The translations under genes and the position numbers were made by a program. A model generated the notes under the pieces. It searched no databases and had not been told where the DNA came from. It saw only the letters and a list, made by a program, of their open reading frames with translations. A stretch of 64,000 nt of DNA, from positions 327,842 through 391,841 of the forward strand of contig CAVWZG010000004.1 in assembly GCA_963759415.1 (NCBI GenBank). Reading direction: 5' to 3'. Each line of letters opens with the position of its first letter. Within the stretch, counting starts at the first letter, position 1. This document shows positions 1 to 64,000 of this stretch, in pieces. Origin of the DNA: an uncultured Verrucomicrobiae bacterium. Lineage in GTDB: Bacteria > Verrucomicrobiota > Verrucomicrobiia > Limisphaerales > Palsa-1400.

Positions 1-1293
1 CTCCGAAACCCGATCCGGAGCATTGACTGTCCTGGGATGGCGCGAAAACCACGCCGCCACCAGGCAAAGCACAGTGCTGGCCACGCCCAAGGTTTGGATG
101 ACGCGCACGAAGGCGTCGAAGGGCTGCATCCGCACCAGAATGGGCGCCTGCCAGCATAGCGCGGCCGTGTAAGCCGGCGGCACCAGCACCAGCCAGAGCA
201 CGGCTTTGAAGCGCCCCCGCGCCAGGATGTTCTGCACCAAAACATTGGCCACCGTCAGCGGCAGCAGCGCCCACGCAAACCACGGCACCAGCGGGGACGC
301 CTTCCACATCTCAGGGTTGCCGATGTACATCAAATGCAGCGGTAGTTTCGGCAGCAGCGTGCAACCGATGCCCGCCAGCGCGCCGAACAGAATGGTCGCC
401 CACAACGTCAGGCCCAGACTGTCGCTTCGTTCGGAGCGGGCCACGTTTTTCGTCACCCGCGCAAACATCACCAGCGCCACCGGCGCGATGAACTGGATGA
501 TGGCAAAGCCCGTCAACATTGCCCCCCCGTACAAAGCCGTTTGCCGCGTGTCGTTGAAAAGACCCTGCACGAACAGCATGTCAATGCTCGACATCAGCAG
601 CACCGTTCCCAGACCCAGCGTCAGCGGCAGCGCCTCCCGCAGCCAGCCTTTCCAATCGAACGCGCCATCGGGGCGCGCGCTCCAAATCGAATACGTCAGC
701 CAGGCTCCGATGGAAATGGTGATCAGTTGCCCCGCCACCGCCGCGAACATCGCCGCCGCCGCCTTGCCGCTAAAACACAGGATGACCAGCAGCGTGACGC
801 CGAACCGCCCCACTCCGTCCGTGATCTGCAACCAGCCCAGGCCGAAAAACCGATGCTGCCCTTGCAGCACCCCCTTGGCCACGGGTATCCACAAACTGGT
901 CAGCCCAATGATCAGGGTAAAGTAAAGCGCGAAAGGATTCCTGACTTTAAACAAATGCAACAGCGGCCGCGTGGTGGCCAGGGCGATAACGGCGCAAACC
1001 GCCCACACCAGGAACGTGCCCAGCAGGACGGCGCGCGTGCTGGCGATTAAGCGGCGCTGTTCGTGGCCGCTGGTCACCGCCGCCGCCTGGCGGGCGAAGA
1101 TCGTTTGCAACGCCGCCGCCGGAATGCCGATGATGATCAACATCCGCAGCAAGGCAACGAAGGTCGAATACTCCTCCGCCCCCATCTTGCGGGCCACGGT
1201 ATGCACCATCGCCATCAAGATACCGCCCGCGAACGTGGCGATGACCATCCAACTGCTCTGCCGCAAAAAACCCGAATCTCGGTTCACGCTCAT
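1..1293 (-). CDS. Multi-pass membrane protein, candidate MOP-superfamily (Wzx/MurJ-like) polysaccharide flippase; C-terminus runs off the window
   Basis: Absent from the ORF track because there is no stop inside the window. My own translation of the minus strand from ATG 1293-1291 gives MSVNRDSGFLRQSSWMVIATFAGGILMAMVHTVARKMGAEEYSTFVALLRMLIIIGIPAAALQTIFARQAA... It stays open to nt 1 and has many hydrophobic spans. It starts 4 nt after the stop of the upstream M20 gene. The family call rests on pattern memory only. Confidence 0.5.
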   Translation of the reverse strand, partial: MSVNRDSGFLRQSSWMVIATFAGGILMAMVHTVARKMGAEEYSTFVALLRMLIIIGIPAAALQTIFARQAAAVTSGHEQRRLIASTRAVLLGTFLVWAVCAVIALATTRPLLHLFKVRNPFALYFTLIIGLTSLWIPVAKGVLQGQHRFFGLGWLQITDGVGRFGVTLLVILCFSGKAAAAMFAAVAGQLITISIGAWLTYSIWSARPDGAFDWKGWLREALPLTLGLGTVLLMSSIDMLFVQGLFNDTRQTALYGGAMLTGFAIIQFIAPVALVMFARVTKNVARSERSDSLGLTLWATILFGALAGIGCTLLPKLPLHLMYIGNPEMWKASPLVPWFAWALLPLTVANVLVQNILARGRFKAVLWLVLVPPAYTAALCWQAPILVRMQPFDAFVRVIQTLGVASTVLCLVAAWFSRHPRTVNAPDRVSE

Positions 1294-1297
1294 AACT

Positions 1298-2476
1298 TCA
1301 CGGCAGGGCGCGGAAAAATTTGAGCAGGCAGGCGGTGGCTCCTTCGAGCGATTTTGACCCGATCCATTCCTCGGCCGTGTGCGCCTGCGCAATGTCGCCC
1401 GGCCCGAACACAATGCTGGCCATGCCCGCCTGCGCCAGCACCGAAGCGTCGCAAAAATAATTGGCGCCCTCCGGAGATTTCTGCCGGGCGGCCTGAAGAA
1501 ACTCCCGCACCAGCGGCAATTTCGCGCTGGTCTCCATCGGCGGGCAGTTGCTGGATTTCGCGTCGGCGATCAGAGCCTGGAGCTTGTGCCGCCGGAGAAG
1601 CTCTTGCAGCTCACCGCGCACGGACTGCCATGTTTCGCCCGGCAAAGTCCGCCGGTCCACTGTGGCTTCGCACAACGCCGGCACAATGTTAGGTTGGCTG
1701 CCGCCATTGACCGAACCCACGCTGACAGTCGCGCACCCTAGCAACGGATGGCGCCGGCGTTGCAAGTGCCGCGAGTAATCGGTTTCCAGCACGTCCACGA
1801 CGCGCGCCATTTCATGCACCGCGTTGCGGCCCAAATGCGGACAGGAACCATGCGCGGCCTTGCCGCGAGTTTCCAGGCGCAGCCATAGACTGCCCTTGTG
1901 CGCCGTCACCACGTGCAAGCGGGTAGGTTCACCGACGATGGCCAAATCCGCCTTGAACCCGCTGGCCGCCAGCGCTCGCGAGCCGGCCTGGTCGTTCTCC
2001 TCATCGATCAACCCCGCGAAAATAATCTCCGTCCCGGCGGGCCGCCCCTTGTCGCGCGCCAGGGCCATGACCGCGCCGAGCATGGCGGCGACGGAACCCT
2101 TGGTGTCGCAAGCGCCGCGCCCATAAATCCGCCCGTGACGCAAGCGCGGCGAAAACTGGTCCGGCGAAAACGCCGCCACCGTGTCCATGTGCGGCGCCAG
2201 AAGGATGCGGCGTTGGATCGTGCCCGTGGGCGTAAGCCGGGCCAGCACGTTGCGTCTTCCAGGAAAAACTGTTTGCAGGTCAATATCCAGTCCGGCTTTG
2301 GCGGCGGTGGCGGCGAGGAAATCGGACATCCGAGCTTCGCCGGCGTCCCGATGGTTGACGGGCAGGAAAGCGGGATTGACGCTGGGCAAAGCAATGAGAT
2401 CGCACGCCAGTTTTTCAATTTCAGTCACCGACGAAGGGTAATCTTTAAACCTCACGGCGCAAGGCAAACTGTGCAA
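1298..2476 (-). CDS. M20-family metallopeptidase/deacylase (ArgE/DapE type)
   Basis: 392-aa ORF with M20 hallmarks: LLAPHMDTV, GRGACDTKGS, IDEENDQAGS, VTAHKGSLW and C-terminal FGPGDIAQAHTAEEW. Confidence 0.85.
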   Translation of the reverse strand: MHSLPCAVRFKDYPSSVTEIEKLACDLIALPSVNPAFLPVNHRDAGEARMSDFLAATAAKAGLDIDLQTVFPGRRNVLARLTPTGTIQRRILLAPHMDTVAAFSPDQFSPRLRHGRIYGRGACDTKGSVAAMLGAVMALARDKGRPAGTEIIFAGLIDEENDQAGSRALAASGFKADLAIVGEPTRLHVVTAHKGSLWLRLETRGKAAHGSCPHLGRNAVHEMARVVDVLETDYSRHLQRRRHPLLGCATVSVGSVNGGSQPNIVPALCEATVDRRTLPGETWQSVRGELQELLRRHKLQALIADAKSSNCPPMETSAKLPLVREFLQAARQKSPEGANYFCDASVLAQAGMASIVFGPGDIAQAHTAEEWIGSKSLEGATACLLKFFRALP

Positions 2477-2519
2477 TTCGTTCTTTGTTTGAATCGTCGC
2501 TTCTCATACAAAATATCCC

Positions 2520-3698
2520 ATGCGCAGCCAATTGACCGTCTTCGCCAAGACTCTTGCCCTTTGCCTTCCCATCGCTCTGTTTTTTGGAATCGAATCCGCC
2601 GCCGAAGACCTTGTGCCCCTTGAGCCTGGCACCGCGCCCAACTACTGGTGTACTTGGGGGGCGCAGAACGACATGTTCAGAGCCGGCGCCAAGGACCCCA
2701 AGGAAGGGGAAGGCGCCAACGGCGCCGAGCACGCCCGCGGGGAAATGAGCGAGCAGGCGGCATTGACGGCGGCGACTCCCATTTCGCCTTCATCGACATC
2801 GCAAAGCTTCTGTACCCGGCGCTGAAAATGGAGCACGTCCAACCCCGCGGCCCCTTCAACGGCGATTGGAAAAACGGCGGCATCGGACGCTTCGGCGCTT
2901 ACCAGTCCAACAGGCACGAAGCCCAGTGCCTGGAGCACACCGATGTCTTTCGCACCTACGATGTCACTCCGGCGCTCTCGCTGCCGACCACCCTCGACCG
3001 CGTCGCCGAGGCGTTGCCTTACGGCAACACGCACGCCGTCCGCGCCCTGATTAACGCCGAGGAAGAACTCTATCTTGCTGCAACGCTGGGCTGCACCATG
3101 GGCGTCATGCGTCATCCGCCAATGGATCTGCGCCAAGACACCCAAATCGCCGCTGGCTCGGCGCGCCTCCGGCATTGCCCACGCCGGATGGACGAGGTTG
3201 TGCGCGCGCTGCACTGGCAGCGCCTGGCCCCACCCTTTGTCAACTTCGCCGCCCAACCGCGTCCCGAAGACGCCACCCGGATCGATGAGAAAATCCTCGC
3301 CGACTCCTGGGACTTCAAGCGGGGCGACACCTGGAATCGCCGGGCGCTTTCCCAACGGCGCCGTCGCTGTGGCGGTGCAAGGCCGCACCGCTCCCGACAA
3401 GAATTGGACCTTCTCTCCCACCGACGTGAGCCTGGACATCGGCGCGGCGCGCGGCCCGATTGGCGTTTTCGGCCAGTATCGCAATCTGTGCCTGTCTTTC
3501 GCCGCGCCGCTGGGCAAAGTCCGCGTCCTCGCCCAGGATCTCGCCGGTGCCCAAGCTGAAGACATCACCGCCCAAGTGACTATCAAAGACGCCACGCTCA
3601 GGCTGCCCGGTCCCCTCCTCAAACGCGTCGGCCTCAGCGCCGCGACCAAGGGTGACATCTCCGATCCAGGTCTGGTGCTGGTAATCCGCCAAAAGTGA
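2520..3698 (+). pseudogene. Secreted protein of unassigned family (possibly glycoside-hydrolase-like) whose reading frame is broken twice
   Basis: ORF 2520-2825 opens with a signal peptide (MRSQLTVFAKTLALCLPIALFFGIESAA) followed by ...PNYWCTWGAQND. Protein-like sequence continues in the frame of ORF 2648-3559 from about 2770 (HFAFIDIAKLLYPALKMEHVQPRGPFNGDW...). It returns to the first frame from about 3340 (ORF 3075-3698: FPNGAVAVAVQGRTAPDKNWTFSPTDVSLDIG...). Confidence 0.45.
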
Positions 3699-3808
3699 GC
3701 CTGCCGTGTCAATTCTTCAAACCCATTCCCTTTTCCGGGCTTGCCCCATTCACGGAATTGACCCAAGCTCACGCCCAATTACGACCGTTAAAGCGAAAGG
3801 AATTCTAA

Positions 3809-5725
3809 ATGCGTTTATTTTCGGTGTTTCTTCCGGTGTTCAGCGCCCTGGCTTGCGCCATGGCTGAGGTCAATTACCAGCCTTTGGTTCCGCAAACACT
3901 CATGCCCGACGGAACTCCATTTCTCACCTGGAGCGATACGACGCATTACACCCGAACTTACCACGTCAGTCGCAACAACCCGCAGGCTTCCGACGAAAAT
4001 GACGGGACGGAACAACACCCCTTCCGCACCATCAATCACGCCGCGCAAATTGTGAAAGCAGGCGAGCGCGTCTGCATCCACGCTGGCATTTACCGGGAGT
4101 TGGTGCGCCCGCGCTTTTCGGGCGAGGGGCAAGACCGGATGATTGCTTATGAAGCCGCGCCGGGCGAAGAGGTGATTATTCGCGGCTCGCGGGTCATCAC
4201 CACGACGTGGAAACTGGCAGTCGATCCTCGCTATGACACGCCAAACCCCAAAGACGGCACGAGCGAAAAGGAAAGGCGCACTTTCCCCGCCCACATCTAT
4301 TCCAAGCAACTCTGGATGACGACGCTGCCGGATAATCTGTTCGAAGACGGTTATTTTCCCTTCCGAACACCCAATGCCAACGAGGACGAACTGGCGCTGA
4401 TGCCCTGGGCCGTGAAGTGGAAGGAGCGCATCCCCTATTCGCTGCCGCGCGGATTGCTCTTTCAGGAAGGGCGGCGGATGGCGCAATTGTCCACCTTCGA
4501 AGACCTCGTCAAACTGCCCGGTTCTTACTGGGTCGCGCCCGACGGCAAGACGGTGCGAATCCATCCCTATGATGGCGGCAATCCCAATGGCCGCCTCTTT
4601 GAAGCCGCCGTGCAACCACATCTCATTCAGCCCCAAACTCAGGGCCTAGGCTTCATCCGCGTCAGCGGTTTGATTTTGGAGCATTGCGCCAACAGCTTCC
4701 TGCGCACAGGCGTCGGCGCGCTCTTTCCCATGGGCGGACATCATTGGATCATCGAGGGAAACATCGTGCGGCACATCAACTCGGTGGGAATCGAGGTTGG
4801 TGATCAGGCCTATGAAGACCGTGATCCCCGCCTCTCCCGGACCCAGGGTCAGGATTGGCGCAATGAGCAGGGCTTGGGTCACAATATCGTGCGGCGCAAT
4901 AGAGTCTCCGATTGCGGCACCGCTGGCATCCGCGGTTTCCCTGTGCCGCACGCGCTGGTCGAGGACAATGATGTCCAGTATTGCGGCTGGCAGGACGCCG
5001 AGTTCCACTGGGAGGTGGCCGGGATCAAATTGTTGATTACCCGTGGCTCCCTCGTCCGGAACAACCACATTGCGCACATCCTAGGCGGCGCGGGCGTCTG
5101 GCTGGATTGGGACAACCGCAACTCGCGCATCACAGGCAATGTGCTGCGCGAGATCAGCGGCGCCAACGGCGGCATTTACATCGAGGCCTCACAAAAGGAG
5201 AACATGATCGATCATAATGTCTTGTGGAATATCGATGGGATCGGCGTGCGTTTGTGTGATACGGACAACGTCACCGTCGCCCACAACTTGCTGGCGCGCG
5301 TGGCCGAGGAACTGGTCATGTGCAGGGTGGCCGGCGAGCGCAAGTTGGGCGGGCGCAAAGTTACTTCGAATCGAAATCGAGTCTTCAACAACTTGATCGT
5401 GGACGAGGGGAAACCGATTCTGTTCGACGACCCCAGCAATGTGGCGGATTACAACGTCTATGTATCCACCCAGGCCGGCCAAGCCGACATGACAAACTCC
5501 GGCCCGCACTCGGTTGCGATGCCCGGGGAAATGGCCTTCGACGGCGACAAATTGCTACTGACGTGGAAATCCGTCTCGCGGCTGCCCGCGGCGCCCATGA
5601 TGACGAACTGCGAGTGCGACTTTTTCGGGCGCGAGCGAACACCGGAAGCGACGATTGCCGGGCCGTTTCAGGCCTTGGCAACCTCGGCCACGTTGGAACT
5701 GCGAAAAACAGAAGCAGCCCGATAA
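3809..5725 (+). CDS. Secreted right-handed parallel beta-helix repeat protein (polysaccharide lyase/hydrolase-like)
   Basis: Signal peptide MRLFSVFLPVFSALACAMA. N-terminal HPFRTINHAAQIVKAGERVCIHAGIYRE segment, then repeated beta-helix coils (NNHIAHILGGAGVWLDWDNRNSRITGNVL; HNVLWNIDGIGVRLCDTDNVTVAHNLL). RBS-like GAAAGGAA lies upstream. Confidence 0.7.
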   Translation: MRLFSVFLPVFSALACAMAEVNYQPLVPQTLMPDGTPFLTWSDTTHYTRTYHVSRNNPQASDENDGTEQHPFRTINHAAQIVKAGERVCIHAGIYRELVRPRFSGEGQDRMIAYEAAPGEEVIIRGSRVITTTWKLAVDPRYDTPNPKDGTSEKERRTFPAHIYSKQLWMTTLPDNLFEDGYFPFRTPNANEDELALMPWAVKWKERIPYSLPRGLLFQEGRRMAQLSTFEDLVKLPGSYWVAPDGKTVRIHPYDGGNPNGRLFEAAVQPHLIQPQTQGLGFIRVSGLILEHCANSFLRTGVGALFPMGGHHWIIEGNIVRHINSVGIEVGDQAYEDRDPRLSRTQGQDWRNEQGLGHNIVRRNRVSDCGTAGIRGFPVPHALVEDNDVQYCGWQDAEFHWEVAGIKLLITRGSLVRNNHIAHILGGAGVWLDWDNRNSRITGNVLREISGANGGIYIEASQKENMIDHNVLWNIDGIGVRLCDTDNVTVAHNLLARVAEELVMCRVAGERKLGGRKVTSNRNRVFNNLIVDEGKPILFDDPSNVADYNVYVSTQAGQADMTNSGPHSVAMPGEMAFDGDKLLLTWKSVSRLPAAPMMTNCECDFFGRERTPEATIAGPFQALATSATLELRKTEAAR

Positions 5726-5749
5726 TTGGTGCAGAGAAAGGAAATTAAG

Positions 5750-7666
5750 ATGCGTTTCATTAAGATGGTTCTTCCGGTGTTCAGCGCCCTGGCTTGCGCC
5801 ATGGCCGAGGTCAATTACCAGCCTGTGGCCCCGCGAACGCTCATGCCCGACGGCACGCCATTTTTGAGCTGGAGCGACGTCACTCACTACACGCGCACCT
5901 ACCACGTCAGCCAAAACAACCCGCAGGCTTCAGACAACAATGACGGGACAGCAGCGCATCCATTGCTGACCATCAACCACGCCGCGCAAATTGTGCAAGC
6001 GGGCGAGCGGGTCTGCATCCACGCCGGCATTTACCGGGAAATGGTGCGCCCGCGCTTTTCCGGCGAGGGGCAGGACCGGATGATTGCCTACGAAGCCGCG
6101 CCGGGCGAACAGGTGATCATTCGCGGCTCGCGGGTCATCACCAACAAGTGGGCCTTGTCGTACGATCCCCATGAACCGCGCAACGCCCCACAGGACACAA
6201 ACGAATCCGTAAAGCCGGATTTCCACGGGTTGACTTATTCGAGGCAACTCTGGATGACAACGCTGCCGGACAGCATGTTCGACGACGGCTACTTTCCGTT
6301 CCAATTGCCCAATTGCAGTGACAAGGAATTCGACCTGATGCCCTGGGCGTTGAGGTGGAAAGGGCGCCTTCCTTATACGCTGCCGCGCGGTTTGCTGTTT
6401 CAGAAAGGACGCCGCCTGGCGCAATTGTCCGCTTACGAAGACCTCGTGCGCCTGCCCGGTTCCTACTGGGTCGCGCCCGGCGGCAAGACGGTCCACATTC
6501 ATCCCTTCGGCGGCGTCAACCCGAACAGCCAGCTTTTCGAAGCGGCCGTGCAACCGCACATCATTGAGCCGCAGACTCAAGGTTTGGGCTTCATCCGGAT
6601 AAGCGGGTTGGTTCTGGAACATTGCGCCAATGGGTTTTTACGCACCGGAGTCGGAACGCTCTTCATCATGGGCGGGCATCACTGGATTATTGAGGGAAAC
6701 ACAGTGCGGCATGCCAATTCGGTGGGAATCGAACCGGGCGATGACAGCTATGAACCGGGCGACCCCCGCTTTGTTCGCCGCGCGAATCGTGATCCGGGTT
6801 ACAACATTGTCCGGCGGAATTGTGTCTCCGATTGCGGCACGGCGGGAATCCGCGGCCACAGAGTGTCGCACGCGCTGGTGGAGGACAATGACATCGTTGA
6901 TTGCGGATGGCAGGACGCCGAGTTTCACTACGAGGTGGCGGGAATCAAATTGCTGCGCAATATCGGAACCCTGGTGCGGAACAACCACATCGCGCACTTG
7001 CAGGGTTCTTGCGGAATTTGGCTGGATTGGGACAACAAGAATTCTCGTGTCACAGGCAACGTGATTCATGACATCAGCACGGCCCAGAGCGCCATCTTCA
7101 TCGAAGCCTCGCAAACGACCAATCTGGTGGATAACAACGTCATCTGGAACATCAACGGCCAGGGCGTGCGCCTGGCCGACACCGACAACTCCATCGTCGC
7201 GCACAACTTGTTCGGACACGTATCCGAGGACGTGGTAGTCGCCAAGGTGGCCACCGATCGTTCGTCACACGGGCGCAAACTTACCGCCACGGGGAATCGA
7301 ATTATCAACAATGTCTTCGTGGACTGCGACAAACCCGTTGCGGCCAATGATCCCAGCAACGAGGTGGACAACAACGTCTATGTGTCCACCCAGGCCGGTC
7401 AAGTTGCCGCGAAAGACTCCGGCCAGCACTCGGTTGCGATGGCCGGGGACATCACCTTCGACGGGGACCGATTGCGACTCTCGTGGAAATCGGACGCGCT
7501 GCTTCCCGTGGCGCCATTTTGGCAGAATTGCGACTTGGATTTCCTTGGTCTGGCGCGAACGGCGCAACAGAACGTGCCCGGTCCGTTTCAGGGATTGGCC
7601 AACCGGCGCCATTACACCTGCGCCATCGATTGGAAATGGGTTTCGAAAGCAGCCGTGGTTCGTTAA
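5750..7666 (+). CDS. Secreted right-handed parallel beta-helix repeat protein, tandem paralogue of 3809-5725
   Basis: Collinear with the upstream protein along its whole length (MRFIKMVLPVFSALACAMAEVNYQP... versus MRLFSVFLPVFSALACAMAEVNYQP...). I chose ATG 5750 over the track's TTG 5726 because it aligns with the paralogue's start and follows GAAAGGAAATTAAG. Confidence 0.7.
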   Translation: MRFIKMVLPVFSALACAMAEVNYQPVAPRTLMPDGTPFLSWSDVTHYTRTYHVSQNNPQASDNNDGTAAHPLLTINHAAQIVQAGERVCIHAGIYREMVRPRFSGEGQDRMIAYEAAPGEQVIIRGSRVITNKWALSYDPHEPRNAPQDTNESVKPDFHGLTYSRQLWMTTLPDSMFDDGYFPFQLPNCSDKEFDLMPWALRWKGRLPYTLPRGLLFQKGRRLAQLSAYEDLVRLPGSYWVAPGGKTVHIHPFGGVNPNSQLFEAAVQPHIIEPQTQGLGFIRISGLVLEHCANGFLRTGVGTLFIMGGHHWIIEGNTVRHANSVGIEPGDDSYEPGDPRFVRRANRDPGYNIVRRNCVSDCGTAGIRGHRVSHALVEDNDIVDCGWQDAEFHYEVAGIKLLRNIGTLVRNNHIAHLQGSCGIWLDWDNKNSRVTGNVIHDISTAQSAIFIEASQTTNLVDNNVIWNINGQGVRLADTDNSIVAHNLFGHVSEDVVVAKVATDRSSHGRKLTATGNRIINNVFVDCDKPVAANDPSNEVDNNVYVSTQAGQVAAKDSGQHSVAMAGDITFDGDRLRLSWKSDALLPVAPFWQNCDLDFLGLARTAQQNVPGPFQGLANRRHYTCAIDWKWVSKAAVVR

Positions 7667-7669
7667 AAA

Positions 7670-8355
7670 TTAGAGCGCAAAAAGGCTTGCCCGCCAAATG
7701 CAGAATAGCAACCCGACGCGGCTGTCGATGCCATTAGAGGCAATGAGCAATGCGATAAAAACGAACAGGACCGGAATTCCATTTTGGGAAGGCTTGAGCT
7801 TGTGATGTTTTCGTCAAACGCTTCTTGTGCCGAGTCTCCCGGCTTTTTGAATTCAAGCACCACAAGCGGCAGGCCGTTGACAAAGCGCACGATGTCCCGG
7901 CGGCAGGTGTAAAGCGGGCCGGCAAAGGAGATTTGTCGTACTGCCAGGAAATCGTTGGCTGTCGGATCTTGCCAATCAATCACGCGCGGTCGTTCCGTCT
8001 TCTGACCGCCGCGTTCACGATCCGGCATGAAAACTTTAACGCCTTCCTTGAGTAATAAATAAACCTCGCGTTTCGCCTGCTCTGGCAGCATGGCCGAACG
8101 GTCGCGGGTCAATTCATCCTCGGCGGCGGTGATGGCCTCCGCCGGCAACGCCGGATTCAACAGCCTCAATGCCGCGCGCAACCGGGAAACCAATACCACC
8201 TCGCCCGGCGTCTCGCGTCCGAGCGTGCCGCCCTCACCAAACACTTCTTCCAACGCCGACACCGTTTGCCAGCCAATCTCCCCAAACAACCCGATGGCGC
8301 GGTGCTCGACAAGCTGGTCTTCGGTGTAAGGGTGGGCGCTCATCGAAGGGGTCAA
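7670..8355 (-). pseudogene. hsdR: Type I restriction enzyme R subunit (HsdR), N-terminal about 215-aa remnant, frameshifted and truncated
   Basis: ORF 7663-8355 reads ...YTEDQLVEHRAIGLFGEIGWQTV...VDWQDPTANDFLAVRQISFAGPLYTCRRDIVRFVNGLPLVVLEFKKPGDSAQEAFDENI, which is typical of an HsdR N-terminus. My own translation of a third minus frame from about 7795 continues with IPVLFVFIALLIASNGIDSRVG (the HsdR ...SNG... motif), then stops at 7672-7670. The helicase domains are absent. Confidence 0.65.
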
Positions 8356-8476
8356 ATTGGGAAAAATGAGAGCTTGTCGCCAAGCTGCAAATATGGTTTA
8401 TTTGTTATGGAGGCTCGGCTGCGAGTAACCTTTGCTCTCTTGGAGTGGGGGGGACTCAAAAGCATTGTCTCCTTTT

Positions 8477-9361
8477 TCATTTTCGAGGGATGAACAGGTC
8501 TGGCACGCACACGATACCGAAGCTTCGGTAAGTCTTTATGCCATCATAACCCTCGCCAATCCATTTGAGCTTTTCGATGCGAGGGCCATAGCGTGTTTCA
8601 ATTTCCGGCCGGGTCGGCGCGGTCATTTCCGCCGTATGCCGATAACCCCAATTCAGCGCGTAGATGACCACATCCGCCAACTGAACTGGCAAGGCCATGT
8701 CTGACGAAACGAAGAAAGGCGACGGCACAATCCATCGCGAGCGATCCCGTCCGTTGGCCGTCTTAACGAAATAATCATGCAGGCGTTGCACGAAACGCCG
8801 GTCTTCTGTTTTCTCCACTTCATCCATCACCAGCAACCCCATTTGGCGTTCCCGCTCCAGAAAATAAAAGAACCGCTCCAGCAGAAAAGTGTGATCCTTG
8901 CGCAGGATGTCCGGCGGCGGCGGTACGCCCGCCGGCGGCTTGGCCGTACCGCGTGGCACGGCAGAGGCGAAAATCAGCGCCTTGTGCCGCTCCAATAAAA
9001 CAAAAATTCCATCCGCCATCCGTAGCGATGCCTGACCGTAGGCCGTAAGTTGCTCACGCGTAGGTGGGCGCTTCTCCAACCCCGCTTGCAGCAGCGCCCG
9101 GCAAAGATGCTGGCGTTTCACATTCTCAATCTCCGGCATCTGCGCGGCGTGCTCAAAACGGTCCTTCGACATCAGCTTCATCCCTTTCACCTCCGACTTG
9201 TAATCCGCCAACCGCGCACCGAAGCACGACAATTCGAGCCGGAGTACGTCTTGGACGAATGGCCAGAGATGCGTGTCCACCAGCGCGTAACCGCCGCGCA
9301 CTTCATAGGGCAATTCCTTATGGCTGTGTCCGCTCTCGTCCATGAAAAGCAGCCAAGCCAC
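8477..9361 (-). CDS. DUF3800-like protein
   Basis: The N-terminal LLFMDESGHS motif and C-terminal LPVQLADVVIYALNWG match the DUF3800 pattern as I remember it. The start is uncertain: GTG 9361, ATG 9343, or upstream ATG 9550, which would overlap the preceding gene by 65 nt. Confidence 0.5.
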   Translation of the reverse strand: MAWLLFMDESGHSHKELPYEVRGGYALVDTHLWPFVQDVLRLELSCFGARLADYKSEVKGMKLMSKDRFEHAAQMPEIENVKRQHLCRALLQAGLEKRPPTREQLTAYGQASLRMADGIFVLLERHKALIFASAVPRGTAKPPAGVPPPPDILRKDHTFLLERFFYFLERERQMGLLVMDEVEKTEDRRFVQRLHDYFVKTANGRDRSRWIVPSPFFVSSDMALPVQLADVVIYALNWGYRHTAEMTAPTRPEIETRYGPRIEKLKWIGEGYDGIKTYRSFGIVCVPDLFIPRK

Positions 9362-9485
9362 TTTTAGTTTCCCTTCTCCATGCTTTGCGTCGCCTTCGCC
9401 ACCGCCACCTGCCCTGACAGCAGGCGCCGTAGCAGCAGGTCGCGCATCCGGCGGAGGTTTTGGGTTTGGCTTGTCAGGTTGGCGT

Positions 9486-10376
9486 TCATCGATGTATCTC
9501 CAACTCCGTGACGAATTCGCTAACGGGATAATGGAAGTTTCCGGTCTCAACTAACCATCGAAGTTTCCGGCGTAGGACTTCATCAAGAGGCAACGCGTGC
9601 TCCAACGCGTAATGCAAATCCTGACCATCAATTCCGATCATCGCAGAAGGACGAAGTCGCTCGTGCGCAGTAATCCCATCCTTCGAGAAGCAATCTGCCG
9701 TTATGAAAATGCCACGACCGATTTGGGAGTGACCGGAAACGCGAGAATCAAGCACTGCTAGGTCACCCTGCACAATAGGCTCACTCTGCCATTTGGCCTC
9801 GATTAGATATACCTCGTGTCCAAACTCGATGCTCCCATCAATCTGTTCACCCACGATGCGAAACGATGGCCTGGGATTAAACCGGTAAGCATCAAAGAGG
9901 TCATAAAGAAATTTCTCCAAAGCATAGCCACGGTCATGTGGCGGCAAAGTGCTTATTTGGAGAAATCGGTTTCGTAAGGCTGCCAGGGTTTCACGACTGA
10001 CAAGAGGTTGGAGTTTCGGAGGCGGTTGAGCTGTTATGGATGTGGGTTGGCCAGCAAGGCGTTCCGCAATTTGGCGGCATTTTTCAGCGCGGGCTCTTGC
10101 CTCAGCGTTCGGTGAAATGTTCAGAGTTACGTCGTAGTCAACCAGAGCGATGATGATCTTCGCCACGATGGGGTCGGACTCAACCTTCCAGAATATGCGA
10201 AGCTTGTTGGCTTTAGAAGTGCCCCCGGTTTTATATTTCTCGTTGTGAATATCGCGATCAACCGCCTCGAACACAAACTCCCCGAACGTGCGGTCCGAGA
10301 AGTTCAGAACGTAACCGCTCGCCATGCCGAAGTGCTGCTCAAGAATTTGCCGCTCTGCCATCTTTAGTGAACTCAT
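9486..10376 (-). CDS. Mrr-type PD-(D/E)xK restriction-endonuclease-domain protein with an unassigned about 110-aa N-terminal domain
   Basis: The C-terminal half reads RGYALEKFLYDLFDAYRFNPRPSFRIVGEQIDGSIEFGHEVYLIEAKWQ...GRGIFITADCFSKDG, giving the D...E-x-K core of Mrr_cat-like nucleases. Its ATG overlaps the stop of the upstream ORF (ATGA at 10376-10373). Confidence 0.6.
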   Translation of the reverse strand: MSSLKMAERQILEQHFGMASGYVLNFSDRTFGEFVFEAVDRDIHNEKYKTGGTSKANKLRIFWKVESDPIVAKIIIALVDYDVTLNISPNAEARARAEKCRQIAERLAGQPTSITAQPPPKLQPLVSRETLAALRNRFLQISTLPPHDRGYALEKFLYDLFDAYRFNPRPSFRIVGEQIDGSIEFGHEVYLIEAKWQSEPIVQGDLAVLDSRVSGHSQIGRGIFITADCFSKDGITAHERLRPSAMIGIDGQDLHYALEHALPLDEVLRRKLRWLVETGNFHYPVSEFVTELEIHR

Positions 10377-11092
10377 GCGGCCTCCGTTTTGAATTCCACT
10401 TGGCCCGAGAGCAGACGCGGCAGGAGCAGGTCGCGCGTGCGGCGGAGGTTTTGGATTTGGAGATGGAGTTTCTGGATGATCTCCGCCGCCGTCTGACCCG
10501 TGATGGCCCAGTGCATTTTGTTCTGCACGGTCTGGAAGAACTCAATGCTCTCGGGCTGGGTGGGGTCGTAGTCAATACTGGTGGAATAAATGTCGGTGAT
10601 CTTTTGGTAAAATCGCCGCTCGGAAGTACGGATGTCCTGAATCCGCCGGAGCAACTCTTCAAAATAATCAAAGGGTTGGTCGGGATTTTTCAGGCGCTCG
10701 TCGTCCAGAACGAACCCCTTAACGATGTATTCGCGGAGTTTTTGGGTGGCCCAAATGCGAAAACGGGTGGCAACGGCGCTCTTGACGCGGTAGCCGACGG
10801 AAATAATGGCATCAAGGTTGTAGAAATGGGAGCGATAATCCTTCCCATCAGCGGCAGTTATAAAGAAATCCTTTACTACTTAATCCTCGGTCAATTCCCC
10901 CTCTTCAAAGATGTTTTTCAGGTGCTGGCCGACGTTTTGTTTGCTGCTTTGAAACAGATCAGCCATGTGCTGCTGGGTCAGCCAAACCGTCTCGTTTTCC
11001 AGCCGGACATCAATTTTCGCCTGGCCGTCTTCCCCGCGATAGACGACAAACTGCCCCTTGGGCGGCATATCGGGTTCTTGGGGATTGCTCAT
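10373..11092 (-). pseudogene. RhuM-family gene with an in-frame TAA, fused at its 3' end to the last about 25 codons of an hsdS gene
   Basis: The N-terminal ORF (10880-11092) has IDVRLENETVWLTQQHMADLFQSSKQNVGQHLKNIFEEGEL. After TAA at 10882-10880 the same frame continues (own translation): KDFFITAADGKDYRSHFYNLDAIISVGYRVKSAVATRFRIWATQKLREYIVKGFVLDDERLKNP...RTSERRFYQKITDIYSTSIDYD...QNKMHWAITGQTAAEII. It then switches to LHLQIQNLRRTRDLLLPRLLSGQVEF, a typical HsdS C-terminal tail. Confidence 0.55.
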
Positions 11093-11221
11093 GTTTCAAC
11101 CCATTGCATAATTCTGAGCAATCGTAGGCTGTTCGCGGACAGAAGCAATTCATATCCACGGCTTGAACGCGCTCAACTTTAAACTTTAATCTTTAAATTT
11201 TGCGGCTATTTTTCTCTCCGC

Positions 11222-12112
11222 ATGTCAAACGATCCATTGCTGACCTTGGAACTGCCCGGCGTCAAAAAGCTCAAAAGCGGCAAAGTCCGCGAAGTCTTCG
11301 ACTTGGGCCAACGCCTGTTGTTCGTCGCCACCGACCGCATCTCCGCCTTCGATTGCGTCATGCCTAACGGCATCCCGCGCAAGGGCGAGGTGCTGACGCA
11401 AATTTCCTATTTTTGGTTCGACCAAACCGCGAGCCTGGTACCCAACCATCTGGCCTCCAAGGCCGGCGAACCTCTGCCGCCGGAGTTGCAAAAGTACTCC
11501 GCCCTCCTGAACCGTCGCAGCATGGTGGTGCAAAAGGCGCAGCCTTTGGCCATCGAATGCGTGGTGCGCGGCTATCTCTCCGGCTCCGGCTGGAAGGATT
11601 ATCAGAAGACCGGCTCGGTTTGCGGCATCAAATTGCCGCCCGGCTTGCGCGAATCCTCCCGTTTGCCGGAACCTCTCTTCACTCCCGCGACCAAGGCCGA
11701 AACCGGGCACGACGAAAATATTTCCTTCGCACAAGCTTGCGAAATCACGGGCCGCAACCTCGCGGAAAAGGCGCGTGAGTTGAGCCTGAAAATCTATTCG
11801 TTCGCCGCCGATTACGCCTTGCGGCGAGGCATCATAATCGCGGACACGAAATTCGAGTTTGGCCTGATCGAGGGCAAGCTGGTGTTGATCGACGAGGCGC
11901 TCACGCCCGATTCCTCCCGCTTCTGGCCCGCCGACCAATACGAAGCCGGACGCAGCCAGGCGAGTTTTGACAAGCAGTATGTCCGCGATTACCTGGAAAC
12001 GCTGTCCTGGAACAAGCAACCGCCCGCCCCTGCCCTGCCCCCGGAGGTCGTCGCCCGCACCACCGGGAAATATCTGGAGGCATACACGCGGTTGACGGGG
12101 CGGACGTTATGA
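11222..12112 (+). CDS. purC: Phosphoribosylaminoimidazole-succinocarboxamide (SAICAR) synthase
   Basis: 296 aa with KSGKVREVFD, LLFVATDRISAFDCVMPNGIPRKGEVLTQIS, ADTKFEFG and LIDEALTPDSSRFW motifs. Confidence 0.9.
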   Translation: MSNDPLLTLELPGVKKLKSGKVREVFDLGQRLLFVATDRISAFDCVMPNGIPRKGEVLTQISYFWFDQTASLVPNHLASKAGEPLPPELQKYSALLNRRSMVVQKAQPLAIECVVRGYLSGSGWKDYQKTGSVCGIKLPPGLRESSRLPEPLFTPATKAETGHDENISFAQACEITGRNLAEKARELSLKIYSFAADYALRRGIIIADTKFEFGLIEGKLVLIDEALTPDSSRFWPADQYEAGRSQASFDKQYVRDYLETLSWNKQPPAPALPPEVVARTTGKYLEAYTRLTGRTL

Positions 12113-12116
12113 GGCC

Positions 12117-13075
<959 letters not shown>

Positions 13076-13079
<4 letters not shown>

Positions 13080-13504
13080 CCGGCCTCATGGTGCGGGCGC
13101 AAGAATGGGGTCAATCTTTCACCCAGGCCCTTGGGCAGGCGTTTGGGTTTTTCGTCCAAGCCGACGCAGACGTGCCGCGTTTCCCCTTCCACCAGCGATG
13201 TGCCGTTGGCGTGGAGAATGCGAAAACCGACGTTTAATCGAATGCCGCGCATGTCGGCGATCCACAATTGAATGGTAAGCACATCGTCATAGCGGGCTGG
13301 TCCTTTATAGGCGATTTCGACCCCGATGACCGGGAAGACCGTGCCGCTTTCCTGCAAGGCCAGCAGCGGGCAGCCGGCCTGGCGAAACAACTCGCCGCGC
13401 GCTTCTTCCAGCATGTCGAGGTAACGCGCGTAATAGACGTGGTTGCCCACCGTGCATTCCGCATAGACCACCCGGTGCTGGTATTGAAAAACCGAATCAG
13501 ACAT
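13076..13504 (-). CDS. Hotdog-fold acyl-CoA thioesterase (4HBT/YbgC family)
   Basis: 142 aa reading YQHRVVYAECTVGNHVYYARYLDMLEEARGELFRQAG...VFPVIGVEIAYKGPARYDDVL, the typical YbgC-type pattern. Confidence 0.8.
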
Positions 13505-13808
13505 GGTGAAATTTTCTCATTGGCCGGACGCGATTGGCAAGATTTCTCTGCGCCTCTCCGAGAACCTGTCTTTTGCTCAATTTGTAATCCGTGGCCTGAT
13601 CATTCGGATCGAAGATCCTGCCGTTTTGCCACACTCAGCCTCCTTCTCATCGATCAACTTTCGTTCCTTCGGCTACGGCGAGGAATTGGGCAGAATTATG
13701 GGCCGCAAGGTGGACTTTTGCTCGCGACTCAACAAACACATCGAAGCAGACGTGCGCCGGGAACCGATGCCTATTCATGAGCATGCACCGGTTGTCGAGG
13801 AAGGCGCT

Positions 13809-14141
13809 TTAATCGGTGGCGGACAAGCGAAGCATATCCCGGACTTTTTCCCGGATGGCTCGACGGCGAGCAAGCGTGACGTTTCCGCGTTTGGCAGTGA
13901 GGAGTGGGACATCGATGGACCACAAGATTGAGCAATCGCAAAACGTTTCCCAACTCAGTCCATCCTCCATGTCCAGCATGACCTCGAAAGGGTAAGGTTT
14001 CCGGCTCTGCCTCTGGCTGGTGCAGAACAGGACATTGAGTACTTGCGCCCTCGCGCAACGATCCGGGTGAGATACCAGGACAACCGGGTGAAGGCCCTTC
14101 TTTGGAAAAACGCAGTCCCAGACCTCGAACTGGGTCTTCAT
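13809..14141 (-). CDS. PemK/MazF-like type II toxin
   Basis: 110 aa reading FEVWDCVFPKKGLHPVVLVSHPDR...VLFCTSQRQSRKPYPFEVML...CDCSILWSIDVPLLTAKRGNVTLARRRAIREKV. The order of elements fits the MazF fold. Its ATG overlaps the antitoxin stop (ATGA at 14141-14138). Confidence 0.55.
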   Translation of the reverse strand: MKTQFEVWDCVFPKKGLHPVVLVSHPDRCARAQVLNVLFCTSQRQSRKPYPFEVMLDMEDGLSWETFCDCSILWSIDVPLLTAKRGNVTLARRRAIREKVRDMLRLSATD

Positions 14142-14386
14142 TTTGGCCCTTTGACAGAGCCGGACAGGATCGCCAATTCTTCGTTGTCCCTCTCCGGTGT
14201 GAAGTACTTGAGCAGGGAGCCAGGGGGGAACGTTTCTTTAGGCTCTTGCGCCACGAGGCGGCGTCCGCGTATCTCGCCGCCCTCGGCACGCCACTCCACC
14301 TGGTCATTGGGCTTGAGGCCAATCGCTTCGCAAACCGCTTCCGGGAGAGTCATTCGGCGTTTCTTGTCGATTATGGTCGCATTCAT
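14138..14386 (-). CDS. AbrB/MazE/SpoVT-type antitoxin
   Basis: From internal ATG 14386: MNATIIDKKRRMTLPEAVCEAIGLKPNDQVEWRAEGGEIRGRRL, a swapped-hairpin AbrB-like motif. It sits directly upstream of, and overlaps, the toxin gene. Confidence 0.55.
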   Translation of the reverse strand: MNATIIDKKRRMTLPEAVCEAIGLKPNDQVEWRAEGGEIRGRRLVAQEPKETFPPGSLLKYFTPERDNEELAILSGSVKGPK

Positions 14387-14635
14387 GGAGGGATTATCCC
14401 TCTGAAACAGCCCTGTTTCAAGCATTTTCGGCGAATTTTCCTGGCACGGCTCCACGGATTTTTTCGCCAAAGAGGCGGGATGTCAGGAAAGATTGGGCGA
14501 AAAAGAAATCCGGGTGATGAATCGTAAGAATGGAAATGGTGGACTTCGTGGACGGAATGGACCTGATTACGAGGCTTCCGCCGTCGCCTGGCGGCTGTGG
14601 CGGGACAAGTTGGCGGGCAAGGGCAAGGGAAAGGG

Positions 14636-14711
14636 GGCAGAGGAATGGCTGGCAGAGGAATTGGAGGAAGAATTTAAAGTCATATTCCTCTTGCCACTTA
14701 TTCCACTGGCA
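14636..14711. repeat. Double-hairpin repeat element built from GGCAGAGGAAT units (copy 1)
   Basis: GGCAGAGGAAT at 14636-14646 and TGGCAGAGGAAT at 14650-14661 face ATTCCTCTTGCCA at 14684-14696 and ATTCCACTGGCA at 14700-14711. The same architecture and spacer motif (GAAGAA...AAGTCNTATTCCTCT) occurs at 40650-40728. Confidence 0.6.
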
Positions 14712-14951
14712 AAGGACGCCTGGGATTCGAGTACCTCAACGTCCGGAATATCAAGCGAACAACTTTGCAAGATCGCGTGGTGGGAAAAGGCCTGAAATGT
14801 TACCGCGAAGCTGAATTGGAACTCTTGGAGATTTGGATTAACGCTGCCGAATCTGGAGATATGCATGAGGGATGCGTCAGTGCCGCAGTTTGACTGCAAT
14901 GGTCCGAGAGGCTTTTCAGAGATGATGAGCGAGTAGCGGCCAAAAAATAAG

Positions 14952-15527
14952 TCAAACCCTCAGCGGTCTTACGTCCACGGCTTCCATGCCGGCGGCGCGG
15001 ATGGCTTGCAAGCCAAGGTCTGTGTCTTCGTAGGCGCGGCAATATTGCGGCGGGACGCCCAGACGGCGGGCGGCTTCCAGGAAGATGTCGGGGGCGGGCT
15101 TCTGGCGCTGGACGTGTTCGCTCGTTACTACGGCTTGGAAATATTGGCGCAGTCCGAGATGCTCCAGGACTTCAATGATGTTCGCCTGGTGGCCGCCGGA
15201 GGCGACGGCCATGGGGAGCTTGCCGGCGTTGGCGCGCACGATCCGCACGACCGGCTCGATTTCACGTATCTCCGGCAGGAAGGGCATGTAGGCGGCTTCT
15301 TTTTCTTTGGAGGCGGCCACTGGGTCGAGTCGCAGGTTTTGCTCGGCGTTGAGCATTTGCAGGATGTCGCGGGAAGGGACGCCGCCCAAGGCGTAAAAGC
15401 GGTCTTCCGGAAAATGAATGCCGTAGCGCTGCGCCACGGTCTGCCAGGCGCGCCAGTGCAACGGCATGGTGTCGGCCAGGGTTCCGTCGCAGTCGAAGAT
15501 CAGGGCTTGGGGATGGGGTTGATTCAT
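14952..15527 (-). CDS. HAD-superfamily hydrolase (beta-phosphoglucomutase-like subfamily IA)
   Basis: From internal ATG 15527: MNQPHPQALIFDCDGTLADT (DxDGT motif I), VASGG, KPAPDIFLEAARRLGV, YEDTDLGLQAIRAAGM. The track ORF's 102-aa Arg/Pro-rich N-terminal extension overlaps prfA and was discarded. ATGA overlap with the prfA stop. Confidence 0.8.
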   Translation of the reverse strand: MNQPHPQALIFDCDGTLADTMPLHWRAWQTVAQRYGIHFPEDRFYALGGVPSRDILQMLNAEQNLRLDPVAASKEKEAAYMPFLPEIREIEPVVRIVRANAGKLPMAVASGGHQANIIEVLEHLGLRQYFQAVVTSEHVQRQKPAPDIFLEAARRLGVPPQYCRAYEDTDLGLQAIRAAGMEAVDVRPLRV

Positions 15528-16603
15528 GATTTCACGGCTGCAAGGCGTTGTTCCAAGTCGTCGGCCATGAGCGGTTCGATGATGCAGTCGAGTTCGCCCT
15601 CGATGAACCGGGGCAGGTTGTAAAGGGTCAGTTCGATGCGATGGTCGGTGACGCGGTTTTGCGGGAAATTGTAGGTGCGAATGCGTTCGTTGCGCCCGCC
15701 GGTGCCGACTTGCTCTTTGCGGCGGGCAGCGTACTTGGCGTTCTCTTCGGCAACTTTGATCTCCAACAGGCGGGAACGCAGGACGGTCATGGCCTGGACT
15801 TTGTTTTTTTGCTGCGAACGTTCGTCGGCGCAACGGACGATCATGCCGGTGGGCTTGTGGATGATCTGCACGGCGGAATCGGTGGTGTTGACTCCCTGGC
15901 CGCCTTTGCCGGAGGCGCGGCAGACGTTGATCTCCAATTCGTCGGGCTTGATTTCAATATCCACTTCCTTGGCCTCCGGCAGGACGGCGACGGTGGCGGT
16001 GCTGGTGTGGATGCGGCCCTGGGCTTCGGTGGCTGGGACGCGCTGGACGCGGTGGACGCCGCTTTCGTATTTGAGGCGCTTGAAAACGTCGGCGCCGGTG
16101 ACGCCGAAAATAATTTCCTTGAAGCCGCCCAGATCCGAGGGGCTGCTGTCCATGTTTTCGACCTTCCAGCCGCGGCCTTCGGCGTAACGGGAGTACATGC
16201 GATGGAGGTCGGCGGCGAAGAGGGCGGATTCGTTGCCGCCGGCGCCGGCGCGAATTTCGACGATGGTGTTGCGGGAATCGGCGGGGTCGGGCGGGGCCAG
16301 GCCGATCTGCACTTCCCGGCCCAGGCGGCCGGCGCGGATTTGAAGGGCGGCGACTTCCTCGCGGGTCAATTGCGCCAGTTCGCTGTCGGCCGGCTCGGTT
16401 TTGAGAAATGTCTCGTGCTGGGCGAGATCGTCCAGCGCCTTGAGATAGCCTTGGCCGGCTTCAGTCAGGACTTTCAGGCGGGCGTACTCGCGCGAAAGCT
16501 CCTGGGATCGGGAAGGATTCTCAAAAAGCTTGGGATCACTCAAAGCGGCTTCAAGTTCACCCAGGCGGCGGGTGAATTTTTCGATGTGGGGGCGCAGATT
16601 CAT
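15524..16603 (-). CDS. prfA: Peptide chain release factor 1
   Basis: GGQGVNTTDSAVQIIHKPTG (GGQ loop), RVPATEAQGRIHTS (PxT tripeptide, RF1-type), ERSQQKNKVQAMTVLRSRL. Start chosen at MNLRPHIEKF (16603). Confidence 0.9.
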   Translation of the reverse strand: MNLRPHIEKFTRRLGELEAALSDPKLFENPSRSQELSREYARLKVLTEAGQGYLKALDDLAQHETFLKTEPADSELAQLTREEVAALQIRAGRLGREVQIGLAPPDPADSRNTIVEIRAGAGGNESALFAADLHRMYSRYAEGRGWKVENMDSSPSDLGGFKEIIFGVTGADVFKRLKYESGVHRVQRVPATEAQGRIHTSTATVAVLPEAKEVDIEIKPDELEINVCRASGKGGQGVNTTDSAVQIIHKPTGMIVRCADERSQQKNKVQAMTVLRSRLLEIKVAEENAKYAARRKEQVGTGGRNERIRTYNFPQNRVTDHRIELTLYNLPRFIEGELDCIIEPLMADDLEQRLAAVKS

Positions 16604-16669
16604 GGGCGGCCCAAAAGCAACCCGCCCGCCCAAGCAACAACTTGGACGGGCGGGTGAAGGCAAAAGGAC

Positions 16670-16915
16670 CTATTTCCGCTTTTTCTTATAGGAGGCGGTG
16701 AGAGCCTGGGCGGCCTGGGTCTTGACCATGCGCTGCTGGAATTTATCGACGCGGCCGGCGGTATCGACGAATTTCTGGGTGCCCGTGTAAAAGGGGTGGC
16801 AGACGTTGCAGATGCCGACCAGGATGGTGGGCTTGGTGGAACGGGTTTTGATGATGTTGCCGCAGGCGCAACGAATTTCCGACTCCACGTACTTGGGATG
16901 TATTTTCGCTTTCAT
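16670..16915 (-). CDS. rpmE: 50S ribosomal protein L31
   Basis: [27 protein letters not shown]...[27 protein letters not shown], the canonical L31 sequence with CxxC pairs. Confidence 0.9.
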
Positions 16916-16993
16916 AAGAACAAGGCGGTTAAGGTAAGCAGCGTTGGGGGAATAGACAAGTGTTAATTTTTAGGCGCGGCAAAGATTAAGATT

Positions 16994-17017
16994 AAGGGGC
17001 GGATCCCTTGGCCCCTT
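16994..17017 (-). terminator. Hairpin immediately after the phoU stop; possible intrinsic terminator
   Basis: Minus strand after TAA (17020-17018): AAGGGGC-CAAGGGATCC-GCCCCTT (7-bp GC stem), followed by AATCTTAATCTTT. The T-tract is weak. Confidence 0.35.
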
Positions 17018-17677
17018 TTACCCGCGGTGGATTTCGTGGCGGATGTCGCGGGCTTCGCACAGATAAACCACTTCCTCGGCGATGTTGGCGGCGTGGTCGG
17101 CCACGCGCTCCAGGCTCTTGGCGACGGTCATCAGGTTCAGGCAGCGGCTGATGGCGGTGGGAAGCTCGGCCATGTAGGTGGAAAGCTCGCGATACATCTG
17201 CCGGTTGAGAGCATCGACTTCCTTGTCGCGGGGGATGATGGCGCGGGCTTTTTCGGGTTCCTTGCGGACAAAACTGTCCAGCGCGTCCTTGAGCAGGACC
17301 AGGGCGATGGCGGCCATGCGGGGGATGTCAATAAAAGGTTTAAGCTGCGGCTCCTGGTTCAATTCCATGGCGCGGCGGGAAATGGTGGTGGCTTCGTCGC
17401 CGATGCGTTCAAGATTTTGCGAAATTTTCATGGCCACGGTGATGAGGCGCAAATCCGAAGCCAGCGGGGCCTTGGCCAGGAGGCTGATCCCCAGGTCGTC
17501 GATCTCCACTTCCAATTGATCCACCAGATCGTCGTTCTCCTGGACTTTCAGGGCGAGGTCGTCGTTGCGCTCCACGAGGGCCTGGACGGCTTGGCTGACG
17601 GCGCTTTCGGCGTAACTGCCCATGGTCAGGAGCTTCTCCTTGAAGACGGCCAATTCTTCATCGAAATACACTTGCAT
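17018..17677 (-). CDS. phoU: Phosphate signalling complex protein PhoU
   Basis: 219 aa with two PhoU repeats (DDLVDQLEVEIDDLGISLLA...; ERIGDEATTISRRA / ERVADHAANIAEEVVY). Confidence 0.9.
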   Translation of the reverse strand: MQVYFDEELAVFKEKLLTMGSYAESAVSQAVQALVERNDDLALKVQENDDLVDQLEVEIDDLGISLLAKAPLASDLRLITVAMKISQNLERIGDEATTISRRAMELNQEPQLKPFIDIPRMAAIALVLLKDALDSFVRKEPEKARAIIPRDKEVDALNRQMYRELSTYMAELPTAISRCLNLMTVAKSLERVADHAANIAEEVVYLCEARDIRHEIHRG

Positions 17678-17700
17678 AATGCAATGTCAACCCATTTGCC

Positions 17701-18555
17701 TCATTTGGCCAGCGGGGTTTTTGAGCCGCGGGTAAGAATGCGGACGCCGGCGTTGAAGGCCAGGGCGAAAAGAATCAAGACCAGCGCGCCCGCCCATGCC
17801 TGGCGATTCCAGTCGTCATAGGGGGCGATGGCGTAGGTGTAAATCTGGCGCGGGAGCGAGGCGGTGGGCTCGGAGAGGCTGTGGCTCCAGAATTGGTTGC
17901 CGGCGGCGGTGAAAAGGAGCGGAGCGGTTTCACCGGCGACGCGGGCGCAGGCCAGCAGAATGCCGGTGATGATGCCCTTGCGGGCGGTTTTGAGGACGAT
18001 GTGCAGGACGCTTTTCCATTTTGGAATGCCCAGGGCCAGCGCCGCTTCCCGGCAACTGTTCGGCACGAGCGCGAGCATCTCCTCGGTCGCGCGGATGACC
18101 AGCGGGATCATGATGAAGCCCAGCGCCAGGCCGCCAGCGTAGGCGGAGGAACCTTTCATTGGCACCACCACCAAAGCATAGACGACGATGCCCCAGACAA
18201 TGGAAGGGGTGCCGTTGAGGATATCGGCCGCGAAACGCACGGACCAGTTGAGCCGGGGCGATCCGAATTCGGAAAGGTAGATGCCGCCCAGCACACCGAC
18301 GGGCACGCCGATCAAGACCGCCAGAGAGACCAGGATGAAGCTGCCGACGATGGCGTTGGCCATGCCGCCGCCGGTTTCGCCGACGGGTTTGGGCAGATGC
18401 GTCAAAAAATTCCAATCCACCGAACTGGCGCCCAGGCGCACGAGGTGGAAGAGAATCAGCGCCAGCGGCAGCATGACGAGCACGGCGCATAAAAAGCAGA
18501 GCGCGGAAATGAGCGTGCTCTTGGTCTTGCGCCATTGGTCGTTGAGAGGGTTCAT
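17701..18555 (-). CDS. pstA: Phosphate ABC transporter permease PstA
   Basis: 284 aa, multi-TM, EAA-loop region REAALALGIPKWKSVLHIVLKTARKGIITG. 4-nt overlap with the pstC stop. Confidence 0.85.
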   Translation of the reverse strand: MNPLNDQWRKTKSTLISALCFLCAVLVMLPLALILFHLVRLGASSVDWNFLTHLPKPVGETGGGMANAIVGSFILVSLAVLIGVPVGVLGGIYLSEFGSPRLNWSVRFAADILNGTPSIVWGIVVYALVVVPMKGSSAYAGGLALGFIMIPLVIRATEEMLALVPNSCREAALALGIPKWKSVLHIVLKTARKGIITGILLACARVAGETAPLLFTAAGNQFWSHSLSEPTASLPRQIYTYAIAPYDDWNRQAWAGALVLILFALAFNAGVRILTRGSKTPLAK

Positions 18556-19538
18556 GGATGGCCGGAGTCTTTGGGAGCGCTGAGGGCGCCGATGAGCAGG
18601 TGGGCCAGGATGTTGGTGACGATGGTGACCAGAAGGAGCACCAAGCCCAACTCAAAAAGGGCGCTGCGATACAAGTCATCGGCGGCTTCGGTGAATTCGT
18701 TGGCGATGGCGCTGGCCAGCGTGTAGCCGGGAGCGAACAGCGAACCGGAAATAGCGGGGCTGTTGCCGATAACCATGGTCACGGCCATCGTTTCGCCGAG
18801 GGCCCGGCCCAAGCCGAGCATGGCCGCTCCAAAAATGCCGCGTCTGGAGCTTTTCAACACCGCCAGCCGCGTCACCTCCCAGCGCGTCGCCCCCAAGGCA
18901 ATGGCGGCTTCGCGTTGCGAGTCCGGCACGGTCCGAAACACCTCGCGCGAAATGGAAGTGATGATGGGCACAATCATGATGGCGATGATGACGCCGGCGG
19001 AGAAGATGCTGGCGCCGTAGATGTGCCCGCGGAAAAACGGCAGAAACCCGAAGGCCTTTTGCAGCAGCGGGAATGGATGGTCGCGCAGCCAGGGCACGAG
19101 CACAAATAGCCCCCACAGTCCAAGGATGACGCTGGGAATGGCGGCCAGCATTTCAATCAGGGAAGTAGCCGGCTGGCGCACCCAGGCCGGCGCCAGTTCG
19201 GTCAGATAAATGGCGGTCGCCAAACTCAAGGGCAGTGCGATCATCAAGCCGAGCGCCGAGGAAACAAAAGTGCCGAAGATGAAAGGCAGCGCGCCAAAAT
19301 CGCCGTTGACCGGATCCCAGTCCGAGTGAAAGAGGAAGTGCCAGCCAAATTTTTTAAGCGAAAGCTCGGAACCTTGAAAGAGTTCCCAGCCAAGCAGCAC
19401 CACCAAAACGAAAACCATCATCGCCATGCTCCAAGTCAGCAGCTTGAAGGCGGCGTCGCCCGCTTTGGAGGGAGGGGCCAGGACGATGTTGGCCGGGAGC
19501 CTGGATAATTTGGTGGCGGTGGGCACGTTCGCAGCCAT
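18552..19538 (-). CDS. pstC: Phosphate ABC transporter permease PstC
   Basis: EAA-loop REAAIALGATRWEVTRLAVLKSSRRGIFGA, multi-TM. Start taken at ATG 19538 (MAANVPTATK...), just after the pstS stop at 19541. Confidence 0.85.
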   Translation of the reverse strand: MAANVPTATKLSRLPANIVLAPPSKAGDAAFKLLTWSMAMMVFVLVVLLGWELFQGSELSLKKFGWHFLFHSDWDPVNGDFGALPFIFGTFVSSALGLMIALPLSLATAIYLTELAPAWVRQPATSLIEMLAAIPSVILGLWGLFVLVPWLRDHPFPLLQKAFGFLPFFRGHIYGASIFSAGVIIAIMIVPIITSISREVFRTVPDSQREAAIALGATRWEVTRLAVLKSSRRGIFGAAMLGLGRALGETMAVTMVIGNSPAISGSLFAPGYTLASAIANEFTEAADDLYRSALFELGLVLLLVTIVTNILAHLLIGALSAPKDSGHP

Positions 19539-19540
19539 TC

Positions 19541-20566
19541 CTAATAACGGATGCCGGCAATTTCGGCCAGCACGCGTTTGCGCAAGTCCGGGGGCAACGG
19601 CGCGTAATTGAGTTGGGGCGCGATTTCTTCGCCCTCGTTCATGGCCCATTTGAGGAACTCGACCATCTTGCGGCCTTTCGCGGGGTTGGGTTGTTGTTGG
19701 TAAACCAGCAGCCAGGTGGCGCCCGCGATGGGGTAGGCGTCCGGACCGGACGGGTTGACCATCGAAAATCGGAAATCATCGGGAATGGTGGCGGTGGCCA
19801 GCGCTGCGGTGACGGATTGGACGGACGCAGCAATGAAATTTCCGGCGGCGTTCTTGACGCTGGCATAAGGCAGTTGGTTTTGCACGGCATAAACCAGTTC
19901 GACGTAGCCAATGGCGCCGGGCATCTGCTTGATCTGGCCGGTCACCCCCTCATTGCCTTTGGCGCCCAGGCCGGCGGGCCATTTGACAGCCGTGCCGCGC
20001 CCGACGCGTTTTTCCCATTGCTGGCTCACGCTGCTGAGGTAATCAACAAAGATAAATGTCGTGCCGCTGCCGTCGGCGCGATGAACCACCAGGATGTCGG
20101 CGTTGGGCAAGGCGACGCCGGGATTCTGCGCGGTCAGGCGGGGATCATTCCACTTGGTGATGTCACCCAAAAAAATGCCGGCGATGGTCGGGCCGTCGAG
20201 GCGGAGGCGGGGCGCGCCGGGGAGATTATAAGTGACGACGTCAGCGCCGGCCACGGTGGGGATATGCAGGATGGCGCCCGGGGCCTTGGCCAGGCTTTGG
20301 TCGCTCATCGGGCCGTCGGAAGCGCCGAAATCGACGGTGCGTTCGAGAATCTGCTTCTGACCGCCGCCGGAACCAATGGACTGGTAATTGAAGCGGACGG
20401 AGGGATCGACCCTGCTGTATTGGTCGAACCATTTGGAGTAGATGGGATACGGGAAAGTAGCGCCCGCGCCGTTGATGAGCAGTTGTGCGCCCGCGCGGCC
20501 CGCGCCGGCCAAAGCCAGCGCCGCCGCCACGCCAGCGAACCTCGTTAAAAAACGTCGTATTTTCAT
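19541..20566 (-). CDS. pstS: Phosphate ABC transporter substrate-binding protein PstS
   Basis: Signal peptide MKIRRFLTRFAGVAAALALAGAGRAGA, then INGAGATFPYPIYSKWFDQY...NYQSIGSGGGQKQ...FGASDGPMSD, typical of PstS. Confidence 0.85.
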   Translation of the reverse strand: MKIRRFLTRFAGVAAALALAGAGRAGAQLLINGAGATFPYPIYSKWFDQYSRVDPSVRFNYQSIGSGGGQKQILERTVDFGASDGPMSDQSLAKAPGAILHIPTVAGADVVTYNLPGAPRLRLDGPTIAGIFLGDITKWNDPRLTAQNPGVALPNADILVVHRADGSGTTFIFVDYLSSVSQQWEKRVGRGTAVKWPAGLGAKGNEGVTGQIKQMPGAIGYVELVYAVQNQLPYASVKNAAGNFIAASVQSVTAALATATIPDDFRFSMVNPSGPDAYPIAGATWLLVYQQQPNPAKGRKMVEFLKWAMNEGEEIAPQLNYAPLPPDLRKRVLAEIAGIRY

Positions 20567-20633
20567 TTCGTGTTTGTGGGCGATAACGCCCCCCAAGCTT
20601 ATTAGCGTGGCAGCGTGACAAAGAAAGAACAAC

Positions 20634-20655
20634 TGTGTGACGTTTGTGTGACGTT
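20634..20655 (-). promoter_or_regulatory. Candidate Pho box: perfect 11-bp tandem direct repeat upstream of pstS
   Basis: The plus strand reads TGTGTGACGTT TGTGTGACGTT (20634-20644, 20645-20655), which is AACGTCACACA x2 on the pstS strand. It lies 68-89 nt upstream of the pstS ATG. A further GTGACA half-site lies at about 20615-20620. The 11-bp periodicity matches PhoB-box architecture. Confidence 0.4.
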
Positions 20656-20668
20656 TTCGGAGGCGCTA

Positions 20669-22171
20669 TCAATTGGCAAACTTGGCGCGCACGTAGTCAA
20701 CGTGATCGCGGATACCGGTTGGTTCGCCGGTGGCCAGGCGGATGAGTTCTTGCGGGGTGTGGCGCGATCCCTGGCGGTGGATCTTCTCCCGCAACCACGA
20801 CAAGAGCGGCTGGTATTCGCCGCGCGCGAGCTGGCCCGCCAGGCCGGGAATCTCCGTGGCGGCGCGGCGCATGAGTTGCGCGGCGTTGAGATTGCCCAGC
20901 GTGTAGGTGGGGAAATAGCCGATCAGGCCGATCGACCAATGGATGTCTTGCAGGCAGCCTTCGGAGTCCTTGGGCACTTTCAGGCCGAACATCTTTTCGA
21001 ATTGTTCGTTCCAATACGCGGGCACGTCCGCCGTTTGCAAGTTCCCTTCGACCAAATTCACCTCGATCTCAAAGCGGAGGATGATGTGCAAATCGTAGGT
21101 CACCTGATCGGCTTCGACGCGGATGAAGGATGGGGCCACGCGATTGACGGCGGCGGTGATTTGCGCGGGCGAAAGGTTTTTCAAGCCGGGAAAATGTTCG
21201 CACGCCACCGGGTGCCAGCGCTCCCAAAACGCGGGGCCGCGCCCGACGTGGTTCTCCCACAGGCGCGATTGGGACTCGTGAATGGCCAGCGAGACGGCGG
21301 TGCCGTTGGGAGCGCCGAAGTCCTCCACCGGAAGCCCCTGTTCATACAAACCGTGGCCGGCTTCGTGCAGAACGCCGTAAAGGGATTGGGTGAAATCCGT
21401 TTCGTTGTAACGGGTGGTCAAGCGGCAATCGCCCGCGCCCAAGGTGGTGCAAAACGGGTGGGTGGTCGTGTCGATGCGGCCGGCGTTGAAATCAAACCCG
21501 ATGGCTTCCGCCACCTTGCGATTGAAGGCCTGCTGCGCCGCGACCGGATACTGGCCCTGCAACAAATCGGCCGGCACGGCGGCGGACTTGGCCACGGCGG
21601 GAGCGAGAACGGAGGAGATGGCCGGACGCAATTCCGAAAAGAGCTGGCGTAGCTGCGCGGCGGTGGCGCCCTGCTCGTATCCTTCCACCAGGGCGTCGTA
21701 GGGGCAAGCCTGGTAGCCCCAGCAATCGGCCATTTGGCGTGTCAAGGCGAGGACCTTGTCGAGGTGGGGTTTGAAAAGGGCGAATTGGGATTGCTGGCGC
21801 GCCTGACGCCAAGCCTCGCGCGCGTGGGCGCGGACTTTCTCCAGCTTCTCCACCAGGCGGGCCGGAACTTTGGTGGCGCGATCGTATTGACGCCGCCATT
21901 CGCGGAGATTGCCGGATTCGGCGGCTTCAGGCGGGAACCCGTGCTGTTCGCATTCGGAGATCCATTGGCCGACTTGCCGGGCAGTAAACCGGCGATGAGC
22001 ATGGCCGGAGAGCCAGGCTAATTGTTCGGCCCGGTAAGGCAGCGCTTTGGCGGGCATGTAGGTGTCCTGATCCCACGTCAGCGCGTTGGCGGCGCTGGTG
22101 GCCAGGGCCATTTCCCGCGCGCGACGGAGCAGCTTTTTGTAGGCAACCGGGGCGTCTGGCAAAGTAATCAT
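20669..22171 (-). CDS. M32 carboxypeptidase (carboxypeptidase Taq family)
   Basis: HEAGHGLYEQG (HExxH), IHESQSRLWEN, DRIHWS-like DIHWSIGLIGYFPTYTLGN. Start taken at MITLPDAP (22171). Confidence 0.85.
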   Translation of the reverse strand: MITLPDAPVAYKKLLRRAREMALATSAANALTWDQDTYMPAKALPYRAEQLAWLSGHAHRRFTARQVGQWISECEQHGFPPEAAESGNLREWRRQYDRATKVPARLVEKLEKVRAHAREAWRQARQQSQFALFKPHLDKVLALTRQMADCWGYQACPYDALVEGYEQGATAAQLRQLFSELRPAISSVLAPAVAKSAAVPADLLQGQYPVAAQQAFNRKVAEAIGFDFNAGRIDTTTHPFCTTLGAGDCRLTTRYNETDFTQSLYGVLHEAGHGLYEQGLPVEDFGAPNGTAVSLAIHESQSRLWENHVGRGPAFWERWHPVACEHFPGLKNLSPAQITAAVNRVAPSFIRVEADQVTYDLHIILRFEIEVNLVEGNLQTADVPAYWNEQFEKMFGLKVPKDSEGCLQDIHWSIGLIGYFPTYTLGNLNAAQLMRRAATEIPGLAGQLARGEYQPLLSWLREKIHRQGSRHTPQELIRLATGEPTGIRDHVDYVRAKFAN

Positions 22172-22252
22172 ACTTGGAAATGTGGCCCGTTTATGTTTGG
22201 CCGACAATGGAAAACTGGACAACAGCCTGGGAGTTCTCTAGCGTGCGGGCCA

Positions 22253-23512
22253 ATGAGCAATGATGCGGAGCAACGCCCCGCGCGCATTCTATCCATTGAC
22301 GCAGCGCGCGGACTGATCATGTTGAGCATGATATTTGTCAATGATCTTGGTGAAGCCTCGCACAGGGTGGTGCCGGATTGGCTGCGCCACTACCAGGGGC
22401 CAAATGGGATGACGTTTGTGGACCTGGTTTTCCCGGCATTTCTTTTCATCGTGGGCATGTCCATTCCGTCCGCGCTGGGCGGGCGCTTGCGGGCCGGCGA
22501 GCCGCTTTGGAAAACGCTCCGGCATATCGTGACGCGCGCGCTCTCCCTGCTGCTCGTCGGCATCCTGATGGTCAACGACCATGACGCCGCCCCGTCGATG
22601 GCCGGGCTTTCCCCCACCCTGTGGACCGTGCTCATGTATTCTTGCGCCTTGCTCGCCTTCTGCTCCATCTCACCGCCGGCCCGGCTGGAACCGTCCGCCG
22701 AAAGCATAAAGCGCTGGCAATGGATCTCGCGGATACTGCGCTACGCAGGCTTGGCCGGATTGCTGGCGCTTGCCTTCATTTTCCAAGGCGACAAGGGCCA
22801 GCGCATCATCACTCTGTCACCTTTCGACATTCATCACGCCTGGTACGGAATTCTCGGACTGATTGCCTGGGCCTACCTGGTGGGTGCGGTGGTCTATCTG
22901 ACATTTCGGTCCAGCGCGCTCGCGCTGCTGGGCAGCATGGCGTTGCTCCTGGCCCTTTACGCGGCGGACAAGACGGGGACCTTCGAGGGTTTCTGGCTTC
23001 GCCACTACATCGGCATCGGCGTCATGCTGGGCGGGCACCCTTCCATTACCGTCGCCGGACTGCTCCTGGCCTCAATCTTGCCGCCGTCGGGGCCAACGAG
23101 CTTGACTGCGAGGGTGCGTTTCACGGGCTGGTTCATTCTCGGATGCGCCGCCGCAGCCTGGTTGCTCGGAGGACTTTACGGCATCAGCAAGAACAAGGCG
23201 ACGCCTTCCTGGTGTCTGTGGGCTTGCGCCTGCACCGCGATACTCTGGCTGGTTTTCCATCTCCTTGCTGACAACGGTCCCATTCATCCGATGGCCAAAG
23301 TTTTCGCCCTGGCCGGCCGGAACGTGTTGCTGGCGTATTTGCTTTCGGAAATGGCGCCGGCCGCCTTCGCTCTTTTTGGAGTGAATCAATGGTATGACAA
23401 GGCAGGTGACATCAGCCTCGCGGCGGCGCTGGCGCGCTCCATCGGCATAGCCATCGCCCTGCTGGCGGCGACGGTGGGTTTGAACCGCCTCGGTTTCCGC
23501 CTCAGGCTCTAA
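22253..23512 (+). CDS. DUF5009/heparan-alpha-glucosaminide N-acetyltransferase-like multi-pass membrane protein
   Basis: From ATG 22253: MSNDAEQRPARILSIDAARGLIMLSMIFVNDLG...NGMTFVDLVFPAFLFIVGMSIPSAL, then about 10 further hydrophobic spans. The family call is from memory. Confidence 0.55.
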   Translation: MSNDAEQRPARILSIDAARGLIMLSMIFVNDLGEASHRVVPDWLRHYQGPNGMTFVDLVFPAFLFIVGMSIPSALGGRLRAGEPLWKTLRHIVTRALSLLLVGILMVNDHDAAPSMAGLSPTLWTVLMYSCALLAFCSISPPARLEPSAESIKRWQWISRILRYAGLAGLLALAFIFQGDKGQRIITLSPFDIHHAWYGILGLIAWAYLVGAVVYLTFRSSALALLGSMALLLALYAADKTGTFEGFWLRHYIGIGVMLGGHPSITVAGLLLASILPPSGPTSLTARVRFTGWFILGCAAAAWLLGGLYGISKNKATPSWCLWACACTAILWLVFHLLADNGPIHPMAKVFALAGRNVLLAYLLSEMAPAAFALFGVNQWYDKAGDISLAAALARSIGIAIALLAATVGLNRLGFRLRL

Positions 23513-23536
23513 TAGGATACAAATTCGCTGGCGGCG

Positions 23537-23821
23537 GTGTCCATTGGTCAAATGCGTCTTGCGCCACAGAACCGGCGGCGGATGACCGGAACCATCATCT
23601 GCCTGGCCGTTGCCTTGGGAACATGGTTTTGGTGGAGCTATCTGCCGCCGCCACCCGACCCGTGGATCCTGGACCTGGCCAACAATCCGGACAAATTTTT
23701 CCTCTGGGGCACGGGCACAAATTTCAACTACAGCTTCACCTACGATCCCCACGCCGCGGATGAATGGCGCTTTGAACACGGCACTTTCCCGGAATCGGCC
23801 CTTGCGGAAACGAACCGCTGA
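23537..23821 (+). CDS. Small hypothetical membrane-anchored protein
   Basis: 94-aa ORF with one TM span (TGTIICLAVALGTWFWW). No recognisable family; coding status is uncertain. Confidence 0.25.
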   Translation: MSIGQMRLAPQNRRRMTGTIICLAVALGTWFWWSYLPPPPDPWILDLANNPDKFFLWGTGTNFNYSFTYDPHAADEWRFEHGTFPESALAETNR

Positions 23822-23996
23822 AGGCGCTGGGATTCTGGAAATGCGACATTCGCGCGAAGTGGAACAGGAGGTATTGGACATCCTCGAGCGCCATGAATCC
23901 GCCGGCAAAATGCCAATATCCGCAGCCTTGCAGCGCGGCAGGTTCCTCTTTCGCCGAGATTGCAATGCGTGGGACAAGGAGTAAAATCTGCGCCAC

Positions 23997-24464
23997 ATGA
24001 TTTGGCGCGTCATTTTGTTTTGGCTGGTGGGCGCAATGCTCGCCTTGGCTGATTTGCCGCGTCATTCTGCCTGCGATTCCTTCGTGGGCTTCCGGAGCGC
24101 TGTTCCGGTGGACGGGGCCATTCCAACGGCCGCGTTGCCGGACGTGAGCTTGGGTTATGCCTACGATTTTGCGGGCCGACTGATGTCAGCCACAAACAAC
24201 TCGCTGATTTGGCCTGATGTGATGGACTACGGATACGACCAAAATAATTCCGGCAGGTCGGCTCCGGCACGGGTGCGGCGGTTGACGAGCGAAAGAAAAA
24301 AAGAGGATTGCCAGAGGCCACGGCCTTTTGAAACCTTGACCATGCTGGTTTTATGTGGCATCGAAATCCAGCTTCGTTCCGACTGCCTTTTTTGCTGCCG
24401 ACGTGGTCGGGCACTTTGGTCGGAAAGGAGGGGCCAAGGGGCCGAGTCTGACAAAATGAAATGA
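23997..24464 (+). pseudogene. Possible N-terminal fragment of an RHS/YD-repeat protein
   Basis: Signal-like MIWRVILFWLVGAMLALA followed by two YD-repeat-like units (LGYAYDFAGRLMSATNN; MDYGYDQNN). Beyond about 24240 the ORF becomes low-complexity and the DNA turns AT-richer. Confidence 0.3.
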
Positions 24465-24499
24465 ATTCAAACCGTCAATGGTCCAAGCGCCAAGCCTGA

Positions 24500-25573
24500 A
24501 TGGAAACAACGCTCATCATCTTGGGGGCGGGTTGTTCGCTGAATCGGTATCCACTAGCGAAAGATATGCTGGCGCATCTGAAGCAATTTAGTGAGGGCCT
24601 TGGAACGAATGCTTCTCGATTGCGCAAACTCGTTGAGCAAACCGTTGAACTCTTTGATAAACTGCACGCTAAGGGAATAATGGCCCAAACGCTCGATGAT
24701 CTTGCCCGGATTGTCCACAACGGCCAACTGGCCGACAACAACCTCGGCACGAACCACATCAAGAACAACCGCTTGGTCGCAGACGCGAAAGTTGCGGTGG
24801 CGGCACTGTTTCTCTCGAAAGAAGCCGAAGCGATGAAAGACGGACTGACGGGCTATCGAACCCTGATGAATCGTGTCCTTGCCAGCAACTTTGGCACGGA
24901 TTATCGCGTTGCGTTGAAAAACACTCCATATCGCGTCCTAACGTTCAATTATGACAGGCTTTTTGAATTAGCGTTTCGCCAGTGTTTTCCATACGACGGG
25001 ACAGAAGCTTTCTACGGCCCAACAGTCCTGAATTCTGGCCTGTACTACGTTTTGCCGCAAAAAGTTGAGGTTGATTTGAGCCGATTTGCGTTCCTGAAAT
25101 TGCATGGTTCGGTTGGCCTCTACAGCTACGAGGAAGGCAACGGTTGCGACCATCTTCATGAAATCCCAGACCTTGTCCAACCAACGCCAATCACCGATGA
25201 AGAATTCTTCCTGGCCGGCGGCTACGGCCTCCACTCCAATAAACCGAAGCCGACGTTGATTGTGTTTCCTCACGAGAAGGACTTCGTCCGTGATTATCCA
25301 GGCAACCACTTTCCGTTCAGATTCTACATTCCCGAAGTCTGGAAAGCCGCCCGCTATTTCGCCAGCCAAGCAAAAGAAATCTGGATACTCGGCTACTCCT
25401 GCCCTGAACCGGATTTTGCCGCGTGGCATTCGTTGTTCACGGCTGCGACCGACTGTCAACACATCGTGATTCAGAATCCCTCAGCCGCAAAAATGTGCGA
25501 GCGACTGAAAGCGCGGATGCCTAAACACGCGCATCTTTTTAAACCCGTTGCACATTGCTTTGAAGACATCTAA
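24500..25573 (+). CDS. SIR2-like (SIR2_2-type) putative NAD+-consuming effector protein
   Basis: Ordered motif set: LIILGAGCS (aa 5-13), VLTFNYDRLFE (146-156, Asn150), FLKLHGSVG (198-206, His202), IWILGYSCPEPD (294-305). 43% GC in a 60-nt spot count (24601-24660). Confidence 0.7.
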   Translation: METTLIILGAGCSLNRYPLAKDMLAHLKQFSEGLGTNASRLRKLVEQTVELFDKLHAKGIMAQTLDDLARIVHNGQLADNNLGTNHIKNNRLVADAKVAVAALFLSKEAEAMKDGLTGYRTLMNRVLASNFGTDYRVALKNTPYRVLTFNYDRLFELAFRQCFPYDGTEAFYGPTVLNSGLYYVLPQKVEVDLSRFAFLKLHGSVGLYSYEEGNGCDHLHEIPDLVQPTPITDEEFFLAGGYGLHSNKPKPTLIVFPHEKDFVRDYPGNHFPFRFYIPEVWKAARYFASQAKEIWILGYSCPEPDFAAWHSLFTAATDCQHIVIQNPSAAKMCERLKARMPKHAHLFKPVAHCFEDI

Positions 25574-25592
25574 GATTTGAAATAATCAAACC

Positions 25593-28500
25593 ATGCCCTT
25601 CCAAGCCTACCTGCCCGTCGGATTCGCCCACAGCCACGAGAGCAGGATGTTCGAGCAATTGACAAGGGTGTTGGCGGCTGGCTTCAACTCCGACAAGAAG
25701 TCGGTATATCTCATAGGCAATGCTATGTTCGACGACAAGGAACTGGACGCGGTGCTGCTTAAAGGCGACGCCCTCTTTGTTATCGACATGAAGGATTATG
25801 GGGGGCTTATCCATTTCTCGGAGACCACCGAATGGTTCGCCGATGAAGTCGAGGTTAGAGGAGGCGCTCAGGGCAATCCCTACCGCCAAATCCGCAACAA
25901 CAAGTTCGCCCTCCTCAATTTCCTCAAACGCAAAGGCCCCCGAATCCTTCCACCGCCTGAAGTCTCCCAATATTGGCACATCTGCGGCGTTGTGCTTTTT
26001 GGGCAAGACATCCATCTTGACGAAAAGATGCCGCAGAGCATCAGCGACTGGTTCACCATCTGTGATTTCCGGTCACTGTTGAAAGCTATCTCCCCATTCC
26101 GCACGCGCGGACGCTCGCTACCAGATGCAGACCTCGCGAGGATGGTCGGGTGCCTTGGTCTCAACGAACGCCATCTCTATACAGGCGCGGCAGCACCCGC
26201 ACCTGTCAAGGCCCTGGCCGTGCAGGCACCAGCGCAGGCAGCGCGGTTGCAGGTGCTCTATTACAACCAGTCCCACTTCCGCAACGCGTTGCTGGCCCTC
26301 CGCCAGTCCGGCGGGCGCAAGACGGCCGCCGCCACGCGGTTGCTCATTCTCATCCAACAAACGGGCGAAGGCATTGATTCCTTCGCCACCCTGCCTGCCT
26401 CGCCGGATGCCCGCATTGAAAACGCGCTCATCTACGTGCTGAACGAGGAAGCGCGATTCGTAGCCATCAAAAGCAACTCGACGGTTCACCTGTGCTTCTG
26501 TGGAACTCCGTCAGAGGTGGAAACTTGGCTACAAGTGAATGCGGGTTTAACATTGGCTGTTGACGCAGAAACACTCCGCATCGACCCCACTGTTGTGACG
26601 ACGCAAGCTACCCAAACAGTCCTCGCTCCGACTCGGATGACTGAGGACAATCAGAATTTCCTCATTCGTGTGAAGGGACTCGACTTGGAAAGTCTCGTTT
26701 CATCCTCGCTTGTTAGACGTCACCTGCTCGGCCTCAACGAAAATTCCAGCGACGAACTGATACAAGAGGTTCTTGGTGCCGTATCCGACGAAGACGTTCG
26801 TCTCTTTCTCCGCGATGTCATTTCGTCAGCTAAAGCTGGTGACATCACGGGAGCAGAAACGCGGATACGACTGCGCAAGAGCGAGGCTTGCCCCGTGATT
26901 GATGCCCCAGGGCTGACGCATCAGGCCATCAGTTCTAACGCGAATCCCGACCAAGTGACGAACCTGAGCGATACCGATCCCAAAGAGTTAGAGAGGTTGT
27001 TCGATCAAGATTTTGAAAAATGGATGCTCCATCTCCACAAAGATCAAGAGAACCTTGCGAAAGCCGACTTTGATAAGCCTGTTGTGCTCACAGGTGTCTC
27101 CGGTAGTGGAAAAACGTGTGTTTTGGTTCACCGCGCTCGCTATCTTGCGCGCAAATATCCTGGCGAGCGCATTGCGATTTTAACGCTCAACCGTTCATTG
27201 GCTGGTTTGCTGCGGAACCTCGTCAACCGCCTTTGTCTCGACGGCGAGGCCAAGAATATTCATGTGATGGCATTCTATGACTACTTCAGCCAGTTGCTAC
27301 ATGACTTAGGACCGGGCGAGTATCTTAATCAGCTTTCCGAGCAAGCGCCCGAGTCCTCCGTGACGCAGGATGTCATTGATGCGGTAAACGTCCGGAGATT
27401 GGCCCGCGAATTTGACCCGTTGAGCGGCGAAACCACCGAAGATACTTGGGAAGATTTCTACGCCAGCCAGAATCCTGAGGTAAAAGAATGGTTCGCCGAA
27501 ATCTGCCATTACTTGGAAGAATACCGCATCGACGCCTCTCGGTATCTTCGCGAGGAGTTCACTCTTGCCCGCAGCGCGTTCCCAGTTTCGGACCGCCTGC
27601 GAGGCTATACTTCCTTTGAGCGAAAAGGGCGGAGTATCCCGCTACAGCCGAAACATCGCTCACAAATTCTCAAACTGCTCCTGCTTTTCGAGGAATACAT
27701 GCTGGCAGGAGAAGTGCTCGACGTGCTCGAACTCACCCTTGCCGTCACACCGCTCTGGCGGCAAATCCGCGACCTTCCAGCGGTAAAAAAATTCCGTTGC
27801 GTGCTGGTGGACGAATTCCAGGACTTCTCGACACTCGACCTTCGCCTGCTGATGTGGGTTCCGCCACGCGATGCCCAAAACGCCCTCTTTCTGACCGGGG
27901 ACCCGGTTCAAAAAATACTGGTCAAAAGATTGAGCCTCGGTGATGCGGGGCTGGCCGGAAAGGAAAGGATAGCCGGGAGCGTTGAGGGGCCGGTGGTTGC
28001 AGAAGCCAATGCAATTCATTTCACGATTAAGAAGAATTACAGAAACTGCCGTTTGATTCTCCGTGCGGCCAGCAAACTCGCCAATGTGTATGGCGAACTG
28101 GCGCGGAAATCGGGAGAGGAAATCGAGGTTCTTGACGCAGAACTGGCCATTCACGAAAGGGCCAAGCCGATTGCGCTAAAGACGAACAACCAGGTCAAGA
28201 AGGCGTGGGAAATCGCCCGTCAATGCTTGGCTGAAGGCCAGACGCAAGCATGGACAATTTGCATAGCCAGTGCATCCACACACAGGTACCCCACCGACGC
28301 AATCTTGGCAATGCGGCCACCAGGTTTGCAGGCGGAAGTTCTCAGTGGCGACTACATCAAGAAGCCGGATACGGTTGTGGTCAGCACTCTGAACGACCTC
28401 AAGGGATTTGAGTTCAACTTGGTAGTAGTCATCGGTTGCGATGAAGGCGTTTGCCCGGCGTCTAACGTGGCAGAGGGTGAAGTCTGGAGGGATGCGCTCC

Positions 28501-29012
28501 GTTTTTACGTTTGCATGACGCGTGCGAGGGACCAAGTTTCGATGCTCTATGAAGGTGCGCCCTCACAGTTTCTTCGACAGATGGAGGATTGTATCGTTTG
28601 GACGGAGGAGGCACTCATACAAGACTACCAACCAGCACCGCCGATACCCGTCGTGCCGCCTCCAACACAAAGGATGCGATTTACGAACCTTCTCGCCCGC
28701 AAAGGACTCCGACCGCATGAGTCATGTGTCCAAAACTTGTCGAATGAATCCCTTGCCGTCCTGCGTGTCTTTTACAATACGAAAGTGGACAAGTCGAGGT
28801 TGGTTGACTGCCGTGGCTACAACGCCGACGCGATGAATGAGTTGGAGCGGAAGAAAACAGAGGAATTTCATCGTTGGGTCACGCCAAACAACCTTTCCCG
28901 TCTTCGCCAGTCCTATTTTTCACGATGGCGGCATATCGGACGGCGGGCTTTGCTACAATTGGATCGACAATTTCGCAATCTCGGCATTACCACTTTCCTA
29001 TCGAAGAAATGA
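25593..29012 (+). CDS. NERD-domain nuclease / UvrD-like SF1 helicase fusion protein (1139 aa) with a helix-hairpin-helix-like C-terminal tail
   Basis: NERD-like N-terminus (aa about 15-135: ELDAVLLKGDALFVIDMKDYGG...GNPYRQIRNNKFALLNFL). SF1 motifs: GVSGSGKT (501-508), VLVDEFQD (737-744), LTGDPVQ (767-773), KKNYRNC (813-819), STLNDLKGFEFNLVVV (931-946), VCMTRARD (973-980). The tail ends ...IGRRALLQLDRQFRNLGITTF. It starts 20 nt after the SIR2-like gene. Confidence 0.85.
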   Translation: MPFQAYLPVGFAHSHESRMFEQLTRVLAAGFNSDKKSVYLIGNAMFDDKELDAVLLKGDALFVIDMKDYGGLIHFSETTEWFADEVEVRGGAQGNPYRQIRNNKFALLNFLKRKGPRILPPPEVSQYWHICGVVLFGQDIHLDEKMPQSISDWFTICDFRSLLKAISPFRTRGRSLPDADLARMVGCLGLNERHLYTGAAAPAPVKALAVQAPAQAARLQVLYYNQSHFRNALLALRQSGGRKTAAATRLLILIQQTGEGIDSFATLPASPDARIENALIYVLNEEARFVAIKSNSTVHLCFCGTPSEVETWLQVNAGLTLAVDAETLRIDPTVVTTQATQTVLAPTRMTEDNQNFLIRVKGLDLESLVSSSLVRRHLLGLNENSSDELIQEVLGAVSDEDVRLFLRDVISSAKAGDITGAETRIRLRKSEACPVIDAPGLTHQAISSNANPDQVTNLSDTDPKELERLFDQDFEKWMLHLHKDQENLAKADFDKPVVLTGVSGSGKTCVLVHRARYLARKYPGERIAILTLNRSLAGLLRNLVNRLCLDGEAKNIHVMAFYDYFSQLLHDLGPGEYLNQLSEQAPESSVTQDVIDAVNVRRLAREFDPLSGETTEDTWEDFYASQNPEVKEWFAEICHYLEEYRIDASRYLREEFTLARSAFPVSDRLRGYTSFERKGRSIPLQPKHRSQILKLLLLFEEYMLAGEVLDVLELTLAVTPLWRQIRDLPAVKKFRCVLVDEFQDFSTLDLRLLMWVPPRDAQNALFLTGDPVQKILVKRLSLGDAGLAGKERIAGSVEGPVVAEANAIHFTIKKNYRNCRLILRAASKLANVYGELARKSGEEIEVLDAELAIHERAKPIALKTNNQVKKAWEIARQCLAEGQTQAWTICIASASTHRYPTDAILAMRPPGLQAEVLSGDYIKKPDTVVVSTLNDLKGFEFNLVVVIGCDEGVCPASNVAEGEVWRDALRFYVCMTRARDQVSMLYEGAPSQFLRQMEDCIVWTEEALIQDYQPAPPIPVVPPPTQRMRFTNLLARKGLRPHESCVQNLSNESLAVLRVFYNTKVDKSRLVDCRGYNADAMNELERKKTEEFHRWVTPNNLSRLRQSYFSRWRHIGRRALLQLDRQFRNLGITTFLSKK

Positions 29013-29415
29013 GTTTCCATGAGTCGGCCAAGCCTTGAAATATTTTGCCTGAATTGAAACGGCCAACTTTGTTTTGCGCTTCTGCCCCCGTTTTTCATTT
29101 CCAAATCGGAGTGCAAGTGTCCTCACTTCTTACACTCAAGTCAGAAAGGCGTGCCATAGTTTTGGCGAGTTGACGGTCAAAGCGTTCCATGCTCTTGCAC
29201 GATTGACGGAAAAAGCGTCTCGGCCAAACAAATGGTGAATGAGTTCTGTTGCATTCCCATCCAATGATGGTAATATGTAGTGGCGTGGCGCTCACGCGCC
29301 TGTGTTCTTTGACATTTTGCGAACCTCAAAACCGCCAAGGCGAAAGAGCAGGAAAGCCGGTCGCGGACAGCTTACGCGTCATCCTTCAGCCTTTGGCCTC
29401 GGTTCCCGGCGAATT

Positions 29416-29462
29416 GACTGAATGTGAGTGAATTTGACCGGATACGACTGGATATGACTGGG
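29416..29462. repeat. Array of about 4.6 degenerate 10-bp tandem repeats (GACTGAATGT GAGTGAATTT GACCGGATAC GACTGGATAT GACTGGG)
   Basis: Read directly from the sequence. The 10-bp phasing places the units on one face of the helix. It lies in the non-coding gap between the helicase gene and tRNA-Arg. Confidence 0.6.
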
Positions 29463-29506
29463 AAAAAATAAAGAACATGTTGCGCGTCCAAAAATGGCAA
29501 ATTTTG

Positions 29507-29538
29507 CCGGTCAAGGCCAGTCACACCGGTCAAGGCCA
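29507..29538. repeat. Two perfect 13-bp direct repeats CCGGTCAAGGCCA separated by 6 bp
   Basis: 29507-29519 and 29526-29538, about 65 nt from the 3' end of tRNA-Arg. Confidence 0.7.
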
Positions 29539-29602
29539 TGAAAAACCAAGGGGTCCTGGAATTATGACGCTTTTTTGGGTTTGACGAAGGCGTATTCGTT
29601 GG

Positions 29603-29678
29603 TGGTACCCCCGTCCAGAATTGAACTGGAATCCACCATTTAGGAAACGGTTGCTCTATCCATTTGAGCTACGGGGGC
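29603..29678 (-). tRNA. tRNA-Arg (anticodon CCU), CCA encoded
   Basis: The minus strand reads GCCCCCG TA GCTC AAATGGATA GAGC A ACCGT TTCCTAA ATGGT GGAT TCCAG TTCAATT CTGGA CGGGGGT A CCA. It folds by hand into a 76-nt cloverleaf with anticodon loop TT-CCT-AA. Confidence 0.85.
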
Positions 29679-29856
29679 TGCAAACCCAATGCAGAATAAC
29701 CCTGAGAGGACGGTTTACAAGCGCATCCGGCTTCAAAAAAGCGAGGCCGGCTGAAACGCTCGTCCTCACCCCTGCCCTCTCCACCTGGAGAGGGAGAATG
29801 ACCCGCCGTCCACTTGCATTTCCAACGCCTTGATTTGCCGGACGCAAACCTGAACC

Positions 29857-29892
29857 TTGACGCAGGAAACTAGTAATACTATAATAGTTTCC
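29857..29892 (+). promoter_or_regulatory. Sigma70-like promoter (TTGACG-17 nt-TATAAT) overlapped by an 8-bp inverted repeat, the likely TetR operator
   Basis: TTGACG at 29857-29862 and TATAAT at 29880-29885. GGAAACTA (29865-29872) and TAGTTTCC (29885-29892) form a perfect inverted repeat. The tetR-like ATG is at 29900. Confidence 0.5.
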
Positions 29893-29899
29893 GTAGTAT

Positions 29900-30550
29900 A
29901 TGAAGACGCGTTTGAGTCGATGGCCCGTGGAGCTTCCGGTGAAACAACGGATCGTGGCCCATGCCCGGCGCCACTTTTTCGCTCATGGGTTTCGCGGCGT
30001 CACCATGGATGACCTGGCGGAGGAACTGGGCATGAGCAAGAAGACGCTTTATGCGCACTTCTCCGGCAAGACCACGCTTTTGGAAGCTGTCATCGCCGAT
30101 AAATTTCGCGAAGTAGAACTGGACCTCAATGCAATTTCGTCAGGCAAATCGGCCGATTTCACGGGGAAGCTGCTGCAACTGCTGGAGTGCGTGGAGCGGC
30201 AACTTGAAGAAATCCAGCCTGCCTTTGTCCGGGACATGCGACGGGAAGCGCCGGAGGTGTTCAGACGGATCGAGGGCCTGCGCGAGGAACTGTTTCAGCG
30301 GCATTTTGCCAAGCTGTTCAACGAGGGCCGCAAGTCCGGGCTGATCCGCAAGGATATTCCAGCCAACGTCATCATTGAGGTCCTGCTCGCGGCAGTGCAT
30401 GGAATCCTGAATCCGCGGAAAGTCGAGGAACTTGGCCTCACGCCGAAAACCGCCTTCACAGACATCCTGCGCATTGTGTTGGAAGGGGCGGTGACTGAGC
30501 AAGGCCGGTCGGCGCGCGAAGGCGTTCCCGCCGAGAAAGAAAGTTTATAG
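29900..30550 (+). CDS. TetR/AcrR-family transcriptional regulator
   Basis: HTH region RIVAHARRHFFAHGFRGVTMDDLAEELGMSKKTLYAHFSGKTTLLEAVI. It is the first gene of the efflux operon. Confidence 0.85.
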   Translation: MKTRLSRWPVELPVKQRIVAHARRHFFAHGFRGVTMDDLAEELGMSKKTLYAHFSGKTTLLEAVIADKFREVELDLNAISSGKSADFTGKLLQLLECVERQLEEIQPAFVRDMRREAPEVFRRIEGLREELFQRHFAKLFNEGRKSGLIRKDIPANVIIEVLLAAVHGILNPRKVEELGLTPKTAFTDILRIVLEGAVTEQGRSAREGVPAEKESL

Positions 30551-30552
30551 CT

Positions 30553-31509
30553 ATGAAACGTTTTTTGACGGCGGCCTCAATGGCCTTGTGCATGGCGGCG
30601 GGTTGCGAACGGCAGCGGCCCAATTGGACGCAGGGCTACGTGGAGGGGGAATTCGTCTATGTCGCTTCGCCGCTGGCCGGGGCGCTGGAATCGCTCAAGG
30701 TGCAACGCGGCATGAGCATCCGTCAGGGAGACCTGTTGTTCGCGCTGGAGAACGGCTCGGAAAAGGACTTGCAAGAGCAGGCGGCGTGGCAGGCCCGCCA
30801 GGCCGCGGCCAATCGCGACGATGCCTTGCAGGGAAAACGGCCGTCGGAAATAGATTCCATCGCGGCCCAACTGCAACGGGCGCAGGCGGCCTTGAAACTT
30901 TCCGAAAGCCAATTGTCGCGGCAGGAACAACTGGCGGCGGTGGCCGGCGCATCGGCAAAGGATGATCTTGACAAAGCCCTTTCCCAGCGGGACCAGGATC
31001 GCAACGCGGTGGCCGACATCGAGGCTGAACTGGCGACGGCCCGGCTGGGGGCGCGCAGCAACCAGGTGCTGGCGGCGGAAGCCGGCGTGGGCGCGGCGAA
31101 GGCGGGCCTGGCGAAGGCGGGTTGGGACCTCGCGCAAAAGAGCCAGTCCGCGCCCAAAAGCGGACTTGTTTTTGACACTTTTTACCGCGAAGGCGAATGG
31201 GTGGCGGCTGGACGGCCGATTGTGTCGCTGCTGCCGCCGGAGAACATCAAGGTGCGCGCTTTTGTGGCGGAAAGCGTCCTGGGAGCGCTTCATCCCGGCA
31301 GCGGCGCGCGGGTCCACGTGGACGGGATCGGCGAGGCGCTGACGGGGAAGATAAGCTTTATCTCGCCTAACGCGGAATACACCCCGCCGGTGATCTACAG
31401 CCGGGAAAGCCGGAGCAAGCTTATGTACCTGGTGGAGTTGGTTTTTGACGAGGGCACGGCGGCAAGGCTTCATCCGGGGCAGCCGGTGGACGTGGAATTT
31501 TCCTTTTGA
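30553..31509 (+). CDS. HlyD-family membrane fusion/periplasmic adaptor protein
   Basis: Lipoprotein-like N-terminus (MALCMAAGC), barrel-sandwich VASPLAGALESLKVQRGMSIRQGDLLFAL, Ala/Gln-rich coiled coil, C-terminal GQPVDVEF. Confidence 0.8.
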   Translation: MKRFLTAASMALCMAAGCERQRPNWTQGYVEGEFVYVASPLAGALESLKVQRGMSIRQGDLLFALENGSEKDLQEQAAWQARQAAANRDDALQGKRPSEIDSIAAQLQRAQAALKLSESQLSRQEQLAAVAGASAKDDLDKALSQRDQDRNAVADIEAELATARLGARSNQVLAAEAGVGAAKAGLAKAGWDLAQKSQSAPKSGLVFDTFYREGEWVAAGRPIVSLLPPENIKVRAFVAESVLGALHPGSGARVHVDGIGEALTGKISFISPNAEYTPPVIYSRESRSKLMYLVELVFDEGTAARLHPGQPVDVEFSF

Positions 31510-31512
31510 GTT

Positions 31513-32439
31513 ATGGCGGACGACATTGCCATCGACGTGCATGGAATGACCAAACGGTTTGGTGATTTGACGGCGGTTGATCACATCGATCTGCAAGTGC
31601 GCGCCGGAGAAATCTGCGGTTTTCTCGGGCCTAACGGCAGCGGCAAGACGACGTTCATCCGCATGTTGTGCGGCTTGCTGCGCGCGGACGAGGGAAACGG
31701 GAAATGCCTCGATTTCGACGTGATCCATCAGAGCGGCGAGATCAAGCGCCAGGTGGGTTATATGACGCAACGGTTCAGCTTTTGGGAGGACCTCACGGTG
31801 GCCGAAAATCTTGATTTCGTGGCCAGAATGTACGCTGTCAAGAATCGCGCGCGAACGGTCAAAGAAACCATCGCGCGGCTCGGCTTGGAAGAGCGCGGCG
31901 GGCAATTGGCGGGGCATCTCTCCGGCGGATGGAAGCAACGGCTGGCGCTGGCGGCCTGCATGATCCATCAACCGAAGCTGTTGCTGCTGGATGAGCCGAC
32001 GGCGGGGGTCGATCCCAAAGCGCGGCGCGATTTTTGGGACGAAATACACCGGCTGGCCGAAGGCGGGATGACCTTCCTCATTGCCACGCATTACATGGAT
32101 GAAGCGGAGCGCTGCCATGGGCTGGCGTTTATTGCGCGAGGCAGATTGCTGACGCGGGGAACGGTGGCGGAAGTCATAGAGCAAAGTCAGTTGACGACCT
32201 GGGCGGTGAAGGGGCCGGAGCTGCCGCGGCTGGCGGAACAATTGCGCGCCCGGCCCGGAGTGGAACAGGCGGCGCTCTTCGGCACGGCGCTGCACGTGAG
32301 CGGCGACAATACGGCCACGCTCGAACAAGCGGTGAAGCCGTTTCAAAGCGCGCCATACCAATGGCAAAAAATCGAGCCAAGTTTGGAAGATGTTTTCATT
32401 CATCGGATGGACAAGGACCACAACAACCACTCCGCATGA
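31513..32439 (+). CDS. ABC transporter ATP-binding protein (ABC-2 type)
   Basis: Walker A GPNGSGKTT, signature LSGGWKQRL, Walker B LLLLDEPTAGVD, H-loop IATHYMDEAE. Confidence 0.9.
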   Translation: MADDIAIDVHGMTKRFGDLTAVDHIDLQVRAGEICGFLGPNGSGKTTFIRMLCGLLRADEGNGKCLDFDVIHQSGEIKRQVGYMTQRFSFWEDLTVAENLDFVARMYAVKNRARTVKETIARLGLEERGGQLAGHLSGGWKQRLALAACMIHQPKLLLLDEPTAGVDPKARRDFWDEIHRLAEGGMTFLIATHYMDEAERCHGLAFIARGRLLTRGTVAEVIEQSQLTTWAVKGPELPRLAEQLRARPGVEQAALFGTALHVSGDNTATLEQAVKPFQSAPYQWQKIEPSLEDVFIHRMDKDHNNHSA

Positions 32440-33578
32440 GCAACGGCCGCCATTTTTCGCTGGCGCGTTTGCGCGCCATAGTCTTCAAGGAATTCATCCA
32501 GATGCGGCGGGATCGATTGACATTTCTGATGATGATCGGAATTCCGCTGATGCAATTAGTCCTCTTTGGCTACGCCATCAACGCGGACCCGAAACATTTG
32601 CCGACGGCCGTTCTTGTGGCCGACGACGGGCCGCAGGCGCGCACGCTGCTGACGGCGATTCGCAACAGCAGCTATTTCGATTTTGTCCGCGAGGCGCATT
32701 CCGTGGCCGAGGGGCGGGAAATGCTCGAACGGGGCGACGTTCAATTTGTGGTCAACATTCCGCAGAATTTCAGCCGCGATCTCGTGCGCGGCGACCGACC
32801 GGCCGTGCTGGTGGAGGCGGACGCGACGGACCCGGCGGCCACCGGCAACGCGGTGGGTTCCCTCCCGCCATTGTTGGCGGACGCGTTGCACAACGACCTG
32901 AAAGGGCCGCTGGCCTTTCTCGCCGCAAGTCCCAGCCCGGTCGATTTGCGCGTTCACGCGCTCTACAACCCGGAAGTCATCACCCAATACAATATCGTGC
33001 CGGGCTTGATGGGCGTTGTTTTGACACTGACCATGATTCTGATCACCGGGCTGGCCATCACGCGGGAGACGGAAAAAGGGACGATGGAGAATCTTCTTTC
33101 CATGCCAACGCGCCCGCTGGAAGTCATGCTGGGCAAGATCATCCCGTATATCCTGGTCGGATACATTCAAGTGGGACTGATTCTGGCGGCCTCGGTGTTG
33201 CTCTTTCACGTGCCCATCGCGGGCAGCATGATATTTTTGTTGTCTGCCACATTTCTGTTTATCGTGGCCAATCTCGCGGTCGGCATCACCTTTTCGACGG
33301 TGGCCAAGAATCAGCTTCAGGCCATGCAGATGGGTTTCTTTTACTTTCTGCCCAACATTCTGCTTTCGGGATTCGCCTTCCCGTTTCGCGGCATGCCGCA
33401 TTGGGCGCAGGCGTTGGGGGAAATCCTGCCGCTGACGCATTTCCTGCGGATTGTGCGCGGCATCATGCTCAAGGGAAATGGCCTGGGCGAAATCGGGTTT
33501 CAACTCTGGCCCATCGCCCTGTTCTGCGCGGCGGCACTGGCAATTGGCGTCATGCGTTACCGCCGGACGTTGGATTGA
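32436..33578 (+). CDS. ABC-2 family transporter permease
   Basis: From ATG 32436 (ATGA overlap with the ATPase stop): MSNGRHFSLARLRAIVFKEFIQMRRDRLTFLMMIGIPLMQLVLFGYAIN..., ITRETEKGTMENLLSMP, six hydrophobic spans. Confidence 0.85.
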   Translation: MSNGRHFSLARLRAIVFKEFIQMRRDRLTFLMMIGIPLMQLVLFGYAINADPKHLPTAVLVADDGPQARTLLTAIRNSSYFDFVREAHSVAEGREMLERGDVQFVVNIPQNFSRDLVRGDRPAVLVEADATDPAATGNAVGSLPPLLADALHNDLKGPLAFLAASPSPVDLRVHALYNPEVITQYNIVPGLMGVVLTLTMILITGLAITRETEKGTMENLLSMPTRPLEVMLGKIIPYILVGYIQVGLILAASVLLFHVPIAGSMIFLLSATFLFIVANLAVGITFSTVAKNQLQAMQMGFFYFLPNILLSGFAFPFRGMPHWAQALGEILPLTHFLRIVRGIMLKGNGLGEIGFQLWPIALFCAAALAIGVMRYRRTLD

Positions 33579-33583
33579 CGTTT

Positions 33584-35017
33584 ATGAGAAGATTATTGTC
33601 ATGCGCCTGCGGTGGATTTCTTTGCTGGTGGGCGGCCTCATGCGCCGTCGGACCGGACTACAAACGGCCGGAAGTGAGCGCACTGACGCCCGGGGATTGG
33701 CATTGGAAACAGGCCGAGCCGGGCGATGCCGTGGCCAAAGGAGAATGGTGGAAACTGTTTCACGATCCTATTCTTGACGGATTGGAAAGCAACGCACTGG
33801 CCGGCAACCAGGACCTGCGCGCGGCCGTGGCCCGAGTGGACCAGGCGCGGGCGGCCGCGCGAATGGAGCGAAGCCAGTTCTTCCCCGAAGTTTCGCTTGA
33901 CCCCTCTTTTTCCCGCCAGCGCACCACCGGCCATTTGCCGACTCCGATACCCTTCAAGGTGCCGGCGGCGTATTTCAACACCTATAGCGCGCCGCTGGAT
34001 TTGAGCTACGAAGTGGATCTTTGGGGGCGCGTGCGCCGATCTTTCGCGGCGGCGCGGGCGCAGGCGCAAGGCAGCGTCTCGGATTATCAGAACGTTCTGC
34101 TTACGCTGACCGCGGACATCGCGGTGGATTACTTTTTGCTTCGATCCCAGGACGGTCAAATTGCCGCCCTGCGGCGGACGGTGGAAGCGCGGAAGGACTC
34201 GGTTGCGTTGCTCAACGCGCGTTTTTCCGCCGGCGCCACCGCGGAGATTGACCTTGTTCGCGCGAGGACGGAATTGGCCACCGCCAAGGGCGAACTGGCC
34301 GACTCGATTCGACAGCGCGCTGAAACGGCCAATGCCCTGGCTTTGCTGTGCGGAAAACCAGCCAGTTCGTTTGCGATTGCCGAACAGCAAACGGCTGGCT
34401 CGCCTCCAGCGGCGCCCATCGCGCTTCCTTCGTCAGTTCTGGAACGCCGCCCGGATATAGCGGCCGCGGAAAGAAGTTTGGCGGCGAAAAATGAACAAAT
34501 CGGGGTGGCGCGCGCGGCTTACTTTCCAGTGCTTCGATTGACAGGTCAGGCTGGATTCCTGAGCGCCGAAGCGCAGAATGTGTTTTCGTGGGACAGCCGC
34601 GTCTGGTCCATCGGACCGAGCGTCAGTCTGCCCTTGTTCAACGGCGGAAGAACGCGGGCCGAAGTCAAACAAGCCGAGGGCGCTTACGAGGAAGGAGTGG
34701 CCAGCTATCGGCAGACCGTGCTCCGGGCGTTCAAGGAGGTGGAGGATTGCCTGGCGCAAATCGCGCTTTGGGACGAACAAAACACCGCCCAGGACGAGGC
34801 CTTGGCGTCAACGCGGAAGGTGGCGGCGCTGGCCAGGGCGCGGTTCAACGCCGGGACCAGCAGTTACCTCGAAGTCATCGACGCCGAAAGAGATGCCTTG
34901 GCACAGGAACGGCAACAGGCGCTGCTCCAAGGCGAACGGTTCGGAGCATCCGTGCGCCTGATCAAAGCCCTGGGGGGCGGGTGGAATGACAATCAGTTTA
35001 TCTCCTCTTATAGGTAA
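33584..35017 (+). CDS. Outer-membrane efflux lipoprotein (NodT/TolC family)
   Basis: From ATG 33584: MRRLLSCACGGFLCWWAASCAVGPDYKRPE (lipobox, then the NodT-typical GPDYxRP motif) and two TolC-like repeats. The 875-aa track ORF is an upstream extension in a frame overlapping the permease gene. Confidence 0.85.
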   Translation: MRRLLSCACGGFLCWWAASCAVGPDYKRPEVSALTPGDWHWKQAEPGDAVAKGEWWKLFHDPILDGLESNALAGNQDLRAAVARVDQARAAARMERSQFFPEVSLDPSFSRQRTTGHLPTPIPFKVPAAYFNTYSAPLDLSYEVDLWGRVRRSFAAARAQAQGSVSDYQNVLLTLTADIAVDYFLLRSQDGQIAALRRTVEARKDSVALLNARFSAGATAEIDLVRARTELATAKGELADSIRQRAETANALALLCGKPASSFAIAEQQTAGSPPAAPIALPSSVLERRPDIAAAERSLAAKNEQIGVARAAYFPVLRLTGQAGFLSAEAQNVFSWDSRVWSIGPSVSLPLFNGGRTRAEVKQAEGAYEEGVASYRQTVLRAFKEVEDCLAQIALWDEQNTAQDEALASTRKVAALARARFNAGTSSYLEVIDAERDALAQERQQALLQGERFGASVRLIKALGGGWNDNQFISSYR

Positions 35018-36584
35018 AAATGGCGGAGAGGGTTTTTGGCTTTTCTGCCACGGCTTCCCTGCCCCAATGGTACTCGGCGTGGGTTGGGTAAATTTCCGTC
35101 ACGCCGATTAGATCGTAGCAGAGACCGGGGTATTGATGAATCCAGTTGAAGAGTGTGGGGTCGCCGCTGGCCCAGGTCATCCAGGAAGTTTGCATGTTCA
35201 CCAGGACCAAATATTCCGGTTTGTCCGTTTCGACGTCGTGAATAAATTCCCGCTGCATGGCCTGTTCATAAGGCTGGGGTTCAACCAAATCGTACATATA
35301 TATATAGCCGCTGGCTGAATGGCGTTGGGTGTAGAAATAGATTTCCGGCTCCGATCCGATCACGGCAATGCGGTCGCGCGGCGACGAGTGCTCCCGGATG
35401 AATTGCCCGATCTGAACGCATTCCACGAATGGGCAGTCGGGGTAAAGATCGGAGCAGGCGATGTCCGGCGGCAGATTAAACCAAATCGGCCCGTTGTGGT
35501 GGACCACGGCGGCGCAAAGCCCGATGAACAGCCCGGCGGGAAGAAATCGCAAAACGGGAAACCGGGTGCGGGCCAGCAGGCCGGCAAAGGCCGGAATGGC
35601 CCAGCCGAGCAGGAGGCTGATGACCGGCAGCATGACCACAAGGTAATGGCGGGCCATGTAACGTCCGATCAAACAGGCCGCGACGGAACAGAACAGAAAT
35701 GCTGTAAAGAATAATTTATTCTCCCCTTCCCCTTTGCGGGACAACAGCCAAAGCCAACCGGCAGCACCCATCAGAAACAGCCACGGCTCGAAGCCGTAGG
35801 AAAAAATTTCCGCAAGGCGATGCCATACGAACGTGGCGGGCAGCAATCCCGCATGCACCCGCGCATAAGAAACGGTCCAAAACCAAAAGCGGCCAAAGGT
35901 CCCCGCCCGCCACAAGAGCAGGCAGGTCACGGCCAGCGGCGTTATCAGGCCGGCGGAAAACAAAAGCAGCTTGCCGAGAAATGAGCGCCATGGCGCTGCT
36001 CCCGCCGCCCAACCGTCGCGGACGAGCAGCACGCAGGCAAAAAGCCCGAAGAAAAGCCCGGGTTGTTTGCACAGGAAAGAAAGGCCGAAGAGCAGCCCGC
36101 TGAAAAAGAGCGTCGTCCGGCGTTCGCCGTTTTCGCGCGCCCGCAGCAGCAACAACAAGCCGCCGAGGGCGAGAAGCGTGACCAGGTGCGTTGCGTGCGC
36201 CTGCAATCCGAGCACCGCCGAACTGAGCGAGAGCAGAACGTAAGCGGCGCAGCAGACCAGCACACCAGGCGCATCGAGCAACCGGCGGGCCAGGAAATAT
36301 AGCAGGGCCAGATTGCCCAGGTTGATGAAGAGAAAACCCAGATGAATGCCGGACGGACTCTGGCCGAAGAGCGCCATGATAAGGGCGTAGGCCGCATAGA
36401 TGCCGGGCATCTTGATGTTGAAGGCAAGCTGGTACGGGGGAATGCCCTGGAGCATGAGTTGGCCCATATAGGCGAATTCCCCTTCGTCCCGTTCCAGAGG
36501 CATCGAGAGCAGGCGAAGGCGAACGCACACCGCCATCAACACCAGCAGGATCAAACACGCGCTCCAGGCTTTGCGATGGTTCAT
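34998..36584 (-). CDS. GT-C fold membrane glycosyltransferase (ArnT/PMT-like, GT39/GT83-type)
   Basis: 528 aa. First-loop acidic motif PLERDEGEFAYMG, more than 10 hydrophobic spans, then a soluble C-terminal domain. Family call by architecture. Confidence 0.6.
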   Translation of the reverse strand: MNHRKAWSACLILLVLMAVCVRLRLLSMPLERDEGEFAYMGQLMLQGIPPYQLAFNIKMPGIYAAYALIMALFGQSPSGIHLGFLFINLGNLALLYFLARRLLDAPGVLVCCAAYVLLSLSSAVLGLQAHATHLVTLLALGGLLLLLRARENGERRTTLFFSGLLFGLSFLCKQPGLFFGLFACVLLVRDGWAAGAAPWRSFLGKLLLFSAGLITPLAVTCLLLWRAGTFGRFWFWTVSYARVHAGLLPATFVWHRLAEIFSYGFEPWLFLMGAAGWLWLLSRKGEGENKLFFTAFLFCSVAACLIGRYMARHYLVVMLPVISLLLGWAIPAFAGLLARTRFPVLRFLPAGLFIGLCAAVVHHNGPIWFNLPPDIACSDLYPDCPFVECVQIGQFIREHSSPRDRIAVIGSEPEIYFYTQRHSASGYIYMYDLVEPQPYEQAMQREFIHDVETDKPEYLVLVNMQTSWMTWASGDPTLFNWIHQYPGLCYDLIGVTEIYPTHAEYHWGREAVAEKPKTLSAIFTYKRR

Positions 36585-36671
36585 TGCTGATAAAATGTGA
36601 AATTATCGGAAACTATCATGGAAATCAACGACTTACGACTGGGGCGAGGAGTTAGTGGTTAGTGGTTAGTG

Positions 36672-37410
36672 GTAGAGTAGGCAGGAGAGGTCGGGTTGAA
36701 AGGCGCAATGGCCAATGACCGACTCCCTCCCGCCCCTCATCGAACCGAACGGACGGGTTTCCCATATTCGGCTCTCCGAGTCCGGTTCGATTTCCGCCTT
36801 TGGGGCGCGAACCAAAGTCAGGGTTGATGAGGTTGACCTCGTGGCGGCGTATCTCCTTGCGGAGCCATCGGCCACCGTCTCTCCTGACTTCCGAACAAGT
36901 ATCCCGCCTTCGCTCCACTCCCATTACGGGAGCTTCTTCGCTACTATGGGGGACTCCGACTTCTCCGACGGCCCCGCCCGCCTGGCTGGTCCTGCCAGCT
37001 TGGGCGTGCGGTTGGGCTTGCGGCCCGCCGCCGGAGTTCTCCCAGCTTACCTTGATTGAACTTCCAGACGTGCCATCCACGCCGACCCCGCCGGAGCGTT
37101 GAGAAGACTCTGACTGTTGCCCTGTCTCCTCCCTGCGGCCTTCGCCGGTCACACAGCGGCTCGGCTTCTCTCCGGTTCTGCACTTATCGAGGCTCATTAG
37201 ATGTGGTTCACTTTCGTTATGGCCCATCTGTTCATCTTCCTCAGCTTCCAACCCCGCCTCGCGGCGACGCTGTTGAGGTCGTGTTCCGCCGTGAACAGCC
37301 TAACTCGGCGGGCGGGACTTTCACCCGCGTTCCAACCAACTTCGCTGGCGCAACGTGCGACGGGGTGCGACTTGGGCAGAATAGGGCCAAAAAGACAAAC
37401 GCGGACGCAC
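36672..37410 (-). mobile_element. ORF-less group II intron (about 739 nt); the 3' boundary is well supported, the 5' boundary provisional
   Basis: Domain V on the minus strand (36774->36742) reads GAGCCGAAUAUGGGAAACCCGUCCGUUCGGUUC, with the AGC triad, a 9-bp lower helix, a 2-nt bulge and a GAAA-type loop. The DVI helix has an unpaired A 7 nt before the end ...CCUACUCUAC (last nt 36672). Nt 36672-36779 are identical to 63675-63782. A short hairpin sits where the DIV ORF would be. GUGCG at 37410-37406 is the only canonical 5' consensus upstream. No credible ORF lies inside. Confidence 0.55.
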
Positions 37411-37764
37411 AGGCTTCCGCCTTCGCCAAGCCTCGGCAGACAGGACGGTGCGACAAGCACGCCTGGCTGCAAACTTTCAAATAACACAGGCGTTGGACGC
37501 CACATCATTGCACAATACCATCGTTAGATGGGAACGCAACATATATATTTAATAACTTTAACGATCTGCCTGCGGTCTCGCCCAAAAGGTGGCGCAACGG
37601 CGGACGACGGATTCCGCCGGCGCGACGCCGACGGCAGCGGGCGGGACGACCGCGCTCCCGGAGAAGCCGCCAATGATTGGAGTAAGGTATTTTTCCTGGC
37701 GATTTTCCTTGCGTTAGCCACAAGAAACCTTGAGTATTCACAATTAACAATTGGAGGAAGAACC

Positions 37765-40489
37765 ATGAAATCAACCCTAAGCGCGCGCCGAAGGATTCTT
37801 AAGTTCAAAATTGGGCTGGCGCTGTTGCTGCCCGGATTGACAATATTAAACGCGTCCCAACTGCCTGGGGGGTTCAGCCAGATTGACATGCAGTGCGGAG
37901 GCTATTACACGGCGATCGTGCAGCATCGGAGCGGACGCTTGTACGGGCGCACCGATGGAGGGGGAGTGTATCTGAGCGACAATGGCGGCTTCAAGTGGAC
38001 CTACCTGAGCGGCGATATGTACCTGGTACGCCTCGATGTGCGTGGCAGGCATTGCGGTGCCGCAAGGCCCCACCTCCAGTTCCAATGTGCTGATACAGGT
38101 GGTAGGCTCCAGCGCCTGGCAATCGGACACAAATTGCGGCATCTGGCTGACGACCAATGCCGGGGCAACGTGGACGCAAACGAAGAACCACCTCATGTTT
38201 TGGGGAAACGGCAGCGAACGGGTTGGAGGCGAGCCAGTGATCTTCAATCCAGGCAATGACTTGGAGGTTTGGGCGGGGACCCACACGAACGGGTTGTGGG
38301 AATCGGTGGACGGCGGCAACAGTTGGTCGCAGGTGGCGGCGGTAGCGAACTCGAACATCATTGCCTCGATGTATATCCATCCGTCCCATCCCGACAACAT
38401 CTGGATGGCGGGAGACGGCGGCGTGTGGGTATCAACCAATCATGGCGCCAACTGGTCCGCCGTCTATACTTCTCCCACGGCTGTTATCTACAAGGTGACC
38501 GGGGCGCCGGATGGGACGATCTATTTCGGGGGAAATACCGGATCGTCAACGCACGTGCTGCAGAAGGTCACGACCGCGAACTGGGGCAATCCGTCCAGTT
38601 ACGTTTTGACCGACTTGACAGCGGCTTACGGCAACGATACCGACGCGCTGAGTTGTGTGACGGTTTTGCGCAACGGGTGGGTGGTGGCGTCCGATTACGG
38701 CCTCTGCAAGATAAGCACCAACGGGGGCACAAACTTCAGCAACGTGGGCAAGGCGCTTGTGCCCGGCACCCTCGTGCCGCAATGGATCAGCCCCGGCAAG
38801 ACGGTGGTGTATCTACCCACCTGCCTGGTCCAGGACGTCTTCGCCACAAACACCTGGTATAGCAGTTTTGGCTGGGGTGCGGCGCGCACCGATGACGGGG
38901 GGCAGACCTGGCAGTACACCGTCAATGGCGTTGGGGAGGTTTGCACCGTTAAAGTCGGTTTTCATCCCACGGACCCGAACCGCATTGGGCTAACCTGCGG
39001 TGATGTCGGGGGCGCGATTGTGACCGACGGCGGACTGAGCGGCAATACGGTGTGCATGATCAAGTCGCAACCAGTTTTCTCGGCTGACGGCATGGAGTTT
39101 TCGCATCGCGCGTTGATCTCGTCCAATAACGGGGTCAACCGCTATATCTTCCTTGGCGCGGAGGAATACAACAACCGACCGCGCATCTACGCCACGACCA
39201 ACGATGGGACGAGCTGGTATTATCCGGGGATGGTTGGATTGCCAACCAACACCAACGGGGCGTGCATCGTTGAGGGGGTGGCTTCGCCGGACAACCCGGA
39301 TGATTATCTGGTCGTTTGCGGCGGACCCGGGGGCACAAACCAGGGCGGCGTCTATCGGACGATCAATGGGGGAAATTCTTTTACTCAATGCAACTGGTAC
39401 CCCAACAACACCGACAGCCTGGGCAACGGCGCTTACTGGTTTGTGTGGCTGGACGCGGACGCCACCAACATGAACGTTCGCTATCTGTTCGGGCACGTCA
39501 CTTTTCCATCGAATCCAACGATATCACCCTATACCAATACGGGCGGCGGTTTCTTCGTTTCCTATGATCGCGGGGTAAACTGGACGCAACTGACCGGCTC
39601 CAGTAGCACCGGCGCATTGATACCGGGCGATTGGAGTGACTGGACTGGGCAGATGTCGGCTGATCACGGCGTGAGCGGCAGTATTTGGGTGGCGCTACAG
39701 ACGTCTTCGGGGACGCATGGCCTGGCCCACAGCTACAACGGGGGCACCAATTTTTACGCTGTCCCAGGCTTTGTCAACGCAAAAGCCGTCGATGCGTTCA
39801 GCAACAACGTGGCCGTTTATGGGGCGATGACGGGCGACGGATGGATGAAGATTTATTACTCGACCAACAACGGCACCAATTTCAGCGAAGTAACAACGAA
39901 CGGCTACCGCTGCGGCAATACCGTGGCCTTGGCGCTGGACCCGCACCGGCCGGGACGCATTTTTGCCGGCACGCAGGAGCGTTCCGTAACCATTTTCACT
40001 CCCGGCACGCCGGTGCAGCAGTGGCGGATGAATTACTTCCTGACCACGAGCAACGCTGGATCAGCCGCCAACTGGGCCGATCCCAATGGGAACGGCGTTC
40101 CGAACTTGGTGGAGTACGCGCTAGGCGGCGATCCAATGGCGGGAGCCAAGGGTGATCCGCTAGGCTCCTTTTCGAGCAATGCCAGCAGCTATTTGCCCTG
40201 CGCTACCATCTCCACCAACCCGCCGCTGGCGGGCCAACCGGCGCTGCGCCTCAATTTGCCCGATCCGCCTCCAAGCGACATCAAGTTGCAAGTGCTCAGT
40301 TCCAGCGACCTGGTGACCTGGAGCACCAACGCGACGCGGACCGGCACCAATGCCTGGCAATGGCTGGGGAGCGGTTCATCGTTGGTGGCGCCGGGATTGG
40401 ACACAAATGGGCGGGCCATTTTTGACCTTGGCACGCCGGCGGGAAGCTGGAGCGGGCAGTTCCAACGTCTTCAAGTGATTACGAATTAG
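37765..40489 (+). CDS. Secreted BNR/Asp-box repeat beta-propeller protein (GH74/sialidase-like fold), with one frameshift near 38009-38030 in this sequence
   Basis: ATG 37765 follows GGAGGAAG. Signal peptide MKSTLSARRRILKFKIGLALLLPGLTILNA. At least 9 Asp-box-like motifs (TTNAGATWT, SVDGGNSWS, STNHGANWS, TDDGGQTWQ, TNDGTSWY, TINGGNSFT, SYDRGVNWT, SYNGGTNFY, STNNGTNFS). The frame changes from ORF 37528-38259 to ORF 38036-40489. The tail contains DPNGNGVPNLVEYALGGDP. Confidence 0.7.
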
Positions 40490-40649
40490 TCTTGCGTGGT
40501 TGGACAAAACGATCTGCTACCTGGCCGAGCGGAGGAAGTGGCGGAGCTTGAAGCGCACTGCGGATGAATGGCATCCGAAAAGATCGCTAATAATTAGCAG
40601 GAGCGACCGCCGCAACCAAAGCGAAGGAGGACCAGGCACGGAAATCATG

Positions 40650-40728
40650 GGCAGGGGAATAACTGGCAGAGGAATGGGAAGAAGAACGAAGAACTTGAAG
40701 TCTTATTCCTCTGCCACTCATTCGCTCG
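40650..40728. repeat. Double-hairpin repeat element built from GGCAGAGGAAT units (copy 2)
   Basis: GGCAGGGGAAT at 40650-40660 and TGGCAGAGGAAT at 40664-40675 face ATTCCTCTGCCA at 40705-40716 and ATTCGCTCG at 40720-40728. Same layout as 14636-14711. Confidence 0.6.
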
Positions 40729-40835
40729 ATTCATTTCTTTCCCCGAGTTCTGAAAGGATTTGGTTTTTCCAAGAACTTGAATTGATCAGCCGGCAACATA
40801 GGTAGAGCGGGATTCTGACCGTTTTCCAAGAAAGA

Positions 40836-40910
40836 TGGCGACCCTGAGGGGAATCGAACCCCTGCTACCGCCGTGAAAGGGCAGTGTCCTAACCGCTAGA
40901 CGACAGGGTC
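40836..40910 (-). tRNA. tRNA-Glu (anticodon UUC), CCA encoded
   Basis: The minus strand reads GACCCTG TC GTCT AGCGGTTAGGACA CTGCC CTTTCAC GGCGG TAGC AGGGG TTCGATT CCCCT CAGGGTC G CCA. Anticodon loop CT-TTC-AC. Confidence 0.85.
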
Positions 40911-40947
40911 GGCCAAATGTGCGTGCAATATAAGCGTCTTCTCCGCC

Positions 40948-42456
40948 ATGTCACGCCGAAATTGTAAAAATGCGGGCTGGCTTGGGAAGAGAAGGAATTT
41001 GGGCGGCGGAGCACCGCCGACCCTACCTTGCAGCCTGGCAGAGGAAGGGCTTGGTTGGGCGGGGGGGTTCTGCTATGGTGTTGGTGTGACTGGCAAAGAC
41101 CTGTTTTCCAACGGGCCGGAAACGGCGGCGGCGGCGGGGACGGCCGGGGAAGAATTGAAATCCTTCGCCTCTGAGCCGCTGGCGGCGCGCATGAGGCCCC
41201 GGAACCTGGATGAGTTCGTCGGACAAAAACATGTCCTGGCCGCGGGACAATTGCTGCGGCGCGCCATCGAGGCGGACCGCATCCAGTCGCTCATTTTTTA
41301 TGGGCCGCCGGGAACCGGGAAGACTTCGCTGGCGCACATCATCGCCCGGCACACGCGCAGCAAGTTTGACCGCCTGAGCGGGGTGGATTCCAATGTAGCC
41401 GACATGCGCCAGGTGCTGGCGGCGGCGGCCAACCGCCTGGAAAACACGGGCCATTCCACCATCCTGTTTATCGACGAGATTCACCGCTTCAACAAGGCGC
41501 AACAGGACGTGTTGCTGCCGGATGTCGAGAGCGGGGTGGTGCGGTTGATCGGCGCGACGACGCATAATCCCTTTTTCTTTGTCAATTCGCCGCTGGTGTC
41601 GCGCTCGCAGATTTTCGAGCTGCAGCCGCTGACGGAGGAGGATTTGCTGGAGTTGCTGCGGCGCGCCTTGACGGACGCGGAACGGGGTTTGGGCCATCTG
41701 GCCATCCAGGCGGACGAGGCGGCCTTGCGCCATCTGGCCAAAATGGCCGACGGCGACGCGCGCAAGGCATTGAATTCGCTTGAAATCGCGGCGTTGACGA
41801 CCCCGCCCGGCGGCGATGGGGTCATGCATATCGATCTTCCCACGGCCGAGCAGTGCATCCAGAAGAAGGCGGTCGTTTATGACGCGGAGGGGGACGCGCA
41901 TCATGACACGATCTCGGCCTTCATTAAATCGATGCGCGGGGGCGACGTGGACGCGGCGGTGTATTGGCTGGCCAAGATGATTCATGCCGGCGAGGACCCG
42001 CGCTTTATCACCCGACGAATACTTATTTGCGCGGCGGAGGACGTGGGGTTGGCGGACCCGATGGCGCTGGTGCTGGCGGCGGCGGCGCATCAGGCGGCGG
42101 AATTCGTGGGCTGGCCGGAGGCGCGCATTCCGATCGCGGAGGCCACGATATACATCGCCACGGCGAACAAGAGCAACAGCGCGTATCTGGCCATCGACGC
42201 GGCGCTGGAAGACGTGCGTTCGGGGCGGACCATCGCGGTGCCGCAACGGTTGCGCAGCGCCGCCTACACGGGGGCGGAGCGATTGGGGCACGGCGCGGAT
42301 TACAAGTACGCGCACGATTTTCCCGGCCATTTCGTGGCGCAGGATTACCTGGGCGTGTCGCGGCGCTATTACGAGGCGACGGAACAAGGCGCGGAGAAGA
42401 AAATCAAGGAACGCCTGGAAAAATGGCGCGCGCAAATCGAAGCCCTGCGCCCATGA
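40948..42456 (+). CDS. rarA: Replication-associated recombination protein A (AAA+ ATPase RarA/MgsA)
   Basis: LAARMRPRNLDEFVGQKHVLAAGQLLRRAI, Walker A FYGPPGTGKTSLA, ILFIDEIHRFNKAQQD, GATTHNPFF, C-terminal MgsA domain (YWLAKMIHAGEDPRFITRR). The start is uncertain; GTG 41086 is an alternative. Confidence 0.85.
   Translation: MSRRNCKNAGWLGKRRNLGGGAPPTLPCSLAEEGLGWAGGFCYGVGVTGKDLFSNGPETAAAAGTAGEELKSFASEPLAARMRPRNLDEFVGQKHVLAAGQLLRRAIEADRIQSLIFYGPPGTGKTSLAHIIARHTRSKFDRLSGVDSNVADMRQVLAAAANRLENTGHSTILFIDEIHRFNKAQQDVLLPDVESGVVRLIGATTHNPFFFVNSPLVSRSQIFELQPLTEEDLLELLRRALTDAERGLGHLAIQADEAALRHLAKMADGDARKALNSLEIAALTTPPGGDGVMHIDLPTAEQCIQKKAVVYDAEGDAHHDTISAFIKSMRGGDVDAAVYWLAKMIHAGEDPRFITRRILICAAEDVGLADPMALVLAAAAHQAAEFVGWPEARIPIAEATIYIATANKSNSAYLAIDAALEDVRSGRTIAVPQRLRSAAYTGAERLGHGADYKYAHDFPGHFVAQDYLGVSRRYYEATEQGAEKKIKERLEKWRAQIEALRP
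41001..41030. repeat. GC-rich REP-like palindrome (intact family member)
   Basis: GGGCGGCGG-AGCA-CCGCCGACCC followed by TACCTTG. Same family as the palindromes interrupted by the two IS copies and as 52368-52397. Confidence 0.55.
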
Positions 42457-43055
42457 ACCTGGAAGCCAATATTGACAAGGCGGAATGGCGCCGGCGATTT
42501 CGGGCCGGGTTGAAGGGCCTCTCAGCGGCGGAGCGGGAGCAGGCGTCGGCCGGCGCGCGGGATTTGTTGCGGCGGCAAACGGCCTGGCAGCGCGCCGAAG
42601 CCATTCTATTCTACGCCCCGATGGCCGGGGAACTGGATTTGACACCGCTGCTCGAAGAAGCGCTGCAAAGCGGCAAGGCGGTCGCGCTGCCTGGATTTGT
42701 CAGCGAAACGGGATCGTATCAGCCCTTCGCGATATCCGACTTCAAGCGGGATTGCGCGCCGGGGAAATTCGCGATTGCCGAGCCGGGGGCGCATTGTCCG
42801 GCCATGCCGTTAAAGCGTCTGGACTTGGTGCTGGTGCCTGGGTTAGGATTTGATGTGTCTGGACGCCGACTGGGCCGCGGCCGGGGATTCTACGACCGCT
42901 TGCTGGCCGGGATCGCCGGGGCCAAGTGCGGGGTGGCCTTCGAGCAGCAGGTCGTGGGGCACATTCCGGCGGAGAGACACGATGTGACCATGAACTTTAT
43001 TTTGACGCCGACACGCTGGTTGGAAGTGTCCAGGCAGACGGCAGTTCCATCATGA
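42453..43055 (+). CDS. 5-formyltetrahydrofolate cyclo-ligase (MTHFS)
   Basis: From ATG 42453 (ATGA overlap with the rarA stop): ...ILFYAPMAGELD..., LVLVPGLGFDVSGRRLGRGRGFYDRLL, the family signature. Confidence 0.8.
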   Translation: MNLEANIDKAEWRRRFRAGLKGLSAAEREQASAGARDLLRRQTAWQRAEAILFYAPMAGELDLTPLLEEALQSGKAVALPGFVSETGSYQPFAISDFKRDCAPGKFAIAEPGAHCPAMPLKRLDLVLVPGLGFDVSGRRLGRGRGFYDRLLAGIAGAKCGVAFEQQVVGHIPAERHDVTMNFILTPTRWLEVSRQTAVPS

Positions 43056-44620
43056 AGCCGCCCTTTGATCCAGGCGTGGCGATTTCCGTCATCATTGGTG
43101 TCGTCCTCTTTATCCTGGGTTATGTGCTGCGGTTGATACGTGACCATAGCCTGCGTTCCGGCTTGGAGCATCAAAGGAAGGAAATCCTGGAAAAGGCGCA
43201 ACTGGAAGTGGATGCGTTGACGCGCGACGCCCGGCTTGCCGCCAAGGAGGAAACGCTCAAGATGCGCGGCGAAATCGAGCAATTGGCCGTGGCTCGGCAA
43301 AAGGAAATCGCCGTCACCGAACAACGCCTGAGCACGCGGGAGGAATTGGTCAACGGCCAACTGGAGAACCTGGTTCACCAGGAGAAATCGCTCCGCGCCG
43401 ACCGCGAAGCGGTGCTGGCCAAAATGGCGGAAGTCGAGGCCCAACGGCAACAGGCCGAACAATTGGTGGCCCAGCGCCGGGTGGAGTTGGCGGACGTGGC
43501 CAAAATGAGCAGCAAGGAAGTGCGCGCCGCCTTTTTGAAACAGGTCGAGCAGGAAAGCATGCGCGACGCCATGCAGCTTTCGCAGCATATCCTCGACGAC
43601 GCCAAAGTCCGCGCCGAAGACCAGGCGCGCAGAATCCTCAGTCTGGCCATCCAGCGTTACGCGGGCCATCACAGCTTTGAAACTTCCACCGCCACTGTCA
43701 GCATTAAAGGCGAGGAGATGAAGGGCCGCATCATCGGGCGCGAGGGCCGCAACATCCGCGCTTTCGAGGCCGCCACGGGCGTCACGGTGCTGATCGATGA
43801 CACGCCCGGAGCGGTCGTTCTTTCCGGTTTTGATCCCGTGCGGCGGCAGATTGCGCGCGAAGCCATGGAACGGCTCATCCTGGACGGGCGCATCCATCCC
43901 GCGCGCATCGAGGAGGTCGTGGCCAGTGTTTCCCAGGAAATGGACCAAGCCATCCAACGCACGGGTGAGGAAGCGGTCATGAAACTGGGGCTGGCGCCCA
44001 TGCATGGCGAATTGATCAAGCTTCTGGGCCGCCTCCATTTCCGCCACAGCTTCGCCCAGAACATTCTCCAGCACTCGGTGGAAGTTGCGCATTTGTCGGG
44101 CCTGATGGCGGCCGAATTGCGGCTCGATGTCGCCACCGCCAAACGCTCCGGCCTTCTGCACGACGTCGGCAAAGCGGTCAATCACGAGATCGAGGGCGCG
44201 CACGCCATGGTGGGCGCAGACATCGCCAGACGCTACGGTGAATCGGAGGAAGTGGTCAACGCCGTGGCCTCGCATCATGGGGAAGTGCCGCATATCGGGC
44301 CTTACGGCATCCTGGTCAGCGCGGCCGATGCCATCAGCGCCTCGCGCCCGGGGGCGCGTTCGGAAACGGTGATGACTTATATTAAGCGGGTGGAGGACTT
44401 GGAACGGATTGGGCTGTCCTTCGCGGGGGTGGAGAAGTGTTTTGCGCTGCAAGCCGGACGCGAGCTGCGCGTGATGGTGCAACCCGGCCAGGTGACGGAC
44501 GAGCAATCCTACCTGCTGGCGCGCAACATCGCGCGCAAGATCGAGGAGGAATTGCAGTATCCGGGGCCGATCCGGGTCACGATAGTGCGGGAAACCCGTT
44601 GCGTGGAGTTCGCCAAATAG
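43052..44620 (+). CDS. rny: Ribonuclease Y
   Basis: N-terminal TM (VAISVIIGVVLFILGYVL), coiled coil, KH domain (GRIIGREGRNIRAFEAATGV), HD domain (HSVEVAHLSGLMAAEL...GLLHDVGKA). ATGA overlap with the MTHFS stop. Confidence 0.9.
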   Translation: MKPPFDPGVAISVIIGVVLFILGYVLRLIRDHSLRSGLEHQRKEILEKAQLEVDALTRDARLAAKEETLKMRGEIEQLAVARQKEIAVTEQRLSTREELVNGQLENLVHQEKSLRADREAVLAKMAEVEAQRQQAEQLVAQRRVELADVAKMSSKEVRAAFLKQVEQESMRDAMQLSQHILDDAKVRAEDQARRILSLAIQRYAGHHSFETSTATVSIKGEEMKGRIIGREGRNIRAFEAATGVTVLIDDTPGAVVLSGFDPVRRQIAREAMERLILDGRIHPARIEEVVASVSQEMDQAIQRTGEEAVMKLGLAPMHGELIKLLGRLHFRHSFAQNILQHSVEVAHLSGLMAAELRLDVATAKRSGLLHDVGKAVNHEIEGAHAMVGADIARRYGESEEVVNAVASHHGEVPHIGPYGILVSAADAISASRPGARSETVMTYIKRVEDLERIGLSFAGVEKCFALQAGRELRVMVQPGQVTDEQSYLLARNIARKIEEELQYPGPIRVTIVRETRCVEFAK

Positions 44621-44642
44621 CGGCGGCCACGAAAAAGGAGGC

Positions 44643-44801
44643 TTAACGGCCTTGGTTAATGGTGGAAGGCAGCGGGCCTTCCCAACCCTGCGGCGTATCC
44701 CACGGCAACGGAGAAACATCCGAATCCGTGGCGCAACCGGCCAAAAATCCCACGGCAGCCGCCAACACCAGGGCGCATAACATGGCGCGCAACAATTTCA
44801 T
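44643..44801 (-). CDS. Small putative lipoprotein
   Basis: From ATG 44801: MKLLRAMLCALVLAAAVGFLAGC (lipobox LAGC), 52 aa. Its start shares 1 nt with the upstream gene's stop. Confidence 0.4.
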   Translation of the reverse strand: MKLLRAMLCALVLAAAVGFLAGCATDSDVSPLPWDTPQGWEGPLPSTINQGR

Positions 44802-45547
44802 CAGTAGAGAACCTCGTCGCCTTCCATCATCTGACCGCGCTGCCAATCGGGCAGGATGTTGGCCACGCAGCGGTTTTTGCTCACGGACTTGATTCGCACC
44901 TTGCCCAGCAGCTTGCCGTTGCGGTCCACCATCATCTCTCCGCGCTCTTTGACTCCCTGCTCATCGCCAATATTTAGTACGACGAAATCATACTTGGGAT
45001 CGACCGCCAGGATTTTCCCCCGCAAACCGGTGGGCAGAATCACCGGGGCGGTATCATGGAAGTAATTATCCCACCGATTCACCCACTCCATCACCTTGGC
45101 GGCGAGAAGCTTGTTTTCACCGATAACAGCTTCCTTCGCTTTGCGCGTCTTTTCCAGATCGGCCATGATGCCACGAATGGCCGCCGGGTCCGGCAAACCG
45201 CTCCAGCGCTCGAGTTTTTGCTGGGCTTCGTCGCGATCGGCGCTGGCCTTGTCCAACTTGGCGGTCAAATCGGTGTTGTTCTTGGTCAAATCGTCCACCT
45301 TGCTGTTGGCGGCGTCCAAAGAACTCTTGGTCTGGGCCAGGTTCTTTTGCGTCGTCTCCAACTTGGTCTTGGTCTCGGTGAGGGTCTTTTTGGTGGTGTT
45401 ATGGGCGGCGACCTCGGAGGTGTCCTTCTGGTGCCACTCGTCCCGTTGCTGACGCGTGGTGGTGATAATATCCTGAACTTTGGTGAAAGTCAGGGCTCCA
45501 GCCGCCAACCCGGCGAGTATCGTAACGATCAGGCAAATTCTGAGCAT
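44801..45547 (-). CDS. Membrane-anchored coiled-coil protein, function unknown
   Basis: From ATG 45547: MLRICLIVTILAGLAAGALTF (TM), then a Thr/Lys/Asp/Leu-rich heptad region (TKKTLTETKTKLETTQKNLAQTKSSLDAANSKVDDLTK...), then a globular C-terminus. Confidence 0.45.
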   Translation of the reverse strand: MLRICLIVTILAGLAAGALTFTKVQDIITTTRQQRDEWHQKDTSEVAAHNTTKKTLTETKTKLETTQKNLAQTKSSLDAANSKVDDLTKNNTDLTAKLDKASADRDEAQQKLERWSGLPDPAAIRGIMADLEKTRKAKEAVIGENKLLAAKVMEWVNRWDNYFHDTAPVILPTGLRGKILAVDPKYDFVVLNIGDEQGVKERGEMMVDRNGKLLGKVRIKSVSKNRCVANILPDWQRGQMMEGDEVLY

Positions 45548-45729
45548 GTGTATAAATCCTTTTAAACTTTCAGAGAGATTACGCTGAAGCCCAAGATGTG
45601 TCAACGTTCTCTTTTTCAAGTCTTTTTCAAGGAAAGAAATGGACAAATTCCACGGGCTGGGCCATTTTTCGCGGCAGGAAAAGGGATGAGCCTGACGCCG
45701 AATTTCAGTCTGACCGCGCGGCGGAGCCT

Positions 45730-46800
45730 ATGCTTCGGCTCCGTTGCCTGGAGTGCGCCTATATGAACTTCGGCTTTTGGAATTTCTACCCGGCTTTTAA
45801 CAAGAACCGGATGTTCACCCAAACCGTCCAAACGCAGGGGCACGATTGGGCCTCGCCGTCGCGGCTTTTAGGGCAGACGTTGCAGGCCATGGGGCACCAG
45901 GTGGCCACGCTGGACATGCAGCCGTTGGAGTGGTTCGACAAGGTGTTCTTTATCGACTACCCCACGCACCTCAATCGCTACTTTCGCGCCCTGCTCAAGA
46001 AAGGGCACCCGGACATCAACCTCATTCTGTGCGAGCCGCCCATTGTGCGGCCCGGCAGCTATGACCCCGAAATACACAAGCCCTTTCGTCGGGTGATGAC
46101 CTTTTTCCAGGATGTGTGCGCGCGCGATCCGGCCAAATACGTCTTTTTCCATCTGCCTTGCATGCCGGAGCCAAAGTTGACGCCCCTGCCCTTTGCCAAA
46201 CGCAAGCTTTGCTGCTTGATCCAAAGTTACATGCTCCTGGACAGACCGACCGAAATGTATTCCGAGCGCGCCCGGGCCGCCCGATGGTTTGAAACGCACG
46301 CGGCGCAGGATTTCGATTTGATGGGGATGGACTGGGACCGGATTCTTTTGCCGGGGCGCCTTTCCGTCTTGAATTTCGCCCTGCGCGCCGCCTACCGGCG
46401 AGTGTGGCCGTTATCGGCGCTCAAGTTCCGGCGTTATCCCTCGTTCATCGGCCCCAACGTGAAAGGCAAGCACCAGACCTTGATGGATTACCGCTTCCAC
46501 CTCGCTTACGAGAACTCGGTGCATAAGGACAACATATCGGAGAAGCTCTTCGACTGCTTTTACGCCGGCTGCGTGCCGATTTACCTGGGGGCGCCCAACG
46601 TCACGGAATACATTCCGGCCAACACATTCATTGACAAACGCAATTTTACCTACGAGGAATTGTATCGCTACATCGCGAACATGCCCGAGCGCGAATACAA
46701 TGGCTATATCGAGGCCGCCGAGGCTTATTTGCGCAGCCCGGCCCTGCGCCCTTTCACGCCCGAGGGTTACGTGGAGATTTTCACCAGGAATTTCGCCTGA
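45730..46800 (+). CDS. Glycosyltransferase family 10-like (alpha-1,3/4-fucosyltransferase-like)
   Basis: The C-terminal block FHLAYENSVHKDNISEKLFDCFYAGCVPIYLGAPNVTEYIPANTFID matches the GT10 ...ENS...Y(V/I)(T/S)EK...VP(V/I)Y.G... pattern. The start is uncertain (ATG 45730 or 45763). Confidence 0.6.
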   Translation: MLRLRCLECAYMNFGFWNFYPAFNKNRMFTQTVQTQGHDWASPSRLLGQTLQAMGHQVATLDMQPLEWFDKVFFIDYPTHLNRYFRALLKKGHPDINLILCEPPIVRPGSYDPEIHKPFRRVMTFFQDVCARDPAKYVFFHLPCMPEPKLTPLPFAKRKLCCLIQSYMLLDRPTEMYSERARAARWFETHAAQDFDLMGMDWDRILLPGRLSVLNFALRAAYRRVWPLSALKFRRYPSFIGPNVKGKHQTLMDYRFHLAYENSVHKDNISEKLFDCFYAGCVPIYLGAPNVTEYIPANTFIDKRNFTYEELYRYIANMPEREYNGYIEAAEAYLRSPALRPFTPEGYVEIFTRNFA

Positions 46801-46864
46801 CCTGATCCTTGAGCGCAGCGCGGCTCCCTGCGACCAGTGCATTTCACATTTTCAGGTGGTATTT

Positions 46865-46945
46865 CCCCATTCTTAATCCTAATCCTAATCTTAATCGTAA
46901 TCGGGTTACGGAGGGGATTAGGATTAGGATTAAGATCAAGAGGGG
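46865..46945. repeat. Long palindrome whose arms are (CNTAAT)n hexamer repeats
   Basis: TTAATCCTAATCCTAATC (46873-46890) pairs perfectly with GATTAGGATTAGGATTAA (46916-46933). The outer CCCC/GGGG and an inner CGTAA...TTACG mini-stem extend it. It lies between the GT10-like gene and parE. Confidence 0.65.
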
Positions 46946-47027
46946 AAACCGAAAGGCGAAATGCACCCCTATCTTCATCCACCCTTGAGCCAAGATTCCA
47001 GTTGCAATCGGGGCGTTCCGCCCAATA

Positions 47028-48882
47028 TTGAAGGCTTGGTTATTTATGGCTGAAAGCAAAAAACACGTTTACGACGAAAGCAAAATCAAGACGCTTTCCT
47101 CGCTCGAACATATCCGCCTGCGCACCGGCATGTACATCGGCCGCATCGGCGACGGCTCCCATTACGAAGACGGCTGCTACATCCTGCTCAAGGAGGTCAT
47201 CGATAATGCGATCGACGAATTTATCATGGGCTACGGCAAGGAGGTGCGCATCGACATCGAGGGCACGGCGGTGAGCGTGCGCGATTTCGGACGCGGCATC
47301 CCGCTGGGCAAAGTGGTCGATTGCGTCTCCAAGATCAACACCGGGGCCAAATATAACGACGACGTCTTCCAATTCAGCGTCGGCCTCAACGGCGTCGGCA
47401 CCAAGGCGGTCAACGCGCTCTCGAAGGAGTTTTTGGTGCGCAGCCATCGCGGGGGCGAATTTGTCGAGGCCGCGTTTAAGACGGGGCAGTTGAAGAACGA
47501 AAAGAACGGCAAGGACGCCGCCGAACCGGACGGCACGTTCATCCGGTTTGTGCCGGATCCGGAGATATTCAAGGCGAGCGCCTTCCTGCCCGGAATTCGT
47601 GGAGAAGCGGCTGCGGCATTACAGCTATCTGAACACCGGGCTGAAACTCATTTACAACGGGCAGACTTTTGTATCGCGCAACGGCCTGCTCGACCTCGTC
47701 ATGGAGGATTTGCAGGCCGACCACGCCGAGCCGATTTATCCGCCGCTGCACTATTCGGGCAAGACGCTGGAATTCTGCTTTACGCACAGCAACAGCCGCT
47801 ACGGCGAGACGTTCTTTTCCTTCGTCAACGGCCAGTACACGGCCGACGGCGGCACGCATCTGAGCGCGTTTCGCGAAGGATTGCTCAAGGCGGTGAACGA
47901 GTATTGCCAAGGGCAAATTCGAGGGGGACGACGTGCGCGAATGCATGATCGGCGCGGTGGCCATTCGGATCAAAGACCCGGTCTTCGAGTCGCAAACCAA
48001 GAACAAACTGGGCAACACGGAAATCCGCTCCGAGCTGGTCAACACCGTACGCGAGGAGTTGCTGCATTTCTTCAACCGCAACAAGCGAGGTGGCCGAAAA
48101 GATCATGGCCAAGGTCCAGGACACCCAGCAGTTGCGCAAGGAATTGCAGGAGGTCAAGAAGCTGGCGCGCGAGCGGGCCAAGGCCGTGACCATCCGCATC
48201 CCGCAGTTGCGGGACTGCAAAGTTCATTTTGACAAGCCGAAAGGCAAAGGCCGGGGAACCGATGGTCTTCCTGACGGAGGGCCAGTCGGCGGCGGGGCCG
48301 ATCATGAGCAGCCGCGACGTCAATATGCAGGCCGTTTTTGTCCTCAAGGGCAAGCCCCTCAACGTCTGGGACCTCAAGCGGGACATCGTCTATCGAAACG
48401 ACGAGATGTACAACCTCATGCGCAGCCTGGACATCGAGGACAACATCGATAACCTGCGCTATGAAAAGGTCGTCCTGGCCACGGACGCGGACGTTGATGG
48501 ATTGCACATCCGCAATTTACTGATCACGTATTTTTTCCGATTCTTCGATCATCTGGTGCATGACGGGCATTTGCACGTGTTGGAGACGCCGTTGTTTCGC
48601 GCGCGCAACAAGGAGGAGACCGTTTATTGTTACAGCGAGGCGGAGCGGGACGCGGCGGCGGCAAGATTGGGGAAGAATTGCGAGATCACGCGCTTCAAGG
48701 GCCTGGGCGAAATTTCGCCGCACGAATTCAAGCAATTCATCGGCCCGCAGATGCGTTTGAGCCAGGTCGAATACGCGCCCAAGCCGGAGACGGCGGGCAT
48801 CCTGACCTTCTACATGGGCAAGAACACGCCGGAGCGGAAGGATTACATCATGGAGAATCTGGTGGTGCCGGTGGAGGAATGA
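47028..48882 (+). CDS. parE: Type IIA topoisomerase subunit B (topoisomerase IV ParE-like), broken by 4 frameshifts in this sequence
   Basis: GHKL ATPase N-terminus ([40 protein letters not shown]; [16 protein letters not shown]), transducer ([24 protein letters not shown]), [13 protein letters not shown], Toprim ([11 protein letters not shown]; [12 protein letters not shown]) and the tail. These are spread over ORFs 47028-47948, 47548-48189, 47933-48232, 48090-48452 and 48229-48882 (frames 0,1,2,0,1). Confidence 0.8.
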
Positions 48883-48891
48883 GAAACTTGC

Positions 48892-50076
48892 ATGGAAAAA
48901 ATGCTGGGAGAAATCAAGCGACTTTTGAACGACACGCAGATGCTGCAGTTTTATGAAAAGCAACTGATGCAGGCGACAGGGGAGCATTTTAATGTTTTTG
49001 AAATTCTCCGCATCAGGTCTCGTGAAGTTACGACGCACTCCCCAATGCTGGCAGAATTGCTGGATCCGAAAGGGCGACATGGAATGGGTCACCTCTTCCT
49101 TGATATCTTCACCAAACTGCCCTTCGCTAAGAAGGTTCCATTGGGGTTGGAAGTGGACTCGGCCACACGGGTTAAGCAGGAATATCCGGTCGGGCCAAAA
49201 TGTGAAGACAGCGGGGGGAGAATTGACATCCTCATCACAGACAAAAACAACACGGAAGTTGTGATCGAGAACAAAATATATGCGATCGACCAGGACAAAC
49301 AAATCACCGGCTACCTCAAAGCACGCCCTCAGGCCAAGGTGCTTTACCTCACTTTAGACAGGCATAAACCAATCGAAAAGGTCCCTCCGGAGGACACAGA
49401 GCGATTTGCCTGCATTTCCTACAAAACCGACGTCATCCAGTGGTTGGAAGCCTGCCGCAAAGAAGCGGCGCACGCGCCACTCGTCCGCGAAACTATCACC
49501 CAATACATCAACCTTATCAAAGTTCTCACCGGTCAGAACATAAATTCGCGTATGAACGAACAAATCACCAAGTCCATTCTTCATGACAAAGACTCTCTCG
49601 AAGCCTTCTTCACACTCTTGGGGAGCAAAGAGCACGTCATCAACGAGCTGCTGAAGAAGTTGGAGGCGCAGTGCAAAGAAATCGGCGCGGAATTCAAGCT
49701 GCAACTGGATTTCGATCCCGACGTTAGCGCCGCTCATTGTGGCTTTGCCTTCTCCGACGATGAGATGAAACAACGTAATCTTGAAATTCGCTTCCAGTTT
49801 GAACAAAACAACTTTCGCAGCTTAAACTTTGGAATCGCCCGCAAGGTCGAAGAAGCAGAAAAGAAAGCTACGCGCACACCCATTACGGATGGTTGCGACA
49901 GAATCTTTGGGAAGTGCACCTATGGCTCATGGTGGCCAGCCGAGAAGCGATGGCAGGGGAGAGAAGATTGGTGGACCGATGGTACTTTCCAGGACATCTT
50001 TACAGGTGTATTCGAAAAGGAACTACGAGAGAAGGTCGCGCAATTGGCTAAAATCTTACTCCAGACAAAAGTTTAG
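48892..50076 (+). CDS. PD-(D/E)XK nuclease superfamily protein (PDDEXK_9-like)
   Basis: THSPMLAELLDPKGRHGMGHLFLDIF, then GGRIDILITDKNNTEVVIENKIYAIDQDKQITGY (D...E-x-K core). 47% GC in a spot count (49201-49260). It starts 9 nt after the parE stop. Confidence 0.6.
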   Translation: MEKMLGEIKRLLNDTQMLQFYEKQLMQATGEHFNVFEILRIRSREVTTHSPMLAELLDPKGRHGMGHLFLDIFTKLPFAKKVPLGLEVDSATRVKQEYPVGPKCEDSGGRIDILITDKNNTEVVIENKIYAIDQDKQITGYLKARPQAKVLYLTLDRHKPIEKVPPEDTERFACISYKTDVIQWLEACRKEAAHAPLVRETITQYINLIKVLTGQNINSRMNEQITKSILHDKDSLEAFFTLLGSKEHVINELLKKLEAQCKEIGAEFKLQLDFDPDVSAAHCGFAFSDDEMKQRNLEIRFQFEQNNFRSLNFGIARKVEEAEKKATRTPITDGCDRIFGKCTYGSWWPAEKRWQGREDWWTDGTFQDIFTGVFEKELREKVAQLAKILLQTKV

Positions 50077-50405
50077 TCCTGCCCCCCAGCCCCAATAATC
50101 ACCAGTTGTCCCGGCTGGATCGCCGGAAGCAGGGCGCAAACCTTGGGCATCAGCGGGCGCAAGTGAACCAAACGAGTGCTCTCAGCCTGAAGCACCACCA
50201 CGGCAATGGAGTATTTGGACATGTTCTGTTGAAAAGAAAGATTTTGATCGCCAGTGATGAAGGCCTCGAATTGTTCCTGGGCCAGCGCGAGAAGTTTTCC
50301 GTTCTTGACGCCACTCCAACCCATTTCCTGCGCCGTTTTGACGGTGTGGCCGGGCAAGTCGCGCGCCAAACGCCAATCCAGACATTCGTCGAGGAGAACG
50401 TTCAC
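50073..50405 (-). CDS. DUF5615-like (PIN/Mut7-C-like) putative toxin
   Basis: MNVLLDECLDWRLARDLPGHTVKTAQEMGWSGVKNGKLLALAQEQFEAFITGDQNL..., 110 aa. It lies 1 nt downstream of a DUF433 gene, the pairing I know as a putative TA module. Confidence 0.55.
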   Translation of the reverse strand: MNVLLDECLDWRLARDLPGHTVKTAQEMGWSGVKNGKLLALAQEQFEAFITGDQNLSFQQNMSKYSIAVVVLQAESTRLVHLRPLMPKVCALLPAIQPGQLVIIGAGGQD

Positions 50406-50406
50406 C

Positions 50407-50628
50407 TCAGGCGGGGGTGAGCAGGCTCTCCTTGGCGGCTTCGATAAACGCGATTACCTGCTCGCGTTTAACGGCGGGGAATCCCGCCAGGAAATCCTCG
50501 ATAGATTCGCCGCCTTCCAGGTAGTCCACGAGGTTTTGCACGGGCACCCGCGTGCCGGTGAACACGGGAGTGCCCCCCATGATCTCGGGATCGCGGTGAA
50601 ACACTAGAGCCATCTCCAAGTTTTTCAT
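50407..50628 (-). CDS. DUF433 putative antitoxin
   Basis: DPEIMGGTPVFTGTRVPVQNLVDYLEGGESIEDFLAGFPAVKREQVIAFIE matches the DUF433 pattern. Confidence 0.65.
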   Translation of the reverse strand: MKNLEMALVFHRDPEIMGGTPVFTGTRVPVQNLVDYLEGGESIEDFLAGFPAVKREQVIAFIEAAKESLLTPA

Positions 50629-50727
50629 GGGAGCAATCTACGCCGGCTGCACCGTTGCGACAAGCTTCACAAATGAAAAGGTAAAGCCTTGCTCAAACAA
50701 TTTCTATGCGTATAATAGATCAAAAGC

Positions 50728-50925
50728 ATGAGCGCACAGGAAATCATTGAACAGATTAAATCGCTTCCTCCAACGGAACGGGCTGCGGTGGCCAAATTCG
50801 TTGTAGAACAGGATGATTCCTGGATTCCGGATGAATTCAAGGAGGCGATGAAAGATGCCGAAGAAGGGCGTTGCGTGGATATGGAACAAGCTCTATTCGA
50901 GACGCCTCCCGCGCGCCTGCGATGA
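50728..50925 (+). CDS. Putative addiction-module antitoxin component (TIGR02574-like), with no partner gene
   Basis: MSAQEIIEQIKSLPPTERAAVAKFVVEQDDSWIP..., 65 aa. The stop lies 20 nt before the target duplication of IS copy 1. Confidence 0.4.
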   Translation: MSAQEIIEQIKSLPPTERAAVAKFVVEQDDSWIPDEFKEAMKDAEEGRCVDMEQALFETPPARLR

Positions 50926-50955
50926 ACTGAGACAAGGTAGGGCGGCGCTGCGCCG

Positions 50956-52342
50956 CACTGGTGTCCAGCTATAAGTCGTTGAACTCAAAGGACTTCTGAA
51001 AAGCGAACTGGCCGCCAGACAACAGGTTTTCATTCGTTTTCGTTGCAAGTATCTCTGTTGCAGCAGCTTGCTCGAAAATATTGACACTGCAAATTTGCAA
51101 AATTTCGTTCAAGGTTCTGTTGATCCCGAGTTGCTTCTTGACTATCGCCACCATCAGATACGCACAGATGGCGCACCAGATTTGGCAGCGCACCGCGTTC
51201 TCGGAGCGGCCATAAAAGGCGCGCAGTCGCAAATGTTGTTTGATCCATTTGAAAAACAGTTCGACCCGCCATCGTTGCTTGTAGAGTTGGGCGACCATCT
51301 GGGCTGAAAGCGAAAAGTTGTTCGTGAGCAGAACTAACATGACTTTGTTTTCCGCATCGAAAAAGCGAATTTTTCGCATCGGCTCGGGAAACGATGTGGC
51401 CGACCAATTGCTTTTTAACCGCACGGTTTGATCGCACTTGAAGCCGGCAGACTGATCGACTGTTCTTCGGTCCAGGATTTGAAAGCTCACCGGTTCCTTG
51501 CAACGCACCACAAAAAAAGCGCCGCCCTTGTGTAAACGGTACAGGCGGACAAAATCCATATAACCGCGGTCCATCACGTAGTACGCTCCGAGATAGACGG
51601 GAATGTGATCGATCATGGTGAGGTCGGCCACGTGGGCGCCAGTCACGACCGCCCACGCGGGCAAATTTCCCTCTAAAGAGAGCATTAAATGAAGTTTCAG
51701 GGCGGCTTGTTTGGTTCTGGCGTAGTAGCCCCAGGGGAACAAATTCAGCGCCAGCGAGATGATTGAGGAATCCAGCGCAAAGACCAGGTGGGGCAAGTCC
51801 AGATCCAAGGAGTCGGGCCGGTAGAGACGGCTGGCCCGACGCATGAGCGTTTGGGCCATGCTCTGGAAGAGTCGCCAATCCCGGTGCTTGTTGGCGTAGG
51901 CCAGATTGGTCCGGGTGATGCGGCCTCGGAATCCCAAATGGTAAAGCAATTTGGGTTTTGAATTCAGACAGGCCACAATGTCGCGCAGGCTTTCGCGATA
52001 GGTCAATTGCCCAAAACACATCGCCAGGAAATGGTCGTATTGCGTGAGGCCGCGCGCAGGCTTGGCGTTGGGAAATTTTTTACACGCGCGGGAAAACTCC
52101 GCAGCATACAGATTGCCGGCGATTTGAGAGAAAAGAGTCGGAGGTGGTTGCATCCACCATTATAGGCGGCAGAACCGGGGGCAAATCAAAATTTGTCAAG
52201 GCATGTTTTTGACAGGCATGTTTTTGATTTTTGAGCGATTTTTTGACGTTGAAGCTGATGTCGATAACAACACGGGCCTTCACAAAGCCCTGAATAATAA
52301 GGGCTTTGATGAGGCCATTCCTCAGGTAGCTGGACACCAGTG
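50956..52342 (-). mobile_element. IS4-family insertion sequence, copy 1 (1387 bp), flanked by the 10-bp direct repeat CGCTGCGCCG
   Basis: Terminal inverted repeats CACTGGTGTCCAGCTA at both ends. Target duplication at 50946-50955 and 52343-52352. It differs from copy 2 by a 15-bp tandem duplication (52200-52214/52215-52229) and one synonymous change in codon 3. Confidence 0.85.
50969..52153 (-). CDS. IS4-family DDE transposase
   Basis: 394 aa. DUF4372-like N-terminus (YDHFLAMCFGQLTYRESLRDIVACL), DDE regions (VFALDSSII; YVMDRGYMDF) and the Y-(2)-R-(3)-E-(6)-K signature in YKQRWRVELFFKWIK. Confidence 0.9.
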   Translation of the reverse strand: MQPPPTLFSQIAGNLYAAEFSRACKKFPNAKPARGLTQYDHFLAMCFGQLTYRESLRDIVACLNSKPKLLYHLGFRGRITRTNLAYANKHRDWRLFQSMAQTLMRRASRLYRPDSLDLDLPHLVFALDSSIISLALNLFPWGYYARTKQAALKLHLMLSLEGNLPAWAVVTGAHVADLTMIDHIPVYLGAYYVMDRGYMDFVRLYRLHKGGAFFVVRCKEPVSFQILDRRTVDQSAGFKCDQTVRLKSNWSATSFPEPMRKIRFFDAENKVMLVLLTNNFSLSAQMVAQLYKQRWRVELFFKWIKQHLRLRAFYGRSENAVRCQIWCAICAYLMVAIVKKQLGINRTLNEILQICSVNIFEQAAATEILATKTNENLLSGGQFAFQKSFEFNDL

Positions 52343-52367
52343 CGCTGCGCCGCCGCCCTGAATAAAT

Positions 52368-52397
52368 GGGCCGCGACGCAGCGCGGCCCTACCTTTG
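52368..52397. repeat. GC-rich REP-like palindrome (intact family member)
   Basis: GGGCCGCG-ACGCA-GCGCGGCCC followed by TACCTTTG, located 16 nt from the palindrome interrupted by IS copy 1. Confidence 0.55.
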
Positions 52398-52831
52398 AGA
52401 AAACAATAATATTAGAGGTGCGCCTGATGTCAGGAAGTTATTCTTGCGGGCGCCTAATGTGGCTGGCGCTTGTCGGTTCAGCCGCGACTCGATTTTCGGC
52501 CAGCAATTGCTACCACGTCACCACTCATTCCTATGACGAAAAGGAGCGGCTTGCCAAGCACAGACTTCACGAAATGGCTGCTGCAGGCTTTTTGCGAGAA
52601 TTCTTCGGGGGTATAGAGGGTGGGATTTATCTGCCTCCGCAGTTTCCCTGTCGCCTGTGAGCAAGCTCTCCTTAGCGGCTTGTGTATGCCTCAAATGGGA
52701 CGGACGGCGGGGGCGCCGACCGCCACACGCGAGGCGCGTGTGCTCCCCGGGAGATGAAATGCGGAGGCTTGGACGATCACCTGCGCGCCTTGCGCTTGGA
52801 AGGGGAAGGCTGTAAGGATGTGGTATGATAA

Positions 52832-53770
52832 ATGAAAGAGAATGGGAACGGCGGGGATGGGCGAATTATTAACGCCATGCTGCCTGGCCAAAAACGTTCC
52901 ATTCACTTGTTTCGATTCATGGGGATCGATGTCTTCCTGCATTGGTCGTGGTTCGTGGTGGCGATTATTCAAATCCAGTGGCGCGCCGGACTTTACTCCT
53001 CCTACTTGTGGTGCGCGTTGGAATACCTGGCGCTGTTCGCCATCGTGCTGATGCACGAGTTCGGCCATTCGCTGGCCTGCCGCAGCGTGGGCGGGCGGGC
53101 GGATCAGATCGTGCTGTGGCCGTTGGGCGGCGTGGCCTACGTGGACCCGCCGCCGCGACCTGGAGCGACGCTCTGGAGCCTGGCCGCCGGACCGCTGGTC
53201 AATGCCCTGCTCTTCCCGGTTTTTTCCGTTTTCCGAATGGTGACTCTCTCGATGCACTTGGATGGCACCATGCCAAATCTCTACGCATTCGTGTTAGCGT
53301 TATGGTGGATTAACCTGATCCTGTTGCTGTTCAACCTCCTGCCGATCTATCCGCTGGACGGCGGGCAGATTCTGCGCTCGTTGCTCTGGTTTCTGGTCGG
53401 ACGCGCCCGCAGCTTGATGATCGCCACCATACTTGGATTGATCGCGGTGGGGTTGCTGCTGCTGTTCGCGATAAGAACTCCGTGGCTCGGACTGATTGGC
53501 GTGTTCGCCCTGTTTCAGTGCTGGAGCGGCTTGCAGCAGGCGCGGTTGCTGGCGCGCCTCGAGGCCGCCCCGCGCCACGCCGGCCTGGCTTGTCCGTCTT
53601 GCCATCATGCGCCGCCGGCGGGCGACTTTTGGGTTTGTGGGCGCTGCCGCCAGCCGTTTGACATGTTCGCGACGCAGGGGACTTGCCCCAAATGCGGGGT
53701 CATGTTCGATGGCGCGCGCTGTTTGGAGTGCGGGCAGATGCACCCGATACAGGCGTTTTTCCAGTCTTAA
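52832..53770 (+). CDS. M50 (site-2 protease) family metalloprotease with a C-terminal double zinc ribbon
   Basis: VLMHEFGHSLACR (HExxH), FNLLPIYPLDGGQIL (NxxPxxxLDG), multi-TM. The tail carries four CxxC pairs (CPSCHH, CGRC, CPKCG, CLECG). Confidence 0.7.
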   Translation: MKENGNGGDGRIINAMLPGQKRSIHLFRFMGIDVFLHWSWFVVAIIQIQWRAGLYSSYLWCALEYLALFAIVLMHEFGHSLACRSVGGRADQIVLWPLGGVAYVDPPPRPGATLWSLAAGPLVNALLFPVFSVFRMVTLSMHLDGTMPNLYAFVLALWWINLILLLFNLLPIYPLDGGQILRSLLWFLVGRARSLMIATILGLIAVGLLLLFAIRTPWLGLIGVFALFQCWSGLQQARLLARLEAAPRHAGLACPSCHHAPPAGDFWVCGRCRQPFDMFATQGTCPKCGVMFDGARCLECGQMHPIQAFFQS

Positions 53771-53800
53771 TCCTCCTAATATTGGGGCGGCGCGGCAGCG

Positions 53801-55172
53801 CACTGGTGTCCAGCTACCTGAGGAATGGCCTCATCAAAGCCCTTATTATTCAGGGCTTTGTGAAGGCCCGTGTTGTTATCGACATCAGCTTCAACGTCAA
53901 AAAATCGCTCAAAAATCAAAAACATGCCTTGACAAATTTTGATTTGCCCCCGGTTCTGCCGCCTATAATGGTGGATGCAACCGCCTCCGACTCTTTTCTC
54001 TCAAATCGCCGGCAATCTGTATGCTGCGGAGTTTTCCCGCGCGTGTAAAAAATTTCCCAACGCCAAGCCTGCGCGCGGCCTCACGCAATACGACCATTTC
54101 CTGGCGATGTGTTTTGGGCAATTGACCTATCGCGAAAGCCTGCGCGACATTGTGGCCTGTCTGAATTCAAAACCCAAATTGCTTTACCATTTGGGATTCC
54201 GAGGCCGCATCACCCGGACCAATCTGGCCTACGCCAACAAGCACCGGGATTGGCGACTCTTCCAGAGCATGGCCCAAACGCTCATGCGTCGGGCCAGCCG
54301 TCTCTACCGGCCCGACTCCTTGGATCTGGACTTGCCCCACCTGGTCTTTGCGCTGGATTCCTCAATCATCTCGCTGGCGCTGAATTTGTTCCCCTGGGGC
54401 TACTACGCCAGAACCAAACAAGCCGCCCTGAAACTTCATTTAATGCTCTCTTTAGAGGGAAATTTGCCCGCGTGGGCGGTCGTGACTGGCGCCCACGTGG
54501 CCGACCTCACCATGATCGATCACATTCCCGTCTATCTCGGAGCGTACTACGTGATGGACCGCGGTTATATGGATTTTGTCCGCCTGTACCGTTTACACAA
54601 GGGCGGCGCTTTTTTTGTGGTGCGTTGCAAGGAACCGGTGAGCTTTCAAATCCTGGACCGAAGAACAGTCGATCAGTCTGCCGGCTTCAAGTGCGATCAA
54701 ACCGTGCGGTTAAAAAGCAATTGGTCGGCCACATCGTTTCCCGAGCCGATGCGAAAAATTCGCTTTTTCGATGCGGAAAACAAAGTCATGTTAGTTCTGC
54801 TCACGAACAACTTTTCGCTTTCAGCCCAGATGGTCGCCCAACTCTACAAGCAACGATGGCGGGTCGAACTGTTTTTCAAATGGATCAAACAACATTTGCG
54901 ACTGCGCGCCTTTTATGGCCGCTCCGAGAACGCGGTGCGCTGCCAAATCTGGTGCGCCATCTGTGCGTATCTGATGGTGGCGATAGTCAAGAAGCAACTC
55001 GGGATCAACAGAACCTTGAACGAAATTTTGCAAATTTGCAGTGTCAATATTTTCGAGCAAGCTGCTGCAACAGAGATACTTGCAACGAAAACGAATGAAA
55101 ACCTGTTGTCTGGCGGCCAGTTCGCTTTTCAGAAGTCCTTTGAGTTCAACGACTTATAGCTGGACACCAGTG
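53801..55172 (+). mobile_element. IS4-family insertion sequence, copy 2 (1372 bp), flanked by the 10-bp direct repeat CGCGGCAGCG
   Basis: Same terminal repeats (CACTGGTGTCCAGCTA) as copy 1. Target duplication at 53791-53800 and 55173-55182. Confidence 0.85.
53975..55159 (+). CDS. IS4-family DDE transposase
   Basis: The protein is identical to that of 50969-52153 in the ORF track. Confidence 0.9.
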   Translation: MQPPPTLFSQIAGNLYAAEFSRACKKFPNAKPARGLTQYDHFLAMCFGQLTYRESLRDIVACLNSKPKLLYHLGFRGRITRTNLAYANKHRDWRLFQSMAQTLMRRASRLYRPDSLDLDLPHLVFALDSSIISLALNLFPWGYYARTKQAALKLHLMLSLEGNLPAWAVVTGAHVADLTMIDHIPVYLGAYYVMDRGYMDFVRLYRLHKGGAFFVVRCKEPVSFQILDRRTVDQSAGFKCDQTVRLKSNWSATSFPEPMRKIRFFDAENKVMLVLLTNNFSLSAQMVAQLYKQRWRVELFFKWIKQHLRLRAFYGRSENAVRCQIWCAICAYLMVAIVKKQLGINRTLNEILQICSVNIFEQAAATEILATKTNENLLSGGQFAFQKSFEFNDL

Positions 55173-55241
55173 CGCGGCAGCGCCGCCCTACCATTGGGAA
55201 AAGGACTCGCGGGGCGGGGCTAGACTTGGCAAACTGGCGTT

Positions 55242-56390
55242 GTGGACCAAAATGAATATCCCCAGGACGGCTTCGCGCCGCCACCGCCGCCTCCGCCGCG
55301 ACCAGGCTTCAGCCAAAAGCTGAAGAAGGCGCTCGGGCCGGTCGGCGTCGCCATTTTCGCGCTGTTCGCCAAGTTCAAATTCGCCCTGCTCTTCGTCATC
55401 AAATATATCCCGCTGCTGCTGAAGACCGGCGGCACCATGATCCTGTCCGTTTGGCTTTACGCGATGGCTTGGGGAATCTGGTTCGCGGTGGGATTTGTTT
55501 TCCTTTTGTTCATTCACGAATGCGGACACTTGGTGGCGGCCAAACGCTTCGGTTTGAAAGTTGGGGCGCCTATGTTTATCCCCTTTTTTGGCGCGGTCAT
55601 CGCCTTGAAGGAGGCGCCTCGGAATGCCTGGGTTGAATCGGTGGTCGGCATTGGCGGACCGCTGCTGGGGTCGGCGGGGGCGCTGCTGTGCGAAATCATC
55701 TACCTGGCGACTGGCAATTTGATGTTTCGCGGCCTGGCCCACACCGGCTATTTGCTCAACCTTTTCAATCTTATGCCGGTCGGATTCCTGGATGGCGGGC
55801 GCATCGTTACGGCGCTTTCGCCTTGGCTATGGCTCCTGGGATTGGCGGTGCTCGTGTTCCTGACGATCACGCAGTTCAATTTTATTCTGCTGTTGATTCT
55901 GCTCTCCTCGCTGCCGCGTCTGTTCTCGCTCTTTCGGCGCAAAACCGACGAGGAGCGCCGGTATTTCGAGGTGACGCCGGAGCAACGTTTGGTGATGAGC
56001 GCGGGTTATTTCGGTCTCATCGTGGCGCTGGTGGTGGGCATGCGTCTGACCGCCATTCCCCGTGATTTATTGGAGCAAGGGCGCGGCGATAAGGTCGTAA
56101 TCGGTGTGCCCGATGATTTTCACGCGCGCGAATTCTCCCGCCACCGCCGCCTCTCCGCGAATATAAACGCGGCCATCGATGTCCGGCGCGTCGGCCTCGC
56201 TGCGGGCCACCCAATAACGCCCCTGCCCGCCGACGGCCAGGGAAGGCGCAGCAGTAGCGGAACGAATCAAGCCGTGCTCCCAGGAACGGACCTGGGCCGC
56301 GGCCAAATCCCGCGCGGCGGCCTCGCGTTCGACCAGGACCACGGCTTCGTTGCCGACGCGCGCGGCGGAGATTTCCCGGGCGATCTTTAA
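55242..56390 (+). CDS. M50 (site-2 protease) family metalloprotease; 3' end uncertain
   Basis: Pro-rich N-terminus, FIHECGHLVAAK (HExxH), FNLMPVGFLDGGRIV, multi-TM. The ORF stays open for about 320 nt into the convergent rimO gene (56067-), so the true C-terminus is unclear. Confidence 0.6.
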   Translation: MDQNEYPQDGFAPPPPPPPRPGFSQKLKKALGPVGVAIFALFAKFKFALLFVIKYIPLLLKTGGTMILSVWLYAMAWGIWFAVGFVFLLFIHECGHLVAAKRFGLKVGAPMFIPFFGAVIALKEAPRNAWVESVVGIGGPLLGSAGALLCEIIYLATGNLMFRGLAHTGYLLNLFNLMPVGFLDGGRIVTALSPWLWLLGLAVLVFLTITQFNFILLLILLSSLPRLFSLFRRKTDEERRYFEVTPEQRLVMSAGYFGLIVALVVGMRLTAIPRDLLEQGRGDKVVIGVPDDFHAREFSRHRRLSANINAAIDVRRVGLAAGHPITPLPADGQGRRSSSGTNQAVLPGTDLGRGQIPRGGLAFDQDHGFVADARGGDFPGDL

Positions 56391-57662
56391 TTGCTCGGTC
56401 ATGGCGCGTTGCTGGCGGCGTTTCTTGACCGAGTCTGTTATCTGCTCTTCCATTTTCGCGGCGCGCGTCCCGTCCTGTTGTGAATAGGTGAAGACGCCCA
56501 TGCGCTCGAAACGCGTGGCGCGAATAAACTCGAGCAAGGCGAGAAAATACTCCTCCGTCTCACCGGGGAATCCGACAATGAAAGTGGTGCGCAAGGCGAT
56601 GCCAGGGATGCCGGCGCGGATTCGGGCAATGAGATCGACGATGTATTGGCGCGAGGTTTCGCGGCGCATTCGTTCCAGCATGCTCTGGTGGATGTGCTGC
56701 AAAGGCATATCGACGTAGCGGGCCACTTTGGGGCACTCCGCGATGGCGGTGATCAGTTCGTCGGTCCAATGGGCCGGGTGCGTGTATAACAAACGAATCC
56801 AAAAATTTCCCGGCAGATCATTCAATTCGCGCAGGAGCGCGCAGAGGGTGGAAGCGTCAGCCGGCAAGGCGTGGGCGGCGGCGGTGAATTTTTCCGGCGA
56901 GGAGATGGCCCCCGAGCGGGCGGCGCGCAAATCCAGGCCGTAATAAGTGGAGTCCTGCGAGATGAGATTCAGTTCCTTGACGCCTTGGGCGATGAGTTCC
57001 CGGGCCTCGCGCACGATGTCGGCCTGGGGGCGGCTGCGGTGCGAGCCGCGCATGCGCGGAATGATGCAGAAACTGCACGGATGATTGCAGCCTTCGGCGA
57101 TCTTGACGTAGGCAAAATGTTTCGGCGTCAGGCGAAAGCGCGGCGTGGCGAAATCGGGAATATAAATGGGGCGCGGATTGACGTTGACGGGCGGCAGCTC
57201 CTTATCCAATTCGGCCAACCGCCCCGCCACTTCCTTGTCCGCCGATGCGTCCACGATGCCGCCGGCCACTCTCTGGCGCCGGCGGGCCAAGGCTTGCGAG
57301 ACGATGTCAGCAACATGGGCGACCTGGTCGATGCCCATGAAGGCATCCACTTCCGGCAGAAGTTTGGGAAGCTGATCGCGGAAGCGTTGCGGCAGGCAAC
57401 CGGCCACGATCAGGGCCTGGCCCGGATGGCCGCTCTGGCGCGACTGGGCGGATTCCAAAATGGCGTCGATGCTTTCCTCCTGGGCGGCGGCGATGAAGGA
57501 GCAGGTATTGACAATAAGAACATCGGCTGAAGCGGCTTCGTTGGTAATCTCACAGCCGGCCTGGATAAGCGAGCCAAGCATGATCTCGGCATCGACCAGA
57601 TTCTTGGCGCAGCCAAGCGAGATCAAACCCACGCGCACGGGAGCTGCCGCTTGAATCTTCAT
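56067..57662 (-). CDS. rimO: Radical-SAM methylthiotransferase, RimO-like (ribosomal protein S12 methylthiotransferase)
   Basis: MTTase N-domain VGLISLGCAKNLVDAEIMLG...VNTCSFI, radical-SAM cluster AEGCNHPCSFCIIP, C-terminal TRAM-like domain. ATGA overlap with the purB stop. Confidence 0.7.
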   Translation of the reverse strand: MKIQAAAPVRVGLISLGCAKNLVDAEIMLGSLIQAGCEITNEAASADVLIVNTCSFIAAAQEESIDAILESAQSRQSGHPGQALIVAGCLPQRFRDQLPKLLPEVDAFMGIDQVAHVADIVSQALARRRQRVAGGIVDASADKEVAGRLAELDKELPPVNVNPRPIYIPDFATPRFRLTPKHFAYVKIAEGCNHPCSFCIIPRMRGSHRSRPQADIVREARELIAQGVKELNLISQDSTYYGLDLRAARSGAISSPEKFTAAAHALPADASTLCALLRELNDLPGNFWIRLLYTHPAHWTDELITAIAECPKVARYVDMPLQHIHQSMLERMRRETSRQYIVDLIARIRAGIPGIALRTTFIVGFPGETEEYFLALLEFIRATRFERMGVFTYSQQDGTRAAKMEEQITDSVKKRRQQRAMTEQLKIAREISAARVGNEAVVLVEREAAARDLAAAQVRSWEHGLIRSATAAPSLAVGGQGRYWVARSEADAPDIDGRVYIRGEAAVAGEFARVKIIGHTDYDLIAAPLLQ

Positions 57663-58984
57663 TTGGACTTTCCGAAGACGTTGTCAAATTTCGCCGGGAT
57701 GTTTTCAAAGTGAAAATCAAGGCAGCAAAGTTTTTCCAGTTCGCCCTGGGCAAAATGCCGGTTGACCTCGGGATCCAGGCGCAGTTGGCGCAGGAAATCC
57801 GCGTCGTCGCGTCCGGCGTGTTTGGCCTGCCAGGTCTGCATGGCGTTGCGCTGCACCAATTCGTAGGCCGCCTCGCGCGTCAATCCCTTCTTGATGAGCG
57901 CCAGCAAGACGGTCTGCGAATTCCACAGGCCAAGGGAGAGCGCCAGGTTGCGCTTCATGTTTTCGGGATAGACGATCAGGCCCTCAGTCAATTTCCGCAG
58001 CGTGGCCAGCATGTAATCCAGCAGCGTGCAGGAATCGGGGAAAATAATCCGTTCCACCGAACTATGGCTGATGTCGCGCTCGTGCCAGAGGGCGACGTTT
58101 TCGAGGGCGGCCACGGCGTTGCCGCGCAGCACGCGGGCCAGGCCGGTCGAGGCGTTCGCCGGTGATGGGATTGCGCTTGTGCGGCATGGCGCTGGAACCT
58201 TTTTGCCCCGGGGCGAAAAACTCCTCGGCCTCCAGAACTTCCGTGCGCTGCAAGATGGCGGAACTCGGTGGCCCAGCGTTCGATGCTCGCGCCGATCACG
58301 GCCAGGACGCTGATGAACTCGGCGTGCAAATCGCGCGGCACCACTTGCGTGGCCACGGGGGCCGGGCGCAGGCCCAATTGGGCGCAGACGAAGTTTTCCA
58401 CCCGCGGCGAAAGATGGGCGCTGGTGCCGACGGCCCCGGAAAGTTTGCCCACCGCCACGCGTTGCGCGCGCCATTTGCAGCCGTTCCAGGGCGCGCGTGA
58501 ATTCATCGTGCATGAGCGCCATTTTCAAGCCGAAGGTGATCGGCTCGGCGTGAATGCCGTGGCTGCGGCCAATCATGGGCGTGAATTGGTGCTCGCGCGC
58601 TTTGCGGGCGATGACTTCGCGCAAGGCTTTGACCTCGGCCATGAGCAGGTCCGCCGATTGCGTCATTTGCACGGCGAAAGCAGTGTCAACAATGTCGCTG
58701 CTGGTCAGCCCGAAATGCAGCCAGCGGCTGGCGGGGGCGCCGATGTTTTCGGAGACATTGGTGGTGAAGGCGACGACGTCGTGGTTAAGGGTTTTCTCCA
58801 GCTCCTTGCAGCGTTCCACGGTAAAGGCGGCCTTGGCCTTCATTTGGGCGAAATCGGCGGGCGGCACCAGGCCCTCGGCGACCAGGGCTTCGGCGGCGAG
58901 CAACTCGATTTGCAGCCAGATTTCCAGCTTGCGTTGCTCTGTCCAAATGTCCCGCATGGCGGGCCGTGAATATCTCGCAATCAT
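57659..58984 (-). CDS. purB: Adenylosuccinate lyase, with three frameshifts that together restore the original frame
   Basis: Frame A gives [30 protein letters not shown]...[11 protein letters not shown]...[16 protein letters not shown] and the C-terminus ...[21 protein letters not shown]... The conserved middle lies in other frames: [48 protein letters not shown]...EFRHL (ORF 57988-58506) and [32 protein letters not shown] (ORF 58062-58253). Confidence 0.8.
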
Positions 58985-59006
58985 GATTTAGGAATGGGTT
59001 GGGAGG

Positions 59007-59921
59007 TTAGCGCCGGGCCATTCGGCTGCGGGCGGCCTCCAGGATTTGGCGTTCGCGCTCCGTCAGGCTGTGAATGCCGTGGGCGGAAATTTTCTCCAGA
59101 ATCGGGTCCACCTCCTGGCTGATGAATTCGGCCGGGAGCAAATCTTCGGCCTTCTTTTTGGCGACGCGCACGGCGCGTTTGGGTGCAGGGGCGGCTGGTT
59201 CCTGCTTCCACGACCGCTGCTTGGAAAAGGGCCGCCAGAAGCGAAAAGGCTCGTGCGGTGTGGCCGCCCAGCGCATCCAGGCGATGCCCGTCAACATGCC
59301 ACCAAGGTGCGCCGCGTGGGCCACATTCCCGCCCAGACCGGGCATTTTGAGAAATGGGCCGAGCACCCCAAAGAGGGCGAGCGCGCCTTCCACGATCAGA
59401 AGCACTTTGGCCGGAAACGTCACCGGCAGGATGAAAAACAGCAGCAAGGTGATCGGATTGTCGGGCGCGTGGATGGCGAAAGCGGCAATCAACCCAAAGA
59501 CCCCGGCTGAGGCTCCGAGAACGCCCGTCCCAAAATAGACGGGAGAGCTCTGGCGCAAGACCATCTGGAGGGTGACTTGCAGCAATCCGCCGATGGTGCC
59601 GCTGACCAAGTACAACTTCAACATCTGCCTGCTGCCGAGAATGTTTTCGACAGCCCTTCCAAAGAAATAAAGGCCGATCAAATTCCCCAGCAAATGGAAA
59701 AGGCTGCCGTGCAGGAACTGAAAGGTGATCAGTTGGTATATTCTCCCATGACTCAAGCCATCGCCGCTCAAGGCCAGGAAATTCAGCACCCAATCCAGCC
59801 CCTTCCAACTTTGCAACACCATTTGCGCCAAATAACACCCCACCAGCGTGACACACAGAATTGTGGTCATCGACCAGCCGGGGCGATAGGGCGCGCGCAT
59901 GTATGGGCGGTCATCCAGCAT
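59007..59921 (-). CDS. Rhomboid-family intramembrane serine protease
   Basis: YQLITFQFLHGSLFHLLGNLIGLYFFG, GASAGVFGLIAAF (GxSG), AHLGGMLTG. Start taken at MLDDRPY (59921). Confidence 0.8.
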   Translation of the reverse strand: MLDDRPYMRAPYRPGWSMTTILCVTLVGCYLAQMVLQSWKGLDWVLNFLALSGDGLSHGRIYQLITFQFLHGSLFHLLGNLIGLYFFGRAVENILGSRQMLKLYLVSGTIGGLLQVTLQMVLRQSSPVYFGTGVLGASAGVFGLIAAFAIHAPDNPITLLLFFILPVTFPAKVLLIVEGALALFGVLGPFLKMPGLGGNVAHAAHLGGMLTGIAWMRWAATPHEPFRFWRPFSKQRSWKQEPAAPAPKRAVRVAKKKAEDLLPAEFISQEVDPILEKISAHGIHSLTERERQILEAARSRMARR

Positions 59922-59931
59922 CGGGACAAAG

Positions 59932-60444
59932 CTACCCGCTGCCGCCCGATATTTCAACGCTTTCACGCACATTTGGGCATTTTATCCTCTTGCTCATTTT
60001 CACGTGCGGCCCAGCCGTCGGTATTTCAAAGACCTCCGATACGATGCTCCATCCCTGTTTCTGATAAAAGCCGGCGGCAGGCAGCCGGGCATTGCACCAG
60101 AGCACGCTGGCCCTGCCCTCCAAGGCCGCCGTTTGCTCGGCCTGCATGATCATCTCCCGCCCCAACCCCTGGCGTTGATGCGGCTCGTCCACGGCCATGC
60201 CGCGAAGTTGCCAGGCTGGTTGGGCGTCGAAGGCATTGAGCATCAAACTCAGGCACCCAATCGCATGGTTCCCCGCGCGGCCGCGGGCATCGACCGCAAA
60301 CGCGGCCAAATGGAGAGTGGTTTGCGCCTCGTCACCGTTAAAGTGAGCGCTTTCCGGCGGCAGCCCGGCGCGCAAGATTCTGTGCCGCAGATCGAGGATT
60401 TTCTCCAAAGTGACGCGGCGGATTTCGATGTTGGGCGTCGTCAT
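59932..60444 (-). CDS. GNAT-family N-acetyltransferase
   Basis: WQLRGMAVDEPHQRQGLGREMIMQAE (acetyl-CoA binding Q/R-x-x-G-x-G), ARLPAAGFYQKQGW. Start taken at MTTPNIEI (60444). Confidence 0.7.
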   Translation of the reverse strand: MTTPNIEIRRVTLEKILDLRHRILRAGLPPESAHFNGDEAQTTLHLAAFAVDARGRAGNHAIGCLSLMLNAFDAQPAWQLRGMAVDEPHQRQGLGREMIMQAEQTAALEGRASVLWCNARLPAAGFYQKQGWSIVSEVFEIPTAGPHVKMSKRIKCPNVRESVEISGGSG

Positions 60445-60633
60445 GCGATTACGCAGCAAGGTGGGAGCTTGCGTGGCCGATGTCAACCGGCGAAGTACTA
60501 CTTCAAGATTTCGGACCTCTCGATTGAGAATTGGTCATTGAATATTTGTTATTGGTTATCGGAAGACCACTTTTCAATAGGGCGGGTTTTTCCCATTGAT
60601 TTATGATGAGCAGGCGCGTCAATGTGTTCTCTT

Positions 60634-61674
60634 ATGAATTACCAAAAGCACTTTTCGCGCGTCTTGTGTGTGGCTGGAATTGGGATGCTGGCGGCAATCG
60701 GGTTGAGCCAAACAGCTTCGGCGGCGAAGCCTTATAAAATCGTCAAGTCCTCCCAGACCATGGGCACGGGCGGCCTCGACTATGTTTATGCGGACAATGA
60801 TGGCCGACGCCTGTATGTTCCGCGCGGGAATCAAATCCACGTTTTTAACCTCGACACATTGAAGCCGGTCGGGAACATCACCAACACGGCGGGCCGCGGC
60901 GTGGCGGTTGACCCGAAGACCCATCACGGTTTTTGCAGCAGCAGTCCGGTGACCATGTTTGACACAACCACCCTGGAGGTGACCAAGAGAATTCCCGTGC
61001 AAGGCAAGCCGGATGGCATTCTCTTCGAGCCGGCCACGGAAAAGATCTATGTGATGAGCCACAAGGCGCCCAATGTCACGGTGATAGACGCCAGGAACGG
61101 CTCCATCGCGGGCACCATTGACCTGGGCGGCGGCCCGGAACAGGGAGCCAGCGATGCAGAGGGGCACGTCTATATTGAGCTTGAGGAGGAGAATAACATC
61201 GCCGTGGTTGATGCCAATACCCTCAAGGTGACGGGGCGCTTTCCGCTGCCGGGACGGCCCGGGCCGGCCGGGCTGGGTTTGGACGCGAAGAATCATATCC
61301 TCTTCGCCATGTGCCACGACCCGCAAAAGTGCTACATCCTCAGCGCTGACGATGGAAAAATACTGACCACTCTGCCCATCGCGGGCCGCTCGGATGGCGG
61401 CGGGTTCAATCCCAACACGATGGAAGCCTTCAGTTCCCACAAAAACGGCACACTGACCATTATCAAGGAAAACAGCCCAACGAGTTTTGAGGTCGAGCAA
61501 GACGTCCAGACCAAGGACGGCGCGAAGACCTGCACGCTCGACAGGAAGAATAACCGCATCATCGTCATCACCACCGAACAGGCTCCGGCTACCGCGGTTG
61601 CGGCAGGAGCCACGCCGGGCGGCGCGCGGCGCGACGGACCGAGCTTGCTTGATGTGCTTGTCATCGGACGGTGA
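60634..61674 (+). CDS. Secreted YncE-like / YVTN-type beta-propeller repeat protein
   Basis: Signal peptide MNYQKHFSRVLCVAGIGMLAAIGLSQTASA. Repeated blade-like units (GRGVAVDPKTHHGF; PDGILFEPATEKIYVMS; NVTVIDARNGSIAGTIDLGG; IAVVDANTLKV; PAGLGLDAKNHILFA). Confidence 0.55.
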   Translation: MNYQKHFSRVLCVAGIGMLAAIGLSQTASAAKPYKIVKSSQTMGTGGLDYVYADNDGRRLYVPRGNQIHVFNLDTLKPVGNITNTAGRGVAVDPKTHHGFCSSSPVTMFDTTTLEVTKRIPVQGKPDGILFEPATEKIYVMSHKAPNVTVIDARNGSIAGTIDLGGGPEQGASDAEGHVYIELEEENNIAVVDANTLKVTGRFPLPGRPGPAGLGLDAKNHILFAMCHDPQKCYILSADDGKILTTLPIAGRSDGGGFNPNTMEAFSSHKNGTLTIIKENSPTSFEVEQDVQTKDGAKTCTLDRKNNRIIVITTEQAPATAVAAGATPGGARRDGPSLLDVLVIGR

Positions 61675-61758
61675 AAGCCGCATCGAAATTGCGGACTGCC
61701 GGGGCGGAGGTTCTTTTTGTGGTTGATTTGCAAGGGGCAGCAGCCAAAATGCCGCCCT

Positions 61759-62838
61759 ATGAATTACCAAAAGCATGTTTTACGCGCCTTGGGCGTGGCT
61801 GGAATCGGAATGCTCACAGCCAGCGGCTTGAGCCAATCCGCTTCCGCGGCGGACTATAAAATCGTCAATTCCTCCCAGACCATGGGCACGGGCGGCATTG
61901 ATTATGTCTATGCGGACAATGACGGCGGCCGGCTCTATGTTCCGCGAGGCGGCCAGATCCTGGTCTTTGATCTGGAGACGCTCAAGCCCGTGGGCGCCAT
62001 CACCAACAGCGGCGGACACGGCGTGGCGGTGGACCCAAAGTCACACCACGGATTCAGCAGCCGGAGTCCCCTCACCATGTTTGACTCGAAGACCCTGAAG
62101 ACAATCAAGGACATTCCGGTGGAAGGCAGGCCGGACGGCATTCTTTTCGAGCCGGCCACGGAAAAGGTCTATGTTTTGAGCCACCAGGCGCCCAATGTCA
62201 CGGTCATCGATCCCAAGGATGGCTCCATTGCGGGCACGATTGACCTGGGCGGCGCGCCGGAACAGGCGGCCAGTGATGAGAAGGGCCACGTCTATATCGA
62301 TCTGGAAGACAAGGACAGCATCGCGGTGGTGGACGCCAAGACCATGAAATTGACGGCGACCTACCCGTTGGGCGGCAAGGGCGGCGGACCGGGCGGCTTG
62401 GGCTTTGACGTGAAGAATCATATCCTATTCGCCATGTGCCAGGACCCGGCCACGTGTGTGATCCTTGGCTCAGATGACGGAAAAATCCTGGCCACCCTGC
62501 CCATCGGCAAAGGCACGGACGGCGGCGGATTCAATCCCAAAACGATGGAAGCCTTCAGTTCCCAACGCGACGGCACCCTGACCATTATCAAGGAAAACAG
62601 CCCCACCAGCTTCGAGGTGGAACAGACGGTGCAAACCAAACCGGGCGCCAAGACTTGCACGCTGGACGCCAAGAATAACCGCATCGTTGTGATTACCGTG
62701 GAACTGACGCCGGCTCCGACGGCAGTGGCAGCGGCGACTCCTCCGGCCAATATGAATCAGCCTGGCGCCGGACGGCGCGGCGGACGGGGCGGACGCGGCG
62801 GTCCGGGTTTGCTGGACATTATGGCCGTCGGCCGCTGA
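61759..62838 (+). CDS. Secreted YncE-like beta-propeller repeat protein, tandem paralogue of 60634-61674
   Basis: Collinear with the upstream gene from the signal peptide (MNYQKHVLRALGVAGIGMLTASGLSQSASA) to the C-terminus. It carries an extra Gly/Arg-rich tail (GAGRRGGRGGRGGPGLLDIMAVGR). Confidence 0.55.
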   Translation: MNYQKHVLRALGVAGIGMLTASGLSQSASAADYKIVNSSQTMGTGGIDYVYADNDGGRLYVPRGGQILVFDLETLKPVGAITNSGGHGVAVDPKSHHGFSSRSPLTMFDSKTLKTIKDIPVEGRPDGILFEPATEKVYVLSHQAPNVTVIDPKDGSIAGTIDLGGAPEQAASDEKGHVYIDLEDKDSIAVVDAKTMKLTATYPLGGKGGGPGGLGFDVKNHILFAMCQDPATCVILGSDDGKILATLPIGKGTDGGGFNPKTMEAFSSQRDGTLTIIKENSPTSFEVEQTVQTKPGAKTCTLDAKNNRIVVITVELTPAPTAVAAATPPANMNQPGAGRRGGRGGRGGPGLLDIMAVGR

Positions 62839-62845
62839 AATCGAC

Positions 62846-63520
62846 CTACTCCGGGTTGTTTTGCAGCCAGGTATTGACCGAGGCGCCCCACTGGTCCCAA
62901 TTGGTGCCGTTGTCCTCCTGGATCATCAACTCGAGCAACTCGCGGGCCTGGTCTTTGAGCGGATGATCATCGTCGCGAGCGACGGCGAGCAGCATGGGCA
63001 GCTTGAGGGTGTTGTTGCGGTTGAGCAAATCGTTCAGCAGCACCCTCGAGACTTCGGCGGGCGTGGCGGCGTTGGTCAGCAATTGGGCCGCGCCGTCATA
63101 ATGGTCGTCCTGCACCATGTTGACCAGGTGCTGCGACAACTCCACTTGGGCGCTGGCCGGGGCGGTCGGAATCAAGGCCAGAATAAGGTCGGCTTTGGTG
63201 TTGGCGTTGGTATCGGCGAGGAGAACGTCATCCAGTCGTTGTTCCCAGTCCGTCGAGACCTCGGGCGGGGGCTGTTCCGGGGCCGGTTTTTTCCGATTGA
63301 GGCGCGCGTTTTTGGCCGGCGCGTGCCGCGACACGTCTGCCGGGGACATGGCCACGGGGGCAATGGCAACGATCGGGTCATTGGAGCCGGGCGGCAAAAC
63401 AATGGGCCGGACATCGCCATCGCGGCTTTTCATCCAGCCAATGAAGATGCCCACACCCCCGGCCAGAAGCAGCACGGCCAAAATCCGCACAAACTTGGTC
63501 AAATTGCTCATTTTTATCAA
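62846..63520 (-). CDS. Hypothetical membrane-anchored protein
   Basis: 224-aa ORF with an N-terminal TM (FVRILAVLLLAGGVGIFIGW), a Pro-rich linker and a helical C-terminal domain. No family recognised. Confidence 0.4.
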   Translation of the reverse strand: MIKMSNLTKFVRILAVLLLAGGVGIFIGWMKSRDGDVRPIVLPPGSNDPIVAIAPVAMSPADVSRHAPAKNARLNRKKPAPEQPPPEVSTDWEQRLDDVLLADTNANTKADLILALIPTAPASAQVELSQHLVNMVQDDHYDGAAQLLTNAATPAEVSRVLLNDLLNRNNTLKLPMLLAVARDDDHPLKDQARELLELMIQEDNGTNWDQWGASVNTWLQNNPE

Positions 63521-63674
63521 TCTGCTGAATTAACACCGCCAGGTCAACATTGTTGCGAAACGGGTGCGACCCGCCTTCGCAAGGCCTACGGCGGGCAGGC
63601 TGGGTTTGATCGGTGCGACCGGGTGCGACTGGGAGGGTCTCCCGCAGAGGCGCAGAGGGCGCAGAGAGTTCCTA

Positions 63675-64000
63675 GTAGAGTAGGCAGGAGAGGTCGGGTT
63701 GAAAGGCGCAATGGCCAATGACCGACTCCCTCCCGCCCCTCATCGAACCGAACGGACGGGTTTCCCATATTCGGCTCTCCGAACTCCTTCATCGGGCCGC
63801 CTTCCACTGGGCCGTGGTCGGCAGTGCATAGAGTCCATAGCGTTGATGCAACTGCTCCGGCTCGTAGTGCGTCCAGAGACTGCGCCGACAAGCCTGCTTG
63901 CGCCACAGCCAGCGTCGAAACCGGTTCTGGCTGTAGCGCGTCATCCGGTTCATCACCGAGACGCTGTTGCCGTAGTGGAAATAGCCCGCCCACCCGCGCA
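63675..64000 (-). mobile_element. Group II intron, 3' portion (DIV ORF end, DV, DVI); continues beyond the window end
   Basis: DV at 63777->63745 and DVI ending at 63675, identical to the copy at 36672-36779. They are directly preceded by the stop codon of an RT/maturase ORF. Confidence 0.75.
63789..64000 (-). CDS. Group II intron-encoded reverse transcriptase/maturase, C-terminal 69 codons (partial)
   Basis: Not in the ORF track because it is partial. My own translation of the minus frame from 63998 gives RGWAGYFHYGNSVSVMNRMTRYSQNRFRRWLWRKQACRRSLWTHYEPEQLHQRYGLYALPTTAQWKAAR*, with the stop at 63791-63789. The (L)RGW.NYF.(Y/L)GNS...RLRRWL.RKH pattern is typical of intron maturase C-termini. 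Confidence 0.7.
   Translation of the reverse strand, partial: RGWAGYFHYGNSVSVMNRMTRYSQNRFRRWLWRKQACRRSLWTHYEPEQLHQRYGLYALPTTAQWKAAR

What the first reader, a model, noticed from the sequence alone, without database searches (positions are those of the whole stretch)
24500..29012. SIR2-like gene + NERD-nuclease/UvrD-helicase gene: candidate undescribed two-gene anti-phage defence system
Seen in the sequence:
- Gene A (357 aa) carries the ordered SIR2_2-type motif set: LIILGAGCS, VLTFNYDRLFE with Asn150, FLKLHGSVG with His202, and IWILGYSCPEPD.
- Gene B starts 20 nt downstream on the same strand. Its 1139 aa combine three parts.
  - A NERD-like nuclease module: ELDAVLLKGDALFVIDMKDYGG...NPYRQIRNNKFAL.
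  - About 350 aa that I cannot assign.
  - A complete SF1/UvrD motif set: GVSGSGKT, VLVDEFQD, LTGDPVQ, KKNYRNC, STLNDLKGFEFNLVVV, VCMTRARD.
- Gene B ends with a tail resembling a helix-hairpin-helix (LQLDRQFRNLGITTF).
- The pair sits in DNA that is clearly AT-richer than its surroundings. My 60-nt spot counts give 43% at 24601 and 47% at 26521, against 62-67% at 24121 and 22501.
- It is bounded by non-coding DNA on both sides and abuts the 3' end of a tRNA gene.

Established knowledge:
- SIR2-type NADases are the effectors of Thoeris ThsA, DSR1/DSR2, SIR2-HerA and SIR2-associated short pAgo systems.
- UvrD-type helicases and nuclease-helicase fusions occur in Gabija (GajB) and in Nhi/Hna-like proteins.

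Inference: I do not recognise SIR2 + NERD-UvrD as a named system. A plausible model is that the nuclease/helicase subunit senses foreign DNA ends or replication intermediates and licenses NAD+ depletion by the SIR2 subunit (abortive infection).
Basis: partly seen in the sequence, partly recalled or inferred. Interest (0 to 1): 0.88.

Follow-up and report, generated by a model that had tools for sequence, protein, structure and literature searches.

The report
Two adjacent, independent phage-defence genes
The SIR2-like gene and the NERD-nuclease/UvrD-helicase gene are both real and both look like anti-phage genes, but in every other genome examined each occurs without the other, so they are most likely two separate defence cassettes that landed side by side, not a new two-gene system.

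Summary
The sequence observations hold. Gene A (24500-25573, 357 aa) is a divergent SIR2. It keeps the GAGCS, N150/D152 and H202 motifs, and its predicted fold best matches the SIR2 subunit of SIR2-HerA. Gene B (25593-29012, 1139 aa) has a NERD nuclease domain, an unassigned region of about 260 aa, a complete UvrD/PcrA-type SF1 helicase and a variable tail. The pair lies in a low-GC islet next to tRNA-Arg(CCT).

Of 127 fetched loci, 33 carry an A relative, 18 carry a B relative and none carries both.
- A relatives at 71-81% identity are solitary, or sit beside an HNH gene or a DnaJ/Sel1 gene.
- B relatives at 69-84% identity sit alone in defence contexts. A 46% relative lies inside a type I R-M operon.
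- In one genome, B alone is flanked by direct repeats of the ubiD 3' end.
- Homologous PLD-SNF2 + methylase pairs are followed by an A relative in one genome and a B relative in another.

Best reading: a mini defence islet of two independently mobile single-gene modules, a SIR2 NADase candidate and an Nhi/Hna-like nuclease-helicase. Both are uncharacterised members of known kinds. Lineage-specific cooperation is not excluded but is unlikely. Interest is modest.

The parts
24315..24401 (-). Degenerate relic of the 3' end of a ubiD gene (UbiD residues about 462-490 of 509, with an in-frame stop). The window has no ubiD gene. Probably a scar or att-like remnant carried along with the cassette.
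   Evidence: tblastn of UbiD-C fragments and of full UbiD from L107. blastn gives 69% identity over 108 nt to L107 5541-5647.
24500..25573 (+). Gene A: 357-aa divergent SIR2_2-type protein and predicted NAD+-consuming effector. Carries GAGCS (9-13), N150/D152 and H202.
25574..25592 (.). 19-nt A-B spacer with no terminator-like site, so A and B are probably co-transcribed here.
25593..26168 (+). Gene B residues 1-192: NERD / PD-(D/E)xK nuclease module (E50, D52, D65-x-K67). It is the same N-terminal module as the PADLOC candidate PDC-M16A.
   Evidence: Pfam NERD E 4e-9. PDC-M16A E 1.6e-50 over profile positions 1-190 of 917. D52 and K67 are invariant.
26226..27008 (+). Gene B residues about 212-472: conserved alpha/beta + helical region with no assignable family. 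It is also the N-terminus of NERD-less 'middle + UvrD' proteins of 770-865 aa.
   Evidence: No hit in Pfam, PADLOC or a PDB profile search. Alignment A3 with L028-L031 and L123. Representative search.
27015..28607 (+). Gene B residues about 475-1005: SF1A UvrD/PcrA/Rep-type helicase core with all motifs invariant (K507, D740/E741, Q773, R817, K937-F941, R977/R979).
28608..29012 (+). Gene B C-terminal tail (about residues 1006-1139): helical, poorly conserved, no family hit. The HhH reading is not supported.
29013..29602 (.). Non-coding spacer, about 48-53% GC, between gene B and the tRNA. No integrase gene and no att-like direct repeat of the tRNA 3' end were found.
29603..29678 (-). tRNA-Arg (anticodon CCT). 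Its 3' end faces the islet.

Best explanation
The region from about 24.3 to 29.6 kb is a small, horizontally acquired defence islet. It lies between housekeeping genes and tRNA-Arg(CCT) and holds two independently mobile, independently functioning single-gene modules that are co-transcribed here only because they landed in tandem.

Gene A is a stand-alone, divergent SIR2_2-type enzyme with an intact NAD+-binding and catalytic set. It most likely depletes NAD+ (or ADP-ribosylates a target) when triggered, giving abortive infection. This step is inferred.

Gene B is a single-polypeptide nuclease-helicase. A UvrD-type SF1A motor loads on or tracks along foreign DNA or replication intermediates, and the N-terminal NERD PD-(D/E)xK nuclease cuts it. 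This would resemble Nhi and Hna, which respond to phage SSB and replication complexes. The unassigned middle region is the likely recognition or regulatory part. These steps are also inferred.

Shown here: the domain content, conservation of the catalytic residues, the foreign composition, the defence-island contexts of relatives, and the lack of co-occurrence. Inferred: the enzymatic activities, the triggers and the defence phenotype.
For: 1. No co-occurrence. Among 127 fetched loci, 33 have an A relative, 18 have a B relative and none has both.

2. Closest A relatives.
- P0007 (72%) and P0009 (71%) are solitary among housekeeping genes.
- P0006 (76%) lies beside a convergent HNH gene.
- P0002 (81%) is preceded by a DnaJ/Sel1 gene and has no B start in the 167 nt downstream.

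3. Closest B relatives.
- P0122 (84%), P0125 (77%), P0124 (76%) and P0126 (75%) have no SIR2 upstream.
- P0127 (74%) follows a PLD-SNF2 + MmeI-like methylase pair.
- P0130 (69%) follows a DEAD/MZB giant helicase and a NERD-helicase gene.
- P0143 (46%) lies inside hsdM-hsdS-[B]-GmrSD-hsdR, next to a Lamassu gene.

4. In L107, gene B is alone between copies 3 and 4 of a 153-nt direct repeat of the ubiD 3' end. That makes it a single-gene cassette.

5. Homologous PLD-SNF2 and methylase genes (33% and 32% identity, E 7e-148 and 8e-68) are followed by an A relative in L004 and by a B relative in L121. A and B therefore fill the same slot in different genomes.

6. The A family is much larger than the B family: 242 hits against about 28 full-length B hits. 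Roughly 17 of the 150 listed 50%-identity representatives match across both the NERD and middle regions.

7. Catalytic residues are invariant in both families.

8. Folds agree. Gene A's best matches are all SIR2 folds, led by the SIR2 of SIR2-HerA and followed by CobB, ThsA and DSR2. Gene B's helicase core best matches PcrA, UvrD and Rep, with HelD, AdnB, AddA and GajB lower in the list.

9. Composition is foreign: GC3 0.58-0.62 against 0.69-0.76 in the flanks.

10. Nhi and Hna are described as single-protein helicase/nuclease defences triggered by phage SSB or replication complexes (PMC10732053). NERD is listed for Nhi-like and Mokosh (PMC10952713).
Against: - In this genome the genes are 19 nt apart on one strand with no terminator between them. 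They are almost certainly one transcript.
- Small sensor-less SIR2 proteins in characterised systems (SIR2-HerA, SPARSA, Thoeris) depend on a partner. A 357-aa SIR2 acting alone would therefore be unusual (established knowledge).
- The sample of close relatives is limited to about 4 independent A contexts and 7 B contexts.
- No experiment shows that either gene protects against phage.
Confidence: 0.68

Rival explanations
1. A and B form one two-gene abortive-infection system. The NERD-UvrD subunit senses foreign DNA ends or replication intermediates and activates NAD+ depletion by the SIR2 subunit. The system would be either a rare lineage-specific assembly or an ancient one.
For: - Same strand, 19-nt spacer and no intervening terminator.
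- Both genes share the low-GC islet.
- Gene A's nearest structural match is the SIR2 of SIR2-HerA, which is activated by an ATPase/helicase partner.
- The A family appears with varied neighbours, as expected for a pluggable effector: Sel1/TPR-S + DEDDh, ADP-ribosylglycohydrolase, HipA-like PDC-M66A, HNH.
Against: - Zero co-occurrence in 33 A loci and 18 B loci.
- Orthologues at 69-84% identity of each gene exist without the other.
- B alone is bounded by att-like repeats in L107.
- No PADLOC model links the two genes.
- A specific A:B interface would have had to arise very recently.
Confidence: 0.12
2. Neither gene is a defence gene. A is a sirtuin-like protein deacylase or regulatory enzyme, and B is a DNA repair/recombination or RNA-polymerase-recycling helicase-nuclease. 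Both would be ordinary accessory genes of Verrucomicrobiota.
For: - Some A relatives sit alone among housekeeping genes.
- The B helicase core resembles UvrD, PcrA, Rep and HelD.
- CobB deacetylases appear among the fold matches for A.
Against: - The distribution is patchy and the composition is foreign.
- Placement is repeatedly inside or beside R-M operons, GmrSD, Lamassu, PLD-SNF2/methylase, TIR, AAA_13 and PDC-M66.
- The A model's best fold matches, by a small margin, are defence SIR2s.
- The B N-terminus equals the defence candidate PDC-M16A.
- No NCBIfam housekeeping equivalog reaches its cutoff.
Confidence: 0.12
3. The gene A family works with a Sel1/TPR-sensor partner, seen next to A in about 7 loci. 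The copy in this window has lost that partner and is an orphaned or decaying effector, so only gene B is functional here.
For: - Sel1-repeat / TPR-S genes are adjacent to A relatives in L013, L015, L018-L021 and L119.
- No Sel1 gene lies near gene A in the window.
Against: - Gene A is intact with all catalytic residues.
- The Sel1 association is confined mainly to a distant branch at about 30% identity.
- Relatives at 71-76% identity lack it.
Confidence: 0.08

Closest known systems
SIR2 subunit of the SIR2-HerA (Nezha) anti-phage system (PDB 8w9l, 8wld)
   Same: It has a similar size (342-360 aa) and the same SIR2 Rossmann fold with a helical insertion. It is the best Foldseek match (E 3e-6, TM about 0.5). 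The catalytic Asn/His arrangement is conserved.
   Different: Only 11-14% identity, and no sequence-level PDB hit. No HerA gene is adjacent in the window or in any of the 33 A loci. Gene A relatives are often solitary.
Nhi / Nhi-like and Hna single-protein nuclease-helicase defences
   Same: One polypeptide combines a nuclease with an SF1 helicase. NERD is the nuclease listed for Nhi-like (PMC10952713). These are stand-alone genes in defence islands, with a proposed action on phage replication intermediates (PMC10732053).
   Different: No PADLOC family named Nhi or Hna was among the matches shown, and not every match was listed. The gene B helicase is UvrD/PcrA-type (SF1A). Gene B also has an extra conserved middle region of about 260 aa and a C-terminal tail. 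Sequence-level membership could not be tested directly.
PADLOC candidate PDC-M16A
   Same: Gene B residues 1-191 match the first 190 profile positions at E 1.6e-50. The exhaustive search shows many proteins of 880-960 aa that share only this N-terminal module.
   Different: The remaining roughly 725 profile positions do not match. Gene B has a different middle region and a UvrD-type helicase. What the partner of M16A is could not be established, and no paper in the library mentions PDC-M16.
Gabija GajB and the PADLOC-labelled type III CRISPR accessory C3a187 ('NERD+UvrD')
   Same: Both share a UvrD-like helicase core with gene B: GajB models up to E 1e-22 and C3a187 E 5e-18. GajB appears among the fold matches (8sm3_B).
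   Different: There is no GajA (OLD/TOPRIM) gene and no CRISPR-Cas locus nearby. The matches cover helicase motifs only. The gene B NERD module did not hit the C3a187 NERD part.

Membership tests
SIR2_2 / defence-type SIR2 NADases (gene A) | Gly-rich NAD-binding loop (GAGxS) at the first beta-strand | tested here: met
   LIILGAGCS at residues 5-13. G9, A10, G11, C12 and S13 are at least 90% conserved in 34 homologues.
SIR2_2 / defence-type SIR2 NADases (gene A) | Catalytic Asn (xNYD) and His (KLHGS) | tested here: met
   N150, and H202 with K200-G203, are invariant in alignment A1; D152 is at least 90% conserved.
SIR2_2 / defence-type SIR2 NADases (gene A) | Pfam PF13289 score at or above the gathering threshold | tested here: not met
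   19.3 bits against 24.5, E 1.3e-3. Several homologues do carry a precomputed PF13289 hit, and 33 of 34 hit PADLOC SIR2 models.
SIR2_2 / defence-type SIR2 NADases (gene A) | SIR2 three-dimensional fold | tested here: met
   AF2 model with pLDDT 91.4. All top Foldseek PDB hits are SIR2 proteins (SIR2-HerA, CobB, ThsA, DSR2), E down to 3e-6, TM about 0.5.
SIR2_2 / defence-type SIR2 NADases (gene A) | NAD+ hydrolase activity | not testable with these tools
   Needs a biochemical assay.
SIR2-HerA (Nezha) | Adjacent HerA-type hexameric ATPase/helicase partner | tested here: not met
   The neighbour is an SF1 UvrD-type helicase, not HerA. No HerA hit in PADLOC.
Thoeris / DSR / SPARSA | SLOG domain + TIR partner (ThsA/ThsB), a large C-terminal sensor (DSR1/2), or a short pAgo partner | tested here: not met
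   Gene A is 357 aa with a SIR2 core only. No TIR or pAgo ORF lies in 22-32 kb. Aga_SIR2 hits are weak, E 0.012.
Gabija | GajA (ATPase + TOPRIM/OLD nuclease) next to the GajB helicase | tested here: not met
   No such gene in the islet. GajB models match only helicase motifs.
PADLOC PDC-M16 | Full-length match to the PDC-M16A profile (about 900 positions) | tested here: not met
   Only profile positions 1-190 of 917 match.
Nhi-like single-gene nuclease-helicase | One protein with a NERD/PD-(D/E)xK nuclease plus an SF1 helicase, functioning alone | tested here: inconclusive
   The architecture is met and the stand-alone occurrence is met. No sequence-level hit to a named Nhi model was seen, and whether the library holds one could not be verified.
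Proposed 'SIR2 + NERD-UvrD' two-gene system | Conserved adjacency of the two genes across genomes | tested here: not met
   0 of 33 A loci and 0 of 18 B loci carry both genes.

The most novel reading that the evidence does not exclude
In this one verrucomicrobial lineage, a free-standing SIR2 effector cassette has recently been captured upstream of a free-standing NERD-UvrD nuclease-helicase. The two now work as a nascent two-gene system, with helicase sensing coupled to NAD+ depletion. This would be a snapshot of how multi-gene defence systems are assembled from single-gene modules.
Probability: 0.1. Interest if true: 0.65.

Novelty: new member of a known kind. Interest (0 to 1): 0.3.

Why it matters
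If the pair were a true system, it would add a new sensor-effector pairing (SF1 nuclease-helicase to SIR2 NADase) to bacterial immunity. The evidence instead shows the common situation in which defence genes cluster without being functionally coupled. That is a useful caution against calling systems from adjacency in a single genome.

The real value lies in two uncharacterised families that are almost confined to Verrucomicrobiota and other uncultured soil and freshwater bacteria:
- a compact 350-370-aa SIR2 that often stands alone;
- a NERD-X-UvrD nuclease-helicase that repeatedly sits inside R-M operons and carries a conserved region of unknown fold.

The repeated ubiD 3'-end copies that bracket such cassettes point to a site-specific accretion hotspot that could be mined for further defence genes.

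Tried and rejected
- Sequence search of gene A against the PDB, alone and as a 34-sequence profile, gave nothing significant. Only structure prediction plus Foldseek identified the fold.
- The gene B middle region (212-472) and tail gave no hit in Pfam at E<=1, in PADLOC, or in a PDB profile search. A RelE/ParE-like impression from the secondary-structure order could not be tested and is dropped.
- The HhH tail has no support.
- A search for att-like direct repeats of the tRNA-Arg 3' end across 23.4-29.8 kb found only short chance repeats, and no integrase gene.
- Viral contigs hold no gene A relative and only two distant NERD-less gene B relatives.
- Plasmid collection: only helicase-core matches for gene B at 24-25% identity, and none for gene A.
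- Literature: no paper mentions PDC-M16. No paper combines SIR2, NERD and UvrD as a system.
Relatives indicate Verrucomicrobiota.
- The last homologue search, with the NERD module alone, returned only fragments.
- The convergent 244-246-aa gene downstream of A in L114 and L125 was considered as a partner. It is a signal-peptide protein absent from the window and from the other loci, so it reflects shared ancestry, not a system.
Full report
**1. The observation**

They are separated by 19 nt. All quoted motifs occur at the stated residues, and the four 60-nt GC spot counts reproduce to the digit: 0.433, 0.467, 0.617 and 0.667.

At gene scale the composition shift is smaller but real.
- Gene A is 0.51 GC, gene B 0.54 and the islet 0.53, against 0.60 in 10-kb flanks.
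- GC3 is 0.58-0.62 against 0.69-0.76 in neighbouring genes.

The flanks are housekeeping genes. To the left lie an M32 carboxypeptidase and a DUF5009 membrane protein. To the right, beyond the tRNA, lie TetR, HlyD and ABC efflux genes. A tRNA-Arg(CCT) lies at 29603-29678 on the minus strand. Its 3' end faces the islet but is 590 nt from the gene B stop. No integrase gene and no att-like repeat of the tRNA end were found.

**2. Gene A**

Pfam gives only a sub-threshold SIR2_2 hit (19.3 bits against a gathering score of 24.5). Sequence searches of the PDB find nothing. The family evidence is nevertheless clear.
- 242 homologues were found, almost all from Verrucomicrobiota metagenome bins.
- In a 34-member alignment spanning 34-80% identity, N150 and K200-L201-H202-G203 are invariant. 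D152, the GAGCS loop and the G298-Y-S motif are at least 90% conserved or invariant.
- 33 of 34 members hit PADLOC's generic SIR2 profiles.
- An AlphaFold2 model built on that alignment is confident (pLDDT 91.4, pTM 0.91).
- Its best PDB matches are all SIR2 folds. First is the SIR2 subunit of the SIR2-HerA anti-phage complex (8w9l, 8wld; E 3e-6 to 5e-6; TM about 0.5). CobB, ThsA and DSR2 follow.

Gene A is therefore a compact, divergent SIR2 with an intact active site. NADase activity is inferred, not shown.

**3. Gene B**

Pfam finds NERD (37-136), UvrD-helicase/AAA_19 (483-777) and UvrD_C (923-986). Across 25 family members, the PD-(D/E)xK residues D52 and K67 and every SF1 motif are invariant: K507, D740/E741, Q773, R817, K937-F941 and R977/R979.

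The structure model has pLDDT 74. Its helicase core best matches PcrA, UvrD and Rep. HelD, AdnB, AddA and GajB appear further down the list.

In PADLOC, residues 1-191 match the first 190 positions of the candidate PDC-M16A (E 1.6e-50). The rest of that 917-position profile does not match. The helicase part matches GajB profiles and C3a187 ('NERD+UvrD').

Residues about 212-472 and the C-terminal tail hit nothing in Pfam, PADLOC or a PDB profile search. The HhH suggestion is unsupported.

The middle region is nonetheless conserved. It also forms the N-terminus of NERD-less 'middle + UvrD' proteins of 770-865 aa. An exhaustive search of 1.84 billion representatives found three groups:
- roughly 17 of the 150 listed 50%-identity representatives match across both the NERD and middle regions;
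- many proteins of 880-960 aa share only the NERD module (PDC-M16A-like);
- others share only the middle region.

Gene B is thus a modular fusion.

**4. Test of the two-gene system**

I fetched 26 genome loci with A relatives, 80 metagenome loci seeded on B, 2 viral loci and 19 loci through exact-protein look-ups. Across all 127 loci, 33 carry an A relative, 18 carry a B relative (E<=1e-20) and none carries both. 25 of the A loci have a complete A 3' end and at least 300 nt downstream.

The closest relatives are the most telling.
- Gene A relatives:
  - P0007 (72%) and P0009 (71%) are solitary among housekeeping genes.
  - P0006 (76%) lies next to a convergent HNH gene.
  - P0002 (81%) is preceded by a DnaJ/Sel1 gene, and no B start appears downstream.
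- Gene B relatives:
  - P0122 (84%), P0125 (77%), P0124 (76%) and P0126 (75%) have no SIR2 upstream.
  - P0127 (74%) follows a PLD-SNF2 helicase and an MmeI-like methylase.
  - P0130 (69%) follows a 2070-aa DEAD/MZB protein and another NERD-helicase, with methylase and Vsr genes downstream.
  - P0143 (46%) is embedded in hsdM-hsdS-[B]-GmrSD-hsdR, with a Lamassu gene nearby.

Two further observations show that each gene moves on its own.
- In L107, a 153-nt segment of the ubiD 3' end occurs four times as a direct repeat. Gene B is the only gene between copies 3 and 4.
- Homologous PLD-SNF2 and methylase genes (E 7e-148 and 8e-68) are followed by an A relative in L004 and by a B relative in L121. 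The two genes are alternative occupants of the same slot.

**5. Defence context**

Both families are consistently found in defence neighbourhoods.
- A relatives lie beside HsdR (L009), PLD-SNF2/methylase and the HipA-like candidate PDC-M66A (L004), HNH (L116), and Sel1/TPR-S + DEDDh exonuclease genes (L013, L015, L018-L021).
- NERD-less B relatives lie beside a TIR + MmeI-like methylase pair, HsdM, and an AAA_13 ATPase.

Together with the foreign composition, this supports a defence role for each gene. Neither has been tested experimentally.

**6. Most likely mechanism**

Gene B most likely acts as a self-contained nuclease-helicase. The UvrD-type motor engages foreign DNA or replication intermediates and the NERD nuclease degrades them. 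The middle region provides recognition or autoinhibition. This is how Nhi and Hna are described, both being triggered through phage SSB or replication complexes (PMC10732053). NERD is the nuclease listed for Nhi-like and Mokosh (PMC10952713).

Gene A most likely consumes NAD+ upon an unknown trigger. It may act alone or with interchangeable partners.

Co-transcription in this genome is probable: the spacer is 19 nt and holds no terminator. That is expected for tandem cassettes and does not by itself imply coupling. I put about 0.68 on independent modules, about 0.12 on true functional coupling, and the rest on non-defence or orphaned-effector readings.

**7. Comparison with known systems and novelty**

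No named system covers the pair. Gene A fails the partner requirements of SIR2-HerA, Thoeris, DSR and SPARSA. Gene B fails those of Gabija and matches only the N-terminal fifth of PDC-M16A. NERD + UvrD fusions are already catalogued (C3a187, Nhi-like).

The finding is therefore best filed as new, uncharacterised members of known kinds of defence gene, not as a new system. Interest is modest (0.3). The sequence reading was accurate, but the claim that carried the high score does not survive the synteny test.

**8. Limits**

- Close-relative contexts are few: about 4 independent contexts for A and 7 for B.
- No complex prediction was possible.
- All functional statements are inferences from homology and context.

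Noticed in passing
L107:5551-12097; L116:1158-1385; L118:~200-290; window 24315-24401 (-): Direct repeats of the ubiD 3' end bracket defence cassettes in related genomes. L107 has four 153-nt copies, with gene B alone between copies 3 and 4. In L116 a copy precedes a gene A relative. REP-like palindromes and a RAYT-like ORF lie beside them. The window has no ubiD gene, yet carries a degenerate ubiD 3' relic about 100 nt upstream of gene A. This looks like a site-specific accretion hotspot whose cassettes can relocate.
   Followed up: partly
L004:2780-11910 and L121:1043-11366: Homologous PLD-SNF2 helicase + Eco57I/MmeI-like methylase pairs are followed by a gene A relative (L004, then the HipA-like PDC-M66A) or by a gene B relative (L121). 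This is a variable third slot downstream of a conserved two-gene core.
   Followed up: partly
L013, L015, L018-L021 (e.g. L019:11087-13562); L119:379-1041: In a distant branch of the gene A family (about 30% identity), a Sel1/TPR-S repeat gene lies next to the SIR2 gene. A DEDDh (RNase_T, PDC-S48-like) exonuclease gene is also adjacent in most of these loci. An 81% relative is preceded by a DnaJ/Sel1 gene. This may be a real SIR2 + Sel1-sensor (+ exonuclease) system, distinct from the finding.
   Followed up: partly
L003:2295-4608: A 50%-identical gene A relative is immediately followed by an ADP-ribosylglycohydrolase with a cREC_REC-like N-terminus. That hints at ADP-ribosylation chemistry rather than NAD+ depletion for some family members.
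   Followed up: no
window 50969-52153 (-) and 53975-55159 (+): Two 100% identical 394-aa DDE_Tnp_1/DUF4372 transposase ORFs in inverted orientation bracket a Peptidase_M50 gene (52832-53770). The arrangement is composite-transposon-like.
   Followed up: partly
window 47028-50076: An HATPase_c ORF (47028-47948) and a PDDEXK_4 nuclease ORF (48892-50076) lie just upstream of the IS copies. This may be a second small accessory or defence patch.
   Followed up: no
L028:3517-10373; L029; L031; L123: NERD-less 'middle + UvrD' proteins (770-865 aa) share the unassigned 212-472 region of gene B. They sit beside a TIR_2 + MmeI-like methylase pair, HsdM, or an AAA_13 ATPase. One is on an IMG/VR viral contig.
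   Followed up: partly
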